From: Clostridium sp. CAG:302
GTDB taxonomy: Bacteria > Bacillota_I > Bacilli_A > RF39 > UBA660
NCBI GenBank assembly: GCA_000431795.1
Contig: FR887373.1
Coordinates: 53,818 to 117,817, forward strand
DNA length: 64,000 bases
Direction of reading: 5' to 3'
Shown: positions 1 to 64,000 of the stretch, one piece after another
Layout: every line of letters starts with the position of its first letter
Position numbering within the stretch: position 1 is the stretch's first letter
Position numbers and translations under genes: made by a program
Notes under the pieces: model-generated
Seen by the model: only the letters and a program-made list of their open reading frames with translations
Databases searched by the model: none
Told to the model about the DNA's origin: nothing

Positions 1-825
1 TCTAGTGAGCAGTTTGTAAATGATTATATTTATGCGGTTAGAAACAATGAAAAAAATAGTTTTGATAGAATTGACTCGTTTAAAAACAAGTATCGTAATA
101 TTGATGTACTTATAATTGATGATATTCAGTTTTTGGGTAGTGCCACTAAAGGACAGGAAGAATTTTTCCATACCTTTAATGAATTACATGACTCTAATAA
201 ACAGATAATTATAGCTTCAGATAGGTCAGTAGATGATCTGAAAATGCTAGAAAATAGGTTAATTACTAGATTTAACTGGGGTCTTACCGCAAATATAACA
301 CCACCTGATTTTAATTTAAGAGTGGACATTATTAAAAAGAAAATATCACATCAAGAAGCAGCGGAAGATATACCAATTGAAGTTATCGAGTATATAGCTA
401 ATATTAACGATTCTGATGTTAGACAGCTAGAGGGCGCTATTACAAGAGTATTTGCATATGCATCAATGATGAATAGAGGTATAATAAATCTTGATATAGC
501 TATTGAAGCTCTTAAAGATAAAGTATCAGAAAAAAGTGTCTATAAAAATGATGTTCATAGGATACAAAGAATAGTATGTGAATATTTTAAGATAGATATC
601 GAAGATTTAAAAGGTAAAAAAAGAAGTAAAGATGTCAATTATCCTAGACAAATAGCCATTTATTTATGTAGAAAGATGACTAGCGAATCATTTCCAAAGA
701 TGGGAACATATTTTGGTGGTAGAGACCATTCCACAATTATCAGTGCATATCAAAAAATTGAGAACGACTTAAAGACAAATCCACAGCTTCAAATAGTAAT
801 AAATGAACTAAAAGAAAAAATATAG
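1..825 (+). CDS. dnaA: Chromosomal replication initiator DnaA, C-terminal ~275 aa (5' end outside window)
   Basis: Frame 1 is open from base 1 and continuous with ORF 133..825. It contains the AAA+ Walker B region (VLIIDDIQFLGSATKGQEEFFHTFN) and the C-terminal DNA-binding domain (NYPRQIAIYLCRKMT..GGRDHSTI). dnaN follows. Confidence 0.95.
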   Translation, partial: SSEQFVNDYIYAVRNNEKNSFDRIDSFKNKYRNIDVLIIDDIQFLGSATKGQEEFFHTFNELHDSNKQIIIASDRSVDDLKMLENRLITRFNWGLTANITPPDFNLRVDIIKKKISHQEAAEDIPIEVIEYIANINDSDVRQLEGAITRVFAYASMMNRGIINLDIAIEALKDKVSEKSVYKNDVHRIQRIVCEYFKIDIEDLKGKKRSKDVNYPRQIAIYLCRKMTSESFPKMGTYFGGRDHSTIISAYQKIENDLKTNPQLQIVINELKEKI

Positions 826-913
826 TGGATAAAAATAAAAATATCAACAGGTTTTGTTGATATAAAAAAGTATATAAAATAAGAGAAAAATAAAGATATC
901 AACAATATCAACA
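824..913. promoter_or_regulatory. DnaA-box-like cluster in the dnaA-dnaN spacer
   Basis: AGTGGATAA at 824-832 is 8/9 to TGTGGATAA. ATATCAACA 841-849 and its inverted copy TGTTGATAT 855-863 form a perfect 9-bp inverted repeat. Tandem ATATCAACA boxes lie at 896-904 and 905-913. Treating ATATCAACA as a DnaA-box variant is inference. Confidence 0.4.
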
Positions 914-956
914 GTATAATAATAATAATTATAATAAAAGAAAGAGGATGATAAAA

Positions 957-2072
957 ATGAAATTCAAAGTAAAGAAAGAAATATTATTAGAAAGTTTAAA
1001 TAATACTGCTAGAGCAATATCTACGAAAAATTTAATACCAATATTAACAGGTATAAAGTTTGAATTAAAAGAAGATGGTTTATATTTATATGCAAGTGAT
1101 ACTGATGTATCTATTAGATCATTTATATCAAAAGATAAATTAACAAGTACTAGTGAACTTGGTAGTATAGTAATTGGAGGTAAGTATATAGTAGAAATAA
1201 TAAGAAAGTTACCAAATACTGATATTTCTATTGAAGTAATTGATGGATATAAACTAATCGTTAGTACAGATAATACAGAATTTAACTTAAATGGTATCAA
1301 TCCTAATGAATTTCCTAACTTAGATTTAGATGAGACTAAAGAGCCAATCGTAGTAAATAATGGAATATTTAAAGATATTATTAATCAAACTGTATTTGCT
1401 ACTAGTCAAAGTGAAACTAGACCTCTTCTTACCGGTATTAACTTTAAATTATCTGGTAATAGCTTTGAGATTTTAGCAACAGATTCTTATAGACTTGCTA
1501 GAAAGTATGTAGAAATTGATAAAGATATTGAAAATGAAGTAAATATTGTGGTTCCTGGTAAAAACTTACTTGAACTTACAAAGATGTTAGATGATGATAC
1601 TGCTAGTGTAGAAATGCATTTATTTAGTAATAAGATATTATTTAAGTATAAAAATATTGTATTCTTATCTAGATTGTTATCTGGTACATATCCAACAACT
1701 TCAAATATTATTCCAAAAGATTTTAATATTGAATTAGAATGTAAATTTGATGATTTATTTAATATGATAGATAGAGCATCTCTTCTTACATCTGATAGAG
1801 AAAAGAATACTGTAAAACTTACATTAACTAAGGATGAACTTATGATTTCTTCAAATAGTCCTGAAATAGGTAGAGTAGAAGAAAAGATGAATATTAGTTC
1901 TGATAAAGAAATTAATATATCATTTAGTTCAAAATTTATGCTTGATGCTATTAAAAGTTTTAACAAAGAAAAGGTTGTTCTTTGTATGAATAATGATAGT
2001 TCTCCTATTGTTATTAAGAATAATGAGGATAGCTCTTTAGTACAATTGGTACTTCCTATAAAAACTTGTTAA
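957..2072 (+). CDS. dnaN: DNA polymerase III beta sliding clamp
   Basis: ORF 948..2072. The ATG at 957 (MKFKVKKE..) is 8-9 nt after RBS AAAGAGGA, so it is preferred over the ATG at 948. Typical clamp length and position after dnaA. Confidence 0.93.
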   Translation: MKFKVKKEILLESLNNTARAISTKNLIPILTGIKFELKEDGLYLYASDTDVSIRSFISKDKLTSTSELGSIVIGGKYIVEIIRKLPNTDISIEVIDGYKLIVSTDNTEFNLNGINPNEFPNLDLDETKEPIVVNNGIFKDIINQTVFATSQSETRPLLTGINFKLSGNSFEILATDSYRLARKYVEIDKDIENEVNIVVPGKNLLELTKMLDDDTASVEMHLFSNKILFKYKNIVFLSRLLSGTYPTTSNIIPKDFNIELECKFDDLFNMIDRASLLTSDREKNTVKLTLTKDELMISSNSPEIGRVEEKMNISSDKEINISFSSKFMLDAIKSFNKEKVVLCMNNDSSPIVIKNNEDSSLVQLVLPIKTC

Positions 2073-2089
2073 TAAATAAAAATATTAGA

Positions 2090-2116
2090 AAAACTCTCAT
2101 CATGAGAGTTTTTTTT
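2090..2116 (+). terminator. Intrinsic terminator of dnaN
   Basis: ACTCTCA-TCA-TGAGAGT stem-loop followed by T8. Confidence 0.8.
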
Positions 2117-2139
2117 GTATCCACAATTAATGTTGATAT
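2117..2139. promoter_or_regulatory. Convergent pair of DnaA-box-like 9-mers
   Basis: GTATCCACA (8/9 to TTATCCACA), 5-nt spacer, then TGTTGATAT. The same architecture occurs at 49128-49150. Confidence 0.35.
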
Positions 2140-2183
2140 AAAATAAAGATACTATAGTGAATTCTAAATCAAATATTTCGTAA

Positions 2184-2277
2184 GGGCTTATATAGGTGAA
2201 TATGGCTGATATACTATTTTGAGCCAATATTTTGGCTCAAAATAACATTGTAAGACTAAAAAATCAGGCTTACAATG
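2184..2277 (+). repeat. Twin-hairpin intergenic element, copy 1
   Basis: GGGCTTATATAGGTGAATATGGCTGATATACT box. Hairpin 2216-2243 is ATTTTGAGCC..GGCTCAAAAT. Hairpin 2246-2277 is CATTGTAAGAC..AGGCTTACAATG. Alignable to the copies at 33961, 40788, 49741, 21193 and (reverse) 21064. Confidence 0.6.
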
Positions 2278-2382
2278 CAATTATAATAAAAAAATACTTT
2301 TGTCGACATATTTCAACAAAATTCGACATATCTTTATGCTTTAATATTTTTCACATATTTTATATGTGGAAGGGGGGTAATT

Positions 2383-2844
2383 ATGAGGGATTATGTTATT
2401 AATGAAGAACTTTTATGTTTTACCCAAGATACTATAGAAAAAGATAATATTTTAGTTATAGAAAAGTCTAAAAGATTAACTTTTAAGGGTAATTCACTAA
2501 AGTTTTTACGAAGATGCTGTTTCTGCTACGGACATTCTTATAATATTCAAAGACAATTTGTAATAGATCATTTTAATTATTATATTAAAACTCCTATTAT
2601 ATTATCTGAATATAATAAAATAATATTATTTCCTACGGCGTCTCCAGAATCTAACAAGTGTATTTGGCTTTCTTATAATAATATTGAAAGATATGTAGAA
2701 GCTGAAAAAAACTATACAGAAATTTATTTTAAAGGTGGAAAAGTATTAAAAATTAGAGCTCCGTATACTACTATTGACAATCAAATTACTAAGTGTATTA
2801 AGATAGAAAAATTACTTAATAGTCTACAATATACAGAAATGTAA
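2383..2844 (+). CDS. comK: ComK-family competence transcription factor homologue
   Basis: By eye it aligns to B. subtilis ComK blocks: CCFCYGHSYNIQR vs CRFFGSSYAGRK, KTPIIL..IILFPTASPESNKCIWLS vs KPPIMV..IFLFPTLSSTRPQCGWIS, and TEIYFKGGK vs TEVTFSNGK. RBS GGAAGGGGGG lies upstream. Confidence 0.7.
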   Translation: MRDYVINEELLCFTQDTIEKDNILVIEKSKRLTFKGNSLKFLRRCCFCYGHSYNIQRQFVIDHFNYYIKTPIILSEYNKIILFPTASPESNKCIWLSYNNIERYVEAEKNYTEIYFKGGKVLKIRAPYTTIDNQITKCIKIEKLLNSLQYTEM

Positions 2845-2987
2845 TTATGTCTTAAAAAATAAGGAAAAAAAGGCAAAAAATAGCCTCTTTTTCTTTTAAA
2901 AATAAGATATTTATGATATAATTATGTATGTATAGGGATACATGAGTAGATTAATTATTTAACTACGAGCAAAAAAGAGGCTGTAAA

Positions 2988-4106
2988 ATGAAAATTACAA
3001 AAATGACATTAAAAAAATATCGTAATTATGATAATTTAGAAATTAGTTTTAATGATAATTTAAATATTATTATTGGGGACAATGCTCAAGGTAAAACTAA
3101 TTTATTAGAATCTATTTATGTTCTTGGTGTTACTAGATCATTTTTATCTGGTAATGACAGAAATCTTATTAAATTTGAAAATAAGGCTTCTTTAATAAAA
3201 GGTGAAGTTATTACTAATGATGGAAAATTTAATTTGGAAGTTTTGATTAACGAAAATGGTAAGGTAGTTAAAGTCAATAGCAAAGAAATAAAAAAACTTA
3301 GTGATTATATATCGTTACTTAATGTTATTGTATTTAATTCTGATAGTATAAGAATATTTAAAGATAGTCCAAATTCTCGAAGAAAATACTTTAATATTGA
3401 AATTAGTCAAATTAATAAGAAATATTTAAAGTTACTTAGTGATTATAATACTATATTAAGACAGAGAAATGAATTTCTTAAGGTTATTAATATTAATAAG
3501 GAAAAAGATATGATGTATTTAAGTATATTAAATGAAAAATATGCACTTTTATCCTTAGAAATATATAACTATCGAAAGAAATTTATTGATGATATTAATA
3601 TGTATTTGGGCAATTCTTTTAAATATATTGCTGGATACGATAATTTAGTAATTAAATATGCTTCTAATTTTAGTAATTTTGATAATAAAACTTTTTTAGA
3701 AAAACTAAATGATAATTTAAATAGAGATATTCAATATAAAATGACTTTAATTGGACCCAATAGAGATGATTTTTATTTTTTATTAGGTGATAAAAATTTA
3801 TCATTATATGGTAGCCAAGGACAAATTAGAAGTGCTGTTTTAGCTCTTAAACTATCAGAAGTTAAGTTATTTAATAATATTACAGGCGATACACCAATAC
3901 TTTTACTTGATGATATGTTTAGTGAATTAGATATAAATAAGAGAAATAATATTTTAAAATATTTAGATCGTAATATACAAACTATAATTACTACGACAGA
4001 TATTAAGAATATTAATGAAAAAATAAAAGAAAAAGCTAATGTTTATGAAATAAAAGAAGGAAAAATTATTTCCCGGGAAATAATTTCCAAGCAGGAAGGT
4101 GATTAA
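2988..4106 (+). CDS. recF: DNA replication and repair protein RecF
   Basis: N-terminal Walker A ([17 protein letters not shown]), SMC-like signature ([10 protein letters not shown]) and Walker B ([12 protein letters not shown]). Conserved position before gyrB. Confidence 0.93.
4068..4081. promoter_or_regulatory. Noc-binding site (NBS) palindrome inside the recF 3' end
   Basis: Exact ATTTCCCGGGAAAT. The palindrome extends to AATTATTTCCCGGGAAATAATT (4064-4085). It encodes KIISREII of RecF. Confidence 0.6.
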
Positions 4107-4108
4107 AT

Positions 4109-6031
4109 ATGAATAATGAACATTATGATGCATCGGACATACAAGTTCTTGAAGGACTAGAAGCAGTTAGAAAAAGACCAGGTATGTATATAGGAACTAC
4201 TGATATTAAAGGATTACATCATTTAGTATGGGAAATAGTAGATAATTCTATAGATGAGGCTTTAGCAGGATATTGTAAAAATATAGAAGTTGTTATAAAT
4301 AAGGACAACTCTGTTACTGTAAAGGATGATGGTAGAGGTATACCAGTTGATATTCATCCGAAAACTGGAAAGTCCACTGTTGAAACAGTATATACAGTAC
4401 TTCATGCAGGTGGTAAATTTGGCGGTGGTGGATACAAAGTATCTGGTGGATTACATGGTGTTGGTGCCTCTGTAGTTAATGCATTAAGTAAATGGGTAGA
4501 AGTAAAGGTTTATAAAAATGGTAAAGTTTATTTCATTAGATTTGAAGATGGTGGTCATACTGTAGCTCCATTAAAAGTTATAGATGAATGCTCTCCTGAT
4601 AGAACTGGTACTACAGTTACATTTAAGCCAGATCCTACTATATTTGATAGTGATATTTATGATTATGAAATACTTAAAGTAAGAATTAGAGAATTAGCAT
4701 TTTTAAATAAAGGACTTTGTATTACTTTACGTGACGATAGAGATGATGAAGATACTACTGGTGAGAAATTCTTGTATGAAGGTGGTATTAGTGAATATGT
4801 AAGATTCATAAATAAAGGAAAAACCCCTTTACATGACGATATTATTCATCTTACTGGTGAAGAAGATGGTGTTATGTTTGAGGTTGCAATGCAATATAAC
4901 ACTAGTTATAATGATAATATCTATTCATTTGTTAATAATATCAATACTCATGACGGTGGCACTCACGAGGAAGGTGTTAGAAGAGCTTTAACTAGAGTTA
5001 TTAATAGTTATGCTAGAAAAAACAATTTACTTAAAGAAAAAGACGATTCTTTAACTGGCGATGATGTTAAAGAAGGCTTAACAATGATTATTTCTTGTAA
5101 ACATCCTAATCCGCAATTTGAAGGTCAAACAAAGGGAAGACTTGGTAACTCTGAAGTTAGAAAACTTGCTGATAGTGTCTTCTCACAAGGATTTGAAAGA
5201 TTTTTATTAGAACATCCAGAAGATGCAAAGATAATAGTAAATAAGGCTTTACTTGCTTGTAGGGCTAGAAACGCTGCGAGAAAAGCAAGAGAAATTACTA
5301 GAAAAACTGATTTATCTACTACTAATTTCTTTGGTAAATTGTCTGATTGCAAAAGTAAAGACCCTAAGGTATCTGAAATATTTATAGTCGAGGGAGATAG
5401 TGCTGGTGGATCCGCTAAAAAGGGAAGAGATTCTATGACACAGGCTATTTTACCACTTAGAGGTAAAATTCTTAATGTCGAAAAAGCTAGATTAGACAAG
5501 GCATTATCAAATGAAGAAATTAGAACTATTATAACTGCGTTTGGAACTGGTATAGGTGAAGAATTTGATTTATCTAAACTTAGATATGATAAAATTATTA
5601 TAATGACTGATGCTGATGTTGATGGATCACATATTAGAGTTCTTCTTCTAACATTATTTTATAGATTCTTTAAACCAATTGTTGAAGCAGGTCATGTTTA
5701 TGCTGCTCAACCTCCATTATTTAGAATAATGCATGGAAAAACAAGAAGATATGTACTTGATGAGAAAGAAAAGGAAGCATATTTAGCAACTCTTCCTGAA
5801 AACGTAAGAAATCGTGCTGAGATAGCTCGTATGAAAGGTTTAGGAGAGATGGATGCAGAAGAATTAAATGAAACTACTATGGACATTAATAAGAGAATAT
5901 TGCGTAGAATAACTGTTGATGATTGTGTATCTGCTGATGCTATATTTGAAAAATTAATGGGTGATGATGTAGAACCTAGAAGGGCATTTATTGAAGAAAA
6001 TGCTAGATATGTTAAAAATCTTGATATTTAG
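4109..6031 (+). CDS. gyrB: DNA gyrase subunit B
   Basis: GHKL ATPase motifs ([31 protein letters not shown]) and Toprim ([27 protein letters not shown]). Confidence 0.97.
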
Positions 6032-6042
6032 GAGGTTATATT

Positions 6043-8652
6043 ATGGAAAATGAAAATATTAAAAATGATAATAATGATATTAATGAACTTGTTGATAGAG
6101 CAATGAATGATATTAATCAAGCCGATAAAAATGAAGAATCTAAAGATGAAACTGCTGAAAATTCTGAAATAGAAGAAGATAATTTTAATGGTGATTTTCA
6201 TGAAAAGGATAGTAGCACTGCAAATGACATTGTTTCTGAGGTTAAGGATTCATTTATTGACTACTCTATGAGTGTTATTACATCAAGAGCTATTCCTGAC
6301 CTTAGAGATGGTTTAAAACCTGTTCATAGAAGAATTTTATGGTCCATGTATGAAGAAGGTAATACTCCTGATAAACCTCATAAAAAATCTGCTACTACTG
6401 TTGGTTATGTTATGGGACATTATCATCCTCATGGTGATAGTTCTATATATGAAGCAATGGTTCGTTTGGCACAAGACTTTAATGAAAGATATATGTTAGT
6501 TGATGGTCATGGTAATTTTGGTAATATTGAGGGTGATGGAGCTGCTGCATATCGTTACACAGAAGCAAGATTATCTAAAATTTCACTTGAACTTATTAGA
6601 GATATTAATAAAAATACTGTTGATATGGATGATAACTTTGATGAGACTAGTAAAGAACCAAGGGTATTACCAAGTAGATTTCCTAATATACTAGTTAATG
6701 GTTCAATGGGTATAGCGGTTGGTATGGCCACAAATATTCCTCCACATAATTTGGGTGAAGTAATTGATGGTTGTGTTGCATATATTGATAATCATGATAT
6801 AGATACTTTAGGACTTATGGAATATGTCAAAGGACCTGATTTTCCTACTGGTGGTATTATACTTGGTAATTCTGGTATAAGAAAAGCATATGAAACTGGA
6901 AGAGGTTCTATTACTATTCGTAGTAGAGCTGAAATTGAAGAACACAATAATCATAATACTATAGTTATTACTGAAGTTCCTTATGGTGTAAATACAATGG
7001 AACTTAAAAATAAGGTTGCTGAACTTGTTAGGGATAAGGTAATAGATGGTATATCTGACTATCATACTGACTTAAAGGATGGAGTTAAAATTACTATTAC
7101 TTTGAAGAGGGATGCTAATCCACAAGTTGTACTTAATAATTTGTATAAGCATACTAATTTTCAGATTTCTTATGGTATTATATTTTTAATGCTTGATCAA
7201 GGCGTTCCTAAAACTTTAGGATTAAAGGATATTATTTCTAAATACATTGATCATCAGAAAGAAGTTATTATTAGAAGAACTAGATTTGATTTGGATAAAG
7301 ATGAAAGAAGAGTTCATATTTTAGAGGGTTATAAGATAGCACAAGATAATATTGATGAAGTTATTAAAATAATAAAGACCGCTAAAAGTGATGTTGAAGC
7401 TAAGGAAAAATTGATGAGCCGATTTGCTTTATCCGAAGTTCAAACTGATGCTATATTGGAATTAAAACTACGTCGTTTGACTGGAATGGAAAGAGAAAAA
7501 ATAGAGGCTGAACTTGCTGATTTACTTCTTGAAATAGAAGAATTGAAGTCTATACTTGCTTCTGAAGAAAAAGTTCTTAATATAATTAAGAAGGAATTAT
7601 TAGAAATTAAGAGTAGATATGCTGATGAAAGAAGAACTCATATTGATATGACTGCTGTTGAGTATATTGAGGATGAAAGTTTAATTCCTGAAGATATGAT
7701 TGTTGTTACTTTAACTAAGAAAGGTTATATTAAAAGATTATCTGCTTCTACTTATAAGACACAACATAGAGGCGGTGTTGGTATTAAGGGTATGTCTACT
7801 AATGATGAAGACTTTGTTGAACAAATTCTTAATTGTTCTACGCATGATTATGTCTTATTCTTTACTAATATGGGTAAAGTTTATAGAGTTAAGGGTTATA
7901 AGATTCCTGAATATAGTAGACAATCTAAGGGATTACCTATTATTAATTTACTTAACTTAGAACAGGGTGAGTATGTTACTGCCTTACTTAATGGCTCTAA
8001 TGATAGCGAAGATAAGTATTTGGTATTTGCTACTAAAAGTGGTTTGATTAAGAGAACTGATTTGGCTGAATTTTATAATATTAGAACTAATGGTAAGAGA
8101 TTTATTACTTTAAGGGATGACGATGAACTTATTTCTGTTAAAGGAACTACTGGCGATAATGATATTTTAATGGCTTCTTCTAATGGTAGAATGGTAAGAT
8201 TTAATGAAAATTCTATTAGAGTTATGGGAAGAGGCGCTTCTGGTGTTAGAGGTATTAATTTAGATGGTGGTTTCCTTGTTGGTATGGAAGTTGTTAAACC
8301 TGATGAAGATGTTCTTGTTATTAGTGAATATGGATATGGTAAAAAGACTCCTATTGAAGAATATAGAATAACTAATAGGGGTGGTAAAGGTGTTAAAACT
8401 ATTAACATTACTGAGAAGAATGGTTCTATTGTTTCATTTAAGACTGTTACTGATGATAAAGACTTGATAATTATTACCGATACTGGTATGATTATTAGAT
8501 TGGCTGTTGATAAGATTTCTAGAATGAGTAGGGTTACTCAAGGTGTAAGACTTATAAACCTTAAAGATGATACTAAGGTTAGTGGAACTGCTATTGTTGA
8601 TAAGGATGATGAAGAACAGGCTTCAGAAGATAATAATTTAAAGAGTGAATAA
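6043..8652 (+). CDS. gyrA: DNA gyrase subunit A (with ~55-aa acidic N-terminal extension)
   Basis: SMSVITSRAIPDLRDGLKPVHRRILW, and active-site region AAAYRYTEARL carrying the catalytic Tyr. C-terminal beta-pinwheel repeats and an acidic tail. Confidence 0.97.
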   Translation: MENENIKNDNNDINELVDRAMNDINQADKNEESKDETAENSEIEEDNFNGDFHEKDSSTANDIVSEVKDSFIDYSMSVITSRAIPDLRDGLKPVHRRILWSMYEEGNTPDKPHKKSATTVGYVMGHYHPHGDSSIYEAMVRLAQDFNERYMLVDGHGNFGNIEGDGAAAYRYTEARLSKISLELIRDINKNTVDMDDNFDETSKEPRVLPSRFPNILVNGSMGIAVGMATNIPPHNLGEVIDGCVAYIDNHDIDTLGLMEYVKGPDFPTGGIILGNSGIRKAYETGRGSITIRSRAEIEEHNNHNTIVITEVPYGVNTMELKNKVAELVRDKVIDGISDYHTDLKDGVKITITLKRDANPQVVLNNLYKHTNFQISYGIIFLMLDQGVPKTLGLKDIISKYIDHQKEVIIRRTRFDLDKDERRVHILEGYKIAQDNIDEVIKIIKTAKSDVEAKEKLMSRFALSEVQTDAILELKLRRLTGMEREKIEAELADLLLEIEELKSILASEEKVLNIIKKELLEIKSRYADERRTHIDMTAVEYIEDESLIPEDMIVVTLTKKGYIKRLSASTYKTQHRGGVGIKGMSTNDEDFVEQILNCSTHDYVLFFTNMGKVYRVKGYKIPEYSRQSKGLPIINLLNLEQGEYVTALLNGSNDSEDKYLVFATKSGLIKRTDLAEFYNIRTNGKRFITLRDDDELISVKGTTGDNDILMASSNGRMVRFNENSIRVMGRGASGVRGINLDGGFLVGMEVVKPDEDVLVISEYGYGKKTPIEEYRITNRGGKGVKTINITEKNGSIVSFKTVTDDKDLIIITDTGMIIRLAVDKISRMSRVTQGVRLINLKDDTKVSGTAIVDKDDEEQASEDNNLKSE

Positions 8653-8675
8653 AAGTAATTATTTACTCTTTTTTT
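8642..8675 (+). terminator. Intrinsic terminator of gyrA
   Basis: AGAGTGAATAA..TTATTTACTCT stem overlapping the stop codon, followed by T7. Confidence 0.7.
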
Positions 8676-8684
8676 ATGTATATT

Positions 8685-8698
8685 ATTTCCCGGGAAAT
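8685..8698. promoter_or_regulatory. Noc-binding site (NBS) palindrome, intergenic
   Basis: Exact ATTTCCCGGGAAAT, extended to ATTATTTCCCGGGAAATAAT (8682-8701). Confidence 0.6.
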
Positions 8699-8770
8699 AA
8701 TTATTACTTGAAATGATAAAATATCAGTAGTAGCAAACAAATGTTTGCTACTACTGTTCACTTACTAAAC

Positions 8771-8799
8771 TTGCATTTTTGTTAGAAATATGATATAGT
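8771..8799 (+). promoter_or_regulatory. Sigma-A-type promoter of the SRP RNA
   Basis: TTGCAT, 17-nt spacer, TATAGT, with a TG extended -10 (TGATATAGT). It sits ~7 nt upstream of the first base of the predicted RNA helix. Confidence 0.5.
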
Positions 8800-8805
8800 G
8801 TTGTT

Positions 8806-8885
8806 GATACAACATTAATGGTGGAATCAAGTCAGGGGCGGAAGCCAGCAGCTTTAACATTTAATTAATGTGTGTATCTTTTTTT
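8806..8885 (+). ncRNA. ffs: Small (4.5S-type) signal recognition particle RNA
   Basis: GUCAGG-GGC-GGAA-GCC-AGCAGC matches the universal SRP domain IV motif (E. coli GUCAGG-UCC-GGAA-GGA-AGCAGC) with a covarying stem around the GGAA tetraloop. The closing helix is GATACAACATTAAT / ATTAATGTGTGTATC, followed by T9. Confidence 0.7.
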
Positions 8886-8888
8886 TTA

Positions 8889-8904
8889 TGTTTCACGTGA
8901 AACA
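8889..8904. promoter_or_regulatory. parS site 1
   Basis: TGTTTCACGTGAAACA, followed by TAA then ATATCAACT (8908-8916). Confidence 0.75.
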
Positions 8905-9041
8905 TAAATATCAACTGTTTTATTAATTTAAAATATATCTACTATTTGATTATTATTATTTTAAATCTTATTAGTAATATAAAGTTAATATTAAAAGTTT
9001 TATTTTTTTGAAATTTATTTATTAGTGTTTTTTATGAATTA

Positions 9042-9057
9042 TGTTTCACGTGGAACA
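9042..9057. promoter_or_regulatory. parS site 2
   Basis: TGTTTCACGTGGAACA, the reverse complement of TGTTCCACGTGAAACA. Followed by TGAG then TTTTCCACA (9062-9070). Confidence 0.75.
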
Positions 9058-9197
9058 TGAGTTTTCCACAGATTATTTATGTTGTATAAAGAGTAATTAT
9101 TTAAATTTATTATTTACTGTAGTTTTATTTCTTGATTTTAATATAATGATTGATAAGTAATATATATTACTTTCTTTTTTTATATTTATTAATATAA

Positions 9198-9213
9198 TGT
9201 TTCACGTGAAACA
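9198..9213. promoter_or_regulatory. parS site 3
   Basis: TGTTTCACGTGAAACA, followed by TT then ATATCCACA (9216-9224). Confidence 0.75.
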
Positions 9214-9349
9214 TTATATCCACAACTTTTGTATATAATTTTATATTACGATACATTTTATATGTTTATTTTAGTTATAACCTCTTTTTATAAAAATAAG
9301 TTGATTATATCATTAATTTTGACTAAAATTATTATTTTGGTTTGATTTA

Positions 9350-9365
9350 TGTTTCACGTGAAACA
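9350..9365. promoter_or_regulatory. parS site 4
   Basis: TGTTTCACGTGAAACA, followed by TAAATATTAATA (a degenerate box). Confidence 0.75.
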
Positions 9366-9523
9366 TAAATATTAATATTTTTAATGTATATATAATGATA
9401 CAATTGTTGCTAAAAATGTTTTTGATATTATTATTATTGTACTATTTAAGCCTATAAATAAAATTATTACAATATTGAGCTCATGTTTTTATAAATAATT
9501 TTAATTTTTGATAAGAAATCTTA

Positions 9524-9539
9524 TGTTCCACGTGAAACA
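9524..9539. promoter_or_regulatory. parS site 5
   Basis: TGTTCCACGTGAAACA, followed by TGAG then TTTTCCACA (9544-9552). Confidence 0.75.
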
Positions 9540-9666
9540 TGAGTTTTCCACAGATTTTGTGTATAGATTTATTTTATATTTAATATGTATTTTTTTAAGA
9601 TTTAATGTATTTTATTATATGATGTAGTAATCATTATTAGTTTCAATGGCTTTTTTATTTGATTTA

Positions 9667-9682
9667 TGTTTCACGTGAAACA
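9667..9682. promoter_or_regulatory. parS site 6
   Basis: TGTTTCACGTGAAACA, followed by TAA then ATATCCACA (9686-9694). Confidence 0.75.
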
Positions 9683-9829
9683 TAAATATCCACAGTTTTT
9701 ATGATTGAAATATTTATTATATGATTTATATTTTTCATTAAAGTTGTTTTAAGTAATATTATTAACATTGTTATTTGATTTTTAAATTCGTATTTATTTA
9801 TTAACTGTACTTTTAATAAATTAAATTGA

Positions 9830-9845
9830 TGTTCCACGTGAAACA
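9830..9845. promoter_or_regulatory. parS site 7
   Basis: TGTTCCACGTGAAACA. An inverted box-like TGTTGATAT lies at 9863-9871. Confidence 0.75.
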
Positions 9846-9953
9846 TGAGTCTTTTATTCATCTGTTGATATGTAAAAAATTTATTATTATTTAATTTTTT
9901 GTTATACTTGTTGATAGAGATTGGAGTTGGCCTATATTATGGTGGAAAAGTAT

Positions 9954-10364
9954 ATGAAAATGGCACTTTTAGAGGCTAAAAAAGCTTATTGTGAGGATGA
10001 AATTCCTGTTGGTTGTGTAATTGTACATAAAAATGAGATAATTGCCTGTGGATATAATGAAAAAGAGAGTAAAAATAGTGCAATTAGGCATGCTGAGATA
10101 GTGGCTATTGAAGCTGCTTGTGGAAAACTTGGCTCATGGCGTTTGGATGATTGTGATCTTTATGTTACTTTGGAGCCATGTATGATGTGTTTAGGTGCTA
10201 TTATTGAAGCTAGAATTAAAAATGTCTATTTTGGAACCAAAAATAATAGCAAACAAATGTATGATAAAATTAGAGTTAAAAGCTTTGTTAATCTAATTTT
10301 TGTTAATAGTGGTTCTTGTTCTAAAATTTTATCTGATTTTTTTGTAAATAAAAGAAAAAAATGA
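9954..10364 (+). CDS. tadA: tRNA-specific adenosine deaminase
   Basis: CMP/dCMP deaminase zinc motifs HAEIVAIE and PCMMCLGAI. The ATG at 9954 follows GGTGGA by 8 nt. Alternative starts are at 9939 and 9921. Confidence 0.85.
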   Translation: MKMALLEAKKAYCEDEIPVGCVIVHKNEIIACGYNEKESKNSAIRHAEIVAIEAACGKLGSWRLDDCDLYVTLEPCMMCLGAIIEARIKNVYFGTKNNSKQMYDKIRVKSFVNLIFVNSGSCSKILSDFFVNKRKK

Positions 10365-10413
10365 TGTTTATATACTTGTTTTGTGGTATAATTAAATATG
10401 AGGGAGGTAGTCT

Positions 10414-12084
10414 GTGAGTTATTTAGCTTTGTATAGAAAATATAGACCTGTTGATTTTGATAATGTGTATGGTCAAGAAGAGGTTGTAACTGTTATTAAA
10501 AATGCAATTAACAATAATATGGTTTCTCATGCTTATTTGTTTTGTGGTCCTAGGGGTACTGGTAAAACTACTATTGCTAAGATAATTGCTAGGATGGTTA
10601 ATTGTGAAAATTTAATTGATGGTAAGCCTTGTGGTAAATGTTATAATTGTATTAACTTTCTTAATAGTAATGATATAGTGGAAATTGATGCTGCTTCGAA
10701 TAATGGTGTTGATGAAATTAGAGAACTTAGGGATAAAATTAATCTTGTGCCTAGTAATGCTAAATATAAGGTTTATATTATTGATGAAGTTCATATGCTT
10801 ACCACTCAAGCTTTTAATGCTCTTTTGAAAACTCTTGAAGAACCACCGGCACATGTTATTTTTATTTTGGCTACTACAGAACCTCATAAAATTCCGCTTA
10901 CTATTGCTTCAAGATGTCAAAAATTTAGATTTACTAAGATTAATTCAAAAAAAATTGTTGATAGATTAAGAGAGATAGCTAAACTTGAAAATATTGCTAT
11001 TGATGAAGATGCTCTTTATGAAATTGCACGAATTTCTGATGGTGGAATGAGAGACGCTATTAATTTTTTGGATCAACTTGTTGCTTATGATAATAAAGTA
11101 ATTACTCTTGATGATATTTATAAGGTGAATGGTTCAGTTTCTTATAATGATATTTATTTGTTACTTAAATCAATTGCTGATAATAATAAGGTTGAAATTA
11201 TTAGATTTTTTGATACGTTTGATAGTAGTGGAAAGGATATTAATAAGTTTGCTTCTGAATTAACTTTGTTTTTGAAAGATGTAATTTTATATAGTAATGC
11301 TAAATTGTTATCTGATATTGACATTAAAAATGAAAACATTGTACTTGTTAATAATTTATATGATTCTAAGACTATTTATGAATTAATTGAGAAACTTAAT
11401 GAAATCCAAAATTTTTTGAGGACTTCAACTCATGGTTGTATTTTATTTATGACTGCTATATTGAAGTTTTCTGATAATTATTTTGGAAATTTAATTGATG
11501 ATAATTTGGAAAAAAAAGTTGTAGATAATGCTACTAAAAATGAAAATAAAATTATTTCCCAGGAAATAATTGAAACAAATATAAATAAAGTTGACAATGA
11601 GAATGAACAAATTAAAAGTGAAGTAAATATTGAGAATATTAACATTAGAATTAATAATGCTTTGGCTACTGCCAATAAGGATAGCTTAAGAAAAATTAAG
11701 GAACAGTGGTCTTTAATAGATGATTATTTATATGATGATGCTTATTCTGTGGTTGCTGGTCTGTTAAAGGATTCTATACCTGTTGTGGCTTCTGAAAAAT
11801 ATATTATTGTTTCAAATAGTCTTGAATCTGTAGCTAACCGAATTAATGATAATTTTTCTTTAATAGATGAATTTCTTTTGAAAATATTTAAAAATAAAAT
11901 TTTTATTGTTGGTATGTCTAGTGATAATTGGAATGTAGAAAAAAACAAATATATTTCTAATATTAAAAATGGTGTTAAATATATTGAAAAGGATTTTATT
12001 AATACGGATAAAATTGAAAATAAAAAATCTTCTGTTGATGAACTTATTGATTTAATGGGAGAAAATATAATAGAATATAAATAA
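10414..12084 (+). CDS. dnaX: DNA polymerase III subunit gamma/tau
   Basis: GTG start after GAGGGAGG. Walker A GPRGTGKTT, Zn module CGKCYNC, Walker B IIDEVHMLT and sensor SRCQKF. Confidence 0.93.
   Translation: MSYLALYRKYRPVDFDNVYGQEEVVTVIKNAINNNMVSHAYLFCGPRGTGKTTIAKIIARMVNCENLIDGKPCGKCYNCINFLNSNDIVEIDAASNNGVDEIRELRDKINLVPSNAKYKVYIIDEVHMLTTQAFNALLKTLEEPPAHVIFILATTEPHKIPLTIASRCQKFRFTKINSKKIVDRLREIAKLENIAIDEDALYEIARISDGGMRDAINFLDQLVAYDNKVITLDDIYKVNGSVSYNDIYLLLKSIADNNKVEIIRFFDTFDSSGKDINKFASELTLFLKDVILYSNAKLLSDIDIKNENIVLVNNLYDSKTIYELIEKLNEIQNFLRTSTHGCILFMTAILKFSDNYFGNLIDDNLEKKVVDNATKNENKIISQEIIETNINKVDNENEQIKSEVNIENINIRINNALATANKDSLRKIKEQWSLIDDYLYDDAYSVVAGLLKDSIPVVASEKYIIVSNSLESVANRINDNFSLIDEFLLKIFKNKIFIVGMSSDNWNVEKNKYISNIKNGVKYIEKDFINTDKIENKKSSVDELIDLMGENIIEYK
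11554..11567. promoter_or_regulatory. NBS-like palindrome (1 mismatch) inside dnaX
   Basis: ATTTCCCAGGAAAT within AAAATTATTTCCCAGGAAATAATTG. It encodes KIISQEII. Confidence 0.4.
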
Positions 12085-12100
12085 AGGAGATTGATTTAAA

Positions 12101-12397
12101 ATGAATTTACAAAATATGATGATGCAAGCAAGAAAAATGCAAAAGGATATTGAAAAGACTAAAAGTGAACTTGAAAGTAAAGACTATGAGGGTAATTCTC
12201 AGTTTGTTACTGCTGTTGTTAGTGGAAATGGAAAGTTAAAATCTATTAATATTGATATGGAAGAACTAGCAAGTGATGATAGAGAAATATTGGAAGATAT
12301 GGTATTGGTAGCAGTAAATAATGCTATTGATAAGATGGAAAAAGATAAAGAGGAAAAATTTGGTAAATATGGCCAGATGTTTAATGGTTTGATGTAA
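12101..12397 (+). CDS. ybaB: Nucleoid-associated protein YbaB/EbfC
   Basis: 98 aa with the typical MMQARKMQKD.. N-terminus. Conserved dnaX-ybaB-recR synteny. Confidence 0.9.
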   Translation: MNLQNMMMQARKMQKDIEKTKSELESKDYEGNSQFVTAVVSGNGKLKSINIDMEELASDDREILEDMVLVAVNNAIDKMEKDKEEKFGKYGQMFNGLM

Positions 12398-12398
12398 T

Positions 12399-12992
12399 AT
12401 GTATCCTAATAGTATTAAAAATGTTATTGATTGTTTGAAAGATTTACCTGGAATCGGTGAAAAAACTGCAGAAAGGCTTGCTTTTTCTTTAATTAATTTT
12501 GATAAGGATAAACTTACTTTATTTTCTGAATCTATATGTGGTGTTAGAGATAAAATTACTAATTGTCAAATATGTGGTAATATTTGTGAGAGTGATGTTT
12601 GTCCTATATGCTTGGATAAAGAAAGAAATGGTAATCTTATATTCGTAGTTGAAAAGGCAAAAGACATTTCTTTATTTGAAAAAATTAATGTATATAAAGG
12701 AAAATATCATGTTCTTGGTGGTCTAATATCCCCTCTTGAGGGGATTGGCCCTGAGGATATTAATATTAATAAATTAATTTCACGAATTGATGGTGATAAA
12801 GTAAATGAAATTATTCTTGCCTTGAAACCTTCAATTGAAGGAGAAACTACTATGCAATATATAAAAAAACTTCTTGAAAATAAAAATGTTAAGGTTACTA
12901 GAATTGCTACGGGTATTCCAATTGGAACTGATATTGAATATATTGATCCTATGACATTGGAGTTTGCTTTGGAGGGCAGAAAAGACATATAA
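12399..12992 (+). CDS. recR: Recombination protein RecR
   Basis: HhH (LPGIGEKTAERLAF), C4 zinc finger (CQICGNICESDVCPIC) and a Toprim domain. Confidence 0.93.
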   Translation: MYPNSIKNVIDCLKDLPGIGEKTAERLAFSLINFDKDKLTLFSESICGVRDKITNCQICGNICESDVCPICLDKERNGNLIFVVEKAKDISLFEKINVYKGKYHVLGGLISPLEGIGPEDININKLISRIDGDKVNEIILALKPSIEGETTMQYIKKLLENKNVKVTRIATGIPIGTDIEYIDPMTLEFALEGRKDI

Positions 12993-13032
12993 TTTACTTT
13001 ATTTCATATAATTTCTTGGGTGAAATATATTT

Positions 13033-13221
13033 ATGCTAAAAAAAGTTCTTTTTTTGATAAAAAAGTTTATATTTGGTGTATTATTTATTTATGCTTTTAA
13101 TGTTATCGTTTTTCCTATTAATACGACAATTTCAATAAATATATTTACTATTTTAATTGTTTCTATTTTTGGATTACCTGGTATTATTGGCATTTGTTTA
13201 TTTTCTATTTTTGTTTTGTAA
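13033..13221 (+). CDS. bofA: BofA-family small membrane protein (pro-sigma-K processing inhibitor-like)
   Basis: 62 aa with two TM segments. ISINIFTILIVSIFGLPGIIGI resembles B. subtilis BofA INLVTTAISGILGIPGIAAL. Same position after recR as in Bacillus. Confidence 0.5.
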   Translation: MLKKVLFLIKKFIFGVLFIYAFNVIVFPINTTISINIFTILIVSIFGLPGIIGICLFSIFVL

Positions 13222-13234
13222 GGAGAGTAATATT

Positions 13235-14182
13235 ATGTTAGACATTTATAAGTATGAACAACCTATATTGTATAATATTTTAAATAATTCTATTATTAAT
13301 AATAAGTTATCTCATGCTTATTTATTTGATTCTAATGGTAATAGTGATGTTTATGATATAGTTTTATCTTTTACTAAAATGATTATTACCTCTAATATTA
13401 CAAACGAAACTGAAAAAAATAATATTTGTATGCGAATTGATGATGGAAATTATGTTGATGTTAAGGTTATTGAACCAGACGGTATGTGGATAAAAAAAGA
13501 TCAACTTTTGGATTTACAAAGTGAATTTAGTAAAAAATCTATTGAGGGTAGTAAAAAGGTTTATATTATTAAGTCTGCGGACAAAATGAATATTCAAACT
13601 GCTAATTCTATACTTAAGTTTTTAGAGGAACCTATTGATGAAATAATTGCAATATTGGTCGTTGATAATATTAATTTGATGCTACCTACGATTATATCTA
13701 GGTGTCAGGTTATTAAATTAAATAAAAAACCTTTGTCTTTGGATAGTATTGATAATTTTTCTGCATATTTTTTTCAATCTAAATATGCTTTACTTACTGA
13801 AACTGAAAAAAAAGAATTAATGGAATCTGCAGTTAATTTTATTCATCATATAGAAAATAATGGAATTGATACGCTAATTTATACTAAAAAATTATGGCAT
13901 AATATTTTTAAAGATAGAGATTTGTGCATAGTAGCAGTTAATCTTTGCATTTATTTTTATTATGATGTTGTTAAGTATAAATGTGGTTTGAATAATTATT
14001 TTTATGGGGACAAGCTATCTGAAATTAGTTTTGTTTCTGGAAATAATGATTATGATGAGTTAATTAAAAAAATTCAGATATTAGATAGAACAGAAAACTA
14101 TTTAAAAAGAAACTTAAATATAAATTTACTTATTGATAAAATGATTATAGATATGTGTGGTGATGATTATGAAGATAGTTAA
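13235..14182 (+). CDS. holB: DNA polymerase III delta' subunit
   Basis: The ATG at 13235 follows AAGGAGAG. SHAYLF and the SRCQVIKL sensor motif are present. The ORF-track start at 13157 overlaps bofA and was rejected. Confidence 0.75.
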   Translation: MLDIYKYEQPILYNILNNSIINNKLSHAYLFDSNGNSDVYDIVLSFTKMIITSNITNETEKNNICMRIDDGNYVDVKVIEPDGMWIKKDQLLDLQSEFSKKSIEGSKKVYIIKSADKMNIQTANSILKFLEEPIDEIIAILVVDNINLMLPTIISRCQVIKLNKKPLSLDSIDNFSAYFFQSKYALLTETEKKELMESAVNFIHHIENNGIDTLIYTKKLWHNIFKDRDLCIVAVNLCIYFYYDVVKYKCGLNNYFYGDKLSEISFVSGNNDYDELIKKIQILDRTENYLKRNLNINLLIDKMIIDMCGDDYEDS

Positions 14183-14945
14183 TGTTAAGATTAATAATGA
14201 TTTTGGTAAAACTTTGTATTTTGATTGTAATAATTTTAATTTAAAAAAAAATTTAACTGTCATTGTTAATACAGAAAGAGGCTTGGAGTTTGGTACAGTT
14301 CTTGATTTTCTTGATGTTGAAGATGGTAATTATGAAAAAGTTATTAGAATTGCTACTAAAAAGGATTATTTGCAGCATTTAAAGAATATTAATGAAGCTA
14401 AATTGGCGCTTGACAAATGCCGTGAACTTGCTGAAAAAAATAATTTAAAAATGGTTATTATAGATGCAACTTATAATTTTGACAAAAGTCAACTGTTATT
14501 TAGATTTTTAGCAGATGAAAGAATTGATTTTAGAAATTTAGCTAGGGAGTTAGGATCTAGACTTAAAACTAGAATTGAACTAAGACAGATAGGAATTAGA
14601 GATAAGGCAAAGGAAATCGGAGGCATAGGTCCTTGTGGAAGAAATTTATGTTGTAGTACTTTTCTTACTAGTTTTGATGCTGTATCTATTAGTATGGCTA
14701 AAAATCAAGGTCTTGCATTAAATCCTACTAAAATTAATGGTGTTTGTGGAAGACTTCTTTGCTGCTTGAATTATGAAAATGAACTATATACTGAATTAAA
14801 AAAAGATGTTTTAGATGTTGGTAAAAAAACGTTTATTAATGGTAAGGAAGGAAAGGTTATTTCATCTGAACCTTTATTAGGTAAATACAAGGTACTTATC
14901 GATGATGAAATAATTGAAATTGATATAAATGATAGTAAAAAATAA
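14163..14945 (+). CDS. ricT: PSP1-domain protein RicT/YaaT
   Basis: Cys-rich PSP1 motif GPCGRNLCCSTFL..GVCGRLLCCLNYE. The start is ambiguous (GTG 14157, ATG 14163 or 14169). Confidence 0.8.
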   Translation: MIMKIVNVKINNDFGKTLYFDCNNFNLKKNLTVIVNTERGLEFGTVLDFLDVEDGNYEKVIRIATKKDYLQHLKNINEAKLALDKCRELAEKNNLKMVIIDATYNFDKSQLLFRFLADERIDFRNLARELGSRLKTRIELRQIGIRDKAKEIGGIGPCGRNLCCSTFLTSFDAVSISMAKNQGLALNPTKINGVCGRLLCCLNYENELYTELKKDVLDVGKKTFINGKEGKVISSEPLLGKYKVLIDDEIIEIDINDSKK

Positions 14946-15651
14946 ATTGTTAAACTATAGTAATGCTTATATCTATCAAGATACAGAATATTTTAAAATG
15001 TCTCTTGATAGTCTTTTACTTGCAAAATTTGTAACTATTAATATGCGTGATAAGAATATAATTGATTTGGCTACTGGTAATGCACCAATACCAATGCTTT
15101 TAACTTATAGAACTAAAGCTCATATATGTGGGGTTGAAATACAAGAAGAGGTATACAATCTTGCTAATTTATCTATTAAAAAAAATAAAATGACGCAGCA
15201 AATTAGTTTGATTAATGAAGATGTTAATAACATTACTGATTATTTTAAGCCTGATACATTTGATGTTGTTACTTGCAATCCTCCTTATTTTAAAACTAAT
15301 AATACTTTATTTGAAAATAATAATATTATTAAAGCATCTGCAAGGCATGAAAAATTATTAACTTTAGAGGATATTTTAAGAGTTAGTAAATATCTTTTAA
15401 AAAATAATGGTAGACTTGCTATGGTTCATAGAACGGAAAGATTAATGGAAATTTTGTTTCTTATGAAAAAGTATAATATTGAACCTAAAAAGATTAGATT
15501 TGTTTATCCTAATAATGCAAAAAATAGTGATTTGGTTTTAATTGAAGGTACTTTAAATGGTAAAAGTGGCCTTAAAATAATGAATCCTTTGTTTGTTTAT
15601 GTAAAAAAAGATGTTTATTCTAAAGAAGTAAAGGATATGTTTGGAGAGTGA
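14929..15651 (+). CDS. SAM-dependent N6-adenine methyltransferase (YabB/TrmN6-like)
   Basis: Motif IV VTCNPPYF and SAM-binding IIDLATGNA. Syntenic with B. subtilis yabB. Confidence 0.7.
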   Translation: MIVKNKLLNYSNAYIYQDTEYFKMSLDSLLLAKFVTINMRDKNIIDLATGNAPIPMLLTYRTKAHICGVEIQEEVYNLANLSIKKNKMTQQISLINEDVNNITDYFKPDTFDVVTCNPPYFKTNNTLFENNNIIKASARHEKLLTLEDILRVSKYLLKNNGRLAMVHRTERLMEILFLMKKYNIEPKKIRFVYPNNAKNSDLVLIEGTLNGKSGLKIMNPLFVYVKKDVYSKEVKDMFGE

Positions 15652-15656
15652 AATTT

Positions 15657-16496
15657 ATGATACAAAATAGTTATAATGATAGTCCCACTTTATATTTGAT
15701 ATCTACTCCTATTGGAAATTTAGAGGATATGACTTATAGGAGTGTTAAAATATTAAATGAAGTTAGTGTTGTTTTTTCAGAAGATACAAGAGTAACTCTT
15801 AATTTACTTACTCATTATGGTATTAATAAGAAGTTGATTGCTCTTCATGAACATAATGAAGATACAGCCAAAGAGAAGGTACTTGACTATCTTAAAAATG
15901 GCGATAGTGTTGCTTTGGTTACTGATAGAGGAACTCCAATAATTAGTGATCCTGGATATAAAACAGTAAAATATATTAGCGATAATGGTTATAATGTTGT
16001 TGCACTTCCTGGTGCTACTGCATTTGTTCCAGCACTTATTACTTCTGGTATTGCACCACAACCATTTTTGTTTTATGGATTTCTTGATAGCAAAGATAGT
16101 ATTAGAAAGAAAGAGTTAGAACTTTTATCTGATGAAGTGGAAACAATGATTTTTTATGAAGCACCTCATAGGATTATAAAAACTTTGAATATGATGCTAG
16201 ATATATTTGGTGATAGAGATATTAGTATATCTAGGGAGATTACTAAGAAGTTTGAGACTATTTATCGTGGAAAAATTAGTAATGTAATTAATCTTGTTCC
16301 TGAAAAAGGGGAATTTGTTATTGTTGTTAATGGTATGAAAGAAAGAAAAATAGATGATACTATTAGTGTTCATAACGCTGTAAATAACTATATTAGTGCT
16401 GGATTTGATGTAATGGCTTCAATTAAAAAAGTTGCTAAAGATAGGGGACTTGCTAAAAATGTTATTTATAAAGAGTATCATCGGGAGGATAAATAA
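15657..16496 (+). CDS. rsmI: 16S rRNA (cytidine1402-2'-O)-methyltransferase
   Basis: Tetrapyrrole-methylase fold N-terminus LYLISTPIGNLEDMTYRSVKIL..SEDTR. The ATG at 15657 is 8 nt after GGAGAG. An alternative GTG is at 15648. Confidence 0.85.
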   Translation: MIQNSYNDSPTLYLISTPIGNLEDMTYRSVKILNEVSVVFSEDTRVTLNLLTHYGINKKLIALHEHNEDTAKEKVLDYLKNGDSVALVTDRGTPIISDPGYKTVKYISDNGYNVVALPGATAFVPALITSGIAPQPFLFYGFLDSKDSIRKKELELLSDEVETMIFYEAPHRIIKTLNMMLDIFGDRDISISREITKKFETIYRGKISNVINLVPEKGEFVIVVNGMKERKIDDTISVHNAVNNYISAGFDVMASIKKVAKDRGLAKNVIYKEYHREDK

Positions 16497-17065
16497 TGAA
16501 GTTAATTGTGGGATTAGGTAATCCTGGACGAGAATACGAAAAAACTAGACATAATATTGGATTTAATGTTCTTGATTTATTGGCAGATAAGTATAATATT
16601 ACATTTAGTGAAAATAAAAAATTTAATGCACTTGAGGCTAGTTTTAATTTGATGGGTGAAAAAGTTATTTTGGTAAAACCACTAACATTTATGAATTTGT
16701 CAGGGGATAGTGTAATTAAATATATAAATTATTATGATATTGATGTTAATGATCTTTTGGTTATTCATGATGATTTAGATATGGAGCTTGGTAAGATTAG
16801 AATTGTTTTTGACAGTTCTAGTGGTGGCCATAATGGAATTAAAAGTATTATTAATAATTTGAATAGTCAGAAATTTACAAGGTTAAAAATTGGTATTTCT
16901 CATAATAAAAACATAGATACTAAAGATTATGTACTTGGTAAATTTAAAGGTGATGACTGGAAAGTTTTAACTGACTCTTATAACAAAGTACTTGATATAG
17001 TGGAAAACTTTATTAGTAAAGACGTTAATACTTTAAAACAAATTTATAGTAATAAAAATAATTAG
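16496..17065 (+). CDS. pth: Peptidyl-tRNA hydrolase
   Basis: MKLIVGLGNPG..YEKTRHNIGF, with the catalytic His motif. Confidence 0.93.
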   Translation: MKLIVGLGNPGREYEKTRHNIGFNVLDLLADKYNITFSENKKFNALEASFNLMGEKVILVKPLTFMNLSGDSVIKYINYYDIDVNDLLVIHDDLDMELGKIRIVFDSSSGGHNGIKSIINNLNSQKFTRLKIGISHNKNIDTKDYVLGKFKGDDWKVLTDSYNKVLDIVENFISKDVNTLKQIYSNKNN

Positions 17066-17119
17066 ATATAAAATAGGATACAATATATTTGTATCTTTTA
17101 GCATTGGAGGTGAGAATAT

Positions 17120-20100
17120 ATGAAGTTTTTTGATAATTTATTTGATCTTAACAATAGGGATGAACAATTAGTTACTGGTTTAAATAAAGAACTTAATAGT
17201 GTTTATGTTTATGATTATTTTAATAAATATAATAATAATATTTTACTTGTTACTAATTCTTTATATGAGGCTAATGATTTATATAATAGATTATCTAATT
17301 ATACAGATAGAGTACTATTTTTTCCTATGGATGATTTTATGACAAGTGAGGCTTCAATTATTAGTCCAGAACTTATGATTGAAAGACTGAATACTTTGAA
17401 TAAACTTGTTAATAATGATAAGTATATTGTTGTAACTAATTTAATGGGTCTACTTAGATATCTTCCTAATAAGTCTTTATATAAGAAAAAAATTATTAAT
17501 TTAAATGTTAATGAAGATGTAAATAGAGAAGTGTTAATTAACAATTTAATTGACTTAGGTTATGATAGAGTTCCACTTGTTACTAAGACTGGAGAGGTGG
17601 CTATTAGAGGATATGTAATTGATATATTTCCTATGGAAACTGATAGTCCTATTAGGATAGAGTTTTGGGGAGATACTATTGATAGTATTAAATATTTTGA
17701 TTTGGATAGTCAAATTTCTAGTGATAGTATTAATACTATTTCTATATATCCTTTTACGGAATTTTTACTTGATAATAAGTTAGATGTTGACAGTAAAATG
17801 TGTAAGCAAAAGTATTTACCACATTATTCTAGAGATATTCAAGGTATATGGAATTATTTATATAACTGTACTCTTATATATTATGATTATAACCAAATTA
17901 TATCTGCTTATAGATTACTTAGAGAGAGTATTATTAATTATGATAATGAGATAAATGATTCTATTAAAACTGATTATATGTTTGATATTTCTGATGTTAA
18001 ATATAATAATATTATTTATATGTTAGAGTTTGATAATATTCTTGATTTGAATATTAAGTTTAAAAATAATTATTTATCTAATAACATTGATAATTATCAT
18101 GGTGATTTTGAAAAGATTAAAACAAGTCTTTTTAAATATATTAGTGGTGGTAAGACTGTTATTATGTGTATTGATAATAAAAATGTTGCTAAGAGAGTAA
18201 TTACTTATTTGGATATTATGGATGATGTTGTATTAACTAGAGAAAATGAAATTATTAAAAATAAGATTAATATTATTAATAAATATATTATAAGTGGATT
18301 TATATATGATAATTATGTTGTTATTTCTTCGAATGATTTATTTGGTAAAATAGAAGAAAAGAAGAAAGTTAAAAATAAGTATAAAGTTGGTACTAAGATT
18401 AGTAATATTAATAACTTAGAGAAGGGTGATTATATTGTTCATATTGATCATGGTATTGGACAATATGTTGAATTATGTACTTTATCTAAGAATGGTTTGA
18501 AAAAGGATTATATTAAACTTTTATATGCTGATGGTGATGTTTTATATTTACCTGTAGAAAAAATTGATAAAATTACTAAGTTTACTGGTAGAGAAGGGGC
18601 TATTGTAAGACTTGATAAATTGGGTACTGATTCTTGGAATAAGAAGAAGGCTAGAGTTAGAAGTAAATTAGAGAATATTGCTGGTGATTTGATTAGAGTG
18701 TCTGCTGAAAGAGAGAATTCTAAAGGTTTTGCTTTTAGTCCTGATGATGAAGAACAAATATTATTTGAAAGTAAATTTAAATATACTGCTACCGCTGATC
18801 AGGAAAGGGCTATAGGTATTATTAAGCATGAAATGGAAAAGGATAAACCTATGGATATGCTCTTATGTGGTGATGTTGGATATGGTAAAACAGAGGTTGC
18901 TTTTAGAGCAATATTTAAGGCTGTTAATGATGGTAAACAAGTTGCTTATTTATGTCCTACAACTATTCTTTCTAGTCAGCAATATAATTCTGCATTAGAT
19001 AGATTTGCTGATTTTCCAATTAATATTGCATTACTTAATAGATTTACCTCTGTTAAAGAGCAAAATGTTATTTTTAAGAATTTAAAGGAAGGTAAAATTG
19101 ATATTTTATTTGGTACACATAAACTTCTAAATGATAAAGTAGATTTTAAAGACTTGGGATTACTTATTATTGATGAAGAACAGAGATTTGGTGTTGTACA
19201 TAAAGAGAAAGTTAAGAAATATAAGAGTAGTATTGATGTTTTAACTCTTAGTGCTACTCCTATTCCTAGGACTCTTCAAATGTCTATGTCTGGTATTAGA
19301 GGACTTGCTCTTATTGAGACTCCTCCGGAGAAACGAAGACCAATACAAACCTATGTAATGCCTGAGAGTGTAAATATTATTAAAGATGCTATTTATAAGG
19401 AATTATCTAGAAATGGTCAAGTATTTATGCTTTATAATAGTGTTGAAAAAATAGATAATAAACTTGAAGAGATACATAAATTGGTACCAGAAGCTAATAT
19501 TAGATATGCTCATGGTAGAATGACTAAGGTTGAACTTGAGAATATTATGATTGATTTTACTAATCATAAGTTTGATATATTACTTTGTACGACAATTATT
19601 GAAACTGGTATTGATATTCCTAATGTTAATACTTTGATTGTTTTGGATGCTGATAGATTTGGTTTATCACAGTTATATCAAATTAGGGGTAGAATTGGTC
19701 GTAGTGATAGAATTGGTTATGCTTACCTTATGTATAATAGCAGAAAAGAACTTAATGATTTGGCAGTTAAAAGACTTAATACTATAAAAGAGTTTACTGA
19801 ACTTGGTAGTGGTTTTAAGATAGCTATGAGAGATTTATCTATTAGAGGAGCTGGAGACATACTTGGTAGTGAACAATCTGGTTTTATTGACAGTATAGGT
19901 ATTGATTTGTATTTGAAGATGTTAAAAGAAGAAGTTGATAAACTTAAAGGTATTAAGATAGAAGAAGAAAAAGATGAAAGTTCTAAACCTCTTATTGAAG
20001 TTGAAACGCATATTTCTAATGAATATGCTCCTGATGATGAAATTAAACTTGAAGTTCATAAACTAATTAATAATATTAATTCTGAAGAAGATATTGATAA

Positions 20101-20437
20101 TTTATGTACAGTGCTTAAAGATAGATTTGGTAAAGTTACTGATGAAATGATTATTTATATGCATGAGGAATGGTTTGAGAAACAGGCTAAGTCTCTTAAT
20201 ATTAAAGAAACTAAACAGACTAAGAATTACGTTGAGATAGTTCTTCCACAGTATTTGTCTAAACAAATTGACGGAGAAAAGTTATTTTTTACGGCATATG
20301 AGATATCTAAATATTTTAGATTTTCTTATAATAATAATCAGATTCATATTTATTTAGATACTATTAAGTTAGATAAACATTTTGTTTATTATTTGAATGA
20401 TTTACTTAGTGTTATTATTAAAGATATTAAGAAATAA
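17120..20437 (+). CDS. mfd: Transcription-repair coupling factor
   Basis: 1105 aa. CarD/RID region, superfamily-2 helicase motifs (GDVGYGKTEVA, DEEQRFG) and a TRG motif region. Confidence 0.93.
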   Translation: MKFFDNLFDLNNRDEQLVTGLNKELNSVYVYDYFNKYNNNILLVTNSLYEANDLYNRLSNYTDRVLFFPMDDFMTSEASIISPELMIERLNTLNKLVNNDKYIVVTNLMGLLRYLPNKSLYKKKIINLNVNEDVNREVLINNLIDLGYDRVPLVTKTGEVAIRGYVIDIFPMETDSPIRIEFWGDTIDSIKYFDLDSQISSDSINTISIYPFTEFLLDNKLDVDSKMCKQKYLPHYSRDIQGIWNYLYNCTLIYYDYNQIISAYRLLRESIINYDNEINDSIKTDYMFDISDVKYNNIIYMLEFDNILDLNIKFKNNYLSNNIDNYHGDFEKIKTSLFKYISGGKTVIMCIDNKNVAKRVITYLDIMDDVVLTRENEIIKNKINIINKYIISGFIYDNYVVISSNDLFGKIEEKKKVKNKYKVGTKISNINNLEKGDYIVHIDHGIGQYVELCTLSKNGLKKDYIKLLYADGDVLYLPVEKIDKITKFTGREGAIVRLDKLGTDSWNKKKARVRSKLENIAGDLIRVSAERENSKGFAFSPDDEEQILFESKFKYTATADQERAIGIIKHEMEKDKPMDMLLCGDVGYGKTEVAFRAIFKAVNDGKQVAYLCPTTILSSQQYNSALDRFADFPINIALLNRFTSVKEQNVIFKNLKEGKIDILFGTHKLLNDKVDFKDLGLLIIDEEQRFGVVHKEKVKKYKSSIDVLTLSATPIPRTLQMSMSGIRGLALIETPPEKRRPIQTYVMPESVNIIKDAIYKELSRNGQVFMLYNSVEKIDNKLEEIHKLVPEANIRYAHGRMTKVELENIMIDFTNHKFDILLCTTIIETGIDIPNVNTLIVLDADRFGLSQLYQIRGRIGRSDRIGYAYLMYNSRKELNDLAVKRLNTIKEFTELGSGFKIAMRDLSIRGAGDILGSEQSGFIDSIGIDLYLKMLKEEVDKLKGIKIEEEKDESSKPLIEVETHISNEYAPDDEIKLEVHKLINNINSEEDIDNLCTVLKDRFGKVTDEMIIYMHEEWFEKQAKSLNIKETKQTKNYVEIVLPQYLSKQIDGEKLFFTAYEISKYFRFSYNNNQIHIYLDTIKLDKHFVYYLNDLLSVIIKDIKK

Positions 20438-20520
20438 AGTTAAATATTTTATTTCTTTTTGTTTACTTGTATAATTATTTATTTATTTGACAAAATATTA
20501 AAGAAAGTATAGGTGAATAT

Positions 20521-21051
20521 ATGAAAACAACTGGAGTTATAAGAAGAATTGATGAACTTGGTAGAATTGTTATACCAAAAGAAATTAGAAAGAGTTTAAG
20601 AATTAAAAATGGTGAAAGTTTAGAAGTTTATTTAGATGGTGATAGTATTATATTAAAGAAATTTTCACAAATTGAAAGTTTAGAGAGTATTTCTGTTGAT
20701 TATGTGGAAGCATTTAATCAAATTATTAAGCATAATATTATTGTTACTGATAGAGATAAAGTAGTTGCTGTTAGTGGTCCTTTAAAGAAGAAGTATTTGG
20801 GTAAAAATATTAATGAATTTACTGAACGTTCTATTGAAAGAAGAGATTCTTTTTCTGAAAAGCAAAAGAAGGAGTTTAAAATAATTGAAGATGAAGAAGA
20901 TGTTGGTTATTATACTTTTGCTTCGATTGTTAATAATGGTGATGCTATTGGTAGTGTAATATTAATATCTTTAGATACTCCTTTATCTGATACTGAAGAT
21001 AAACTAGCTATTGTTTTATCTAATTTACTTAGTAAACAATTTATTGATTAA
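20521..21051 (+). CDS. spoVT: Stage V sporulation protein T (AbrB N-domain + GAF-like C-domain)
   Basis: The N-terminus TGVIRRIDELGRIVIPKEIRKSLRI is a SpoVT/AbrB swapped-hairpin domain. 176 aa. It follows mfd as in Bacillus. Confidence 0.8.
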   Translation: MKTTGVIRRIDELGRIVIPKEIRKSLRIKNGESLEVYLDGDSIILKKFSQIESLESISVDYVEAFNQIIKHNIIVTDRDKVVAVSGPLKKKYLGKNINEFTERSIERRDSFSEKQKKEFKIIEDEEDVGYYTFASIVNNGDAIGSVILISLDTPLSDTEDKLAIVLSNLLSKQFID

Positions 21052-21063
21052 TTTATTTATGTT

Positions 21064-21156
21064 CACTAGTAAGCCTTATGTATAAGTCTTACTAGTGTTA
21101 TTTTTAGCCTGTAGTCTAAAAATAATGTACCAACCGTACGTATTATATATAAGCAG
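21064..21156 (-). repeat. Twin-hairpin intergenic element, copy 6 (reverse orientation)
   Basis: The reverse complement reads CTGCTTATATATAATACGTACGGTTGGTACATTATTTTTAGAC-TAC-AGGCTAAAAATAA CACTAGTAAGAC..AAGGCTTACTAGTG. It is collinear with copy 2. On the + strand, hairpin 21064-21097 plus the T-rich tail can act as the spoVT terminator. Confidence 0.5.
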
Positions 21157-21192
21157 ATTATATGTATTAATAAATTAATTTTAGTAGTTATA

Positions 21193-21261
21193 TGATATAA
21201 TATATTTCAATACTGAGACATTAGGCTCAGTATTGCTTAGAGAGACCTTAGACTCTCTAAG
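21193..21261 (+). repeat. Twin-hairpin intergenic element, copy 5 (divergent box)
   Basis: TGATATAAT box. Hairpin 21208-21235 is CAATACTGAGAC-ATTA-GGCTCAGTATTG. Hairpin 21236-21261 is CTTAGAGAGAC-CTTA-GACTCTCTAAG. Both have the same G-A-C / G-R-C mismatch geometry. Confidence 0.4.
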
Positions 21262-21280
21262 AAAAAATGCGAAATAGTAC

Positions 21281-21309
21281 TTGAAAATATATTTATTGTA
21301 TGATAAAAT
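21281..21309 (+). promoter_or_regulatory. Sigma-A-type promoter of the T-box/dut/metG operon
   Basis: TTGAAA, 17-nt spacer, TAAAAT. Confidence 0.5.
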
Positions 21310-21314
21310 ACTTT

Positions 21315-21530
21315 GTGTAAAGCGAAGAAGGAAAGAATAATAGTAATATTTATAGAGAGTCTATGTTTGGTGGAAATAGATAAGAAAAGCTATTATAAAT
21401 GGTTCTGGAGCAGTTATATCTAATAGGTATAAACGGTTGTTACGTTATAACTTAATGAGTGTATGTATTATAAAATAAGGTGGTACCGCGGAATATTTTT
21501 CGTCCTTTGGTTAGCCTTATTTTTTTATTT
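21315..21530 (+). promoter_or_regulatory. T-box leader (tRNA-sensing riboswitch), probable Met specifier
   Basis: Stem I motifs AGAGAGT..GGTGGAAA. A candidate specifier AUG lies at 21399-21401 (AAAUGG). The conserved T-box sequence AAGGTGGTACCGCG is at 21477-21490, followed by CCTTATTTTTTT. MetRS is downstream. Confidence 0.8.
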
Positions 21531-21544
21531 TATGGAGGTATGTA

Positions 21545-23558
<2,014 letters not shown>

Positions 23559-23686
23559 CTAAGAGGACTTTAATGGTCTTCTTTTTACATTTTATTAGTG
23601 TAAAATAAGTGAAAAGGTGTTTACTAATTTATTAGATTATGATACATTTTTAATGTAGTACCTGCAGTGGAAAAGGAGAAAAAGGT

Positions 23687-23848
23687 ATGCTTAGTACTAG
23701 AAAATGGAACCTTATTTTTAAGATATCTTGTGGTATTTTAGCTGGTGTATTGGTTTCTTTTGTTGTTGTAGGTAGTAATATTCTTGATTTATTATACTTA
23801 GGTATAATAGTTGTGCTATTTTTTAAATATGTAGCTAATAAAAAATAA
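23687..23848 (+). CDS. Small hydrophobic protein (53 aa), not in the ORF track
   Basis: ATG 7 nt after GGAGAAAAAGG. MLSTRKWNLIFKISCGILAGVLVSFVVVGSNILDLLYLGIIVVLFFKYVANKK has two predicted TM helices. Confidence 0.4.
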   Translation: MLSTRKWNLIFKISCGILAGVLVSFVVVGSNILDLLYLGIIVVLFFKYVANKK

Positions 23849-23894
23849 AATAATTATACTATATTAGTATGATTTTTTTAATGGAGGTGCTTTT

Positions 23895-24650
23895 ATGTAT
23901 ATTGATACACATTGTCATGTATTTAGTGAATACTATGATGATATTGAAGAAATTGTTAGAAAGTGTAAAGAAAATAATGTTACCAAGATTATAGTTAGTG
24001 GCTGTGATATGAAATCTAATATGGAAGTTTTAGAATTAGTTAATAAGTATGATATTATTTATGGTACTATTGGATTTCATCCTACGGAATTAGATGCTTT
24101 TAAGGAAGAGTATTTTAATTTTCTAATAGATAATATTAATAATAATAAAATAGTTGGTGTAGGTGAGATTGGACTTGATTACCATTATGATGACACTGAT
24201 AAAGAAATACAAAGAATGGTTTTTAATAGACAACTTGAAATTGCTGAAAAGTTTAATAAACCAGTTGTTGTTCATAGTAGAGATTCTATTGGGGAAACAT
24301 ATAATATATTAAGTAAATATAATTTGAAAGGTAGTATACATTGTTATAGTGGTTCATTAGAAATGGCTAAATTATTTATTAAATTAGGATATAAATTGGG
24401 AGTTGGAGGTATAATTACTTTTAAAAATGCTAAAAATATAAAAGAAGTAGTAAAAAATATAGATTTATCATATATTTTATTAGAGACAGATAGTCCATAT
24501 CTTAGTCCGGAACCTTATAGAGGTAGTGAAAATAATCCTTCTAATATACCAGTTATTGCCGAGAGCATAGCTAGTATTAAAGGCGTAACAAATATAGATG
24601 TTGCAAGGGTTACAACTGCTAATGCGGAAGAGGTATTTGACTTTTTATAA
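23895..24650 (+). CDS. tatD: TatD-family metal-dependent hydrolase
   Basis: MYIDTHCH.., GEIGLDYHY, VVHSRD, ETDSPYL. Confidence 0.9.
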   Translation: MYIDTHCHVFSEYYDDIEEIVRKCKENNVTKIIVSGCDMKSNMEVLELVNKYDIIYGTIGFHPTELDAFKEEYFNFLIDNINNNKIVGVGEIGLDYHYDDTDKEIQRMVFNRQLEIAEKFNKPVVVHSRDSIGETYNILSKYNLKGSIHCYSGSLEMAKLFIKLGYKLGVGGIITFKNAKNIKEVVKNIDLSYILLETDSPYLSPEPYRGSENNPSNIPVIAESIASIKGVTNIDVARVTTANAEEVFDFL

Positions 24651-24702
24651 AAAAGATGTTACAATTAATATGCTTTAAAATATTAATGAGGTGAGACATA
24701 AT

Positions 24703-25452
24703 ATGAAAAAAGTAGCTGCAAAAATAATAACTATTTTTTCACAGTTATTAGTGGCTAGTGTGTTTTTATTCTTATTATTTTCTGGTGAAACTAGAAATAG
24801 TAATGATAGAAGTGTGGTAGTAAACAATAATAATTTTAATAAAATGGCTGATAAAACTTTGTTTCTTTTTAATAGTTTAGAAAATAAAGATGAAGAAGCC
24901 AATTCTAATGTTGTTGTTGAACTTACTTCTGTTGATAAGGTAGAAGAACCTGCAATTCAAGAAGTTAAACAGGAAACGATTAAGGAAGAAGTGAAAGAAG
25001 AATCTCCTAAAAAAGAAGAAACTAGCGTAACTCCTTTAGAACCAGATTTTAGCGATAAAAAGGTCTTGGAGACATTTACTGGTAGTTTGACAGGATATGG
25101 TCCTGATTGTTATGGATGTGGTGGTAGAACTAGTACTGGATATGATTTGAGGGAGAATATATATTATGATGATGCAGAGTATGGCACTATTAGAATTGTA
25201 GCTGCTGATAAATATTTTCCTTTTTACTCTATAATTAGAATAAGTAATGTTCCAGGAATGGAACCATTTATTGCTATAGTACTTGATAGAGGTGGAGATG
25301 TTGGTTGGTATAGAAATTCTGTAAGTGGTGAAATAATGTTTGATAGTCAAAAAGGGACGCTATTTGATTTGGCCTTCACTACAGAAAAGGATCCTAATAT
25401 ATTAGGTAAAACAAATAATGTTAAATTTGAAGTTTTAAGAAGTGGTAGATAA
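24703..25452 (+). CDS. Secreted 3D-domain protein (YabE-like cell-wall-associated)
   Basis: Signal/anchor sequence, E/K-rich linker, and a C-terminal 3D domain (GYGPDCYGCGGRTSTG..IVAAD..IAIVLDRGGDVG). ATG at 24703 after GAGGTGAG. Confidence 0.7.
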   Translation: MKKVAAKIITIFSQLLVASVFLFLLFSGETRNSNDRSVVVNNNNFNKMADKTLFLFNSLENKDEEANSNVVVELTSVDKVEEPAIQEVKQETIKEEVKEESPKKEETSVTPLEPDFSDKKVLETFTGSLTGYGPDCYGCGGRTSTGYDLRENIYYDDAEYGTIRIVAADKYFPFYSIIRISNVPGMEPFIAIVLDRGGDVGWYRNSVSGEIMFDSQKGTLFDLAFTTEKDPNILGKTNNVKFEVLRSGR

Positions 25453-25515
25453 CACTTCTTTTTTTTCGACATTTTTTTTAATTTTTATATCATATAATTA
25501 TATAGAGGTAAAGAT

Positions 25516-26442
25516 ATGAAAAAAATAATATTATTTACAGTTATAATTATATTTATTCCATTTGTTATAGTAAGTTTTTTTAAAATTGATAAAAAAGAAG
25601 AAATAAATTTAAATTATGAGTCTAATACTATTATTAGAGTGAAAAGACTAAGTAGTGGTGAAATTGAGCATTTGCCATTTGAAGAATATATTGTTGGTGT
25701 GCTTGCTGGTGAAATGCCCATTTATTTTGAAAAAGAGGCTTTAAAGGCACAAGCAGTGGCTGCGCGTAGTTATGCATTAAAAAAAATAGAGTATAATAAA
25801 GATAATGAATATGATGTAGTTGATTCAGTTCTTAATCAGGTGTATTTAGATAATTATTATTTAAAAGAAGCTTGGGGTAATAAGTATGTTGATAATATTA
25901 ATAAATTAAGAGAAGCAGTTAATGATACTTCTTTAGAATATTTAGATTATAATGGTGAAGTTATTGATGCATTGTTTTTTTCTACAAGTAATGGATATAC
26001 TGAGAATTCTTCATTGGTGTTTAATATTGATTTACCGTATTTACAGAGTGTTACATCTATGTGGGATAGTTCCACTAGTAGTGCTTTTAGGAGTACTAAA
26101 AAAATTTCTAGTAGTGATTTTTATTCTTCTTTAGGGTTAGAAAAATCTAATATATTAAACTTTAAAGTTTTAAAAAGAAGCACTACTAATAGAATACTTA
26201 ATCTTAGTATTAATAGTACGGAGTTTACTGGCAGAGAATTATATGATAAACTTGGTTTAAAATCTACTGATTTTTCTTTGAAACAAGATGGAGATACTAT
26301 TATTATTGATACTGTCGGCTATGGTCATGGAGTTGGGATGAGTCAGTATGGTGCTGAAGGTATGGCACTTGAGGGTTATTCTTATAAAGATATTCTTTCT
26401 CATTACTATGTTGGTACTTCAATTAAAAAATTATTAAATTAA
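25516..26442 (+). CDS. spoIID: Stage II sporulation protein D (SpoIID/LytB amidase enhancer)
   Basis: EEYIVGVLAGEMP..EALKAQAVAARSYAL, FFSTSNGYTENS and GHGVGMSQYGA. Confidence 0.85.
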   Translation: MKKIILFTVIIIFIPFVIVSFFKIDKKEEINLNYESNTIIRVKRLSSGEIEHLPFEEYIVGVLAGEMPIYFEKEALKAQAVAARSYALKKIEYNKDNEYDVVDSVLNQVYLDNYYLKEAWGNKYVDNINKLREAVNDTSLEYLDYNGEVIDALFFSTSNGYTENSSLVFNIDLPYLQSVTSMWDSSTSSAFRSTKKISSSDFYSSLGLEKSNILNFKVLKRSTTNRILNLSINSTEFTGRELYDKLGLKSTDFSLKQDGDTIIIDTVGYGHGVGMSQYGAEGMALEGYSYKDILSHYYVGTSIKKLLN

Positions 26443-26489
26443 TGTATATATTTTTTAATTTAGGAAACAATTATAGTAGAGGTGAGAAT

Positions 26490-27131
26490 ATGAAAATGAA
26501 AAGAGTTAAGCCACTCTTAGTACCTATGATTTACGGAGTATGTGTTATTGCATTTTTGTTTTGTATGTATTTTGCAGGTAGACTATCTAATGATTTACTA
26601 TTTAAAGATAAGAAAAATACTAATTATGTTGATGGTGAGATCGTATCAGAATATGATAAGGATATACCTGTTGTTAGTACTAGCTCTAAAATAGTAAGAC
26701 CTTATTTGGATAGTAAGGTTTCTATTTACAAGACTTTTTATGACTATCAAGGTGAAGCTGATAATCAGGAAAAATCTATTATTCTTTATGAAGATACCTA
26801 TATGCAAAACTCTGGGGTAGATTATACTAGCGATAGTTCATTTGATGTAATCAGTATTCTTGATGGTACAGTAATAAATGTTTATGAGAATAAAATTCTT
26901 GGTACTTCTATTGAAGTTAGACATAGCAATGAACTTATTAGTGTTTATCAAAGCTTGTCTGATGTTACTGTAAAAGAGGGAGATAATGTTATTCAGGGAC
27001 AGATACTTGCTAAAAGTGGTTTATCTAATATTAATAAAGAGTTAAGTAATCACTTACATTTTGAATTATATTATAAAGGCTCTATAGTTAATCCAGAAGA
27101 ATATTATAATAAATCTGTTGATGAATTATAG
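26490..27131 (+). CDS. spoIIQ: Membrane-anchored LytM/M23-domain protein, SpoIIQ-like
   Basis: N-terminal TM and M23 fold with HLHFELY. The first catalytic His position reads NSGVDY (Ser, as in B. subtilis SpoIIQ). The spoIID-spoIIQ-spoIIID-mreB order is typical of Clostridia. Confidence 0.55.
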   Translation: MKMKRVKPLLVPMIYGVCVIAFLFCMYFAGRLSNDLLFKDKKNTNYVDGEIVSEYDKDIPVVSTSSKIVRPYLDSKVSIYKTFYDYQGEADNQEKSIILYEDTYMQNSGVDYTSDSSFDVISILDGTVINVYENKILGTSIEVRHSNELISVYQSLSDVTVKEGDNVIQGQILAKSGLSNINKELSNHLHFELYYKGSIVNPEEYYNKSVDEL

Positions 27132-27193
27132 GTAATAAGCCTTTTTTTACATAATATGTTATCTTATAAATATAATTTTATAGGAGAACATAT

Positions 27194-27460
27194 ATGAATA
27201 AGAAGATTATTTCTAGAGTAATAGAAGAAGCTAGTTATATTATTGATACTAATAAAACTATTAGGGAAGTATCTATAGTATTTGGTGTATCTAAGAGTAC
27301 TGTACATAAGGATATGAGAGAAAAGTTGTTGTTACTTGACAGTACTTTATATCAAAAAGTGTCAAGTGTTTTGGAATATCATACTTATATTAAGCATATT
27401 AGAGGGGGACAGGCTACAAAAGATAAGTTTTTAGATAAAAAAGGAAATCTACTCTATTAA
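27194..27460 (+). CDS. spoIIID: Stage III sporulation protein D (HTH regulator)
   Basis: 88 aa. IEEASYIIDTNKTIREVSIVFGVSKSTVHKDM matches the SpoIIID HTH. Confidence 0.85.
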   Translation: MNKKIISRVIEEASYIIDTNKTIREVSIVFGVSKSTVHKDMREKLLLLDSTLYQKVSSVLEYHTYIKHIRGGQATKDKFLDKKGNLLY

Positions 27461-27504
27461 AAATTGTTAAATTGTGGTAAAATGTAAATGAGGATGGTGA
27501 TTTT

Positions 27505-28497
27505 ATGTTTAACAAAGATATTGGAATTGACTTAGGAACTGCTAATGTACTTATATATATTAAAGGACAGGGTATTGTATTAAATGAGCCATCTGTTGTT
27601 GCAATAGACGCTGATACGAAAAGACCTTTAGCGGTAGGATCTGAGGCACATGAAATGCTTGGTAGAACTCCTGGTAAGGTAAAAGCAATTAAGCCAATGA
27701 AGGATGGTGTAATTGCCGACTATGACACTACTGAAGTTATGCTTAATTATTTTATAAAAAAAATAAATGGTAAAAGTTTCTTTTCTAGACCTAGAATATT
27801 AATATGTTGTCCATCTAATATTACTCAGGTTGAAAAAAATGCTATTAAGGAGGCTGCTGAAAGAACTGGAGCTAAAAAAGTATTTTTAGAAGAAGAACCT
27901 AAGGTAGCCGCTATTGGGGCTGGTATGGATATATCTAAACCGAGTGGTAATATGGTAATTGATATTGGTGGTGGCACTACTGATATTGCTATTTTATCTT
28001 TGGGTGGTATTGTTAATAGTGCTTCAATTAGAATTGCTGGTAATGCTTTTGATAATGATATTGTTAAATATATTAAGAATAAATATAAATTGTTGGTAGG
28101 AGAGCGAACTGCTGAGGATATTAAAATAAGTATTGGTACTGTTTTTCCTGGCTCTAGAAATGAAAAAATGGAAGTTAGAGGAAGAGATTTAGTTACAGGT
28201 CTTCCTCATACTATTACTTTGACAAGTGATGAAGTAGAAGAAGCATTAAGAGAAAGTGTTTATACTATTATTCATGCAGTTAAAGGTATACTTGAACAAA
28301 CTCCTCCAGAATTATCTGCTGATATTATTGATAAAGGTATAGTACTTACTGGTGGTGGTGCTTTAGTAGATGGTTTTGCTCAAATACTAAGTCAAGAACT
28401 TAAAGTGCCTGTATTTATCGCGGAATCTCCACTTACTTGTGTAGCTGAGGGTACAGGAATACTTTTAGATAATTTGTATATGCTAGAAAGACAATAA
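27505..28497 (+). CDS. mreB: Rod-shape-determining actin homologue MreB/Mbl
   Basis: DIGIDLGTANVLIY, DIGGGTTD and LTGGGALV. Confidence 0.93.
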   Translation: MFNKDIGIDLGTANVLIYIKGQGIVLNEPSVVAIDADTKRPLAVGSEAHEMLGRTPGKVKAIKPMKDGVIADYDTTEVMLNYFIKKINGKSFFSRPRILICCPSNITQVEKNAIKEAAERTGAKKVFLEEEPKVAAIGAGMDISKPSGNMVIDIGGGTTDIAILSLGGIVNSASIRIAGNAFDNDIVKYIKNKYKLLVGERTAEDIKISIGTVFPGSRNEKMEVRGRDLVTGLPHTITLTSDEVEEALRESVYTIIHAVKGILEQTPPELSADIIDKGIVLTGGGALVDGFAQILSQELKVPVFIAESPLTCVAEGTGILLDNLYMLERQ

Positions 28498-28596
28498 TGT
28501 CTTTTTTCTTTTGTGTAAAATATATGTCAAAGTAAATAAATTATATTTAATTTAATTCATTTTTTTAGTATAATTGTGTTGAAGGATGGTGATAAT

Positions 28597-29028
28597 ATGA
28601 CAATTGGTCTTGCTAGTGATCATCGTGGTTATAAAGCAAAAAAATTTTTGAAAGATAGTTTATATAAATATGATGTTATTGATTATGGAACTGATACTGA
28701 AAATAGTGTTGATTTTCCAATTTATGCTAAGAAATTAGGAACTGCTATTCAAAATGGCGAGGTTGATTTAGGAATTGCTATATGTGGTACCGGTATAGGC
28801 ATGAGTATTACTTTAAATAAAATGAAAGGTGTATATTGTGCTAAAGTTTCAAATGAGAGTGAAGCTATTTTATGTAAAGCACACAATGATGCTAATTGTA
28901 TAGCGATGAGTGAAGAATTAGATGAAGATTTAATGCTAGATATTGTTGATAAGTTTATTAATACTCCTTTTACTAATGTAAGTAAATATATAAGAAGAAA
29001 TGATATGATTAAGGAATTAGAAAAATAA
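28597..29028 (+). CDS. rpiB: Ribose-5-phosphate isomerase B
   Basis: MTIGLASDHRGY.., CGTGIGMSI. The ATG at 28597 follows AAGGATGGTGA. Confidence 0.88.
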   Translation: MTIGLASDHRGYKAKKFLKDSLYKYDVIDYGTDTENSVDFPIYAKKLGTAIQNGEVDLGIAICGTGIGMSITLNKMKGVYCAKVSNESEAILCKAHNDANCIAMSEELDEDLMLDIVDKFINTPFTNVSKYIRRNDMIKELEK

Positions 29029-29216
29029 TGGTTAAATTTTTATTATATTTGTTAGTGCTTCCACTTGTTATTTATGCTATAGATAGTATTAACTTTACTA
29101 ATATATTTAAAAAAAATAAGATAGTACAAGCTAGAATTTTCTATATTCTTCTTATATTTGGTTTATCTTATTTGGTATGTAGTTTTATATATGATTTTTT
29201 ATATATGATTAAGTAA
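29028..29216 (+). CDS. Small two-TM membrane protein (DUF1146-like)
   Basis: 62 aa, hydrophobic. TAATG overlap with rpiB. Confidence 0.4.
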   Translation: MVKFLLYLLVLPLVIYAIDSINFTNIFKKNKIVQARIFYILLIFGLSYLVCSFIYDFLYMIK

Positions 29217-29284
29217 GTTATTACTTAATTTTTTCTTTTAATTTTATTTATTATATGGTAAAATATGTAACGTGTGGTGATATT

Positions 29285-30268
29285 ATGTTTAAAATTGGTA
29301 ATATTGTTATTAAGGGTAATGTAGTACTTGCTCCGATGGCTGGTGTATGTAATAGTGCTTTTAGAAAAATTATAAAAGAAATGGGATGCCCTTTGGTATA
29401 TGCTGAAATGGTTAGCGATAAGGGACTTATTTATGATAGTAAGAAAACAAAGAATATGCTTTACTTTGAAGAGTGTGAGCGACCTATAGCGCAGCAGATA
29501 TTTGGAAGCGATAAAGATACTTTTGTAGAGGCTGCTAAAATGGTTGAAGAAATTATGCATCCTGATATTATTGATATTAATATGGGATGTCCTGTACCTA
29601 AAGTTGCTGTAAAGTCACAAGCTGGAAGTGCGCTTCTTAAGAATCTAAATAAAATAAGAGACATTGTTAGTGCGGTTGCAGAAGCAGTAAATGTTCCAGT
29701 AACTGTTAAAATCAGAAGTGGCTGGGATACAAATAGCATCAATGCTGTAGAGGTTGCAAAAATATGTGAAGAAGCTGGAGCTAGTGCTATTACCATTCAT
29801 GGAAGAACTAGGAGTCAGGGCTATTCTGGAAGTGTTGATCTGGACATAATAAAAAAAGTTAAAGAGGCTGTATCTATTCCGGTAATAGGTAATGGAGATA
29901 TTACTAGTGTTGAATCTGCTGAAAGAATGTTATCCTATACTGGATGTGATGCTATTATGATAGGTAGAGGAGTACTTGGAAATCCTTGGTTAATGAAGGA
30001 AATTATTACATATCTAGATACTGGTAAGATAATCGCAAAACCTAGTTATGAAGATAAAATAAATATGTGTTTTCATCACTTAGATTATTTACTTAAATTA
30101 AAAGATGAAAGGGTTGCAGTACTTGAAATGAGAAGTCATGCTGCTTGGTATTTAAAAGGACTTCCTGGAGCACAAAGCGTTAAAAATGAAATATTTAGAA
30201 CAAAAACTAGCGAAGAATTAAAAAATATTCTTAATAACTATTTAAAAGAACTTAAAAATAATGTATAA
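29285..30268 (+). CDS. dusB: tRNA-dihydrouridine synthase
   Basis: LAPMAGVCNSAFR, DINMGCPVPKV and TIHGRTR. ATG at 29285. Confidence 0.9.
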   Translation: MFKIGNIVIKGNVVLAPMAGVCNSAFRKIIKEMGCPLVYAEMVSDKGLIYDSKKTKNMLYFEECERPIAQQIFGSDKDTFVEAAKMVEEIMHPDIIDINMGCPVPKVAVKSQAGSALLKNLNKIRDIVSAVAEAVNVPVTVKIRSGWDTNSINAVEVAKICEEAGASAITIHGRTRSQGYSGSVDLDIIKKVKEAVSIPVIGNGDITSVESAERMLSYTGCDAIMIGRGVLGNPWLMKEIITYLDTGKIIAKPSYEDKINMCFHHLDYLLKLKDERVAVLEMRSHAAWYLKGLPGAQSVKNEIFRTKTSEELKNILNNYLKELKNNV

Positions 30269-30290
30269 TATTTACTAGGAGATGAAAATT

Positions 30291-30884
30291 ATGAAGGCAA
30301 GTTTTTTTAAAAGAATGGGAGCATTTATATTAGACTATTTTATAGTTATATTTATTGTTTCTTTGATAACAATGGGATTTAATAGTAATAAAACTAATGA
30401 TTTAACAGATAAAATGAGTAAACTATTAAGTGATTATCAAAATGGTGAAATTACTATAGATGAATATAAAGATGAAACTTATAAAATTAATTATGAATTA
30501 CAAAAGAGTAATTTGACTACTAACATTGTTTCTGTAACCTTATATATTGGATATTTTGTAGTGTTTGCAACTTTAAATAAGGGTCAAACATTAGGTAAAA
30601 AACTATTAAAAATTAAAGTAGTGAATAAAGATGGAGAGAAACCTAGTATATGGAATATGTTACTTAGAAGCTTATTTATATATAACATAGTTAGTGCTTT
30701 ATTTAGTATAATATTTGTTAATATATTAAGTGTTAATACATTTACTTATATTTATACAATTGTTGGATATGTAGAATTCTTTGTTATTATAGTATCATTC
30801 TTTATGGTAACTTATAAGAAAGATGGCAGAGGTTTACACGATATGATAGCAGGTACTAATGTAATAGAAGAGGTGAAAAAATAA
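30291..30884 (+). CDS. RDD-family membrane protein
   Basis: KRMGAFILDYFIV N-terminus, 3-4 TM segments, and C-terminal GRGLHDMIAGT typical of the RDD family. Confidence 0.6.
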   Translation: MKASFFKRMGAFILDYFIVIFIVSLITMGFNSNKTNDLTDKMSKLLSDYQNGEITIDEYKDETYKINYELQKSNLTTNIVSVTLYIGYFVVFATLNKGQTLGKKLLKIKVVNKDGEKPSIWNMLLRSLFIYNIVSALFSIIFVNILSVNTFTYIYTIVGYVEFFVIIVSFFMVTYKKDGRGLHDMIAGTNVIEEVKK

Positions 30885-32353
30885 TGGAAAGACAATTTAG
30901 TGAACAAGAACAAGTTAGAAGAGATAAATTAGAAGAAATAAGAAATTATTGTAATCCATATCCAGAGAGATATGAAGTTACTCATAAAATTAAAGATGCT
31001 AGATTATTAGAAGATGGAACTACTGATGTAGCTATTGCGGGTAGAATTGTATTTATGAGAAAAATGGGAAAATTATCTTTTGTAAGAATTCGTGACATTG
31101 AAGGAGACATGCAACTTGAAATTAAAATTGATATGGTTGGTGAAGATAAATATGCTTTCTTTAAGAAATTAATTGATACTGGTGATTTTATTGGCGCAAA
31201 GGGTGAAATATTTACTACACAAACTGGTGAAAAAACTTTAAGAGTACATAGTTTTGAATTTTTAGGAAAGGCACTTAGACCACTTCCTGAAAAATTTCAT
31301 GGCCTTACTGATATGGAAATGAAATACAGACAAAGATATGTAGACTTAATTATGAATGAAGAAACTAGAAAAGTTTTTCTTGGCAGAAGTAAATTATATG
31401 CTTATATTCATAAGTTTTTAGGTGAGAATGGTTTCTTGGAAGTAGAAACTCCAATATTACAAAATGCTGTATGTGGTGCTAGTGCTAAACCATTTTATAC
31501 TCATCATAATGCATTAGATATGGATTGTAATCTTAGAATAGCTCCTGAAACATATTTAAAACAATGTGTTGCTGGTGGATTTAATAGAGTATATGAAATG
31601 GCAAAATGTTTTAGAAATGAGGGTATGGATACAGAACACCTTCAGGAATTTACGCAAGTTGAATGGTATGCTTCTTATTGGAACTTTGAAGATAATATTA
31701 AGTTTTATCAAAGTTTTATTAGAGGTTTACTTACTGAACTTACTGGTAGTACTAAGATTGAATATCAAGACAATGTTATTGATTTTGGTGCTGAATGGAA
31801 AAAAATTAACTATGTAGAAGAAATGAGAAAAGTATTAGGATTTGATTTTCTTGATATTGAAGAACCTTCAATACTTAAGGATAAGGTTGTTGAAGCAGGT
31901 CTATTTACTTATGAAGATCTTGAAGAAGTAAAATCACTTAGTCAAATTATTGATTTTATATACAAGAGAAAAATTAGAACTGATGTTCTAGAACCTACAA
32001 TTATATATAATTATCCGGCTGTTCTTATACCTCTTGCAAGAAGAAATGATATGGATAAAAGAATTATTGATGTCTTCCAGGTTGTTGCTTGCGGTACTGA
32101 ACTTTGTAAGGCATATTCTGAGTTAGTTAATCCTATCACTCAAAGAGAGGCTTTTGAAGAACAATTGAAGGCTAAAGCTCAAGGTGATGATGAAACTATG
32201 GAATTAGATGAAAGTTTCTTGTCTGCAATGGAGCAAGGAATGCCTCCGATAAGTGGACTTGGCTTTGGTATAGATAGACTTATGATGATTATATTTAATC
32301 AACCTTCAATTAGAGATGTAGTATTATTTCCTCAAATGAAGGATAAAAAATAG
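30884..32353 (+). CDS. lysS: Lysyl-tRNA synthetase (class II)
   Basis: OB anticodon-binding domain, FRNEG motif 2 and GLGFGIDRLMM motif 3. Confidence 0.95.
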   Translation: MERQFSEQEQVRRDKLEEIRNYCNPYPERYEVTHKIKDARLLEDGTTDVAIAGRIVFMRKMGKLSFVRIRDIEGDMQLEIKIDMVGEDKYAFFKKLIDTGDFIGAKGEIFTTQTGEKTLRVHSFEFLGKALRPLPEKFHGLTDMEMKYRQRYVDLIMNEETRKVFLGRSKLYAYIHKFLGENGFLEVETPILQNAVCGASAKPFYTHHNALDMDCNLRIAPETYLKQCVAGGFNRVYEMAKCFRNEGMDTEHLQEFTQVEWYASYWNFEDNIKFYQSFIRGLLTELTGSTKIEYQDNVIDFGAEWKKINYVEEMRKVLGFDFLDIEEPSILKDKVVEAGLFTYEDLEEVKSLSQIIDFIYKRKIRTDVLEPTIIYNYPAVLIPLARRNDMDKRIIDVFQVVACGTELCKAYSELVNPITQREAFEEQLKAKAQGDDETMELDESFLSAMEQGMPPISGLGFGIDRLMMIIFNQPSIRDVVLFPQMKDKK

Positions 32354-32452
32354 ACTTAAAGTATTATAAAATAAGGGAAAACACTTGAAATTTTCTCTTT
32401 TTTATTTACTTTTAGTTCATTTGTGTTATAATTAATGTTAGAGGAGGTTATT

Positions 32453-33904
32453 ATGAAAAAACATAGTTTATTTAAAGTAATATTGATTGTTTTTGGAGCA
32501 CTTGTGCTAATTAATGGAGGTCTTGCAATAGCAGGTCAATTTGTTGAAAAACTTAATGTATTTAAGATGATTCCAATTGGTGATACTCTAATTAATTTCA
32601 CTCAGTCATTCTATTACTTCTTTGATACTGCTGTTTATTTATTAGTACTTGGTGCTTTTTATGGTGTATTAAAAGAAGTACCTGCTTATAAGAAATTAGT
32701 TGATAATATTGCTAGTAAAGTTAAAGCTCATGGTAATTTATTTATAATAATAGTTACTATATTATTTGCTGTTTTAACTTCAGTTACTGGTCTTATTGGA
32801 GCAATTCTTGTGTTTGTACCATTTGTTGCTGCTATTATATTAGCGATGGGTCATGATAAGTTAGTTGCTATTAGTTCAACAGTTGTTTCAATGTTAGTAG
32901 GTTTTATAGGAGGTATCTATATAACATTTAGAGATCCTAATGGTTATTATGGGTATAGTGCCACTACTATTGAAGGATTATCTTCATTAGATTTATATTC
33001 TAATATATGGGCTAAATTAGTTCTTCTTGTTCTTGGAGTTGCTTTACTTATATTCTTTATTTTAAGATATATTAAAAATGTTCAAAATAAGAAAGTTAAA
33101 TATGAATTAAATGAAAGTAATGAAGTATTGGTTTCTGAAGTTAAAGGAGACTACAAAAACATTAGAACATGGCCTATAGTTGTTGTTCTATCAGTAATAC
33201 TTGTTGTTCTTATTTTAGGATATTTACCTTGGAATAAGTTATTTGGTATAGAATGTTTTGATAAGTTTAATGAATTGCTACTTGGAATAAAGATTGGAAA
33301 TTTTGAAGTATTTTCTAATGTTATTACTTCTAATGCATATTCGTTAGGTAATTGGGCTAGTCTAGGTTCATATATGTCTATAATTATCACTTTAATTTTA
33401 TTTACTTTAATTCTTAAGTTTATTTATAGAGTTAAATTTGATGAAGCTATTGATAATTTTATGAATGGTGCTAAAAAGATGATACCAACTGTTTTCTTAG
33501 TTATGCTTACATCTGCTATACTAGTATGTGCTTATAACTTTGGATTCATGTCTAATATTATTAGTTTGATTTCTGAATCTAAACTTGGATTAAACATTTT
33601 AACAGGAACTTTAATCAGTGGTTTAGGAACACTTCTTCATTCTGATTTATATTATACTGTGGCTGGTGTATATTCTACAATGATAGCTCAAGTAACTGAT
33701 GAATCATTATATTCTGTATATGCTTTATTATTCCAAAGTGTTTATGGTATTGTTAGTATTATAGGGCCTACTAGTTTGTTAGTAATATTTGCTCTTAAAT
33801 ATTTTGATGTTCCATATACTACTTGGGTAAAATATATATGGAGATTTGTATTGATGTTATTATTACTTGTAATATTAGTATTACTTGTATTATCATTAAT
33901 ATAA
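32453..33904 (+). CDS. Polytopic membrane protein, putative transporter (family not determined)
   Basis: About 12 hydrophobic segments. ATG after GAGGAGG. The function call is weak. Confidence 0.6.
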   Translation: MKKHSLFKVILIVFGALVLINGGLAIAGQFVEKLNVFKMIPIGDTLINFTQSFYYFFDTAVYLLVLGAFYGVLKEVPAYKKLVDNIASKVKAHGNLFIIIVTILFAVLTSVTGLIGAILVFVPFVAAIILAMGHDKLVAISSTVVSMLVGFIGGIYITFRDPNGYYGYSATTIEGLSSLDLYSNIWAKLVLLVLGVALLIFFILRYIKNVQNKKVKYELNESNEVLVSEVKGDYKNIRTWPIVVVLSVILVVLILGYLPWNKLFGIECFDKFNELLLGIKIGNFEVFSNVITSNAYSLGNWASLGSYMSIIITLILFTLILKFIYRVKFDEAIDNFMNGAKKMIPTVFLVMLTSAILVCAYNFGFMSNIISLISESKLGLNILTGTLISGLGTLLHSDLYYTVAGVYSTMIAQVTDESLYSVYALLFQSVYGIVSIIGPTSLLVIFALKYFDVPYTTWVKYIWRFVLMLLLLVILVLLVLSLI

Positions 33905-33919
33905 TTATTTATAATAACA

Positions 33920-33951
33920 AAAAACATCTAAATTATTTTAGGTGTTTTTTT
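33920..33951 (+). terminator. Intrinsic terminator
   Basis: AAAAACATCTAAA-TTAT-TTTAGGTGTTTTT followed by a T-run. Confidence 0.7.
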
Positions 33952-33960
33952 ATATGTTTT

Positions 33961-34050
33961 TGGCTTATATATGATAGGTATGGCTGATACACTATTTTTA
34001 GATTATAAGCTAAAAATAGCACTGAAAGACTTATAAAATAAGGCTTGAAG
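33961..34050 (+). repeat. Twin-hairpin intergenic element, copy 2
   Basis: TGGCTTATATATGATAGGTATGGCTGATACACT box. Hairpin 1 is CTATTTTTAGAT-TATA-AGCTAAAAATAG. Hairpin 2 is AAGACTT..AAGGCTT. Confidence 0.6.
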
Positions 34051-34152
34051 GAAACATAAAGAATAAATAAAAAAAGTCTATTTTTCTTGATTAAAATTTA
34101 GAAAATTATATCATTATATTCATAGAATATGTTAGAGAGGAGAAATAATAAT

Positions 34153-36459
34153 ATGATTGGAAACTTTAATGAAGAAGCACAGACAGTACTAATGAATGCA
34201 AAAAAAGAGATGTTGGATTTAGGACATCCATATATAGGAACAGAACATTTACTTCTTTCTATTTTAAAAACAAATAGTAATATTACTGAAAGATTGAATA
34301 ATTATGATCTTTATTATGATAATTTTAAAGAAGAACTATCTAAAGTTGTAGGTACTAGTAAAAAGAAAAGTGAATACTTTTTATATACACCATTACTTAG
34401 AAAGATAATTGAATCCGCTATTATGGATAGTAAAGATAATAATGATGGCGAAGTAACTTTAGAACACTTATTTTTTTCTATGCTAGAAGAAGGTGAGGGT
34501 ATTGCTATTAGAATATTAATTGGAATGGATATTGATATTGAGTCTATGTATGATGATTTCTCTACTAGTCTTATAAAGAAAAGTAAGAAGAATAAGAAGA
34601 AAAAACTGCTTATAGATGATTTAGGAGTTGATCTTACCAATGAGGCTAAGAATGGTAAATTAGACCCAGTTATTGGAAGAGAAAAAGAAGTTAGAAGAGT
34701 AATGGAAATACTTTGTAGAAGAACTAAAAACAACCCTATTTTAATTGGTGAGGCTGGTGTAGGTAAGACCGCTATCGTAGAAGAACTATCTAGATTAATT
34801 GCTAATGAAGGTGTTCCATCTGGATTAATAGGTAAGAGAGTTATTTCTTTAGATATGGCTACAATGGTTGCTGGTACTAAGTATCGTGGTGAATTTGAAG
34901 AAAGAATGAAAAAAGTACTTAAAGAAATTGAAGATAATACAGAAATTATTTTATTTATAGATGAAATTCATACTTTGGTTGGTGCAGGTGGTGCTGAAGG
35001 AGCAATAGATGCTTCAAATATATTAAAACCTTCTTTAGCTAGGGGTAAAATTAGATGTATAGGAGCTACTACTACTGAAGAATATAAGAAGTTTATTGAA
35101 AAAGATTCTGCTTTGGAAAGAAGATTTCAAAAGGTATTTGTTGAAGAACCTAGTATTAATGAAACTAAAAATATTTTATTTAATATAAGAAATATATATG
35201 AAAAGTATCATAATGTCGTTATTAGTGATGATATACTTAATAGTTTAGTAGATATTTCAGAAAAATATATATTTGATAGAAATAGACCTGATAAAGAAAT
35301 AGATGTATTAGATGAGGTTTGTGCTAGGGTTAGTATCAAAGAAACTGGCAATGATAGATTAAAAAATATTAAGAAGGAAATTAATAGGCTAGGTAAAGAA
35401 AAAAATAGTTTTATTATTGATAATGATATTGATAAGGCTTTTGATATAAGAAAGAAAGAGGCTAAGTTAATGTCAGAACTTAATGAGTTAGCATTATCTT
35501 GTAGTGCTAAGAAAAATGAGGTTACTACTTTTGATATTGCTTCGGTTATTAGTAATAGAGTAAAAATACCTACTGAAGATATACTTAGTAATAATATAGA
35601 TAACATTTATGAAATGGAAAGAAAATTAAAGAGTATTATTATTGGTCATGATAATGTCATTGATAGTCTTATGAATATTACTAAAAGAATTAAATATGGT
35701 GATAATAGATGTTATTCTATGCTATTTGTTGGTCCATCTGGAGTTGGTAAGACATGTTTGGCTAAAGAGTATGCTAAACTTCTAGTAGGAGAGACTAATT
35801 TTATTAGGCTTGATATGAGTGAATATAGTGATAGCACATCGGTTAATAAAATACTTGGTTCTTCTCCTGGATATATTGGATATGATGATAATAAAAATGT
35901 TTTGGAAGAAATTAGAAATAAACCTAATTCAGTATTATTACTTGATGAAATAGATAAGGCACATCCTTCGGTTATTAATTTATTTTATCAGATATTAGAG
36001 GAGGGAAAAATAAAAAATTCTAAAGGTGTTACTATTAGATTTAATAATATGGTTATTATTATGACTTCTAATGTTGGATTTGAAAAAAACAATATTGGCT
36101 TCAATAAAAATAATGATAATATTAATGGTTTAAAAAATAGATTTTCTACATCCTTTATTAATAGAATTGATGGTATTATGACTTTTGATAGACTAAGTGA
36201 GGATGATGTAAGAAAGATTATTTCTAATAAGCTCGAAATAATTAATAAAAAACATTCTGATATTAATATTACTTATGCCGATGATGTAATTGATAAAATT
36301 ATTAAAGAAAGTGATTTTTATGAGTTTGGGGCAAGGCGTCTTGATAAAATTATTTCTAGGGGGATAGAAAATATTATATTTGAAGCTATTATTAATAATG
36401 TTAAGGATGTTTATATTGATAAGTTAAATGAATATGAAAAAAATATCACTAAATCCTAG
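34153..36459 (+). CDS. clpC: ATP-dependent Clp protease ATP-binding subunit ClpC-like
   Basis: Clp_N repeats and two AAA+ modules (GEAGVGKTA, GPSGVGKT). ATG at 34153 after GAGAGGAG. Confidence 0.88.
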   Translation: MIGNFNEEAQTVLMNAKKEMLDLGHPYIGTEHLLLSILKTNSNITERLNNYDLYYDNFKEELSKVVGTSKKKSEYFLYTPLLRKIIESAIMDSKDNNDGEVTLEHLFFSMLEEGEGIAIRILIGMDIDIESMYDDFSTSLIKKSKKNKKKKLLIDDLGVDLTNEAKNGKLDPVIGREKEVRRVMEILCRRTKNNPILIGEAGVGKTAIVEELSRLIANEGVPSGLIGKRVISLDMATMVAGTKYRGEFEERMKKVLKEIEDNTEIILFIDEIHTLVGAGGAEGAIDASNILKPSLARGKIRCIGATTTEEYKKFIEKDSALERRFQKVFVEEPSINETKNILFNIRNIYEKYHNVVISDDILNSLVDISEKYIFDRNRPDKEIDVLDEVCARVSIKETGNDRLKNIKKEINRLGKEKNSFIIDNDIDKAFDIRKKEAKLMSELNELALSCSAKKNEVTTFDIASVISNRVKIPTEDILSNNIDNIYEMERKLKSIIIGHDNVIDSLMNITKRIKYGDNRCYSMLFVGPSGVGKTCLAKEYAKLLVGETNFIRLDMSEYSDSTSVNKILGSSPGYIGYDDNKNVLEEIRNKPNSVLLLDEIDKAHPSVINLFYQILEEGKIKNSKGVTIRFNNMVIIMTSNVGFEKNNIGFNKNNDNINGLKNRFSTSFINRIDGIMTFDRLSEDDVRKIISNKLEIINKKHSDINITYADDVIDKIIKESDFYEFGARRLDKIISRGIENIIFEAIINNVKDVYIDKLNEYEKNITKS

Positions 36460-36472
36460 TGATATTTTGTTA

Positions 36473-37501
36473 TTATTTTATTAATCCCCATCCAGTTACT
36501 ACATATCTTCCACCTTGTCTTTTAGCTGCTGCTGGGGGATTATTATATAGTTTGCCATTTATTGATAATGATGATGATTGACCACCATCTAGGTTGGCAG
36601 CATTGTATGCACCATATCTAGTTAGAATGTCTACCATATCTTGAAGACTGGCACCATTGATGTAGTTTTCCCCGTCAACTACTAGAAATAATATTATACC
36701 TGATTTCGTTTGTCCTATAGCTACTCTTGGAGCATAACCCCATGGATCTCCAACTATTTCAAGTGGTTTTCCATTAACTATCAGGAATGGTCCAAATACC
36801 ATAGCATCATTTATATTTGCTTTTAATGCTTCGTTGGCAGTAGCATTGGTCATTAGTTTTAATTTTCCATCTTTAGTAAGTCCTATTATGTTGTCTCTAG
36901 CGGTATCAACAGTATCTGCTCCCCAAGTTATTTCTCCATCTTGAATAACTACTCCAGTTGGTATATCTGAACCATATCCAGAGTCTTGGAAACCTCCACC
37001 ATTGATACATACTGAACCACCATATCTTTCACACATTGTGGTTATTCTTTCTCCTTTACCACCGACATTAAATTCTTTTGTGGAAATTAGTCTTACTTTT
37101 TCAGGTTTATAGATGGCTACTAGATATCCATTAGAATTTCCTACTTTTAAATCAATTACTTTGTAGTCATCATCAGGATTTTCTCTTGTATATAATTCTT
37201 CCTCATATTTATCTTTATATTTTGATTTTTCTTTAGTGTCTATTACTATTGCATCTGTATCGGCATCTTCTTCAAATGATATGAAGTAGTTACTAGCCAT
37301 TATTTTATCTATTGTTTTTTGATTATAGAAAATATTAGCAAAATATTGATGATGCATAGTTTTCATCGCAGTATTTACATACATATTTCTTATTTTATCC
37401 CAAGGACCATACATCATAAAGAAGCACCAAGCTGCAATTAAATCTAGAATTATAAATAAAATGGTTGTTTTATATATTTTTACTTTCTTTCTTTCTCTCA
37501 T
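36473..37501 (-). CDS. Membrane-anchored phosphodiester glycosidase (NAGPA/DUF2233-like) protein
   Basis: N-terminal TM. The C-terminal ANLDGGQSSSLSING.. motif is typical of this family. The family call is from memory. Confidence 0.55.
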   Translation of the reverse strand: MRERKKVKIYKTTILFIILDLIAAWCFFMMYGPWDKIRNMYVNTAMKTMHHQYFANIFYNQKTIDKIMASNYFISFEEDADTDAIVIDTKEKSKYKDKYEEELYTRENPDDDYKVIDLKVGNSNGYLVAIYKPEKVRLISTKEFNVGGKGERITTMCERYGGSVCINGGGFQDSGYGSDIPTGVVIQDGEITWGADTVDTARDNIIGLTKDGKLKLMTNATANEALKANINDAMVFGPFLIVNGKPLEIVGDPWGYAPRVAIGQTKSGIILFLVVDGENYINGASLQDMVDILTRYGAYNAANLDGGQSSSLSINGKLYNNPPAAAKRQGGRYVVTGWGLIK

Positions 37502-38835
37502 TATTCTACCTCCAAAGGACTATCTATAGTTCCTGTACCTTTGGTAAGTTTATCTTTATCTATAGATATTACTGGTACTATTTTTAAACTTGTTGAAGAT
37601 GATTTTGTATATAACTTGAAATCATTTTGAAATACATACATATTATTGCTATTTTTATCTATTCCAGTGGACATAAAGTAATTTGTTAGTTTATTATTTA
37701 AGATTGGGTCTCCTAGTGAAAGTAGTGACATTTTAGTATCTATTGTCTCTTTAAGTACTTTAGTATAATCAAAGTTTGTAGTATTGCTATATAATCCATT
37801 AGCAAACTTTGTCTCTTTAATTAAATCTTTATAGCTTAATTTATTTAGATATGTATTATTTAGATAGTAAGCTAATGTTTTATTTTTTGTGTCATTATAT
37901 TGATATCCATTAGATGAATAATTGTATTTTTGTTCGTCATTATTTATTATCAAATAATTATTTAGTGCTAATTTTACTTCTTTATCATTAATTTCATATA
38001 TTCTCCAGATATCATTACCAAGTTTTACATAACTTCCGAATAAACTATTTTCTCCTTCAAATGTGTATGGATTATCTTTTGTACCATCACCACCAGTTGC
38101 TTCTATTGTTGCTTTAATTGTTATTACTGGCTTAACTCCTATTACATCAGCACCATTACTTTTACCAAGTTTTCCTTCATTATCTATATACCAAGATTTA
38201 TTTTCTTTATTATTGTTTATTAAATAAAAGTATTCTTCATTATTCATAAAGCTATCATTACCACCAGTGTTTACATAATCATTTAGTGATGGTATTGTTA
38301 TGTAAGTATCTTCAGTTAAATCTTTACATGATATGTTTTTAGTATCTTCGATTACATCTTTACAAGTTTTGGTAAATGTTAAATATTTGTTCATATTATT
38401 TAAATTATTTTCTAGTATGCCAGTATATTCTTCGCTATCTTTTTTATTTAACCATTTACTTATGTATGAAGAATTATATTCTTTACTTTCTCCTTTAGCT
38501 AGTGATGTTATACTACTATCTGATATCATAGTAATTGTATTATCATTATTTATCTTTATTATTCTCCATAATAAATTTGAATATGAGACGTAATTATTTA
38601 TGTTAGTGCCGCTAAAATAGTATTCACCATTAACTATTTTAAAATTTTTATTATCTTTATTGCTTTCTTTAATGTTTTTAGCCATAGAATTTGTTTCTTC
38701 TACTTTGTTATTTTCTATGTATAATTTAATAAATCTTCCTCCATAAAAAATAACACATGCTAGTAAGAACATTAGACTTACTAGATTAAATATTTTTTGT
38801 ACACTTATTTTTCTTTTACTTCTTTCTTTACTCAC
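37501..38835 (-). CDS. Membrane-anchored extracytoplasmic protein with two WRI-type (DUF6273-like) repeats
   Basis: N-terminal TM. LLWRIIKINNDNTITMISD..ISKWLN and IWRIYEINDKEVKLAL repeats. 1-nt overlap with the downstream gene. Confidence 0.55.
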   Translation of the reverse strand: MSKERSKRKISVQKIFNLVSLMFLLACVIFYGGRFIKLYIENNKVEETNSMAKNIKESNKDNKNFKIVNGEYYFSGTNINNYVSYSNLLWRIIKINNDNTITMISDSSITSLAKGESKEYNSSYISKWLNKKDSEEYTGILENNLNNMNKYLTFTKTCKDVIEDTKNISCKDLTEDTYITIPSLNDYVNTGGNDSFMNNEEYFYLINNNKENKSWYIDNEGKLGKSNGADVIGVKPVITIKATIEATGGDGTKDNPYTFEGENSLFGSYVKLGNDIWRIYEINDKEVKLALNNYLIINNDEQKYNYSSNGYQYNDTKNKTLAYYLNNTYLNKLSYKDLIKETKFANGLYSNTTNFDYTKVLKETIDTKMSLLSLGDPILNNKLTNYFMSTGIDKNSNNMYVFQNDFKLYTKSSSTSLKIVPVISIDKDKLTKGTGTIDSPLEVE

Positions 38836-39028
38836 TTCATCATCCCTCTTTTACCATTTAATTATATCAAAACTAATATTTTTTTACAATAGTTCACTTA
38901 TAATATTTTATGTCTTTATTTTAAGTGTTAAGTATAATGCTTTTCTACTTATTATATTTAATAAAATTAAAATAAAAATAATTTACTTAGTATAAAATAA
39001 ATGATATAATGGAACTAGGTGAATTGTA

Positions 39029-39223
39029 ATGAATTATAATTTAGGTGATAAAGTTATCATGAAAAAGGTACATCCATGTGGTTCTAGTGAGTTTGAAATA
39101 ATTAGATTAGGCGCAGATATTAAAATAAAATGTACTAATTGCAGTAGAGTAATAATGCTTCCTAGAGTGGATTTTAATAAAAAAATAAAAAAGGTGGTTA
39201 AAAATGAAAAAAAAGAAAGTTAG
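39029..39223 (+). CDS. DUF951 small protein (YyzM-like)
   Basis: 64 aa. GDKVIMKKVHPCGSSEFEIIRLGADIKIKCTNC pattern. This family is commonly near ychF in Bacillota. Confidence 0.7.
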   Translation: MNYNLGDKVIMKKVHPCGSSEFEIIRLGADIKIKCTNCSRVIMLPRVDFNKKIKKVVKNEKKES

Positions 39224-40739
39224 ACTACACCCAGCTTTAGTATTTTTAATTCTTACTTTAGCTGTTATGATACTTAGTAGTTTGGGTAGTATATTCAATT
39301 TAGAGTCTAGTTATTATGTAGTTAATGAGGTTACTGGTGATTTAACAACACAAACTGTTAATATTCATAATCTATTTAATAGGACGGGGCTTCAATATTT
39401 GATTAGTAATATGTTAAACAATTTTATTAGTTTTGCTCCTCTTGGTAATTTAATTATAGGTTTACTTGGAGTAGGTGTAGGATATAAGAGTGGTTTTCTT
39501 AATTCTTTATTTAAGGTAATTGGTGAAAAGCTACCAAGAAAAGTACTTACTTTCTTAGTTGTACTTCTTGGGGTTATCTTTTCGATGTTTTATGAAGTTG
39601 GGTATGTAATATTAATTCCTTTAGCGGCAATATTATTTATGAATTTAGGTAGACACCCATCTGCGGGTATTTGTGCTGCTTTTACAGGTATTACCTTTGG
39701 ATATGGTAGTAATGTTGTTGTTAATAGATTAGATAGTATGTTAACTACTTATTCAAATAAGGCTGCACTTATACTTGATTCATCTTATAATGTTAATTTG
39801 TATGGCAATATTATTTTTACTATAGTTAGTACAATACTTGTGGCTTATGTTGGTATGGTAGTTACAGAAAGATTTATCATACCAAAGCTTGGTAAGTATT
39901 CTTTTGATGAAGAAGAACCATCACAACTAGGTGAGGTTTCTAAAAAAGAAAGAAAAGGTATTGCTATATCATTACTTGCTACCTTAATTATTGGCATTCT
40001 TCTTGTGTATTGTATTATTAAGGGTCTTCCTTTCTCTGGACTATTCCTAGATCTTAGTCAAAGTAAATATGTTGATATGCTCTTTGGCGAAGGTTCGTAC
40101 TTTTATCAAGGCTCTGTTACTATATTCTCATTCTTACTTATATTTAGTTCATTAATATATGGTATGAGAGTTAAGACAATTAATAATAATAGGGATCTAG
40201 TAGAAGGAATGAGTTATTATTTAAAAGATGTTGCTTCTTTATTAGTACTTATATTTTTTGCTTCACAATTTTGTATGATATTTAAAGAAACTAATATAGG
40301 TTTATTTGTTGTTGCATCTTTATCTGAATTACTTAATGGTATGCAGTTATCTGGACTTGCTCTTGTAGTCATTACATTCTTAATAGTGGCCTTATCAACA
40401 TTCTTTGTTCCTATGGCTTCGACTAAATGGGCTATGCTGTCCCCAGTAATTGTTCCAATGTTTATGCAAAGTTCTATGACTCCTGAATTTGCTGAGGTTG
40501 TCTTTAGAGCTGGTGATTCTTGTATTAAAGGCATTACCCCAGTATATAGTTACTTTGTTATACTAATTGGTTTCTTACACATTTATAATAAGAGAAAGAA
40601 TGATGTTATTACTATTACTGATGCTATGTCATTAATGGTACCTTATACTATTGCTTTTGTAATATTATATTTTGTTATAATGTTGGCGTTTTATATTATT
40701 GGTATTCCTATAGGATTTGGCTCTAATGTTATGCTATAA
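39204..40739 (+). CDS. AbgT-family transporter
   Basis: 511 aa, polytopic. The N-terminus KVRLHPALVFLILTLAVMILS and the overall layout resemble AbgT/MtrF. Confidence 0.65.
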   Translation: MKKKKVRLHPALVFLILTLAVMILSSLGSIFNLESSYYVVNEVTGDLTTQTVNIHNLFNRTGLQYLISNMLNNFISFAPLGNLIIGLLGVGVGYKSGFLNSLFKVIGEKLPRKVLTFLVVLLGVIFSMFYEVGYVILIPLAAILFMNLGRHPSAGICAAFTGITFGYGSNVVVNRLDSMLTTYSNKAALILDSSYNVNLYGNIIFTIVSTILVAYVGMVVTERFIIPKLGKYSFDEEEPSQLGEVSKKERKGIAISLLATLIIGILLVYCIIKGLPFSGLFLDLSQSKYVDMLFGEGSYFYQGSVTIFSFLLIFSSLIYGMRVKTINNNRDLVEGMSYYLKDVASLLVLIFFASQFCMIFKETNIGLFVVASLSELLNGMQLSGLALVVITFLIVALSTFFVPMASTKWAMLSPVIVPMFMQSSMTPEFAEVVFRAGDSCIKGITPVYSYFVILIGFLHIYNKRKNDVITITDAMSLMVPYTIAFVILYFVIMLAFYIIGIPIGFGSNVML

Positions 40740-40744
40740 ATTAA

Positions 40745-40770
40745 AAGTTATACTTTGGTATGACTTTTTT
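40745..40770 (+). terminator. Intrinsic terminator
   Basis: AAGTTATAC-TTTG-GTATGACTT followed by a T-run. Confidence 0.7.
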
Positions 40771-40787
40771 AAATTTTATACTCCCAG

Positions 40788-40872
40788 TTTATATTTAATA
40801 TATATGGCTGATATATTTATTTGAGACAATACTTTGGATCAGATAAACACTTTGAGATTTTGACTTAAAGTG
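40788..40872 (+). repeat. Twin-hairpin intergenic element, copy 3
   Basis: TATATGGCTGATATATT box. Hairpin 1 is TATTTGAGAC..GGATCAGATA with a tandem G.A/A.G mismatch. Hairpin 2 is CACTTTGAG..ACTTAAAGTG. Confidence 0.55.
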
Positions 40873-40967
40873 AAATAAGTAAAAAATATTTATAATTACT
40901 TGTATAAAAATGTTTATTTTATAGTTAATTTTTGTTATAATATTTAGGTAAGAAAGAAGTGATATAA

Positions 40968-42065
40968 ATGAGTTTAACTGCTGGTATTGTTGGCCTTCCT
41001 AATGTTGGAAAGAGTACTTTATTTAATGCCATTACTAAAAAGAATATACTAGCTGCAAATTATCCATTTGCTACAATTGATCCTAATGTAGGTGTAGTTA
41101 CTGTTCCTGATAAGAGAGTAGAAGTATTAGAAAATATGTATGTTCCTGAGAGAACTATTCCTACTACTTATGAATTTACAGATATTGCAGGACTAGTAAA
41201 GGGTGCTAGTACTGGTGAAGGACTTGGTAATAAGTTTCTATCACATATAAGACAAGTAGATGCTATTGTTGAGGTTGTTAGATGTTTTGATGATGAAAAT
41301 ATTATTCATGTTGATGGTAATGTTGAACCAATAAGAGATATTGAAGTTATTAATGTAGAACTAGTTCTTTCAGATTTAGAAATTATTACTACAAGAATTG
41401 GTAAAATTGGTAAAAAGGCTATGACTACTAAAAACAAAGATGATGTCAAAGAAATAGAATTGTTAGAAAGAATAAAAGATGCATTAGAGAAGAATATTCC
41501 TGTTAGAAAACTTGGTTTAGATGATGAAGAAAAGAAAATTATTAGTTCATTTAATTTAATTACTTTAAAGCCTATTATATATGCTCTTAATGTTAGTGAA
41601 GAAGATATTGTTAATGGTAATGAGTATACTAATAAAGTATGTGAGTATGCTAAAAATGAGGGTAGTGAAGTAGTTATTATTTCTGCGAAGATAGAAAGTG
41701 AACTTGCTGAACTTGATGATGATGAAAAAATGCTATTTTTAAATGAACTTGGTATTACTTCAAGTGGTCTTGATAAGTTAATTGATAAAACTTATAAATT
41801 ACTTGGACTAGCTACATTCTTTACAGTTGGATCTGATGAAGTTAGGGCTTGGACATTTAAAAAAGGTATGAAGGCTCCTGAATGTGCTGGTATTATTCAT
41901 TCTGATTTTGAAAGAGGTTTTATTAAGGCTGAGGTTATGTCTTATGATGATTTAGTGGCTGCGGGTAGTGAACTAAAAGTTAGAGAAGCTGGTAGAGCAA
42001 GAATTGAAGGAAAAGAATATGTAATGCAGGATGGAGATATTTGTCATTTTAGATTTAATGTATAG
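40968..42065 (+). CDS. ychF: Ribosome-binding ATPase YchF
   Basis: [17 protein letters not shown]1 motif and a TGS-like C-terminus. Confidence 0.95.
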
Positions 42066-42076
42066 AAAGGGTAAAT

Positions 42077-43861
42077 ATGAAAGATAGAAAAGATATTGAT
42101 AAGAAGTATACTTGGAATTTAGATGTTATTTATAGTAATACTACAGAATTTGATAAAGACTATGACTTAGTAATAGATAAAATTAATTCTTTAAAGAAAT
42201 ATGAAAATACTATGATGGATAATAGTGATAATTTTTATGATTCTATTAGACTATCATTTGAAATAGAAAGATTGATTGATAAGTTATATTGTTATGTTAA
42301 TTTATCTTTTGATTTAGATACTTCAAATAATAATAAACAAGAATTATGTGAGAAAATATCTAATTTAAGAAGTAAGTATAGTGAGAATAGTTATTTCATA
42401 GTACCTAGTATTTTAAAGAATGATTATAGTGTTATAGAAAAATATATTAAAGAGAATCCTTTAATTAAAAATTATGAAATTTCTATTAGGGAAATATATA
42501 GATATAAAGAACATACTCTTTCTGATACAGAAGAAAAGCTTTTATCAAGTATTGGTAAGATGGTAGGAAACTCTTATGATACATATGAACTATTTAAAGA
42601 TTGTGATATGTCTTTTGATAGTATTGAAGATGAGAATGGTAAGAAAATAGAACTTAATAATAGTAATTATAGTCTATATATTGAAAGTAAAGATAGAAGG
42701 GTAAGAAAAGATACTTTTAATACTTTATATAAAGAATATAAAAAATATACTAATACTTTTGCTTCTTTAATATCTTCAAATATGAAAGAACTGTCTACAT
42801 TAGCTAAGATTAATAAATATAATAGCGCTATTGAAATGAGTTTATATGCTGATGATGTTGATATTAAAGTATATAATAATTTAATAGATAGTGTTCATAA
42901 ACATATTGATTATATTTATGATTATTATAAGTTAAAGAAGGATATTCTTAATTTGAATGATATTCATTTATATGATGTATATGTACCTATTGGTAATATT
43001 CTTGATAAGAAGTATAGTTATGAAGAAGCAAAAGAAGTTATACTTAAGGTATTGGAAGTTTTTGAAGATGAATACATAACTAAGGTAAAAGAAGCTCTTG
43101 ATAATAGGTGGATAGATGTATATCCTACTAAAAACAAAAGGACTGGTGGATATTCTGGTGGTAGTTATGATACTTATCCATATATTTTACTAAACTATCA
43201 AGATAAATATAATGATATGTCTACTTTAATTCATGAAATGGGCCACTCTATGCATAGTTATTATTCTAGAAATTATAATGATTATCAAAATAGTGAATAT
43301 AGAATATTTGTCGCTGAAGTTGCTTCGACTGTTAATGAATTATTACTTAGTCATTATTTACTTGAACATAGTAGCGATGTAGAGGAGAAAAAATATATTT
43401 TAAATAATTTAATGGAATTATATAGGGCTACTATATATAGACAGACTATGTTCGCTGAATTTGAAAGAGATATATCTAGTATTATTGATAATGATGGCGC
43501 TCTTACTGCGGATAAATTATCTAATATGTATTATGATTTAAATAAATTTTACTTTGGTGATGGTGTGGTAGTTGATGATGAAATCAGATATGAATGGGAG
43601 AGAATACCACACTTCTATTACGACTTCTATGTATACAAGTATGCTACGGGTTTAAGTGCTGCGACCGCTATTGTGAAGGGTATACTAGATAAGAAGGAAA
43701 ATGCTGTGGAAAATTATATTGACTTTCTAAAGTGTGGTTCTAGATTATCTCCTATTGAATCTTTAAAAGTAGCAGGTGTTGATTTAACTAATAGTAGTGT
43801 TGTAGATATTGCTCTTGATGAATTTAAAAATATACTCGATATGTATAAAAGTATGATATAA
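42077..43861 (+). CDS. pepF: Oligoendopeptidase F (M3B)
   Basis: 594 aa with HEMGH zinc motif. Confidence 0.88.
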   Translation: MKDRKDIDKKYTWNLDVIYSNTTEFDKDYDLVIDKINSLKKYENTMMDNSDNFYDSIRLSFEIERLIDKLYCYVNLSFDLDTSNNNKQELCEKISNLRSKYSENSYFIVPSILKNDYSVIEKYIKENPLIKNYEISIREIYRYKEHTLSDTEEKLLSSIGKMVGNSYDTYELFKDCDMSFDSIEDENGKKIELNNSNYSLYIESKDRRVRKDTFNTLYKEYKKYTNTFASLISSNMKELSTLAKINKYNSAIEMSLYADDVDIKVYNNLIDSVHKHIDYIYDYYKLKKDILNLNDIHLYDVYVPIGNILDKKYSYEEAKEVILKVLEVFEDEYITKVKEALDNRWIDVYPTKNKRTGGYSGGSYDTYPYILLNYQDKYNDMSTLIHEMGHSMHSYYSRNYNDYQNSEYRIFVAEVASTVNELLLSHYLLEHSSDVEEKKYILNNLMELYRATIYRQTMFAEFERDISSIIDNDGALTADKLSNMYYDLNKFYFGDGVVVDDEIRYEWERIPHFYYDFYVYKYATGLSAATAIVKGILDKKENAVENYIDFLKCGSRLSPIESLKVAGVDLTNSSVVDIALDEFKNILDMYKSMI

Positions 43862-43892
43862 AAGAGAGACTTTTTAATTGTCTCTCTTTTTA
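43861..43892 (+). terminator. Intrinsic terminator of pepF
   Basis: AAAGAGAGAC-TTTTTAATT-GTCTCTCTTT followed by a T-run. Confidence 0.75.
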
Positions 43893-44021
43893 TGATAATG
43901 GTTTTTCTCTAAAATAAATTCTATGTTATAACTTTATTAATTTTGTTCATTATTTTGAAAATTTATATAAAAAATGAATGTAACTATACTATAAAATCAG
44001 TACGATGATATTCACAATTTT

Positions 44022-44429
44022 TTATTTGATACTTCTTAAATAAGTAACTAAATTATTAGCATGATTATAGTATGTATTACCATTACTTGCTTTTAATACT
44101 ATGCTATCATTATCTACTATTTGCAAGTCTATTTTTTGTACTACATTATTATTATCATATCTTATAGTAAAAGTATCATAGCATATATCATTACTACCTG
44201 TCCATGGACCATTATTAGATAATTCTTTCCAGTATGTATCTATTTTGTTTAATACTTCTTTATTTAGTTTATTTTCGGTATTTTCACAATCTACATAGTA
44301 TACATCATAGTTAGTATTCAATATATTTTTAGTCCAGTTACCACTTTGTTTATTAATTAAAATAACTATTATTACTCCTAGTAGAATGACTGCAGTTACT
44401 CCTAATACAATATAATTTTTCTTAGTCAT
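44022..44429 (-). CDS. Membrane-anchored hypothetical protein (135 aa)
   Basis: RBS AAGGAGGATA upstream on the - strand. N-terminal TM. No recognised motif. Confidence 0.5.
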   Translation of the reverse strand: MTKKNYIVLGVTAVILLGVIIVILINKQSGNWTKNILNTNYDVYYVDCENTENKLNKEVLNKIDTYWKELSNNGPWTGSNDICYDTFTIRYDNNNVVQKIDLQIVDNDSIVLKASNGNTYYNHANNLVTYLRSIK

Positions 44430-44544
44430 ATATCCTCCTTATATTCTAAGTTAATATTATCATTAAGAAAAAATTGTGTCAATATTTTTGCGTTAGATAT
44501 TTCTTTTTGTGTCAAATTAATGTATACTAATAATAGGTGATTAT

Positions 44545-45634
44545 ATGGAACTTTATGAATTAAAAAAAGAGTATAAAATATTAGAAAATAAAATTATTGA
44601 TCTTAGGAGGTCTCTTTGACTTAGATAGTAAAATTAAAAGAGTAGAAGAAATTAATAATTTAATGCTTGATAGTTCATTTTGGGATGATAGGGCTTCTTC
44701 TGAAAAGTTAGTTAGTGAACTTAAGCACGATAAAAATATTATAGATAATATTAATAACTTAGAGAGTAAGATTAATAGTAATATTGATATGCTTAATGAT
44801 GTAAAAGATAGTGATACTGAAATGTTATTGCTTATTGAAGATGAATATCATGATATTAATAAATTAATAGACAAGGCTACTTTAGATACTTATTTAAGCG
44901 GCGAATATGATAATTCTAATGCTATTATGGAAATACATGCTGGTGCAGGCGGTACTGAATCATGCGACTGGGCATTAATGTTATATAGAATGTATACTAG
45001 ATACGCTAGTTGTAATGGCTATACTATTACTGAACTTGATAAGCAAGATGGCGAAGAAGCTGGAATTAAGTCGGTATTATTTCAAGTTAATGGTCCTTTA
45101 GCTTATGGCTATTTAAAACATGAAAAAGGAGTACATAGATTAGTTAGAATTAGTCCATTTGATGCAAATAAGAGAAGACATACTTCTTTTGCTGCGGTTG
45201 ATGTAATGCCTGAGATAGATGATAATATTGATGTAGAAATTAATGATAATGATATTAGAGTGGATATTTATCGTAGTAGTGGTCCTGGAGGACAGGGCGT
45301 AAACACTACTGATAGTGCAGTTAGAATTACACATATTCCTACAGGTATTGTTGTCACTTGTCAAAATGAAAGAAGTCAAATTAGAAATAAAGAAAAAGCA
45401 CTTGAAGTACTTAAGGGTAAATTATTATTACTGGAAAAAGAAAAGCAAGATGAAAAGATTAATGGTATTAAAGGGGAGCAACTATCTAATGGCTGGGGAA
45501 GTGCTAAGAGAAGTTATGTATTATGTCCTTATACTTTAGTTAAAGATAACAATAGTGGATATGAAAGTAGTAATGTAAGTGGTATATTAAATGGTGAAAT
45601 AGAGGAAATGTTAGAATTTGGAATAAAAGAATAA
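44545..45634 (+). CDS. prfB: Peptide chain release factor 2, requires programmed +1 frameshift at 44617
   Basis: Frame 0 runs ATG 44545..CTT TGA (stop 44617-44619). The +1 frame continues GAC TTA GAT.. into ORF 44597..45634, which carries the SPF-type motif region and GGQ (SSGPGGQGVNTTDSAVR). Confidence 0.92.
44605..44620 (+). promoter_or_regulatory. prfB +1 frameshift cassette
   Basis: AGGAGG TCT CTT TGA C. An SD-like element lies 3 nt before the slippery CTT and the in-frame TGA-C, the same architecture as E. coli AGGGGG UAU CUU UGA C. Confidence 0.88.
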
Positions 45635-45646
45635 AGGGTGATTTAT

Positions 45647-46549
45647 ATGGGAATATTTGATTATTTTAGAAAGAAAAAGGTAGATAGTATTATAACTAAG
45701 GTTAACAAGAAAAATATCGGTAGGAGATATTGTATGCTTGTACTTGGTACTTTAATTGTAGCCTTTTCTTTTAATTTATTCTTTTTAAGATATAATTTAG
45801 CCTGCTTTGGAGTGAGTGGTATATCAATAGTACTCAGTAAGTTTGGTGTTAATCCTTCAATATTTATTTTAGGGTGTAACATTTTATTAATGATACTTGC
45901 TTACTTTACATTAGGATTTGAAAATACGAAGAACCAATTAGTTGGAGCTTTAATATATCCTATATTGGTACAACTTACTAGTTATATTACTAAATATATA
46001 GATTTAGGAAATACTGAAATGATTGTTATTGCTGTAGTAGGTGGTGTACTTGCAGGTATCGGCTACGGATTAATATATAAGAGTAATTTCTCTACTGGTG
46101 GTACTGATGTTATCGTAGGTATTATTCATAAGTATTTAAAAATGTCTATGGGAACTGCTAGTCTCATAGTTAACGGATGCATTATATTACTCGGTAAACT
46201 TGTGTTTGGATGGGATATAGTACTTTATGCTATATTAGTATCATATTTAATATCAGTATTTACTGATAAGATATTACTTGGTATATCTAAGAGTAAAGCA
46301 TTTTATATAGTTGTTAATAAAGAAAAAGATGATATGGTAAGAGATTTTCTTATATCACTTCCTGATGTTGGAACAACAGTTATAGATGCTGAAGGTGGCT
46401 ATTCTAGTGAAGATGAAACTCTTTTACTAGCGGTTGTTCCTACGAGAAGTTATTTTATAGTAAAGGAAGGTTTAAAAGAGATAGATAATAATATATTTTT
46501 CTTAGTTTGTGACTCCTACGAAGTAAGTGATAATGGTGATTTATCATGA
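45647..46549 (+). CDS. YitT-family membrane protein (DUF2179 C-domain), paralogue 1
   Basis: Five TM segments plus a C-terminal DUF2179-like domain (VGTTVIDAEGGYS). ATG at 45647 after AAGGGTG. Confidence 0.75.
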   Translation: MGIFDYFRKKKVDSIITKVNKKNIGRRYCMLVLGTLIVAFSFNLFFLRYNLACFGVSGISIVLSKFGVNPSIFILGCNILLMILAYFTLGFENTKNQLVGALIYPILVQLTSYITKYIDLGNTEMIVIAVVGGVLAGIGYGLIYKSNFSTGGTDVIVGIIHKYLKMSMGTASLIVNGCIILLGKLVFGWDIVLYAILVSYLISVFTDKILLGISKSKAFYIVVNKEKDDMVRDFLISLPDVGTTVIDAEGGYSSEDETLLLAVVPTRSYFIVKEGLKEIDNNIFFLVCDSYEVSDNGDLS

Positions 46550-47427
46550 AATTGAATAAAAAGAAAAAGTTTGATACTAAAAAACTAGAAAAAATTATTA
46601 AAAATAAAAATACTTATTATAATTTCTTTCTTTTTATAATAGGTATGGCACTTAGTGCTATTTCTGTCAGTGTATTTTATTCTCCTAATGAAGTAGTTAC
46701 TACTGGTAGTACAGGACTTGCAATTATATTAAACAAATATTTAAATATAGATTTATCATTATTGGTATTATGTTTATCATCAATGTTACTTGTTTTATCC
46801 TTTTTAGTATTTGGTATTAATTATGGATCAAAACATATACTCGGTACATTATTATTCCCAGTATTTTTAAAGAGCGCTACTTTAATAAATAGGGTTGTTA
46901 ATTTTGAAGGAGTATCTTTATTTCTACTTATAGTTATTGGTGGAGTACTTTCAGGCATTGGTTTCGGACTAGTTAAAAGAAGTAATTATAGTCTTGGAGG
47001 CTTTTATGTACTATATGATATTATTAATAAAAAATTTAAAATATCCGTTGGTAAGGCTAGTTTGATATGTAATAGTATGATTATAATACTTAGTATATTT
47101 ACTTTTGGTATAGATAAATGTATATATGCTATTATTGGATTATATATGACTAGTTATTTTGGTGATAAGATAATGCTTGGTATATCTAGTAATAAGGCTT
47201 TTTATATTATTACTAGAAGACCTTCAGAAGTTAAAGAATATATTATTAATAATTTAGATCATACTGTTACTGTGGTTAAGGCTAGAGGTGGTTATAGTGA
47301 TAGAAAAAAGACTATGCTTCTTTGTGTAATACCTACTGTTGAATATGTAAAAATGAAAGAAGTTATTAAAGCAATAGATGAAAGGGCTTTCTTCTTAGTT
47401 ACTGATAGTTATACAGTATCTAAGTAG
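46546..47427 (+). CDS. YitT-family membrane protein, paralogue 2
   Basis: Same architecture (TVTVVKARGGYS). 4-nt overlap with paralogue 1. Confidence 0.75.
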   Translation: MKLNKKKKFDTKKLEKIIKNKNTYYNFFLFIIGMALSAISVSVFYSPNEVVTTGSTGLAIILNKYLNIDLSLLVLCLSSMLLVLSFLVFGINYGSKHILGTLLFPVFLKSATLINRVVNFEGVSLFLLIVIGGVLSGIGFGLVKRSNYSLGGFYVLYDIINKKFKISVGKASLICNSMIIILSIFTFGIDKCIYAIIGLYMTSYFGDKIMLGISSNKAFYIITRRPSEVKEYIINNLDHTVTVVKARGGYSDRKKTMLLCVIPTVEYVKMKEVIKAIDERAFFLVTDSYTVSK

Positions 47428-47497
47428 GAAAATTATGTAAAATAATAGATAGATATTTAAAAAATATTGAAATAATGGTATAATTAATTATACAGAT

Positions 47498-48208
47498 ATG
47501 GAGGTAGTAAAAGTGGAGTTAATTAGAATTAGTGATGTTCAAAAGACTTATAAAACCGGTACTGTAGCACTATATGATTTTAATCTTAGTATTAAAAAAG
47601 GCGAATTTGTATTTGTAATAGGTGCTTCAGGTAGTGGTAAGTCTACTTTGATAAAAATGTTATATAGGGAAGAAAAACCTGATAAAGGTTCTATAATAAT
47701 AGGTGGTATTAATGTAGCAAAACTTAGAAATAGAAAAGTATATGCTCTAAGAAGAAAGTTAGGAGTAGTCTTTCAAGATTTTAAACTATTACCTAAGCTT
47801 ACAGTATATGAAAATGTAGCTTTTGCTATGGAAGTACTAGGTTATGACAAAAAAGAAATACATAAAAGGGTAATGGATGTTCTTGACTTGGTAGGGTTAA
47901 AAAATAAAGTAAGACAGTTTCCAGACCAGTTATCTGGCGGTGAGCAACAAAGAGTAGTTATAGCAAGAGCTATTGTTAATAAACCTAAACTTCTTATATG
48001 TGATGAACCTACAGGTAACTTAGATCCTGATACTTCATTGGAAATTATGAAGGTACTTGATGAAATTAATGCAATGGGTACTACAATCATAATGGCTACT
48101 CATGATAGAGATATTGTTGATAAAATGAAGAAAAGAGTTATAGTACTCGATAGAGGAAGACTTGCTAAAGATATAGAGAAAGGAAGCTACTGCAATGAAA
48201 AGTTTTAG
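47498..48208 (+). CDS. ftsE: Cell division ATP-binding protein FtsE
   Basis: GASGSGKST, LSGGEQQRV and LLICDEPTGNLD. An alternative GTG start at 47513 lies 8 nt after GGAGG. Confidence 0.92.
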   Translation: MEVVKVELIRISDVQKTYKTGTVALYDFNLSIKKGEFVFVIGASGSGKSTLIKMLYREEKPDKGSIIIGGINVAKLRNRKVYALRRKLGVVFQDFKLLPKLTVYENVAFAMEVLGYDKKEIHKRVMDVLDLVGLKNKVRQFPDQLSGGEQQRVVIARAIVNKPKLLICDEPTGNLDPDTSLEIMKVLDEINAMGTTIIMATHDRDIVDKMKKRVIVLDRGRLAKDIEKGSYCNEKF

Positions 48209-49115
48209 AAGTATAAGAAGATATTTTAGAGATGCTATTCATGGAGTATTTAGAAACTTTTCTTTATCACTTGCATCAATTTCATGTATAACTATTACTT
48301 TAATAGTAGTGGCAGTATCATTAATTTTATCTTATAATGTTGAGCATTTTTCTGATTCAATTAGAAAAGATGTAACTGTAGTTATGTTTTTGAAGAAAGA
48401 AACTACAAAAGAAGATTTAACTAAAATAAAAAAAGAACTTGAGAGTATTGAAAATATTGAAAATAGTAGTATTGAACTTAAGACTAAAGAAGAGTCTGCT
48501 AATGAATTAAAAAATGGTAATGAAATATTTGCCACTACTGTTGATAGATGGACTGAAGAAACAAATCCTTTACTTGATAGTTATATGTTTAAAGTAAAAG
48601 ATATCGTTCAAATAGATGATACAGTAAAAGAAGTAAAAAACTTATCTTTTTCTAAAGATAAGATAAATAATATTAATTATGGAGAAGATATTGTACATCA
48701 ATTAATTGAAGTGTTTAATGTGGTAAAGAAAATATGTATAGTAGCAGTTTTATCATTAGTTCTAGTTACAGCATTCTTAATTGCTAATACTATCAAACTT
48801 GCTATATACTCTAGAAAAAGAGAAATTGAAATAATGAGACTAGTAGGAGCTTCAAATATATCTATTAAAATACCATTCATTATTGAAGGATTATTTATAG
48901 GACTTCTTGGTTCTATAGTACCAATACTTATTACTATATTTGGTTATACTTCTTTATATGATTACTTTGGTGGTAAATTATTTGGCTCTGGCCTTGCCGA
49001 ACTAGTTAACCCAATGCCATTTATATATCAAGTATCTGGTGTACTTGTAGTTATTGGTATTGTTGTTGGTATGATAGGAAGTTATCAAGCAGTAAGAAAA
49101 TACTTAAAAATATAG
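48195..49115 (+). CDS. ftsX: Cell division permease FtsX
   Basis: Overlaps ftsE. One TM, an extracellular domain, then three C-terminal TM segments, with the MRLVGAS motif. Confidence 0.85.
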   Translation: MKSFRSIRRYFRDAIHGVFRNFSLSLASISCITITLIVVAVSLILSYNVEHFSDSIRKDVTVVMFLKKETTKEDLTKIKKELESIENIENSSIELKTKEESANELKNGNEIFATTVDRWTEETNPLLDSYMFKVKDIVQIDDTVKEVKNLSFSKDKINNINYGEDIVHQLIEVFNVVKKICIVAVLSLVLVTAFLIANTIKLAIYSRKREIEIMRLVGASNISIKIPFIIEGLFIGLLGSIVPILITIFGYTSLYDYFGGKLFGSGLAELVNPMPFIYQVSGVLVVIGIVVGMIGSYQAVRKYLKI

Positions 49116-49127
49116 TATTTTCTTTTT

Positions 49128-49150
49128 TTATCCACAGATACTGTTGATAC
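49128..49150. promoter_or_regulatory. Perfect DnaA box plus inverted degenerate box (also a hairpin)
   Basis: TTATCCACA (9/9) GATAC TGTTGATAC. It lies between convergent ftsX and the - strand membrane gene, flanked by a T-run and an A-run, so it may simply be a bidirectional terminator. Confidence 0.4.
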
Positions 49151-49157
49151 ATAAAAA

Positions 49158-49709
49158 TTATCTATTCTTTGTTATTTTCTTATATTCATTAATACCATAT
49201 TTTTCATTTAATGTATCATAAAAGATAAACTTATGTGGTGGATTATAAGTTAAATAAATAAAACCTAGATATATTATAATTATTATAGGAACTGAAAGTG
49301 TATTTAATACTTTTAGTTCTTTTTCTTTTAGTATATTATAACTTACTATTTGACCTATAATATATACTATTATCATGAGAGTTATTGATATAAATGGAGA
49401 TTCTCCTAATAACTTATATAGAGGTATATATATTACTAAGTATAATGGTATTTGCATTAATGGAATGAAATATGTATTAAATGGTAAATTATTATATGTA
49501 ATATTATATTTCTTTAAAAGAATATATTCTATCAAACTATATATTAGTGTTGAAGTAAATAATATTTTCATGTGTTCCCAGATGCTTTCATTTACTGGAA
49601 AGATAAAAGAAAAGATAATATTAGGAAAAATATCATAAGCAAAATGTGATATAAAAGATAATATAGTTATAATAACTACTCCAAGTATTTTTATTTTCTT
49701 TAAATTCAT
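49158..49709 (-). CDS. Polytopic membrane protein (183 aa), unknown function
   Basis: Five to six hydrophobic segments. No motif recognised. Confidence 0.55.
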   Translation of the reverse strand: MNLKKIKILGVVIITILSFISHFAYDIFPNIIFSFIFPVNESIWEHMKILFTSTLIYSLIEYILLKKYNITYNNLPFNTYFIPLMQIPLYLVIYIPLYKLLGESPFISITLMIIVYIIGQIVSYNILKEKELKVLNTLSVPIIIIIYLGFIYLTYNPPHKFIFYDTLNEKYGINEYKKITKNR

Positions 49710-49740
49710 ATATTTATACTCCTTTATTTATTATATTATT

Positions 49741-49824
49741 AATATGGCTAAATAATTAAAAAATATTAATTTTAGAGATTACAAGCTCTAAAATTCTTTA
49801 TGAAGACTTAATGGCTTCATAAAG
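49741..49824 (+). repeat. Twin-hairpin intergenic element, copy 4 (box degenerate)
   Basis: AATATGGCTAAATAATT. Hairpin 1 is AATTTTAGAGAT-TACA-AGCTCTAAAATT. Hairpin 2 is CTTTATGAAGAC-TTAAT-GGCTTCATAAAG. Confidence 0.45.
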
Positions 49825-49909
49825 CATCGAACAACAAAGCGTGAGATGAAAAACTAATAAATACCTTTATTTTTATATACTTTTTTAGTATAATATATAT
49901 TGTGATAGT

Positions 49910-51157
49910 ATGAAAAAAAGTTATATATTTATAGGTATATTTTTAATATTTATTATAATTATTACAGTAGTAGGTAGTATCATAGTTACAGGTAATATTA
50001 AAGTAAGTGAAGATAAAGATATTCTACTAGTGCAAAGTAATAAAGAAGTATATTTTAAACCTTATGGTTATAGTATAGATAATCCTAATATAGTAGTTAA
50101 TCCTTATGGTAATAGTCCTTTAACAGCACTAGTAATGTTTGAAACAGATAACTATAGTGAAGTATCTATTAAAATATTAAGTAAAGATGGTAATAGTGAT
50201 ATAAATTATACATTTAGTAAAAATAAGTATCATTTAATACCAATATATGGATTATATGCTGATTATGATAATACAGTTATATTATCAAGTGAAGATAAAA
50301 GTAAAACTATTAACATCAAGACTAGTAGTTTACCAGAAAACTTTACTTATGTAGATAATATGACTTATGATAATTTTATATTTTATAATAGTAATTACCC
50401 TTATGCTATTGATAGTAATGGTGAAGTAAGATGGTATTTAAATAGTAATTATTATGGTAATATAAGTATGACCAATGAGTCTTCAATTGTTATTGGTAGC
50501 GATAGATATAATGAGAATGGTAATGTAATATCTTTATATCAAATGAACCTATTAGGTAAAGTTTATAATGAATATATAGTTAATAATTATTATGGAGTTA
50601 ATACTGTTTATGGAGGAATAATTAGTGTACTTTCTGATGATGTTATCTCTATTGATTTACAGACTGGTAATACTATAAAGAAGTATTTTAAGAAAGATGA
50701 TTATGATTATATTGATAATGTAGATGGTAATATTATTTTAAGAAAGAATAATGGCTTCTATAAGGTGGTGGATAATAATAAATTAGAAGATACTACTTAT
50801 GAATATAAAGAAAAAGTAATAAGTTTTTATAATAATACTTCTAATTATAGTATTGCGCCTTCGGTTAGATATGGTAGGCTAGATGAGACTACTGAAAGTA
50901 AAAAGAAGATATCTTTAATTAACTATGATAAAAGTAATGATGTAGGTATTTCTTTTGAGAAAGAAGTAGATAGGACAATGATTAAGAATAATAATAAGGA
51001 TAAAGTTTATGTTATTCTTGATAAGTTTTTAGATAAGAGAGTTTATGAAGTATCTGATACTTTTTATATTAATGATACGGGGCTTAATGGTAAATATACA
51101 GTTTATGTTAAAGTAAAAGATAAACTATATAGGACAGATTATTATATTGAGGTGTAA
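49910..51157 (+). CDS. Membrane-anchored extracytoplasmic protein, possibly arylsulfotransferase (ASST)-like
   Basis: N-terminal TM. NPYGNSPLTALVMFETD resembles the ASST N-domain from memory. Low functional confidence. Confidence 0.5.
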   Translation: MKKSYIFIGIFLIFIIIITVVGSIIVTGNIKVSEDKDILLVQSNKEVYFKPYGYSIDNPNIVVNPYGNSPLTALVMFETDNYSEVSIKILSKDGNSDINYTFSKNKYHLIPIYGLYADYDNTVILSSEDKSKTINIKTSSLPENFTYVDNMTYDNFIFYNSNYPYAIDSNGEVRWYLNSNYYGNISMTNESSIVIGSDRYNENGNVISLYQMNLLGKVYNEYIVNNYYGVNTVYGGIISVLSDDVISIDLQTGNTIKKYFKKDDYDYIDNVDGNIILRKNNGFYKVVDNNKLEDTTYEYKEKVISFYNNTSNYSIAPSVRYGRLDETTESKKKISLINYDKSNDVGISFEKEVDRTMIKNNNKDKVYVILDKFLDKRVYEVSDTFYINDTGLNGKYTVYVKVKDKLYRTDYYIEV

Positions 51158-51158
51158 A

Positions 51159-52355
51159 ATGGAAAGAATAATTTTACATGTTGATGTTAATAACGCTTTT
51201 CTTAGCTGGTCTGCGGTGTGGCTACTAAAGAATGGTTATGAAAAAGATATTAGAAATAGGTATGCTATTATTGCTGGAGATGAAACACAAAGAAGAGGTA
51301 TTGTTTTAGCAAAGAGTAATTTGTGTAAAAAGAAAGGTGTTAAGACTGCTGAAGCAATTTATTTAGCTAGAAAAAAGTGTCCTTATTTAGAGATTTATCC
51401 TCCTAGATATGATGTATATAAAAAGTTTTCAGATATGATGTATAAATATTTATGTAATTATACTAATATTATTGAAAGATATTCTATTGATGAGTGTTTT
51501 CTTGATTACACTGGTAGTGTTAAGTTGTTTGGTGATCCAGTAAAAGTAGCTTACAAAATTAAAGATGAGATTTATAGAAAATTTGGATTTACGGTCAATG
51601 TTGGTGTTGGTAATAATAAATTACTTGCTAAAATGGCTTCTGACTTTGAAAAGCCTAATAAAGTACATACGCTATTTAGTAATGAGGTCGAAACTAAAAT
51701 GTTTCCTCTGCCTATTGATGATTTATTTATGACTGGTAGAGCAACTGCTAAAAAACTTAGAGAGATGGGAATTACTACAATTGGAGAACTTGCTAGAGTT
51801 CCTGTAGAAGAACTTACTAAGAAGTTTAAATCTATGGGTAAGATGTTACATGATTATGCAAATGGTATTGATAATAGTGAAGTTATGTATGAAAGAGAAC
51901 AAGCTAAGAGTATTTCTAACTCGACAGTTCTTCCATATAACTATAGAGATTCTGGCATGATAAAGAATGTTATATCTGATTTATCTAAGGAAATTGGTAA
52001 AAAGTTAAGAGACAATAAATTATATGCTGATACGATTGGCATTTGGTTTAAATATACTTATTTTGATAAGATTAGTAAACAAGTTAAACTAGATAATAGT
52101 ATCGCAAATGATGAAGAAATAGCAGGAAAGGCTTTTAGTATTTTTAATGAACTATGGAATGGTGAAGATGGTATTAGAAGTGTATGTGTATTTGTCAGTG
52201 GCCTATCTAATGAAAGAAAAGTGCAGCTTTCTTTATTTGATGAAAAGGTAGAAGAGGAAGAGAAGGAAGATAAACTACAAGAAGTAATTGATGACATTAG
52301 AAATAAGTTTGGTGATAGTGTTATTGGTTTTGCAAATGAGAAAAATAACAAGTAG
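51159..52355 (+). CDS. dinB: Y-family DNA polymerase IV
   Basis: ILHVDVNNAFLS, SIDECFLDYTG and VGVGNNKLLAKMASD. ATG at 51159 after GAGGTG. Confidence 0.88.
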   Translation: MERIILHVDVNNAFLSWSAVWLLKNGYEKDIRNRYAIIAGDETQRRGIVLAKSNLCKKKGVKTAEAIYLARKKCPYLEIYPPRYDVYKKFSDMMYKYLCNYTNIIERYSIDECFLDYTGSVKLFGDPVKVAYKIKDEIYRKFGFTVNVGVGNNKLLAKMASDFEKPNKVHTLFSNEVETKMFPLPIDDLFMTGRATAKKLREMGITTIGELARVPVEELTKKFKSMGKMLHDYANGIDNSEVMYEREQAKSISNSTVLPYNYRDSGMIKNVISDLSKEIGKKLRDNKLYADTIGIWFKYTYFDKISKQVKLDNSIANDEEIAGKAFSIFNELWNGEDGIRSVCVFVSGLSNERKVQLSLFDEKVEEEEKEDKLQEVIDDIRNKFGDSVIGFANEKNNK

Positions 52356-52364
52356 GGAGGTATT

Positions 52365-55361
52365 ATGGGATTATTTGATGGATTTAAAAAAAGAAAAAAA
52401 GACTATAAAGAAGTAGCTGCGGATAACACAAAATTATCGGAAAGAGATATGCTTATCAATAAAATCGGTAGTGATAAAATACAATATATTTGTGATATGT
52501 ATATGATAAAAAAAGATAATTTATCTATTGATTTTTTAACAAAATTAGCTTCTTCTGAAGAAATAATTAACTTTTTAACTCAAAACTTTTTAACTTCTGA
52601 AAGTGTACAAAAAATGAATAATAATAATTTTTCATTGAACGATGCCTTGAATAATTTTCAATATGATATTTTACGATTTCCTGTTTTATTTAAAGATGAT
52701 GAAAAAAATAAGATATTATTACTTAATAAAGAAATAAAGGTTTCACAAGGCAATTATGTATCTGTTCAAATGGATGATTTTAATTTAAATAACCTATCTC
52801 TCAATGAAGAATATGATACAGCTATACAATCTTATTTTAGTAATGTTACTATAAAAAAAGATAGTAAAAAGATTTTATCTGTCAAACTAAATGATATCTA
52901 TTCTATTTCAGATATTAATATGTTGTTTCCTAGTAATAATATTTATTATAATACTCATGATTTTTCTTATTGTGTAGATAATTCATTACAAATAAATGAT
53001 AAAACTATTGTTGTTATTAGTTCGGAAAAATTCAAAGCTTTGACTGAAATACAAGTAGAAAATTTAAAAAACTGTATAGTTGTATTGAAAGATGATATAA
53101 ATAAAATTAATAAATTATATGATAATTTTAGAAATAAAAGTTTTAATGATAATTTTTCTGCTTTAGAAAATGATAATCTAAATAATGAACTTATTAAAAC
53201 TAATCATTTATTATATATAGTCAATAATTCTAATTTAGATAGTAATAGAAAGAAGTATTTTGAATATTGGATAAAAAAATATTATAAAAATAATAGTTTA
53301 CCTTATTATGTACAGGAATTTGCTGATAAGTTAACTAAAGAAATAGGAATAGATGAGATAAAAAGAATCTCCTACCAATTTGATGATTTGGAATATAATA
53401 AAAAAATAAATGTTATTGAACTTGATAATTATGATGTATCAATATTTTTAGGTGAATTTGAAAATATTGATAATGTAAATTTATCTACATTAATTAATGC
53501 TGTTAGTAAATTAAATAGTGAGGAAAAAGAAATAGTACTTGGTAATTTCAGAGTTAAAAATAAGCTTGCAAGTGAAATACTTAATGAATGTAGTGGTGAT
53601 ATATATAGTTATTTTGAATCATTAAAATTAAAATTATCTGTTACTGAAATATTGTCTTTGCTTGATGTTAAGAAGATTAAAGATAATTTTATCGGGGATA
53701 AAAAATATTTAGAATATAAACTATTTGCTAGTTTATGCCGCAGTGAAGTGGAAGTAAATGAAACAATCTCTTACTTACTTAATAATGATGAGATGTTTAT
53801 AGAGTTTTTTAAACAAAGTACTAATTTTTATAGTGCACTTGAAAGTTTGAATGGAAAGTTGTTAATAGATACATTAACTAAACTTAAACAGAATAATATG
53901 GATACTCAATGTTATGATTTTGTTAGTTGCCTTTCTTTAGATACCCAAAAGGAACTTATTGATGAGAAACTTGATGATGAAATTATTTCTATACTTATAC
54001 CAAAATTTAGAATAGATGCGGTAAATTATTTTTTTAAGGTGGATAATAGAGCAAATTATTTATTTAAAAATTTTGATATGCAAAATTTTGTTAGAACTGG
54101 TGTAATATTTAATGATACTATTTTAAGAAGTAATGAATTTTTTGATATGCTGAAGAGTAAAAGTTTTGTGGACTTTCGAATAAATATAAATAATGTTGAA
54201 GTTGGTAATTCACCTGAGTTTATTGAAATTAAACTAAAAAAATATTATGATGCAATATTTAATGATTATGATGAAAATAAGGGAATGTTTAAGGAATATA
54301 TAGAAATACTTGCTGCTCCTGATGTATTTAAGGATTATAAGAAATTTAATAATTATATATTAGATGATGATGCATTTCAAATTTTAAATTCGTCTAATCA
54401 ATTAAAAAATGGTGATTGTATTGATATGTTTAAAAAATTAACTAATCAAAAAATTAGCGAAGTACTTGTTGATGCACTCTTTGCCGATAATATTTATAAT
54501 GTTCAGCTTAATATTAAGGAAATGTTTAGATTTAATAGTAAACTTAATGATAATGAAAAAGTAATTGATACTACTAGGGAACAATTTTATAAAATGATTT
54601 TGAATATAGATAATGTTCCTTGTACTGATAAAATTAAATTGTATAGAGAGTTAAAGGATAAAAATATTAATCTAATGTTTTATGAAGATCTTAGAAAACT
54701 AAAAGATAAATCTTACAACCTTATTAAAAGTGAACTTTTTGACTTTAAAAATAATGGTGACTCCTATAACGAAGAATTAAGTAATAAATATGGTACTTCT
54801 GTTTATGATATGAGAAATAAAGATTTTTTCATGCTAGTTAGAGCGGAAAATGGACATAGAGATAAGGATAGATGGAGAAGAAACTGTTATTCAATTATAT
54901 CAGATGATAATACTGATGTTTTTGGCCATGGCTCTGTAAATATTTATGGATATAATTCATTTGAAAATGACAGAGTTCTTCATATGTTTGAAGGCGATGC
55001 TTTTAGTGGAGATGAAAATAAAAATTTTGGTAGTAGAGAAAGAGTTAATAGAATAATGACTCCTGAAGAGTTAGCAAATAGTAGTAGTTGGTATAGTGAA
55101 ATACAATTAGTAAATATAAAAGATAGTAATTCAAAGAATACATATTTTGCTAAACAACCTGATTTTATAGTGGTATATAATAAACCATCTGAAGGGAATA
55201 TAAGAGAGAGTAAAGAGAGAGGTATACCAATTGTTATTATAAATGAGCAAAGATTAAAAGATGATAAGAAAATTGACATTGATAAAAATATGGGTATGTA
55301 TGATGATATATATATTAATAATTCTTATGATGAAGAAAATAGTGATAGAAAAGCTAGATAA
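52365..55361 (+). CDS. Large (998 aa) N/K/D-rich cytoplasmic protein of unknown function
   Basis: Uninterrupted ORF with RBS GGGAGG. It begins 9 nt after dinB and ends 3 nt before tex. No TM, signal or catalytic motif recognised by eye. Confidence 0.8.
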   Translation: MGLFDGFKKRKKDYKEVAADNTKLSERDMLINKIGSDKIQYICDMYMIKKDNLSIDFLTKLASSEEIINFLTQNFLTSESVQKMNNNNFSLNDALNNFQYDILRFPVLFKDDEKNKILLLNKEIKVSQGNYVSVQMDDFNLNNLSLNEEYDTAIQSYFSNVTIKKDSKKILSVKLNDIYSISDINMLFPSNNIYYNTHDFSYCVDNSLQINDKTIVVISSEKFKALTEIQVENLKNCIVVLKDDINKINKLYDNFRNKSFNDNFSALENDNLNNELIKTNHLLYIVNNSNLDSNRKKYFEYWIKKYYKNNSLPYYVQEFADKLTKEIGIDEIKRISYQFDDLEYNKKINVIELDNYDVSIFLGEFENIDNVNLSTLINAVSKLNSEEKEIVLGNFRVKNKLASEILNECSGDIYSYFESLKLKLSVTEILSLLDVKKIKDNFIGDKKYLEYKLFASLCRSEVEVNETISYLLNNDEMFIEFFKQSTNFYSALESLNGKLLIDTLTKLKQNNMDTQCYDFVSCLSLDTQKELIDEKLDDEIISILIPKFRIDAVNYFFKVDNRANYLFKNFDMQNFVRTGVIFNDTILRSNEFFDMLKSKSFVDFRININNVEVGNSPEFIEIKLKKYYDAIFNDYDENKGMFKEYIEILAAPDVFKDYKKFNNYILDDDAFQILNSSNQLKNGDCIDMFKKLTNQKISEVLVDALFADNIYNVQLNIKEMFRFNSKLNDNEKVIDTTREQFYKMILNIDNVPCTDKIKLYRELKDKNINLMFYEDLRKLKDKSYNLIKSELFDFKNNGDSYNEELSNKYGTSVYDMRNKDFFMLVRAENGHRDKDRWRRNCYSIISDDNTDVFGHGSVNIYGYNSFENDRVLHMFEGDAFSGDENKNFGSRERVNRIMTPEELANSSSWYSEIQLVNIKDSNSKNTYFAKQPDFIVVYNKPSEGNIRESKERGIPIVIINEQRLKDDKKIDIDKNMGMYDDIYINNSYDEENSDRKAR

Positions 55362-55364
55362 GGA

Positions 55365-57539
55365 ATGGTGATAGTAATGAATAATGAAATAATAAATGAA
55401 ATTAGTGAAAATTTAAATATTAAAAAGGAAGGAATAGAAGCAGTACTTAAATTACTTGAAGAAGGTAATACAGTACCTTTTATTGCTAGATATAGAAAAG
55501 AAGCTACTGGCGCTTTAGATGAAGAACAAATTAGAAGTATTAATGAGTATTATGAATATCAAGTCAATCTATTAAAGAGAAAAGAAGATGTTATTAGATT
55601 AATTGATGAAAAGGGTTTGCTTACCGATGAACTTAAGGATAATATTATGAAGGCTTCTAAACTAGTGGAAGTTGAAGATATATATAGACCTTATAAAGAA
55701 AAGAAAAAGACTAAGGCTACAGAAGCTATTAAGAATGGTTTGGAACCTTTAGCTAAGATTATTATGTCATTTAAAAAGGTAGATATTAAAAAAATAGCAG
55801 AATCATATCTTAATGATAATGTTAAAAGTGTTGATGAAGCAATCACAGGTGCTAGTTATATCATTGCTGAATGGATTAGTGATAATGCTAGTTATCGTAA
55901 ATATATTAGAAGTAATATGAGTAATTATGGAGTAATCCATAGTAAATTAAAGAAGGGGGCTACTGATGAGAGTAAAACTTATGAGATGTACCATGATTAT
56001 GAAGAGAGAGTTAAATACATTAAACCACATAGAGTGCTTGCTTTAAATAGGGGAGAAAAAGAGGGTATTTTATCTGTTGATATATCTGCTGATGATGATT
56101 ATATTATTTCTTTTTTAGAAAAGAAACTTATTAAAGACGAAAGTACTGAGAGTGCTAGTATTGTAAAGTCTGCGATTAGAGATAGTTATAAAAGACTTAT
56201 TATTCCTAGTATTGAAAGGGAAGTAAGAGCAGATTTAAAGGAAGTGGCAGAAACTGCTGCTATTGAAGTGTTTGGAGAAAATTTAGAAAATCTAATTTTA
56301 ACTCCTCCAATGAAAGATATCATGGTTCTTGGATTTGATCCAGCATATAGAACAGGATGCAAATTAGCGGTTGTTAGCCCTACTTCTAGTGTACTTAATA
56401 TTTCAGTTATTTATCCTCATGAGCCACATAATAAGTGGGAAGAATCAAAGAAAGTACTTAAAGATTTATTTAAAAAGTATAATATTGATGTAGTCTCTAT
56501 TGGTAATGGTACTGCTTCAAGAGAGAGTGAAAAATTAGTAGCGGAGGCTATTAGCGAGTATAAAGATAAGGATGTTAAGTATGTTATTGTAAGTGAAGCA
56601 GGGGCAAGTGTTTACTCTGCCAGTGAACTTGCAATTAAAGAGTTTCCTGATTTAACTGTTGAAAAGAGAAGTGCTATTAGTATAGCAAGAAGGCTACAGG
56701 ATCCTTTATCAGAACTTGTCAAAATTGATAGTAAGAGTATTGGGGTAGGACAGTATCAACATGATGTAAATGAAAAGAAACTTGACGAGTCGCTTGATTT
56801 TGTTGTTAGCAAATGTGTTAATAATGTAGGTGTTAATATTAATACTGCTAGTACATCTATACTTAAATATGTTTCTGGTTTAACTAAAACTTCAATAGAT
56901 AAAATTATTGGTTACAGAGAAAAGAATGGTAGAATTAATTCTAGAGATGAACTTGTAAAGGGAAAGGTACTAACTCCTAAAGTGTATGAGCAGTCTATAG
57001 GATTTATGAGGGTTATTGATGGAAATAATATTATGGATGAAACTTCTATTCACCCAGAGAGTTATGCAGTGGCAAGTAAGTTACTTGAAGATATTGGATA
57101 TACTGCTAAAGATGTTGGTAAGGAAGAATTAGTTAAGAAGCTTGATGGTATTAATCTTGATGAGTATTCTAAAAAATTGGGAGTTGATAAGTACACACTT
57201 GAAGATATTATTAAATGTTTAAAACAACCTAACAGAGATTTTAGAGATGATTTTGAAAAACCAATACTTAAGAGTGATATTCTTAAGATAGAAGATTTAA
57301 AAGAAGGAATGGAGCTTTTTGGTACTGTTAGAAATGTTGTAGATTTTGGCGCTTTCGTAGATATTGGTCTTCACGATGATGCCCTTGTTCATATATCTAA
57401 ACTTACTGATAAGTATATTAAACATCCTAGTGAAGTGGTGGCAGTTGGGGATATTGTTACCTGCTATGTAGAAAAGATTGATTTGGCTAAAAATAGGGTA
57501 AGCTTATCCTTAATTAATCCTAATATGGTTAAAAATTAA
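55365..57539 (+). CDS. tex: Tex-like transcription accessory protein (YqgF/HhH/S1 domains)
   Basis: VPFIARYRKEATG N-terminus, YqgF-like region (GFDPAYRTGCK), HhH, and a C-terminal S1 domain (GTVRNVVDFGAFVDIG). An alternative ATG is at 55377. Confidence 0.92.
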   Translation: MVIVMNNEIINEISENLNIKKEGIEAVLKLLEEGNTVPFIARYRKEATGALDEEQIRSINEYYEYQVNLLKRKEDVIRLIDEKGLLTDELKDNIMKASKLVEVEDIYRPYKEKKKTKATEAIKNGLEPLAKIIMSFKKVDIKKIAESYLNDNVKSVDEAITGASYIIAEWISDNASYRKYIRSNMSNYGVIHSKLKKGATDESKTYEMYHDYEERVKYIKPHRVLALNRGEKEGILSVDISADDDYIISFLEKKLIKDESTESASIVKSAIRDSYKRLIIPSIEREVRADLKEVAETAAIEVFGENLENLILTPPMKDIMVLGFDPAYRTGCKLAVVSPTSSVLNISVIYPHEPHNKWEESKKVLKDLFKKYNIDVVSIGNGTASRESEKLVAEAISEYKDKDVKYVIVSEAGASVYSASELAIKEFPDLTVEKRSAISIARRLQDPLSELVKIDSKSIGVGQYQHDVNEKKLDESLDFVVSKCVNNVGVNINTASTSILKYVSGLTKTSIDKIIGYREKNGRINSRDELVKGKVLTPKVYEQSIGFMRVIDGNNIMDETSIHPESYAVASKLLEDIGYTAKDVGKEELVKKLDGINLDEYSKKLGVDKYTLEDIIKCLKQPNRDFRDDFEKPILKSDILKIEDLKEGMELFGTVRNVVDFGAFVDIGLHDDALVHISKLTDKYIKHPSEVVAVGDIVTCYVEKIDLAKNRVSLSLINPNMVKN

Positions 57540-57589
57540 TGAAAATTAGTAAAAAATATGTAATTTTATAAAAAAAATGTATAAAATAA

Positions 57590-57618
57590 TTGACAGATAG
57601 GCAATTTTATAGTATCAT
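57590..57618 (+). promoter_or_regulatory. Sigma-A promoter of tRNA-Gly
   Basis: TTGACA, 17-nt spacer, TATCAT. It ends 18 nt before the tRNA 5' end. Confidence 0.6.
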
Positions 57619-57635
57619 TATTATTGCCTACTGAT

Positions 57636-57709
57636 GCAGATGTAGTTTAATGGTAGAACCTCAGCCTTCCAAGCTGACTGCGTGAGTTCGATTCTCATCA
57701 TCTGCTCCA
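57636..57709 (+). tRNA. tRNA-Gly (anticodon UCC), CCA encoded
   Basis: 74-nt cloverleaf folded by hand. Acceptor GCAGATG/CATCTGC, anticodon loop CTTCCAA, T-loop TTCGATT, 3' TCCA. Confidence 0.93.
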
Positions 57710-57748
57710 GAAGCAAAAATCGTCGCACCAAAGCGATGTTAATGATTA

Positions 57749-57775
57749 AATCAATCAGAAATGATTGATTTTTTT
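57749..57775 (+). terminator. Intrinsic terminator after tRNA-Gly
   Basis: AATCAATCA-GAAA-TGATTGATT followed by T5. Confidence 0.8.
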
Positions 57776-57803
57776 GTCGTTTAAGAAAGGTGTTGATGAT
57801 ATT

Positions 57804-58079
57804 ATGATAAAAATAATCAAACAAGAAATTAAAATAAGTCATGAACTTAAAAGCAAAGTTGAATGGGCTTGTAGGCTTAATAATACTAAACCAATTTTTA
57901 TTAATGGCAGTTTATTAAAACTAGAACCTACCAATATAGGCTATTTAGAGCCTCATAGAGCAATTATTAATAATAAGACATATCTTTTATTTAACGGACA
58001 CGAATTTGCTTACTACAGAGATTTAAATACCAAAATTAAACTATCTGATTTAAAAGATTTCATTAAAAAACTAAAATAA
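57804..58079 (+). CDS. Hypothetical protein (92 aa)
   Basis: ATG 57804 after AAAGGTG. No motif recognised. Confidence 0.45.
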   Translation: MIKIIKQEIKISHELKSKVEWACRLNNTKPIFINGSLLKLEPTNIGYLEPHRAIINNKTYLLFNGHEFAYYRDLNTKIKLSDLKDFIKKLK

Positions 58080-58150
58080 TGACAAAATCTGTGCTATAAT
58101 GGTTATAGAAAATATTAAACCTATTGGGTGAAGTAGTATTTATAGCCTAA

Positions 58151-60001
<1,851 letters not shown>

Positions 60002-60026
60002 GTAAGTAAATAATAAGCAGGATAAA

Positions 60027-60098
60027 GAGAATGATAGCACTACCCTAATTTATTCTATATAAATAAAGGATTTATAGTGCTATCATTTCTTATTTTGT
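60027..60098 (+). terminator. Possible terminator of the recombinase gene
   Basis: 14-bp stem GAATGATAGCACTA / TAGTGCTATCATTT around a 32-nt loop, followed by a T-rich tail. Confidence 0.4.
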
Positions 60099-60378
60099 AC
60101 TTGCAAAATTGAGTTAAAAATATGGAAGAATTCTACCATACTTTTGATTTTAGCCTTTTGATTAAAGTATTTGCAAGGTTATATTTTGCTTCCAACAGTT
60201 GGATATACATTAGAAAACGTTGGATGAATCTTGGATGTTTTAAGTTGGTTTCAAAATATGTTGAAATTATGGTATAATTATATATAGAAGTGACAGATAA
60301 ATAGTAATTTGAAAGTGAACTAATAGTATGTTTAATATTAGATAAAAAATTGATATATTGTTCTTGGATGGTGATAAA

Positions 60379-60921
60379 ATGAATCAAGAAAAAATAGGAA
60401 AATTTATTGCTAAATTAAGAAAGCAAAAAAAATTAACTCAAGAACAGTTAGCAGAAAAATTAGGGATAACCAAAAATGCTGTAAGCAAGTGGGAAAGAGG
60501 ATTGGGCTTAATGGATTTGTCATTGTTAAAACCATTAAGTCACATTTTAGAAGTCTCGGTTACGGAAATATTAAATGGTGAGAGATTTACTAAAGAAGAA
60601 ATCGATTCAAAAAGTGAGGAAACTTTAATTGATACACTTGATTATTCTGCAAAAGAAATAAAAAAGGTAAAAAAGAATAAGTTTATAATAATATTATTAA
60701 CAATAGTTATTACTATTTTGTCAATTGTAATATTAGACACAATTCAAGCAATAGTATTTAAAAATAGCCCAATAATAAGTTGGAGAATTGAAGATGCTAA
60801 TGATAGTGATAGTTATGTAGACAAAGGTATTTTAATTGATACTTATTATTGTGTTAGCGATGATGTAATAACGGTAATTCCAACACTTAAAAATACAAAT
60901 TATAATTGCCCATCAGAATAA
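60379..60921 (+). CDS. Membrane-anchored XRE-family HTH regulator
   Basis: N-terminal HTH (LRKQKKLTQEQLAEKLGITKNAVSKWERG), a central TM (FIIILLTIVITILSIVIL) and a ~55-aa extracytoplasmic tail. ATG at 60379 after GGATGGTGA. Confidence 0.8.
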   Translation: MNQEKIGKFIAKLRKQKKLTQEQLAEKLGITKNAVSKWERGLGLMDLSLLKPLSHILEVSVTEILNGERFTKEEIDSKSEETLIDTLDYSAKEIKKVKKNKFIIILLTIVITILSIVILDTIQAIVFKNSPIISWRIEDANDSDSYVDKGILIDTYYCVSDDVITVIPTLKNTNYNCPSE

Positions 60922-61090
60922 TAATTACAAATTACAATTTAGTGATTTGTTAAATAAATAGTAATTTGCCGATAATCATTTTTTGAACAAAAGTTGTAAC
61001 TTTTTTAAAATATGTTACTATGTAGTTGATTATTAGTAGAATTAAAGCTTATTTTTATTAAAATAAGAACAAAATAAAGGAGGTATTGTT

Positions 61091-61657
61091 ATGAAAAAGA
61101 AAAAAATTATTATTTTATCTATTTTAGTTATCTTTATAATTGCTATGATTTGTGGTGTAATTTGGTACTTTAACAATAGAAATTCAAATTATAAGCCAAA
61201 TGGCAAATTAAATTATGATACAGTACTTGTGAATGAAGAAACAAATCCATATTATCAAGTTGGATTTGCTGATTATGTGTTTATAGGAAAGGTAGATAAG
61301 GAAATTGAAAGGACATTCTCAGATTATGGCTCAGCTAGAACTATATATGAAATCGAGGTAACAGAAAATTTGAAGGGTGATCTACAAAATATAATTAAAG
61401 TAACTTATCCTGGTGGATATGATAAAGATGGAACTCTTATATTGCATAAAGGTGATTATATAACGGATGAGGAATTACCAAAGATAGGTGAAAATTATAT
61501 ATTTGTGGGTATTGGACAGCCAAACGGAACAATATTATTACAAGATTTATATTCTGATACTCCATATACAGAAGAAAATAAAGAAAAATACTTGGACTAT
61601 ATTAATAATCAAGAGAATGTAGACAGAGAAAGATTTAAAAGTATTTATGAGAATTAG
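61091..61657 (+). CDS. Membrane-anchored extracytoplasmic hypothetical protein (188 aa)
   Basis: RBS AAGGAGG. N-terminal KKKK plus a hydrophobic anchor. No motif recognised. Confidence 0.6.
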   Translation: MKKKKIIILSILVIFIIAMICGVIWYFNNRNSNYKPNGKLNYDTVLVNEETNPYYQVGFADYVFIGKVDKEIERTFSDYGSARTIYEIEVTENLKGDLQNIIKVTYPGGYDKDGTLILHKGDYITDEELPKIGENYIFVGIGQPNGTILLQDLYSDTPYTEENKEKYLDYINNQENVDRERFKSIYEN

Positions 61658-61794
61658 AAAAATGCAATAGTTGATTAACAATAACTACTTTTCTTTTTTA
61701 TGCTATTATTGTAAAAGACAAATTACAATTTATTGGTGAGATTAGTTTGAAATATAACTAGTCTTTTTATTTTGAATAAGATTTATATTTTTTG

Positions 61795-61939
61795 TCTAGG
61801 GTAGAAAATATTTCCATCTAGGGTAGAAGATATTTCTATCCACGATGGAAAATTTGTCTAACATAATATGATAATATAATATAAAGAATTAATATAACAA
61901 GAATATAAATAATAATTTAAATTAGTATAAATATTTATA
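61795..61939 (+). repeat. Iteron + promoter-like module A
   Basis: Three tandem 20-22-bp iterons: TCTAGGGTAGAAAATATTTC, CATCTAGGGTAGAAGATATTTC and TATCCACGATGGAAAATTTGTC. They are followed by a 78-bp AT-rich segment (61862-61939), ~95% identical to 62121-62196. Confidence 0.7.
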
Positions 61940-61955
61940 CAGAAAGGATTTGATT

Positions 61956-62042
61956 ATGAATGGTGTAGATTATAACGAAGTCATTATATCAGGAAATATA
62001 AATGTTATTAAGGATATAAATGAATTAATTGTCACAGTGTGA
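61956..62042 (+). CDS. 28-codon ORF downstream of module A
   Basis: ATG 7 nt after AAGGA. Encodes MNGVDYNEVIISGNINVIKDINELIVTV. Its stop codon overlaps the first iteron of module B. Too short for the ORF track. Confidence 0.3.
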   Translation: MNGVDYNEVIISGNINVIKDINELIVTV

Positions 62043-62196
62043 TGATTTTATCATGACATGACAAAAATGTCCATCAGGGTGTGATGAAAATGTCCATCTA
62101 GGGGTGATGATTTTGTCACACATAATATAATAATATAATATAAAGAATTAATATAATAAGAATATAAATATATTTAAATTAGTATAAATATTTATA
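62037..62196 (+). repeat. Iteron + promoter-like module B
   Basis: Iterons are GTGTGATGATTTTATC, CATGACATGACAAAAATGTC, CATCAGGGTGTGATGAAAATGTC and CATCTAGGGGTGATGATTTTGTC. They are followed by the 76-bp AT-rich segment duplicated from module A. Confidence 0.7.
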
Positions 62197-62204
62197 TTAA
62201 AATA

Positions 62205-62361
62205 TATAATATGTGCTATACTATTAATAGATTGATTTAATCAATTACTTGTTTCTACTTTTTCGCAAATGACCCATGTCATTGCTCCAAATTGATAGGA
62301 AACTCGGAAATTAACTTCTGAGAGTAATAAATGCTAACTAGAAATAGTTAGCACTTTTTTT
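62205..62361 (+). ncRNA. Candidate small RNA (orphan promoter-terminator unit)
   Basis: It starts after module B and ends at a strong + strand terminator. It contains no ORF longer than 12 codons and no RBS. Internal hairpins are ATTGAT-TTA-ATCAAT and GCAAATGAC-CCA-TGTCATTGC. Confidence 0.3.
62332..62361 (+). terminator. Intrinsic terminator with no upstream + strand CDS
   Basis: TGCTAACTA-GAAA-TAGTTAGCA followed by C and T7. Confidence 0.75.
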
Positions 62362-62362
62362 A

Positions 62363-62398
62363 TATAAAATAACCCCCCTATGTATTTGCATAGGGGGG
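62363..62398 (-). terminator. Intrinsic terminator of the Fic gene
   Basis: CCCCCCTATG-loop-CATAGGGGGG, followed on the - strand by TTATTTTATAT. Confidence 0.75.
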
Positions 62399-62403
62399 TG
62401 ATA

Positions 62404-63285
62404 TTAACTATTAATTTTTAATTCTTTTATTTTTTTCTTTTCGTTATCTTGTTTTTTGATTCTATTATTAATATCTAGTTCTATTATTGAATCACATACT
62501 TTATATCTATAGAATCCTTTAATGTAATCATAATTTCCTTCATTATTTGCTTTATTCATTGCTAAATGATACTCTGTTCTTTCATTTGCTTTGATGTATA
62601 TTGGTGGTAATCCAACGTCTTCAAATAATTTGTTAATAAATCCTCTTATTGTTCGACCATTACCATCATCAAAAGGATGTACTTTGATTAACTTACAACC
62701 AATAACTACACAATTATCTAGATATTCAAGTAATTTATCAGTTGAGAAGTTAGTATTTAATTCTTTTGCATCTTCTAGTAATTTTTGTATTTCTATATCT
62801 ATTTTTTTTAATTCAGGTCTTATCATAGACCATTCTGATAGTTCTGTACCAGTTCCAGGAAGATATACATCGAATCTTCTAAAATCTCCGGCATACTCTG
62901 GGTATTCTGTAAATGAAAATAATTTTGCATTTAAATCTTTAAGAGTATATACATCAAATAAATAATTAACATCATCGGAATGTATATATTCATACATAGC
63001 TTTAAGTCCTTTTATTTCTATACTATTGTGTGTTCCCTCAAGTTCACTTTCGTTATTAATGTATTTTGTAATAAATGCTTTTTTCATTTTGTCAAATTCA
63101 ATCTTACCTGGTGCTAAACTATAATACATTTTAATTAACTTTGTTGGTGTTTCTGCTTTTTCTTCATAAAGTTTATTAACTTTTTTTCTGTATTTATATC
63201 CTAAAAATGATTCTTGTATTATAAAGTTTATATCGATTCCTGCACTATTTAAATCTTTAATTAATTTTGCTTTTTCTTCACTCAT
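62404..63285 (-). CDS. Fic/DOC-family protein (putative AMPylase)
   Basis: Canonical Fic motif HPFDDGNGRTIRGF (HxFx[D/E]GNGRxxR) at residues ~203-216. Confidence 0.88.
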   Translation of the reverse strand: MSEEKAKLIKDLNSAGIDINFIIQESFLGYKYRKKVNKLYEEKAETPTKLIKMYYSLAPGKIEFDKMKKAFITKYINNESELEGTHNSIEIKGLKAMYEYIHSDDVNYLFDVYTLKDLNAKLFSFTEYPEYAGDFRRFDVYLPGTGTELSEWSMIRPELKKIDIEIQKLLEDAKELNTNFSTDKLLEYLDNCVVIGCKLIKVHPFDDGNGRTIRGFINKLFEDVGLPPIYIKANERTEYHLAMNKANNEGNYDYIKGFYRYKVCDSIIELDINNRIKKQDNEKKKIKELKINS

Positions 63286-63390
63286 TTTTGTCGCCTCTCA
63301 AAATCGCTAGTATTATAGCATATAATTAAATTAAATGCAAATATATGTATTTAATTCGTTTTTATGTGAATGATAATATTAGGTGATAGT

Positions 63391-64000
63391 ATGTTAGTTA
63401 GGCTTGGGTATGTGGCTATCAGTACTGCGATTGATGTTACTAGTTCTAGCCCTTATACTTATAGTGAGTATTTAAATAAATGTAATATTGACAAGCTTGA
63501 TGATATTATTAAATCTAATTTATTAGGTTTAGAAGAAATATTAAAATATAATGTTAAAAATAATATTCATTTTTATAGGATGTCTTCTAAAATAATTCCA
63601 CTTGCTACTAAAGATGATGTAAAATTTAATTATACTACTAAGTACAAAAAATATTATAATAGAATTAGTAAAATTATTAATGATAATAATTTGAGAGTGG
63701 ATTTTCATCCTGATCAATTCTGTGTACTTAATAGTACTAATAAAGATGTTGTTAAAAACTCTATTGATATTTTAGATTATCATTATAAATTATTGAACAT
63801 GATGAAAATTAAAGATAAGGTTCTAATACTTCATGTTGGTAGTAACGTTTTAGAAAAAAATAATTCTATTAAGAGATTTGTTAATAATTTTAATAAATTG
63901 CCTGATTATTTAAAGAAATGCATTGTTATTGAAAATGATGATAAGGTATTTAATGTTAGTGATACTTTAAAAATTTCTGATATGATTAATGTTCCTATTG
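63391..64000 (+). CDS. uvsE: UV damage endonuclease UvsE/UvdE, N-terminal ~203 aa (3' end outside window)
   Basis: ATG after AGGTGA. MLVRLGYVAIS..IHFYRMSSKIIPLATKDDV aligns by eye with B. subtilis YwjD FRFGFVSNA..IPLYRFSSSIVPLATHPDV. The frame is open to the window end. Confidence 0.8.
   Translation, partial: MLVRLGYVAISTAIDVTSSSPYTYSEYLNKCNIDKLDDIIKSNLLGLEEILKYNVKNNIHFYRMSSKIIPLATKDDVKFNYTTKYKKYYNRISKIINDNNLRVDFHPDQFCVLNSTNKDVVKNSIDILDYHYKLLNMMKIKDKVLILHVGSNVLEKNNSIKRFVNNFNKLPDYLKKCIVIENDDKVFNVSDTLKISDMINVPI

Follow-up and report, generated by a model that had tools for sequence, protein, structure and literature searches.

An array of seven parS sites, several paired with DnaA-box-like elements, as the probable chromosome centromere of an uncultured low-GC gut Bacilli bacterium

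The 64-kb stretch of DNA analysed here (the window) contains seven parS sites within 1 kb between gyrA and tadA, several of them directly followed by a DnaA-box-like 9-mer, raising the question of what purpose such a locus serves. Judged from sequence comparisons, the seven sites probably represent the chromosome centromere of a low-GC, uncultured member of the Bacilli from the gut, and we consider it likely that this is a dedicated ParB-loading centromere, placed between the SRP RNA gene and tadA, which would also dock DnaA.

The individual parS sites (18-bp palindromes) are as follows:

8888..8905, no strand assigned: parS1, ATGTTTCACGTGAAACAT; dyad symmetry out to 24 bp
9041..9058, no strand assigned: parS2, ATGTTTCACGTGGAACAT
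9197..9214, no strand assigned: parS3, perfect palindrome out to 28 bp
9349..9366, no strand assigned: parS4, perfect palindrome out to 26 bp; without adjacent box
9523..9540, no strand assigned: parS5, ATGTTCCACGTGAAACAT
9666..9683, no strand assigned: parS6, perfect palindrome out to 26 bp
9829..9846, no strand assigned: parS7, ATGTTCCACGTGAAACAT

A motif scan confirmed the original prediction with respect to the number, coordinates, spacing and 18-bp extension of these sites: the 16-mers starting at 8889, 9042, 9198, 9350, 9524, 9667 and 9830 all match the consensus TGTTNCACGTGAAACA on one strand with 0 mismatches (chance expectation 0.02), and the extension ATGTT..AACAT is present at 7/7. 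The array (8888-9846, 960 bp) is non-coding and very AT-rich, its inter-parS spacers containing 10-19 % GC (81-90 % AT), and the distance from the dnaA stop codon down to parS1 is 8.1 kb. Metagenome assemblies L001 and L003, which are independent of each other, do not differ over the array. The parS search with up to 2 mismatches, suggested together with the original prediction, returned array sites only, with no further site elsewhere in the 64-kb window, none in the interval that starts about 10 kb upstream of dnaN and runs to the end of the window, and no parS-like site in the related contigs L127-L130 (about 10 kb past the window's last gene).

Distances between successive sites amount to 153, 156, 152, 174, 143 and 163 bp (range 143-174 bp; CV 0.062), a regularity reached in 2.5e-6 of random-placement trials. 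Five of the six distances correspond to n+0.5 helical turns; helical phasing was nevertheless dropped as a post-hoc observation, since the orthologous arrays of L131 and L132 do not share it. The supposed alternation of two unit types, originally attributed to amplification of a two-site unit, holds for the short parS flanks only. Residual spacer homology in the window is weak and restricted to the pairs 1~6, 2~5 and 3~5 (z 4.6-5.7), Tandem Repeats Finder calls no tandem repeat in the array, and recent tandem amplification was dismissed on these two grounds. Fresh amplification of units is seen in relatives, and that of a two-site unit, only weakly visible in the window, is clear in L131 and L138; some relatives carry tight tandem units of 36-84 bp with 92 % identity. 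Arrays of this kind break metagenome assemblies and seed spurious ORFs starting with MFHV(K/E)H.

Besides the parS sites, four further elements were recognized in the gyrA-tadA tract:

8684..8699, no strand assigned: candidate Noc-binding site (NBS), 16/16 match to TATTTCCCGGGAAATA, just past the gyrA stop codon
8725..8756, plus strand: hairpin with 15-bp arms, core GCAAACAAATGTTTGC kept in relatives
8801..8886, plus strand: small SRP RNA gene (Rfam RF00169, 53.3 bits vs. a gathering score of 40)
9895..9920, plus strand: putative tadA promoter block, TTTTTTGTTATACTTGTTGATAGAG, invariant in an alignment of the spacer from relatives (A1)

Because of the SRP RNA gene the tract is not gene-free, as had been stated before, and the candidate NBS had likewise been overlooked. 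The T-run of the SRP RNA gene, which is near-invariant in alignment A1, stops 2 nt ahead of parS1. Above-threshold Rfam matches in the window are limited to this RNA, a T-box leader and a tRNA, and a known RNA family within the array was dismissed on that basis. The hairpin is probably the gyrA terminator. The block at 9895..9920 holds an extended -10 (TGTTATACT) and an inverted box-like TGTTGATAG, and its reading as tadA promoter is suggested by sequence. TATTTCCCGGGAAATA is what we take to be the NBS consensus from the B. subtilis literature. NBS and parS differ by 2 bases per half-site (PMC7383237). The NBS is kept at the same position in L131, L133, L136, L138 and L140, and no NBS relics were found in the window's inter-parS spacers with up to 5 mismatches allowed. 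In many relatives, NBS are interleaved with parS inside the same array, forming units of parS+NBS (75-84 bp) or parS-NBS-box (L053).

Conservation of the locus was assessed in two samples. Forty-seven loci from 46 genomes, i.e., uncultured low-GC "Bacilli" selected by a parS pattern scan and hence a biased sample, share the order gyrA - parS array - tadA - dnaX - ybaB - recR, with GyrA proteins 52-82 % identical to that of the window. The array was also present between gyrA and tadA in 7/7 relative lineages chosen through homologues of TadA or ComK, irrespective of parS. Across the clade, arrays comprise 4-19 parS copies with spacings of 36-335 bp, pointing to fast turnover. Alignment A1, which follows another check proposed with the original prediction, retains parS, the adjacent boxes, NBS, SRP RNA and tadA promoter, while the spacers have diverged until unalignable. 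Retention of parS site by site amid diverging spacers is the pattern taken here as the mark of purifying selection. The recurrence of the array at one intergenic position, in the genomes of the scan and in every lineage chosen irrespective of parS, supports the proposal that the tract is a conserved parS platform dedicated to a centromere-type role.

Plasmid centromeres typically contain iterated ParB sites, as does sopC of plasmid F (12 repeats of 43 bp), and like these the window's sites occupy a short non-coding tract; moreover, the window contains a mobile element at about 58-63 kb (serine recombinase, Fic and HTH genes). The array might accordingly be what is left of the partition site of an integrated plasmid or phage, or a selfish palindromic repeat family without host function. 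However, blastn against 72,556 plasmid and 50,697 phage records returned no match, par and mobility genes are lacking next to the array, the palindrome is confined to it within the DNA surveyed around dnaA, and the array's position between core genes is fixed in the 46 other genomes of the scan and the seven look-up lineages. In contrast to plasmid centromere arrays, the window's array is chromosomal and syntenic, carries the chromosomal parS consensus, lacks adjacent parAB genes and consists of old, diverged units. A plasmid- or phage-type partition site was dropped for want of blastn matches and nearby par genes, and origin from such a site or from a selfish repeat is scarcely credible.

ParB-, Noc- and ParA-type genes were sought in the window and all fetched loci with regexes for a sequence motif and for the Walker box and with an HMM trained on 24 ParBs of other loci. 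None was detected between a point about 10 kb ahead of dnaN and the end of the window, in contigs L127-L130 or in any syntenic locus; the cognate proteins of a ParB-loading centromere are therefore assumed. In case of DnaA, the C-terminal DNA-binding domain (Pfam Bac_DnaA_C) was found.

Of the 9-mers related to the DnaA box TTATCCACA, the following lie within or at the edge of the array:

8908..8916, plus strand: degenerate box, ATATCAACT, weak (3 mismatches); TTTTCCACA at the orthologous position of L131 and L133
9062..9070, plus strand: DnaA-box-like, TTTTCCACA, 3 nt past parS2
9216..9224, plus strand: DnaA-box-like, ATATCCACA, 1 nt past the parS3 18-mer
9544..9552, plus strand: DnaA-box-like, TTTTCCACA, 3 nt past parS5
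9686..9694, plus strand: DnaA-box-like, ATATCCACA, 2 nt past parS6
9863..9871, minus strand: inverted box-like, TGTTGATAT (reverse complement ATATCAACA), kept in L131 and L133

These elements agree with the original prediction. TTTTCCACA (9062, 9544) and ATATCCACA (9216, 9686) each differ from TTATCCACA by 1 mismatch, so that a one-mismatch box stands beside 4/7 parS sites and a perfect one beside 0/7; the elements at 8908, 9863 and 9910 are weaker. The parS-adjacent boxes begin 1-3 nt past the 18-bp palindrome (2-4 nt past the 16-mer), always on the tadA side and in a single orientation. Unlike parS4 of the window, its orthologues in L131 and L133 do have an adjacent box.

Whether these boxes exceed chance was addressed across 48 loci. 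A box (≤1 mismatch, within 20 nt) accompanies 44/382 parS sites in 17 of the loci, compared with a mean of 1.5 and a maximum of 8 loci for permuted motifs of the same composition, 0/400 of which reached the observed value; box density within arrays is 1.66 per kb vs. 0.19 per kb for permuted motifs. Close relatives retain the parS-N2-3-box geometry with TTTTCCACA, ATATCCACA or TTATCAACA. Boxes of the window lineage have their 5' end on the parS side, those of L024, L097, L020, L041 and L119 their 3' end; given this variation between lineages, no single ParB-DnaA contact geometry can be essential. A further line of evidence comes from the boxes upstream of dnaA, where two lineages with uniform box type (window and L138) are informative. 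CCACA-type boxes occur both beside parS and upstream of dnaA in the window lineage, and the 10-mers TTTTCCACAG (box at 9062) and ATATCCACAG (box at 9686) recur in the same genome's box cluster upstream of dnaA. In L138, every box upstream of dnaA is of the CAACA type, as are those beside parS. Boxes of L139 are mixed, and the array of L140 has no adjacent box.

A ParB centromere could instead carry 9-mers that are extra half-sites for ParB, flanks duplicated along with the units or targets of another factor, rather than DnaA sites. TTTTCCAC could be an extra ParB half-site, since it is identical to the parS half-site TGTTCCAC at 7/8 positions, and together with the right half of parS2 it makes up an inverted repeat; furthermore, the parS flanks are grouped in repeated unit types, and two thirds of the related arrays (31/48) have no adjacent box, with the geometry of the others varying by lineage. 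On the other hand, TTATCAACA and ATATCCACA, which relatives carry at this position, bear no resemblance to a parS half-site, orthologous boxes persist amid spacers diverged past alignment, the enrichment was matched by none of the permuted motifs, and the box variant equals that upstream of dnaA in both informative lineages. We thus regard an identity other than DnaA sites as unlikely. Enrichment, conservation and matching variants support the 9-mers beside parS as real, selected DnaA-box-like elements, in line with the originally proposed fusion of parS to DnaA sites.

With four to seven DnaA-box-like motifs in DNA of such AT content, and no clear GC-skew flip within 8.5 kb upstream of dnaA, the tract might also be conceived as part of the replication origin (the second oriC half or unwinding region entertained in the original prediction), the parS sites being incidental. 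Several observations speak against this: (i) the window's boxes are single and about 150-330 bp apart instead of clustered, (ii) GC skew does not flip but is strongly positive to either side of the tract (+0.29 to +0.34), and the genes flanking it left and right are on the plus strand, (iii) a separate, conserved cluster of 3-5 boxes in about 90 bp is located upstream of dnaA in L001, L138, L139 and L140, (iv) arrays without boxes occur in L140 and in the majority of loci mentioned above, and (v) unit number and spacing turn over fast, unlike in an origin. The tract thus displays neither a dense box cluster adjacent to dnaA nor a switch in skew or strand bias, and the GC-skew check proposed at the outset lends no support to oriC at this place. 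An oriC or second oriC half was dropped on skew, box density and the cluster upstream of dnaA; a role of the tract as origin with incidental parS is very improbable. The array does share the origin-proximal location of parS sites, with the position of oriC itself being deduced.

In comparison with known systems, the window recalls B. subtilis in its 16-bp Spo0J/ParB consensus, its origin-proximal location, its affiliation with the class Bacilli and a similar gene order of the origin region (dnaA-dnaN-recF-gyrB-gyrA ... tadA/SRP RNA-dnaX-recR). The parS sites of B. subtilis are mostly intragenic. The four strongest are 5, 13 and 39 kb apart (PMC5815017), whereas the window packs seven into a non-coding stretch of 1 kb, and the survey of the region around dnaA revealed no further ones. 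In Streptomyces and Listeria, parS sites are spread across tens to hundreds of kb, many of them intragenic, and do not form an evenly spaced intergenic array like that of the window. They do share the gathering of many chromosomal copies near the origin (20-23 sites; PMC7333895). At least 3 closely spaced parS sites were found in >120 representative genomes from many phyla, so the rarity originally ascribed to such packing was overstated; descriptions of such arrays in the present clade were not found in literature searches.

Caulobacter crescentus, a member of another phylum, provides a precedent for combining both types of element. Its five strong parS sites fall in a 5-kb segment at a distance of about 8 kb from ori (PMC5815017; Tran 2018), and DnaA binds DnaA boxes in this centromere region (Mera 2014, as cited in PMC6399470). 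DnaA is proposed there to couple initiation with segregation. In contrast to the window, these sites extend over 5 kb in or near essential genes, and the papers covered here contain no description for Caulobacter of a repeated one-to-one parS-box module at a fixed distance of 2-4 nt. In B. subtilis, DnaA-box clusters outside oriC, which are likewise intergenic and origin-proximal, restrain DnaA and thereby initiation jointly with Spo0J/Soj, with which they interact genetically (Okumura 2012, PMC3245932). These clusters are tight and not described as merged with parS, whereas the window's boxes are paired with parS and about 150 bp apart.

From the anatomy and conservation of the tract, its box enrichment and the matching box variants, we infer protein binding and function as follows. 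The seven parS are taken to be nucleation sites of high affinity for ParB. ParB-CTP dimers would load at each of them, clamp shut and slide along the flanking DNA, and seven neighbouring loaders would raise the loading rate. Most cellular ParB may thereby be gathered into one origin-proximal partition complex serving as ParA handle and/or SMC loading site. Since the boxes lie 1-3 nt past the palindrome, uniformly oriented and toward tadA, DnaA would be docked directly beside ParB, at 4-5/7 units. The boxes most likely act as an origin-proximal reservoir or sensor of DnaA, which would be duplicated soon after initiation and could couple initiation status to the partition complex. One locus would then combine the functions that B. 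subtilis assigns separately to its DnaA-box clusters and Spo0J/Soj, and the adjacency of parS and box suggests that replication start and chromosome segregation are physically linked.

More tentatively, one may speculate that the gyrA-tadA spacer is a modular landing pad whose repeated units would load three proteins next to one another, namely ParB, DnaA and a ParB paralogue resembling Noc, a reading that we consider possible but rather doubtful. The unit of the window lineage would be parS-N2-4-DnaA box, with a single NBS at the array edge. DnaA bound 2-4 bp from parS could interact directly with the ParB-CTP clamp or block it from one side, and Noc loaded next to ParB would tether the centromere to the membrane. 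If true, initiation, segregation and membrane attachment would be wired into one previously undescribed cis element.

Reviews count the causes of parS clustering and of variable parS copy number among the open questions (PMC7333895). The present clade offers a natural series on parS number and clustering, with 4-19 sites at one fixed locus, spacings from 36 to 335 bp, and DnaA boxes and Noc sites present or absent. If ParB and DnaA indeed bind 2-4 bp apart, the locus would tie initiation to segregation through a compact cis-acting element in a member of the class Bacilli.

The window contains seven 16-mers, starting at 8889, 9042, 9198, 9350, 9524, 9667 and 9830, that match the parS motif TGTTNCACGTGAAACA exactly on one strand and all extend to the 18-bp palindrome ATGTT..AACAT; positions and spacings (153, 156, 152, 174, 143 and 163 bp) agree with the original prediction. 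They are the only parS matches with ≤2 mismatches in the 64-kb window (chance expectation 0.02), and random placement is equally regular (CV 0.062) in 2.5e-6 of trials. The spacers between them have a GC content of 10–19 %. No other parS-like sites (≤3 mismatches) were found in the window or in L001, an identical metagenome contig reaching 10 kb further upstream, and no parS-like sites in four related contigs (L127–L130) that extend ~10 kb past the last gene of the window. The relevant features of the window are:

2383–2844: ComK-family gene between dnaN and recF (Pfam, E 1.5e-23)
4068–4081: perfect Noc-binding site (NBS) ATTTCCCGGGAAAT, 3' end of recF
8684–8699: perfect NBS palindrome TATTTCCCGGGAAATA, after gyrA
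8801–8886: small SRP RNA gene (RF00169), downstream of gyrA and preceding the array; its terminator T-run stops 2 nt short of parS1
8888–8905, 9197–9214, 9349–9366, 9666–9683: parS sites 1, 3, 4 and 6, within extended palindromes of 24–28 bp
8908: ATATCAACT, weaker DnaA-box-like 9-mer
9062 and 9544, + strand: TTTTCCACA, one mismatch from TTATCCACA, 1–3 nt after the 18-mer
9216 and 9686, + strand: ATATCCACA, one mismatch from TTATCCACA, 1–3 nt after the 18-mer
9664–9861, – strand: called ORF starting inside parS
9863, inverted: TGTTGATAT, weaker DnaA-box-like 9-mer
9895–9920: invariant block TTTTTTGTTATACTTGTTGATAGAG upstream of tadA, resembling an extended -10 promoter
11554–11567: NBS ATTTCCCGGGAAAT with 1 mismatch, in dnaX
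57636–63285: tRNA gene, then serine recombinase, small HTH genes and a Fic-domain gene

The array is embedded in a Bacillus-like origin region: dnaA (3' part)-dnaN-comK-like-recF-gyrB-gyrA-NBS-SRP RNA-parS array-tadA-dnaX-ybaB-recR-holB, followed by metS, mfd, clpC and others. GC content is ~26 %; both flanks of the array show a strongly positive GC skew. The gyrA-tadA tract is not entirely gene-free, as it holds the SRP RNA gene, which had been overlooked along with the NBS after gyrA; in relatives, the SRP RNA keeps its position relative to the array (the order in B. subtilis is tadA-scr-dnaX). Upstream of dnaA, L001 carries polA, fpg, a DUF87 gene and others in place of the usual rpmH-rnpA-...-noc-soj-spo0J block. 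No ParB-, Noc- or ParA-type ORF was found in the window, L001 or L127–L130, nor any ParA-/ParB-family gene from ~10 kb upstream of dnaN to the window's end. Just past this end, the related contigs harbour rpsF-ssb-rpsR-rplI-dnaB. Content of the 57636–63285 segment varies between strains (L127–L130), suggesting an integrative element. The ComK-family gene is kept at the dnaN-recF position across the clade; in L004 (10105–13394), DnaN is identical, yet adenine glycosylase, tsf and rpsB come after comK in place of recF-gyrB, owing to a rearrangement in the strain or else to chimeric assembly.

Dyad symmetry of parS often runs past the 18-mer, with variable arm sequences. Symmetry reaching ≥6 nt past the 16-mer is seen for 14 % of sites versus 0.9 % in a cross-locus control, the 71 extended sites having 62 distinct arm sequences. 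Outer arms also differ from site to site in L020, L024, L097, L073 and L080. The extended dyads could provide hairpin/cruciform potential or stem from palindrome growth by template switching. As ATGTTCCACGTGGAACAT within parS reads MFHVEH, gene callers start ORFs inside parS (also in L022, 930–1151); a 65-aa ORF called on a JGI contig is almost certainly spurious.

A pattern scan (three parS spaced 143–173 bp) of one genome per GTDB species matched at least 120 stretches. Among the matches listed, at least 47 loci (at least 46 genomes) belong to low-GC "Bacilli" MAGs from animal or human gut, including CAG:460, Ca. Onthocola, Ca. Scybalousia and bins labelled "Tenericutes" or "Erysipelotrichaceae". 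All share gyrA-array-tadA-dnaX-ybaB-recR synteny with the window (GyrA 52–82 % identical) and carry, among the matches listed, 4–19 parS copies per array. Some arrays consist of tight tandem repeats with units of 36, 40, 55, 75 or 82–84 bp (copies 92 % identical in L071), the range of spacings extending to ~150–170 bp, as in the window. Since this sample was selected by parS pattern, a second was drawn via TadA and ComK homologues, disregarding parS: 7/7 lineages possess an array in the same spacer (L131/L132, 8 sites; L133, 6; L134, 5; L136, 7; L138, 8; L139, 6; L140, 4). Alignment of the gyrA-tadA spacer with L131 and L133, as the original prediction had proposed, reveals parS sites orthologous one by one. 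Conserved blocks comprise the NBS, the gyrA terminator core, SRP RNA plus promoter, every parS together with the 9-mer beside it, the sequence TGTTGAT(A/G)T following the final parS, and the promoter block of tadA; spacers between parS are unalignable. Two independent same-species metagenome assemblies break inside the array (L002 at parS1, L005 after parS2), and MAGs probably contain too few arrays of this kind.

The remaining matches listed span many phyla (Moranbacteria, other CPR groups, Bdellovibrionales, Acidobacteriota, Planctomycetota, Actinomycetota, Clostridia and others), and parB or dnaA often adjoins these arrays. Dense parS arrays are thus a recurrent architecture. Tight tandem arrays of 35–50-bp period and 9–19 copies occur in unrelated taxa (L019, L084, L115, L118, L096, L047, L069, L018), including Planctomycetota, Hyphomicrobiales (three separate arrays on one chromosome) and a 'Deltaproteobacteria' MAG.

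The window lineage has retained NBS directly behind gyrA, at the 3' end of recF and within dnaX. In many clade arrays, NBS are interleaved with parS, often in one-to-one alternation (parS/NBS: L053, 11/11; L071, 9/9; L011, 8/7; L095, 6/7; L046, 6/6), the L053 unit combining parS, NBS and TTGTTGATAT; L007, L020 and L063 also contain the NBS palindrome. Arrays contain 1.22 NBS per kb, the remainder of the same loci 0.06 per kb. No NBS was found in 72 loci of other taxa among the matches listed, which agrees with Noc having been reported from Firmicutes only (PMC7383237).

The predicted 9-mers beside parS are present in the window, four being one-mismatch boxes and those at 8908 and 9863 weaker. 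Across the 48 syntenic loci, boxes (≤1 mismatch) lie within 20 nt of 44/382 parS sites; such sites number one or more in 17 loci and three or more in 8. Motifs permuted from the same nine letters (n = 400) yield a mean of 1.5 loci (maximum 8), none equalling the observed values, and box density in arrays is 1.66 per kb, compared with 0.19 per kb for the permutations (maximum 0.77). The closest lineages retain the parS-N2-3-box geometry with TTTTCCACA, ATATCCACA or TTATCAACA, all one-mismatch DnaA-box variants and two of them unlike a parS half-site; TTTTCCAC does resemble one. Upstream of dnaA, L001 contains the cluster ATATCAACA-ATATCCACAG-gg-CTGTGGAAAA ... GTGGATAA. Boxes there are mostly CCACA-type, including exact 10-mers found beside parS; in L138, 5/5 upstream boxes are CAACA-type and both parS-adjacent boxes are TTATCAACAG, this matching of variants resting on two lineages of uniform box type. 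Enrichment near parS and array-wide, retained geometry and matching variants identify the 9-mers as predicted DnaA boxes. Arrays of 31/48 syntenic loci and of L140 have no adjacent box, and box orientation relative to parS differs between lineages. TGTTGATAG, also DnaA-box-like, lies near the predicted start in the tadA upstream block, and the tadA-dnaX-ybaB-recR operon may be regulated by DnaA.

An origin function, including the suggested second half of oriC, is disfavoured by the isolated boxes, the lack of a GC-skew switch at the array and the separate conserved cluster at dnaA. Synteny, together with the lack of any blastn match to plasmid/phage records, excludes that the array is a relic of a plasmid or phage. 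In silico, the prediction of a centromere platform that carries DnaA boxes stands. Parts of it, parS clustering and DnaA at the centromere, have precedents; an intergenic array that occupies one fixed locus throughout the clade and evolves fast, repeated modules pairing one parS with one DnaA box, and NBS interleaving in relatives are new, none being described in the literature searched.

We infer that ParB and DnaA bind the array, and take it to be the putative ParB loading platform, i.e., the centromere, of the chromosome. ParB-CTP would nucleate at the seven adjacent sites and then spread, building a single partition complex and SMC-loading zone close to the origin. For Caulobacter, it has been argued that clustered parS increase the local density of ParB on the DNA (PMC5815017), an argument that applies to the present array as well. 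The most plausible role of the adjacent boxes would be to dock DnaA at the centromere. Located 8 kb from dnaA and presumably duplicated right after initiation, they could titrate or sense DnaA like the DnaA-box clusters of B. subtilis, which act jointly with Spo0J/Soj (PMC3245932). They could also license segregation, as proposed for Caulobacter (PMC6399470).
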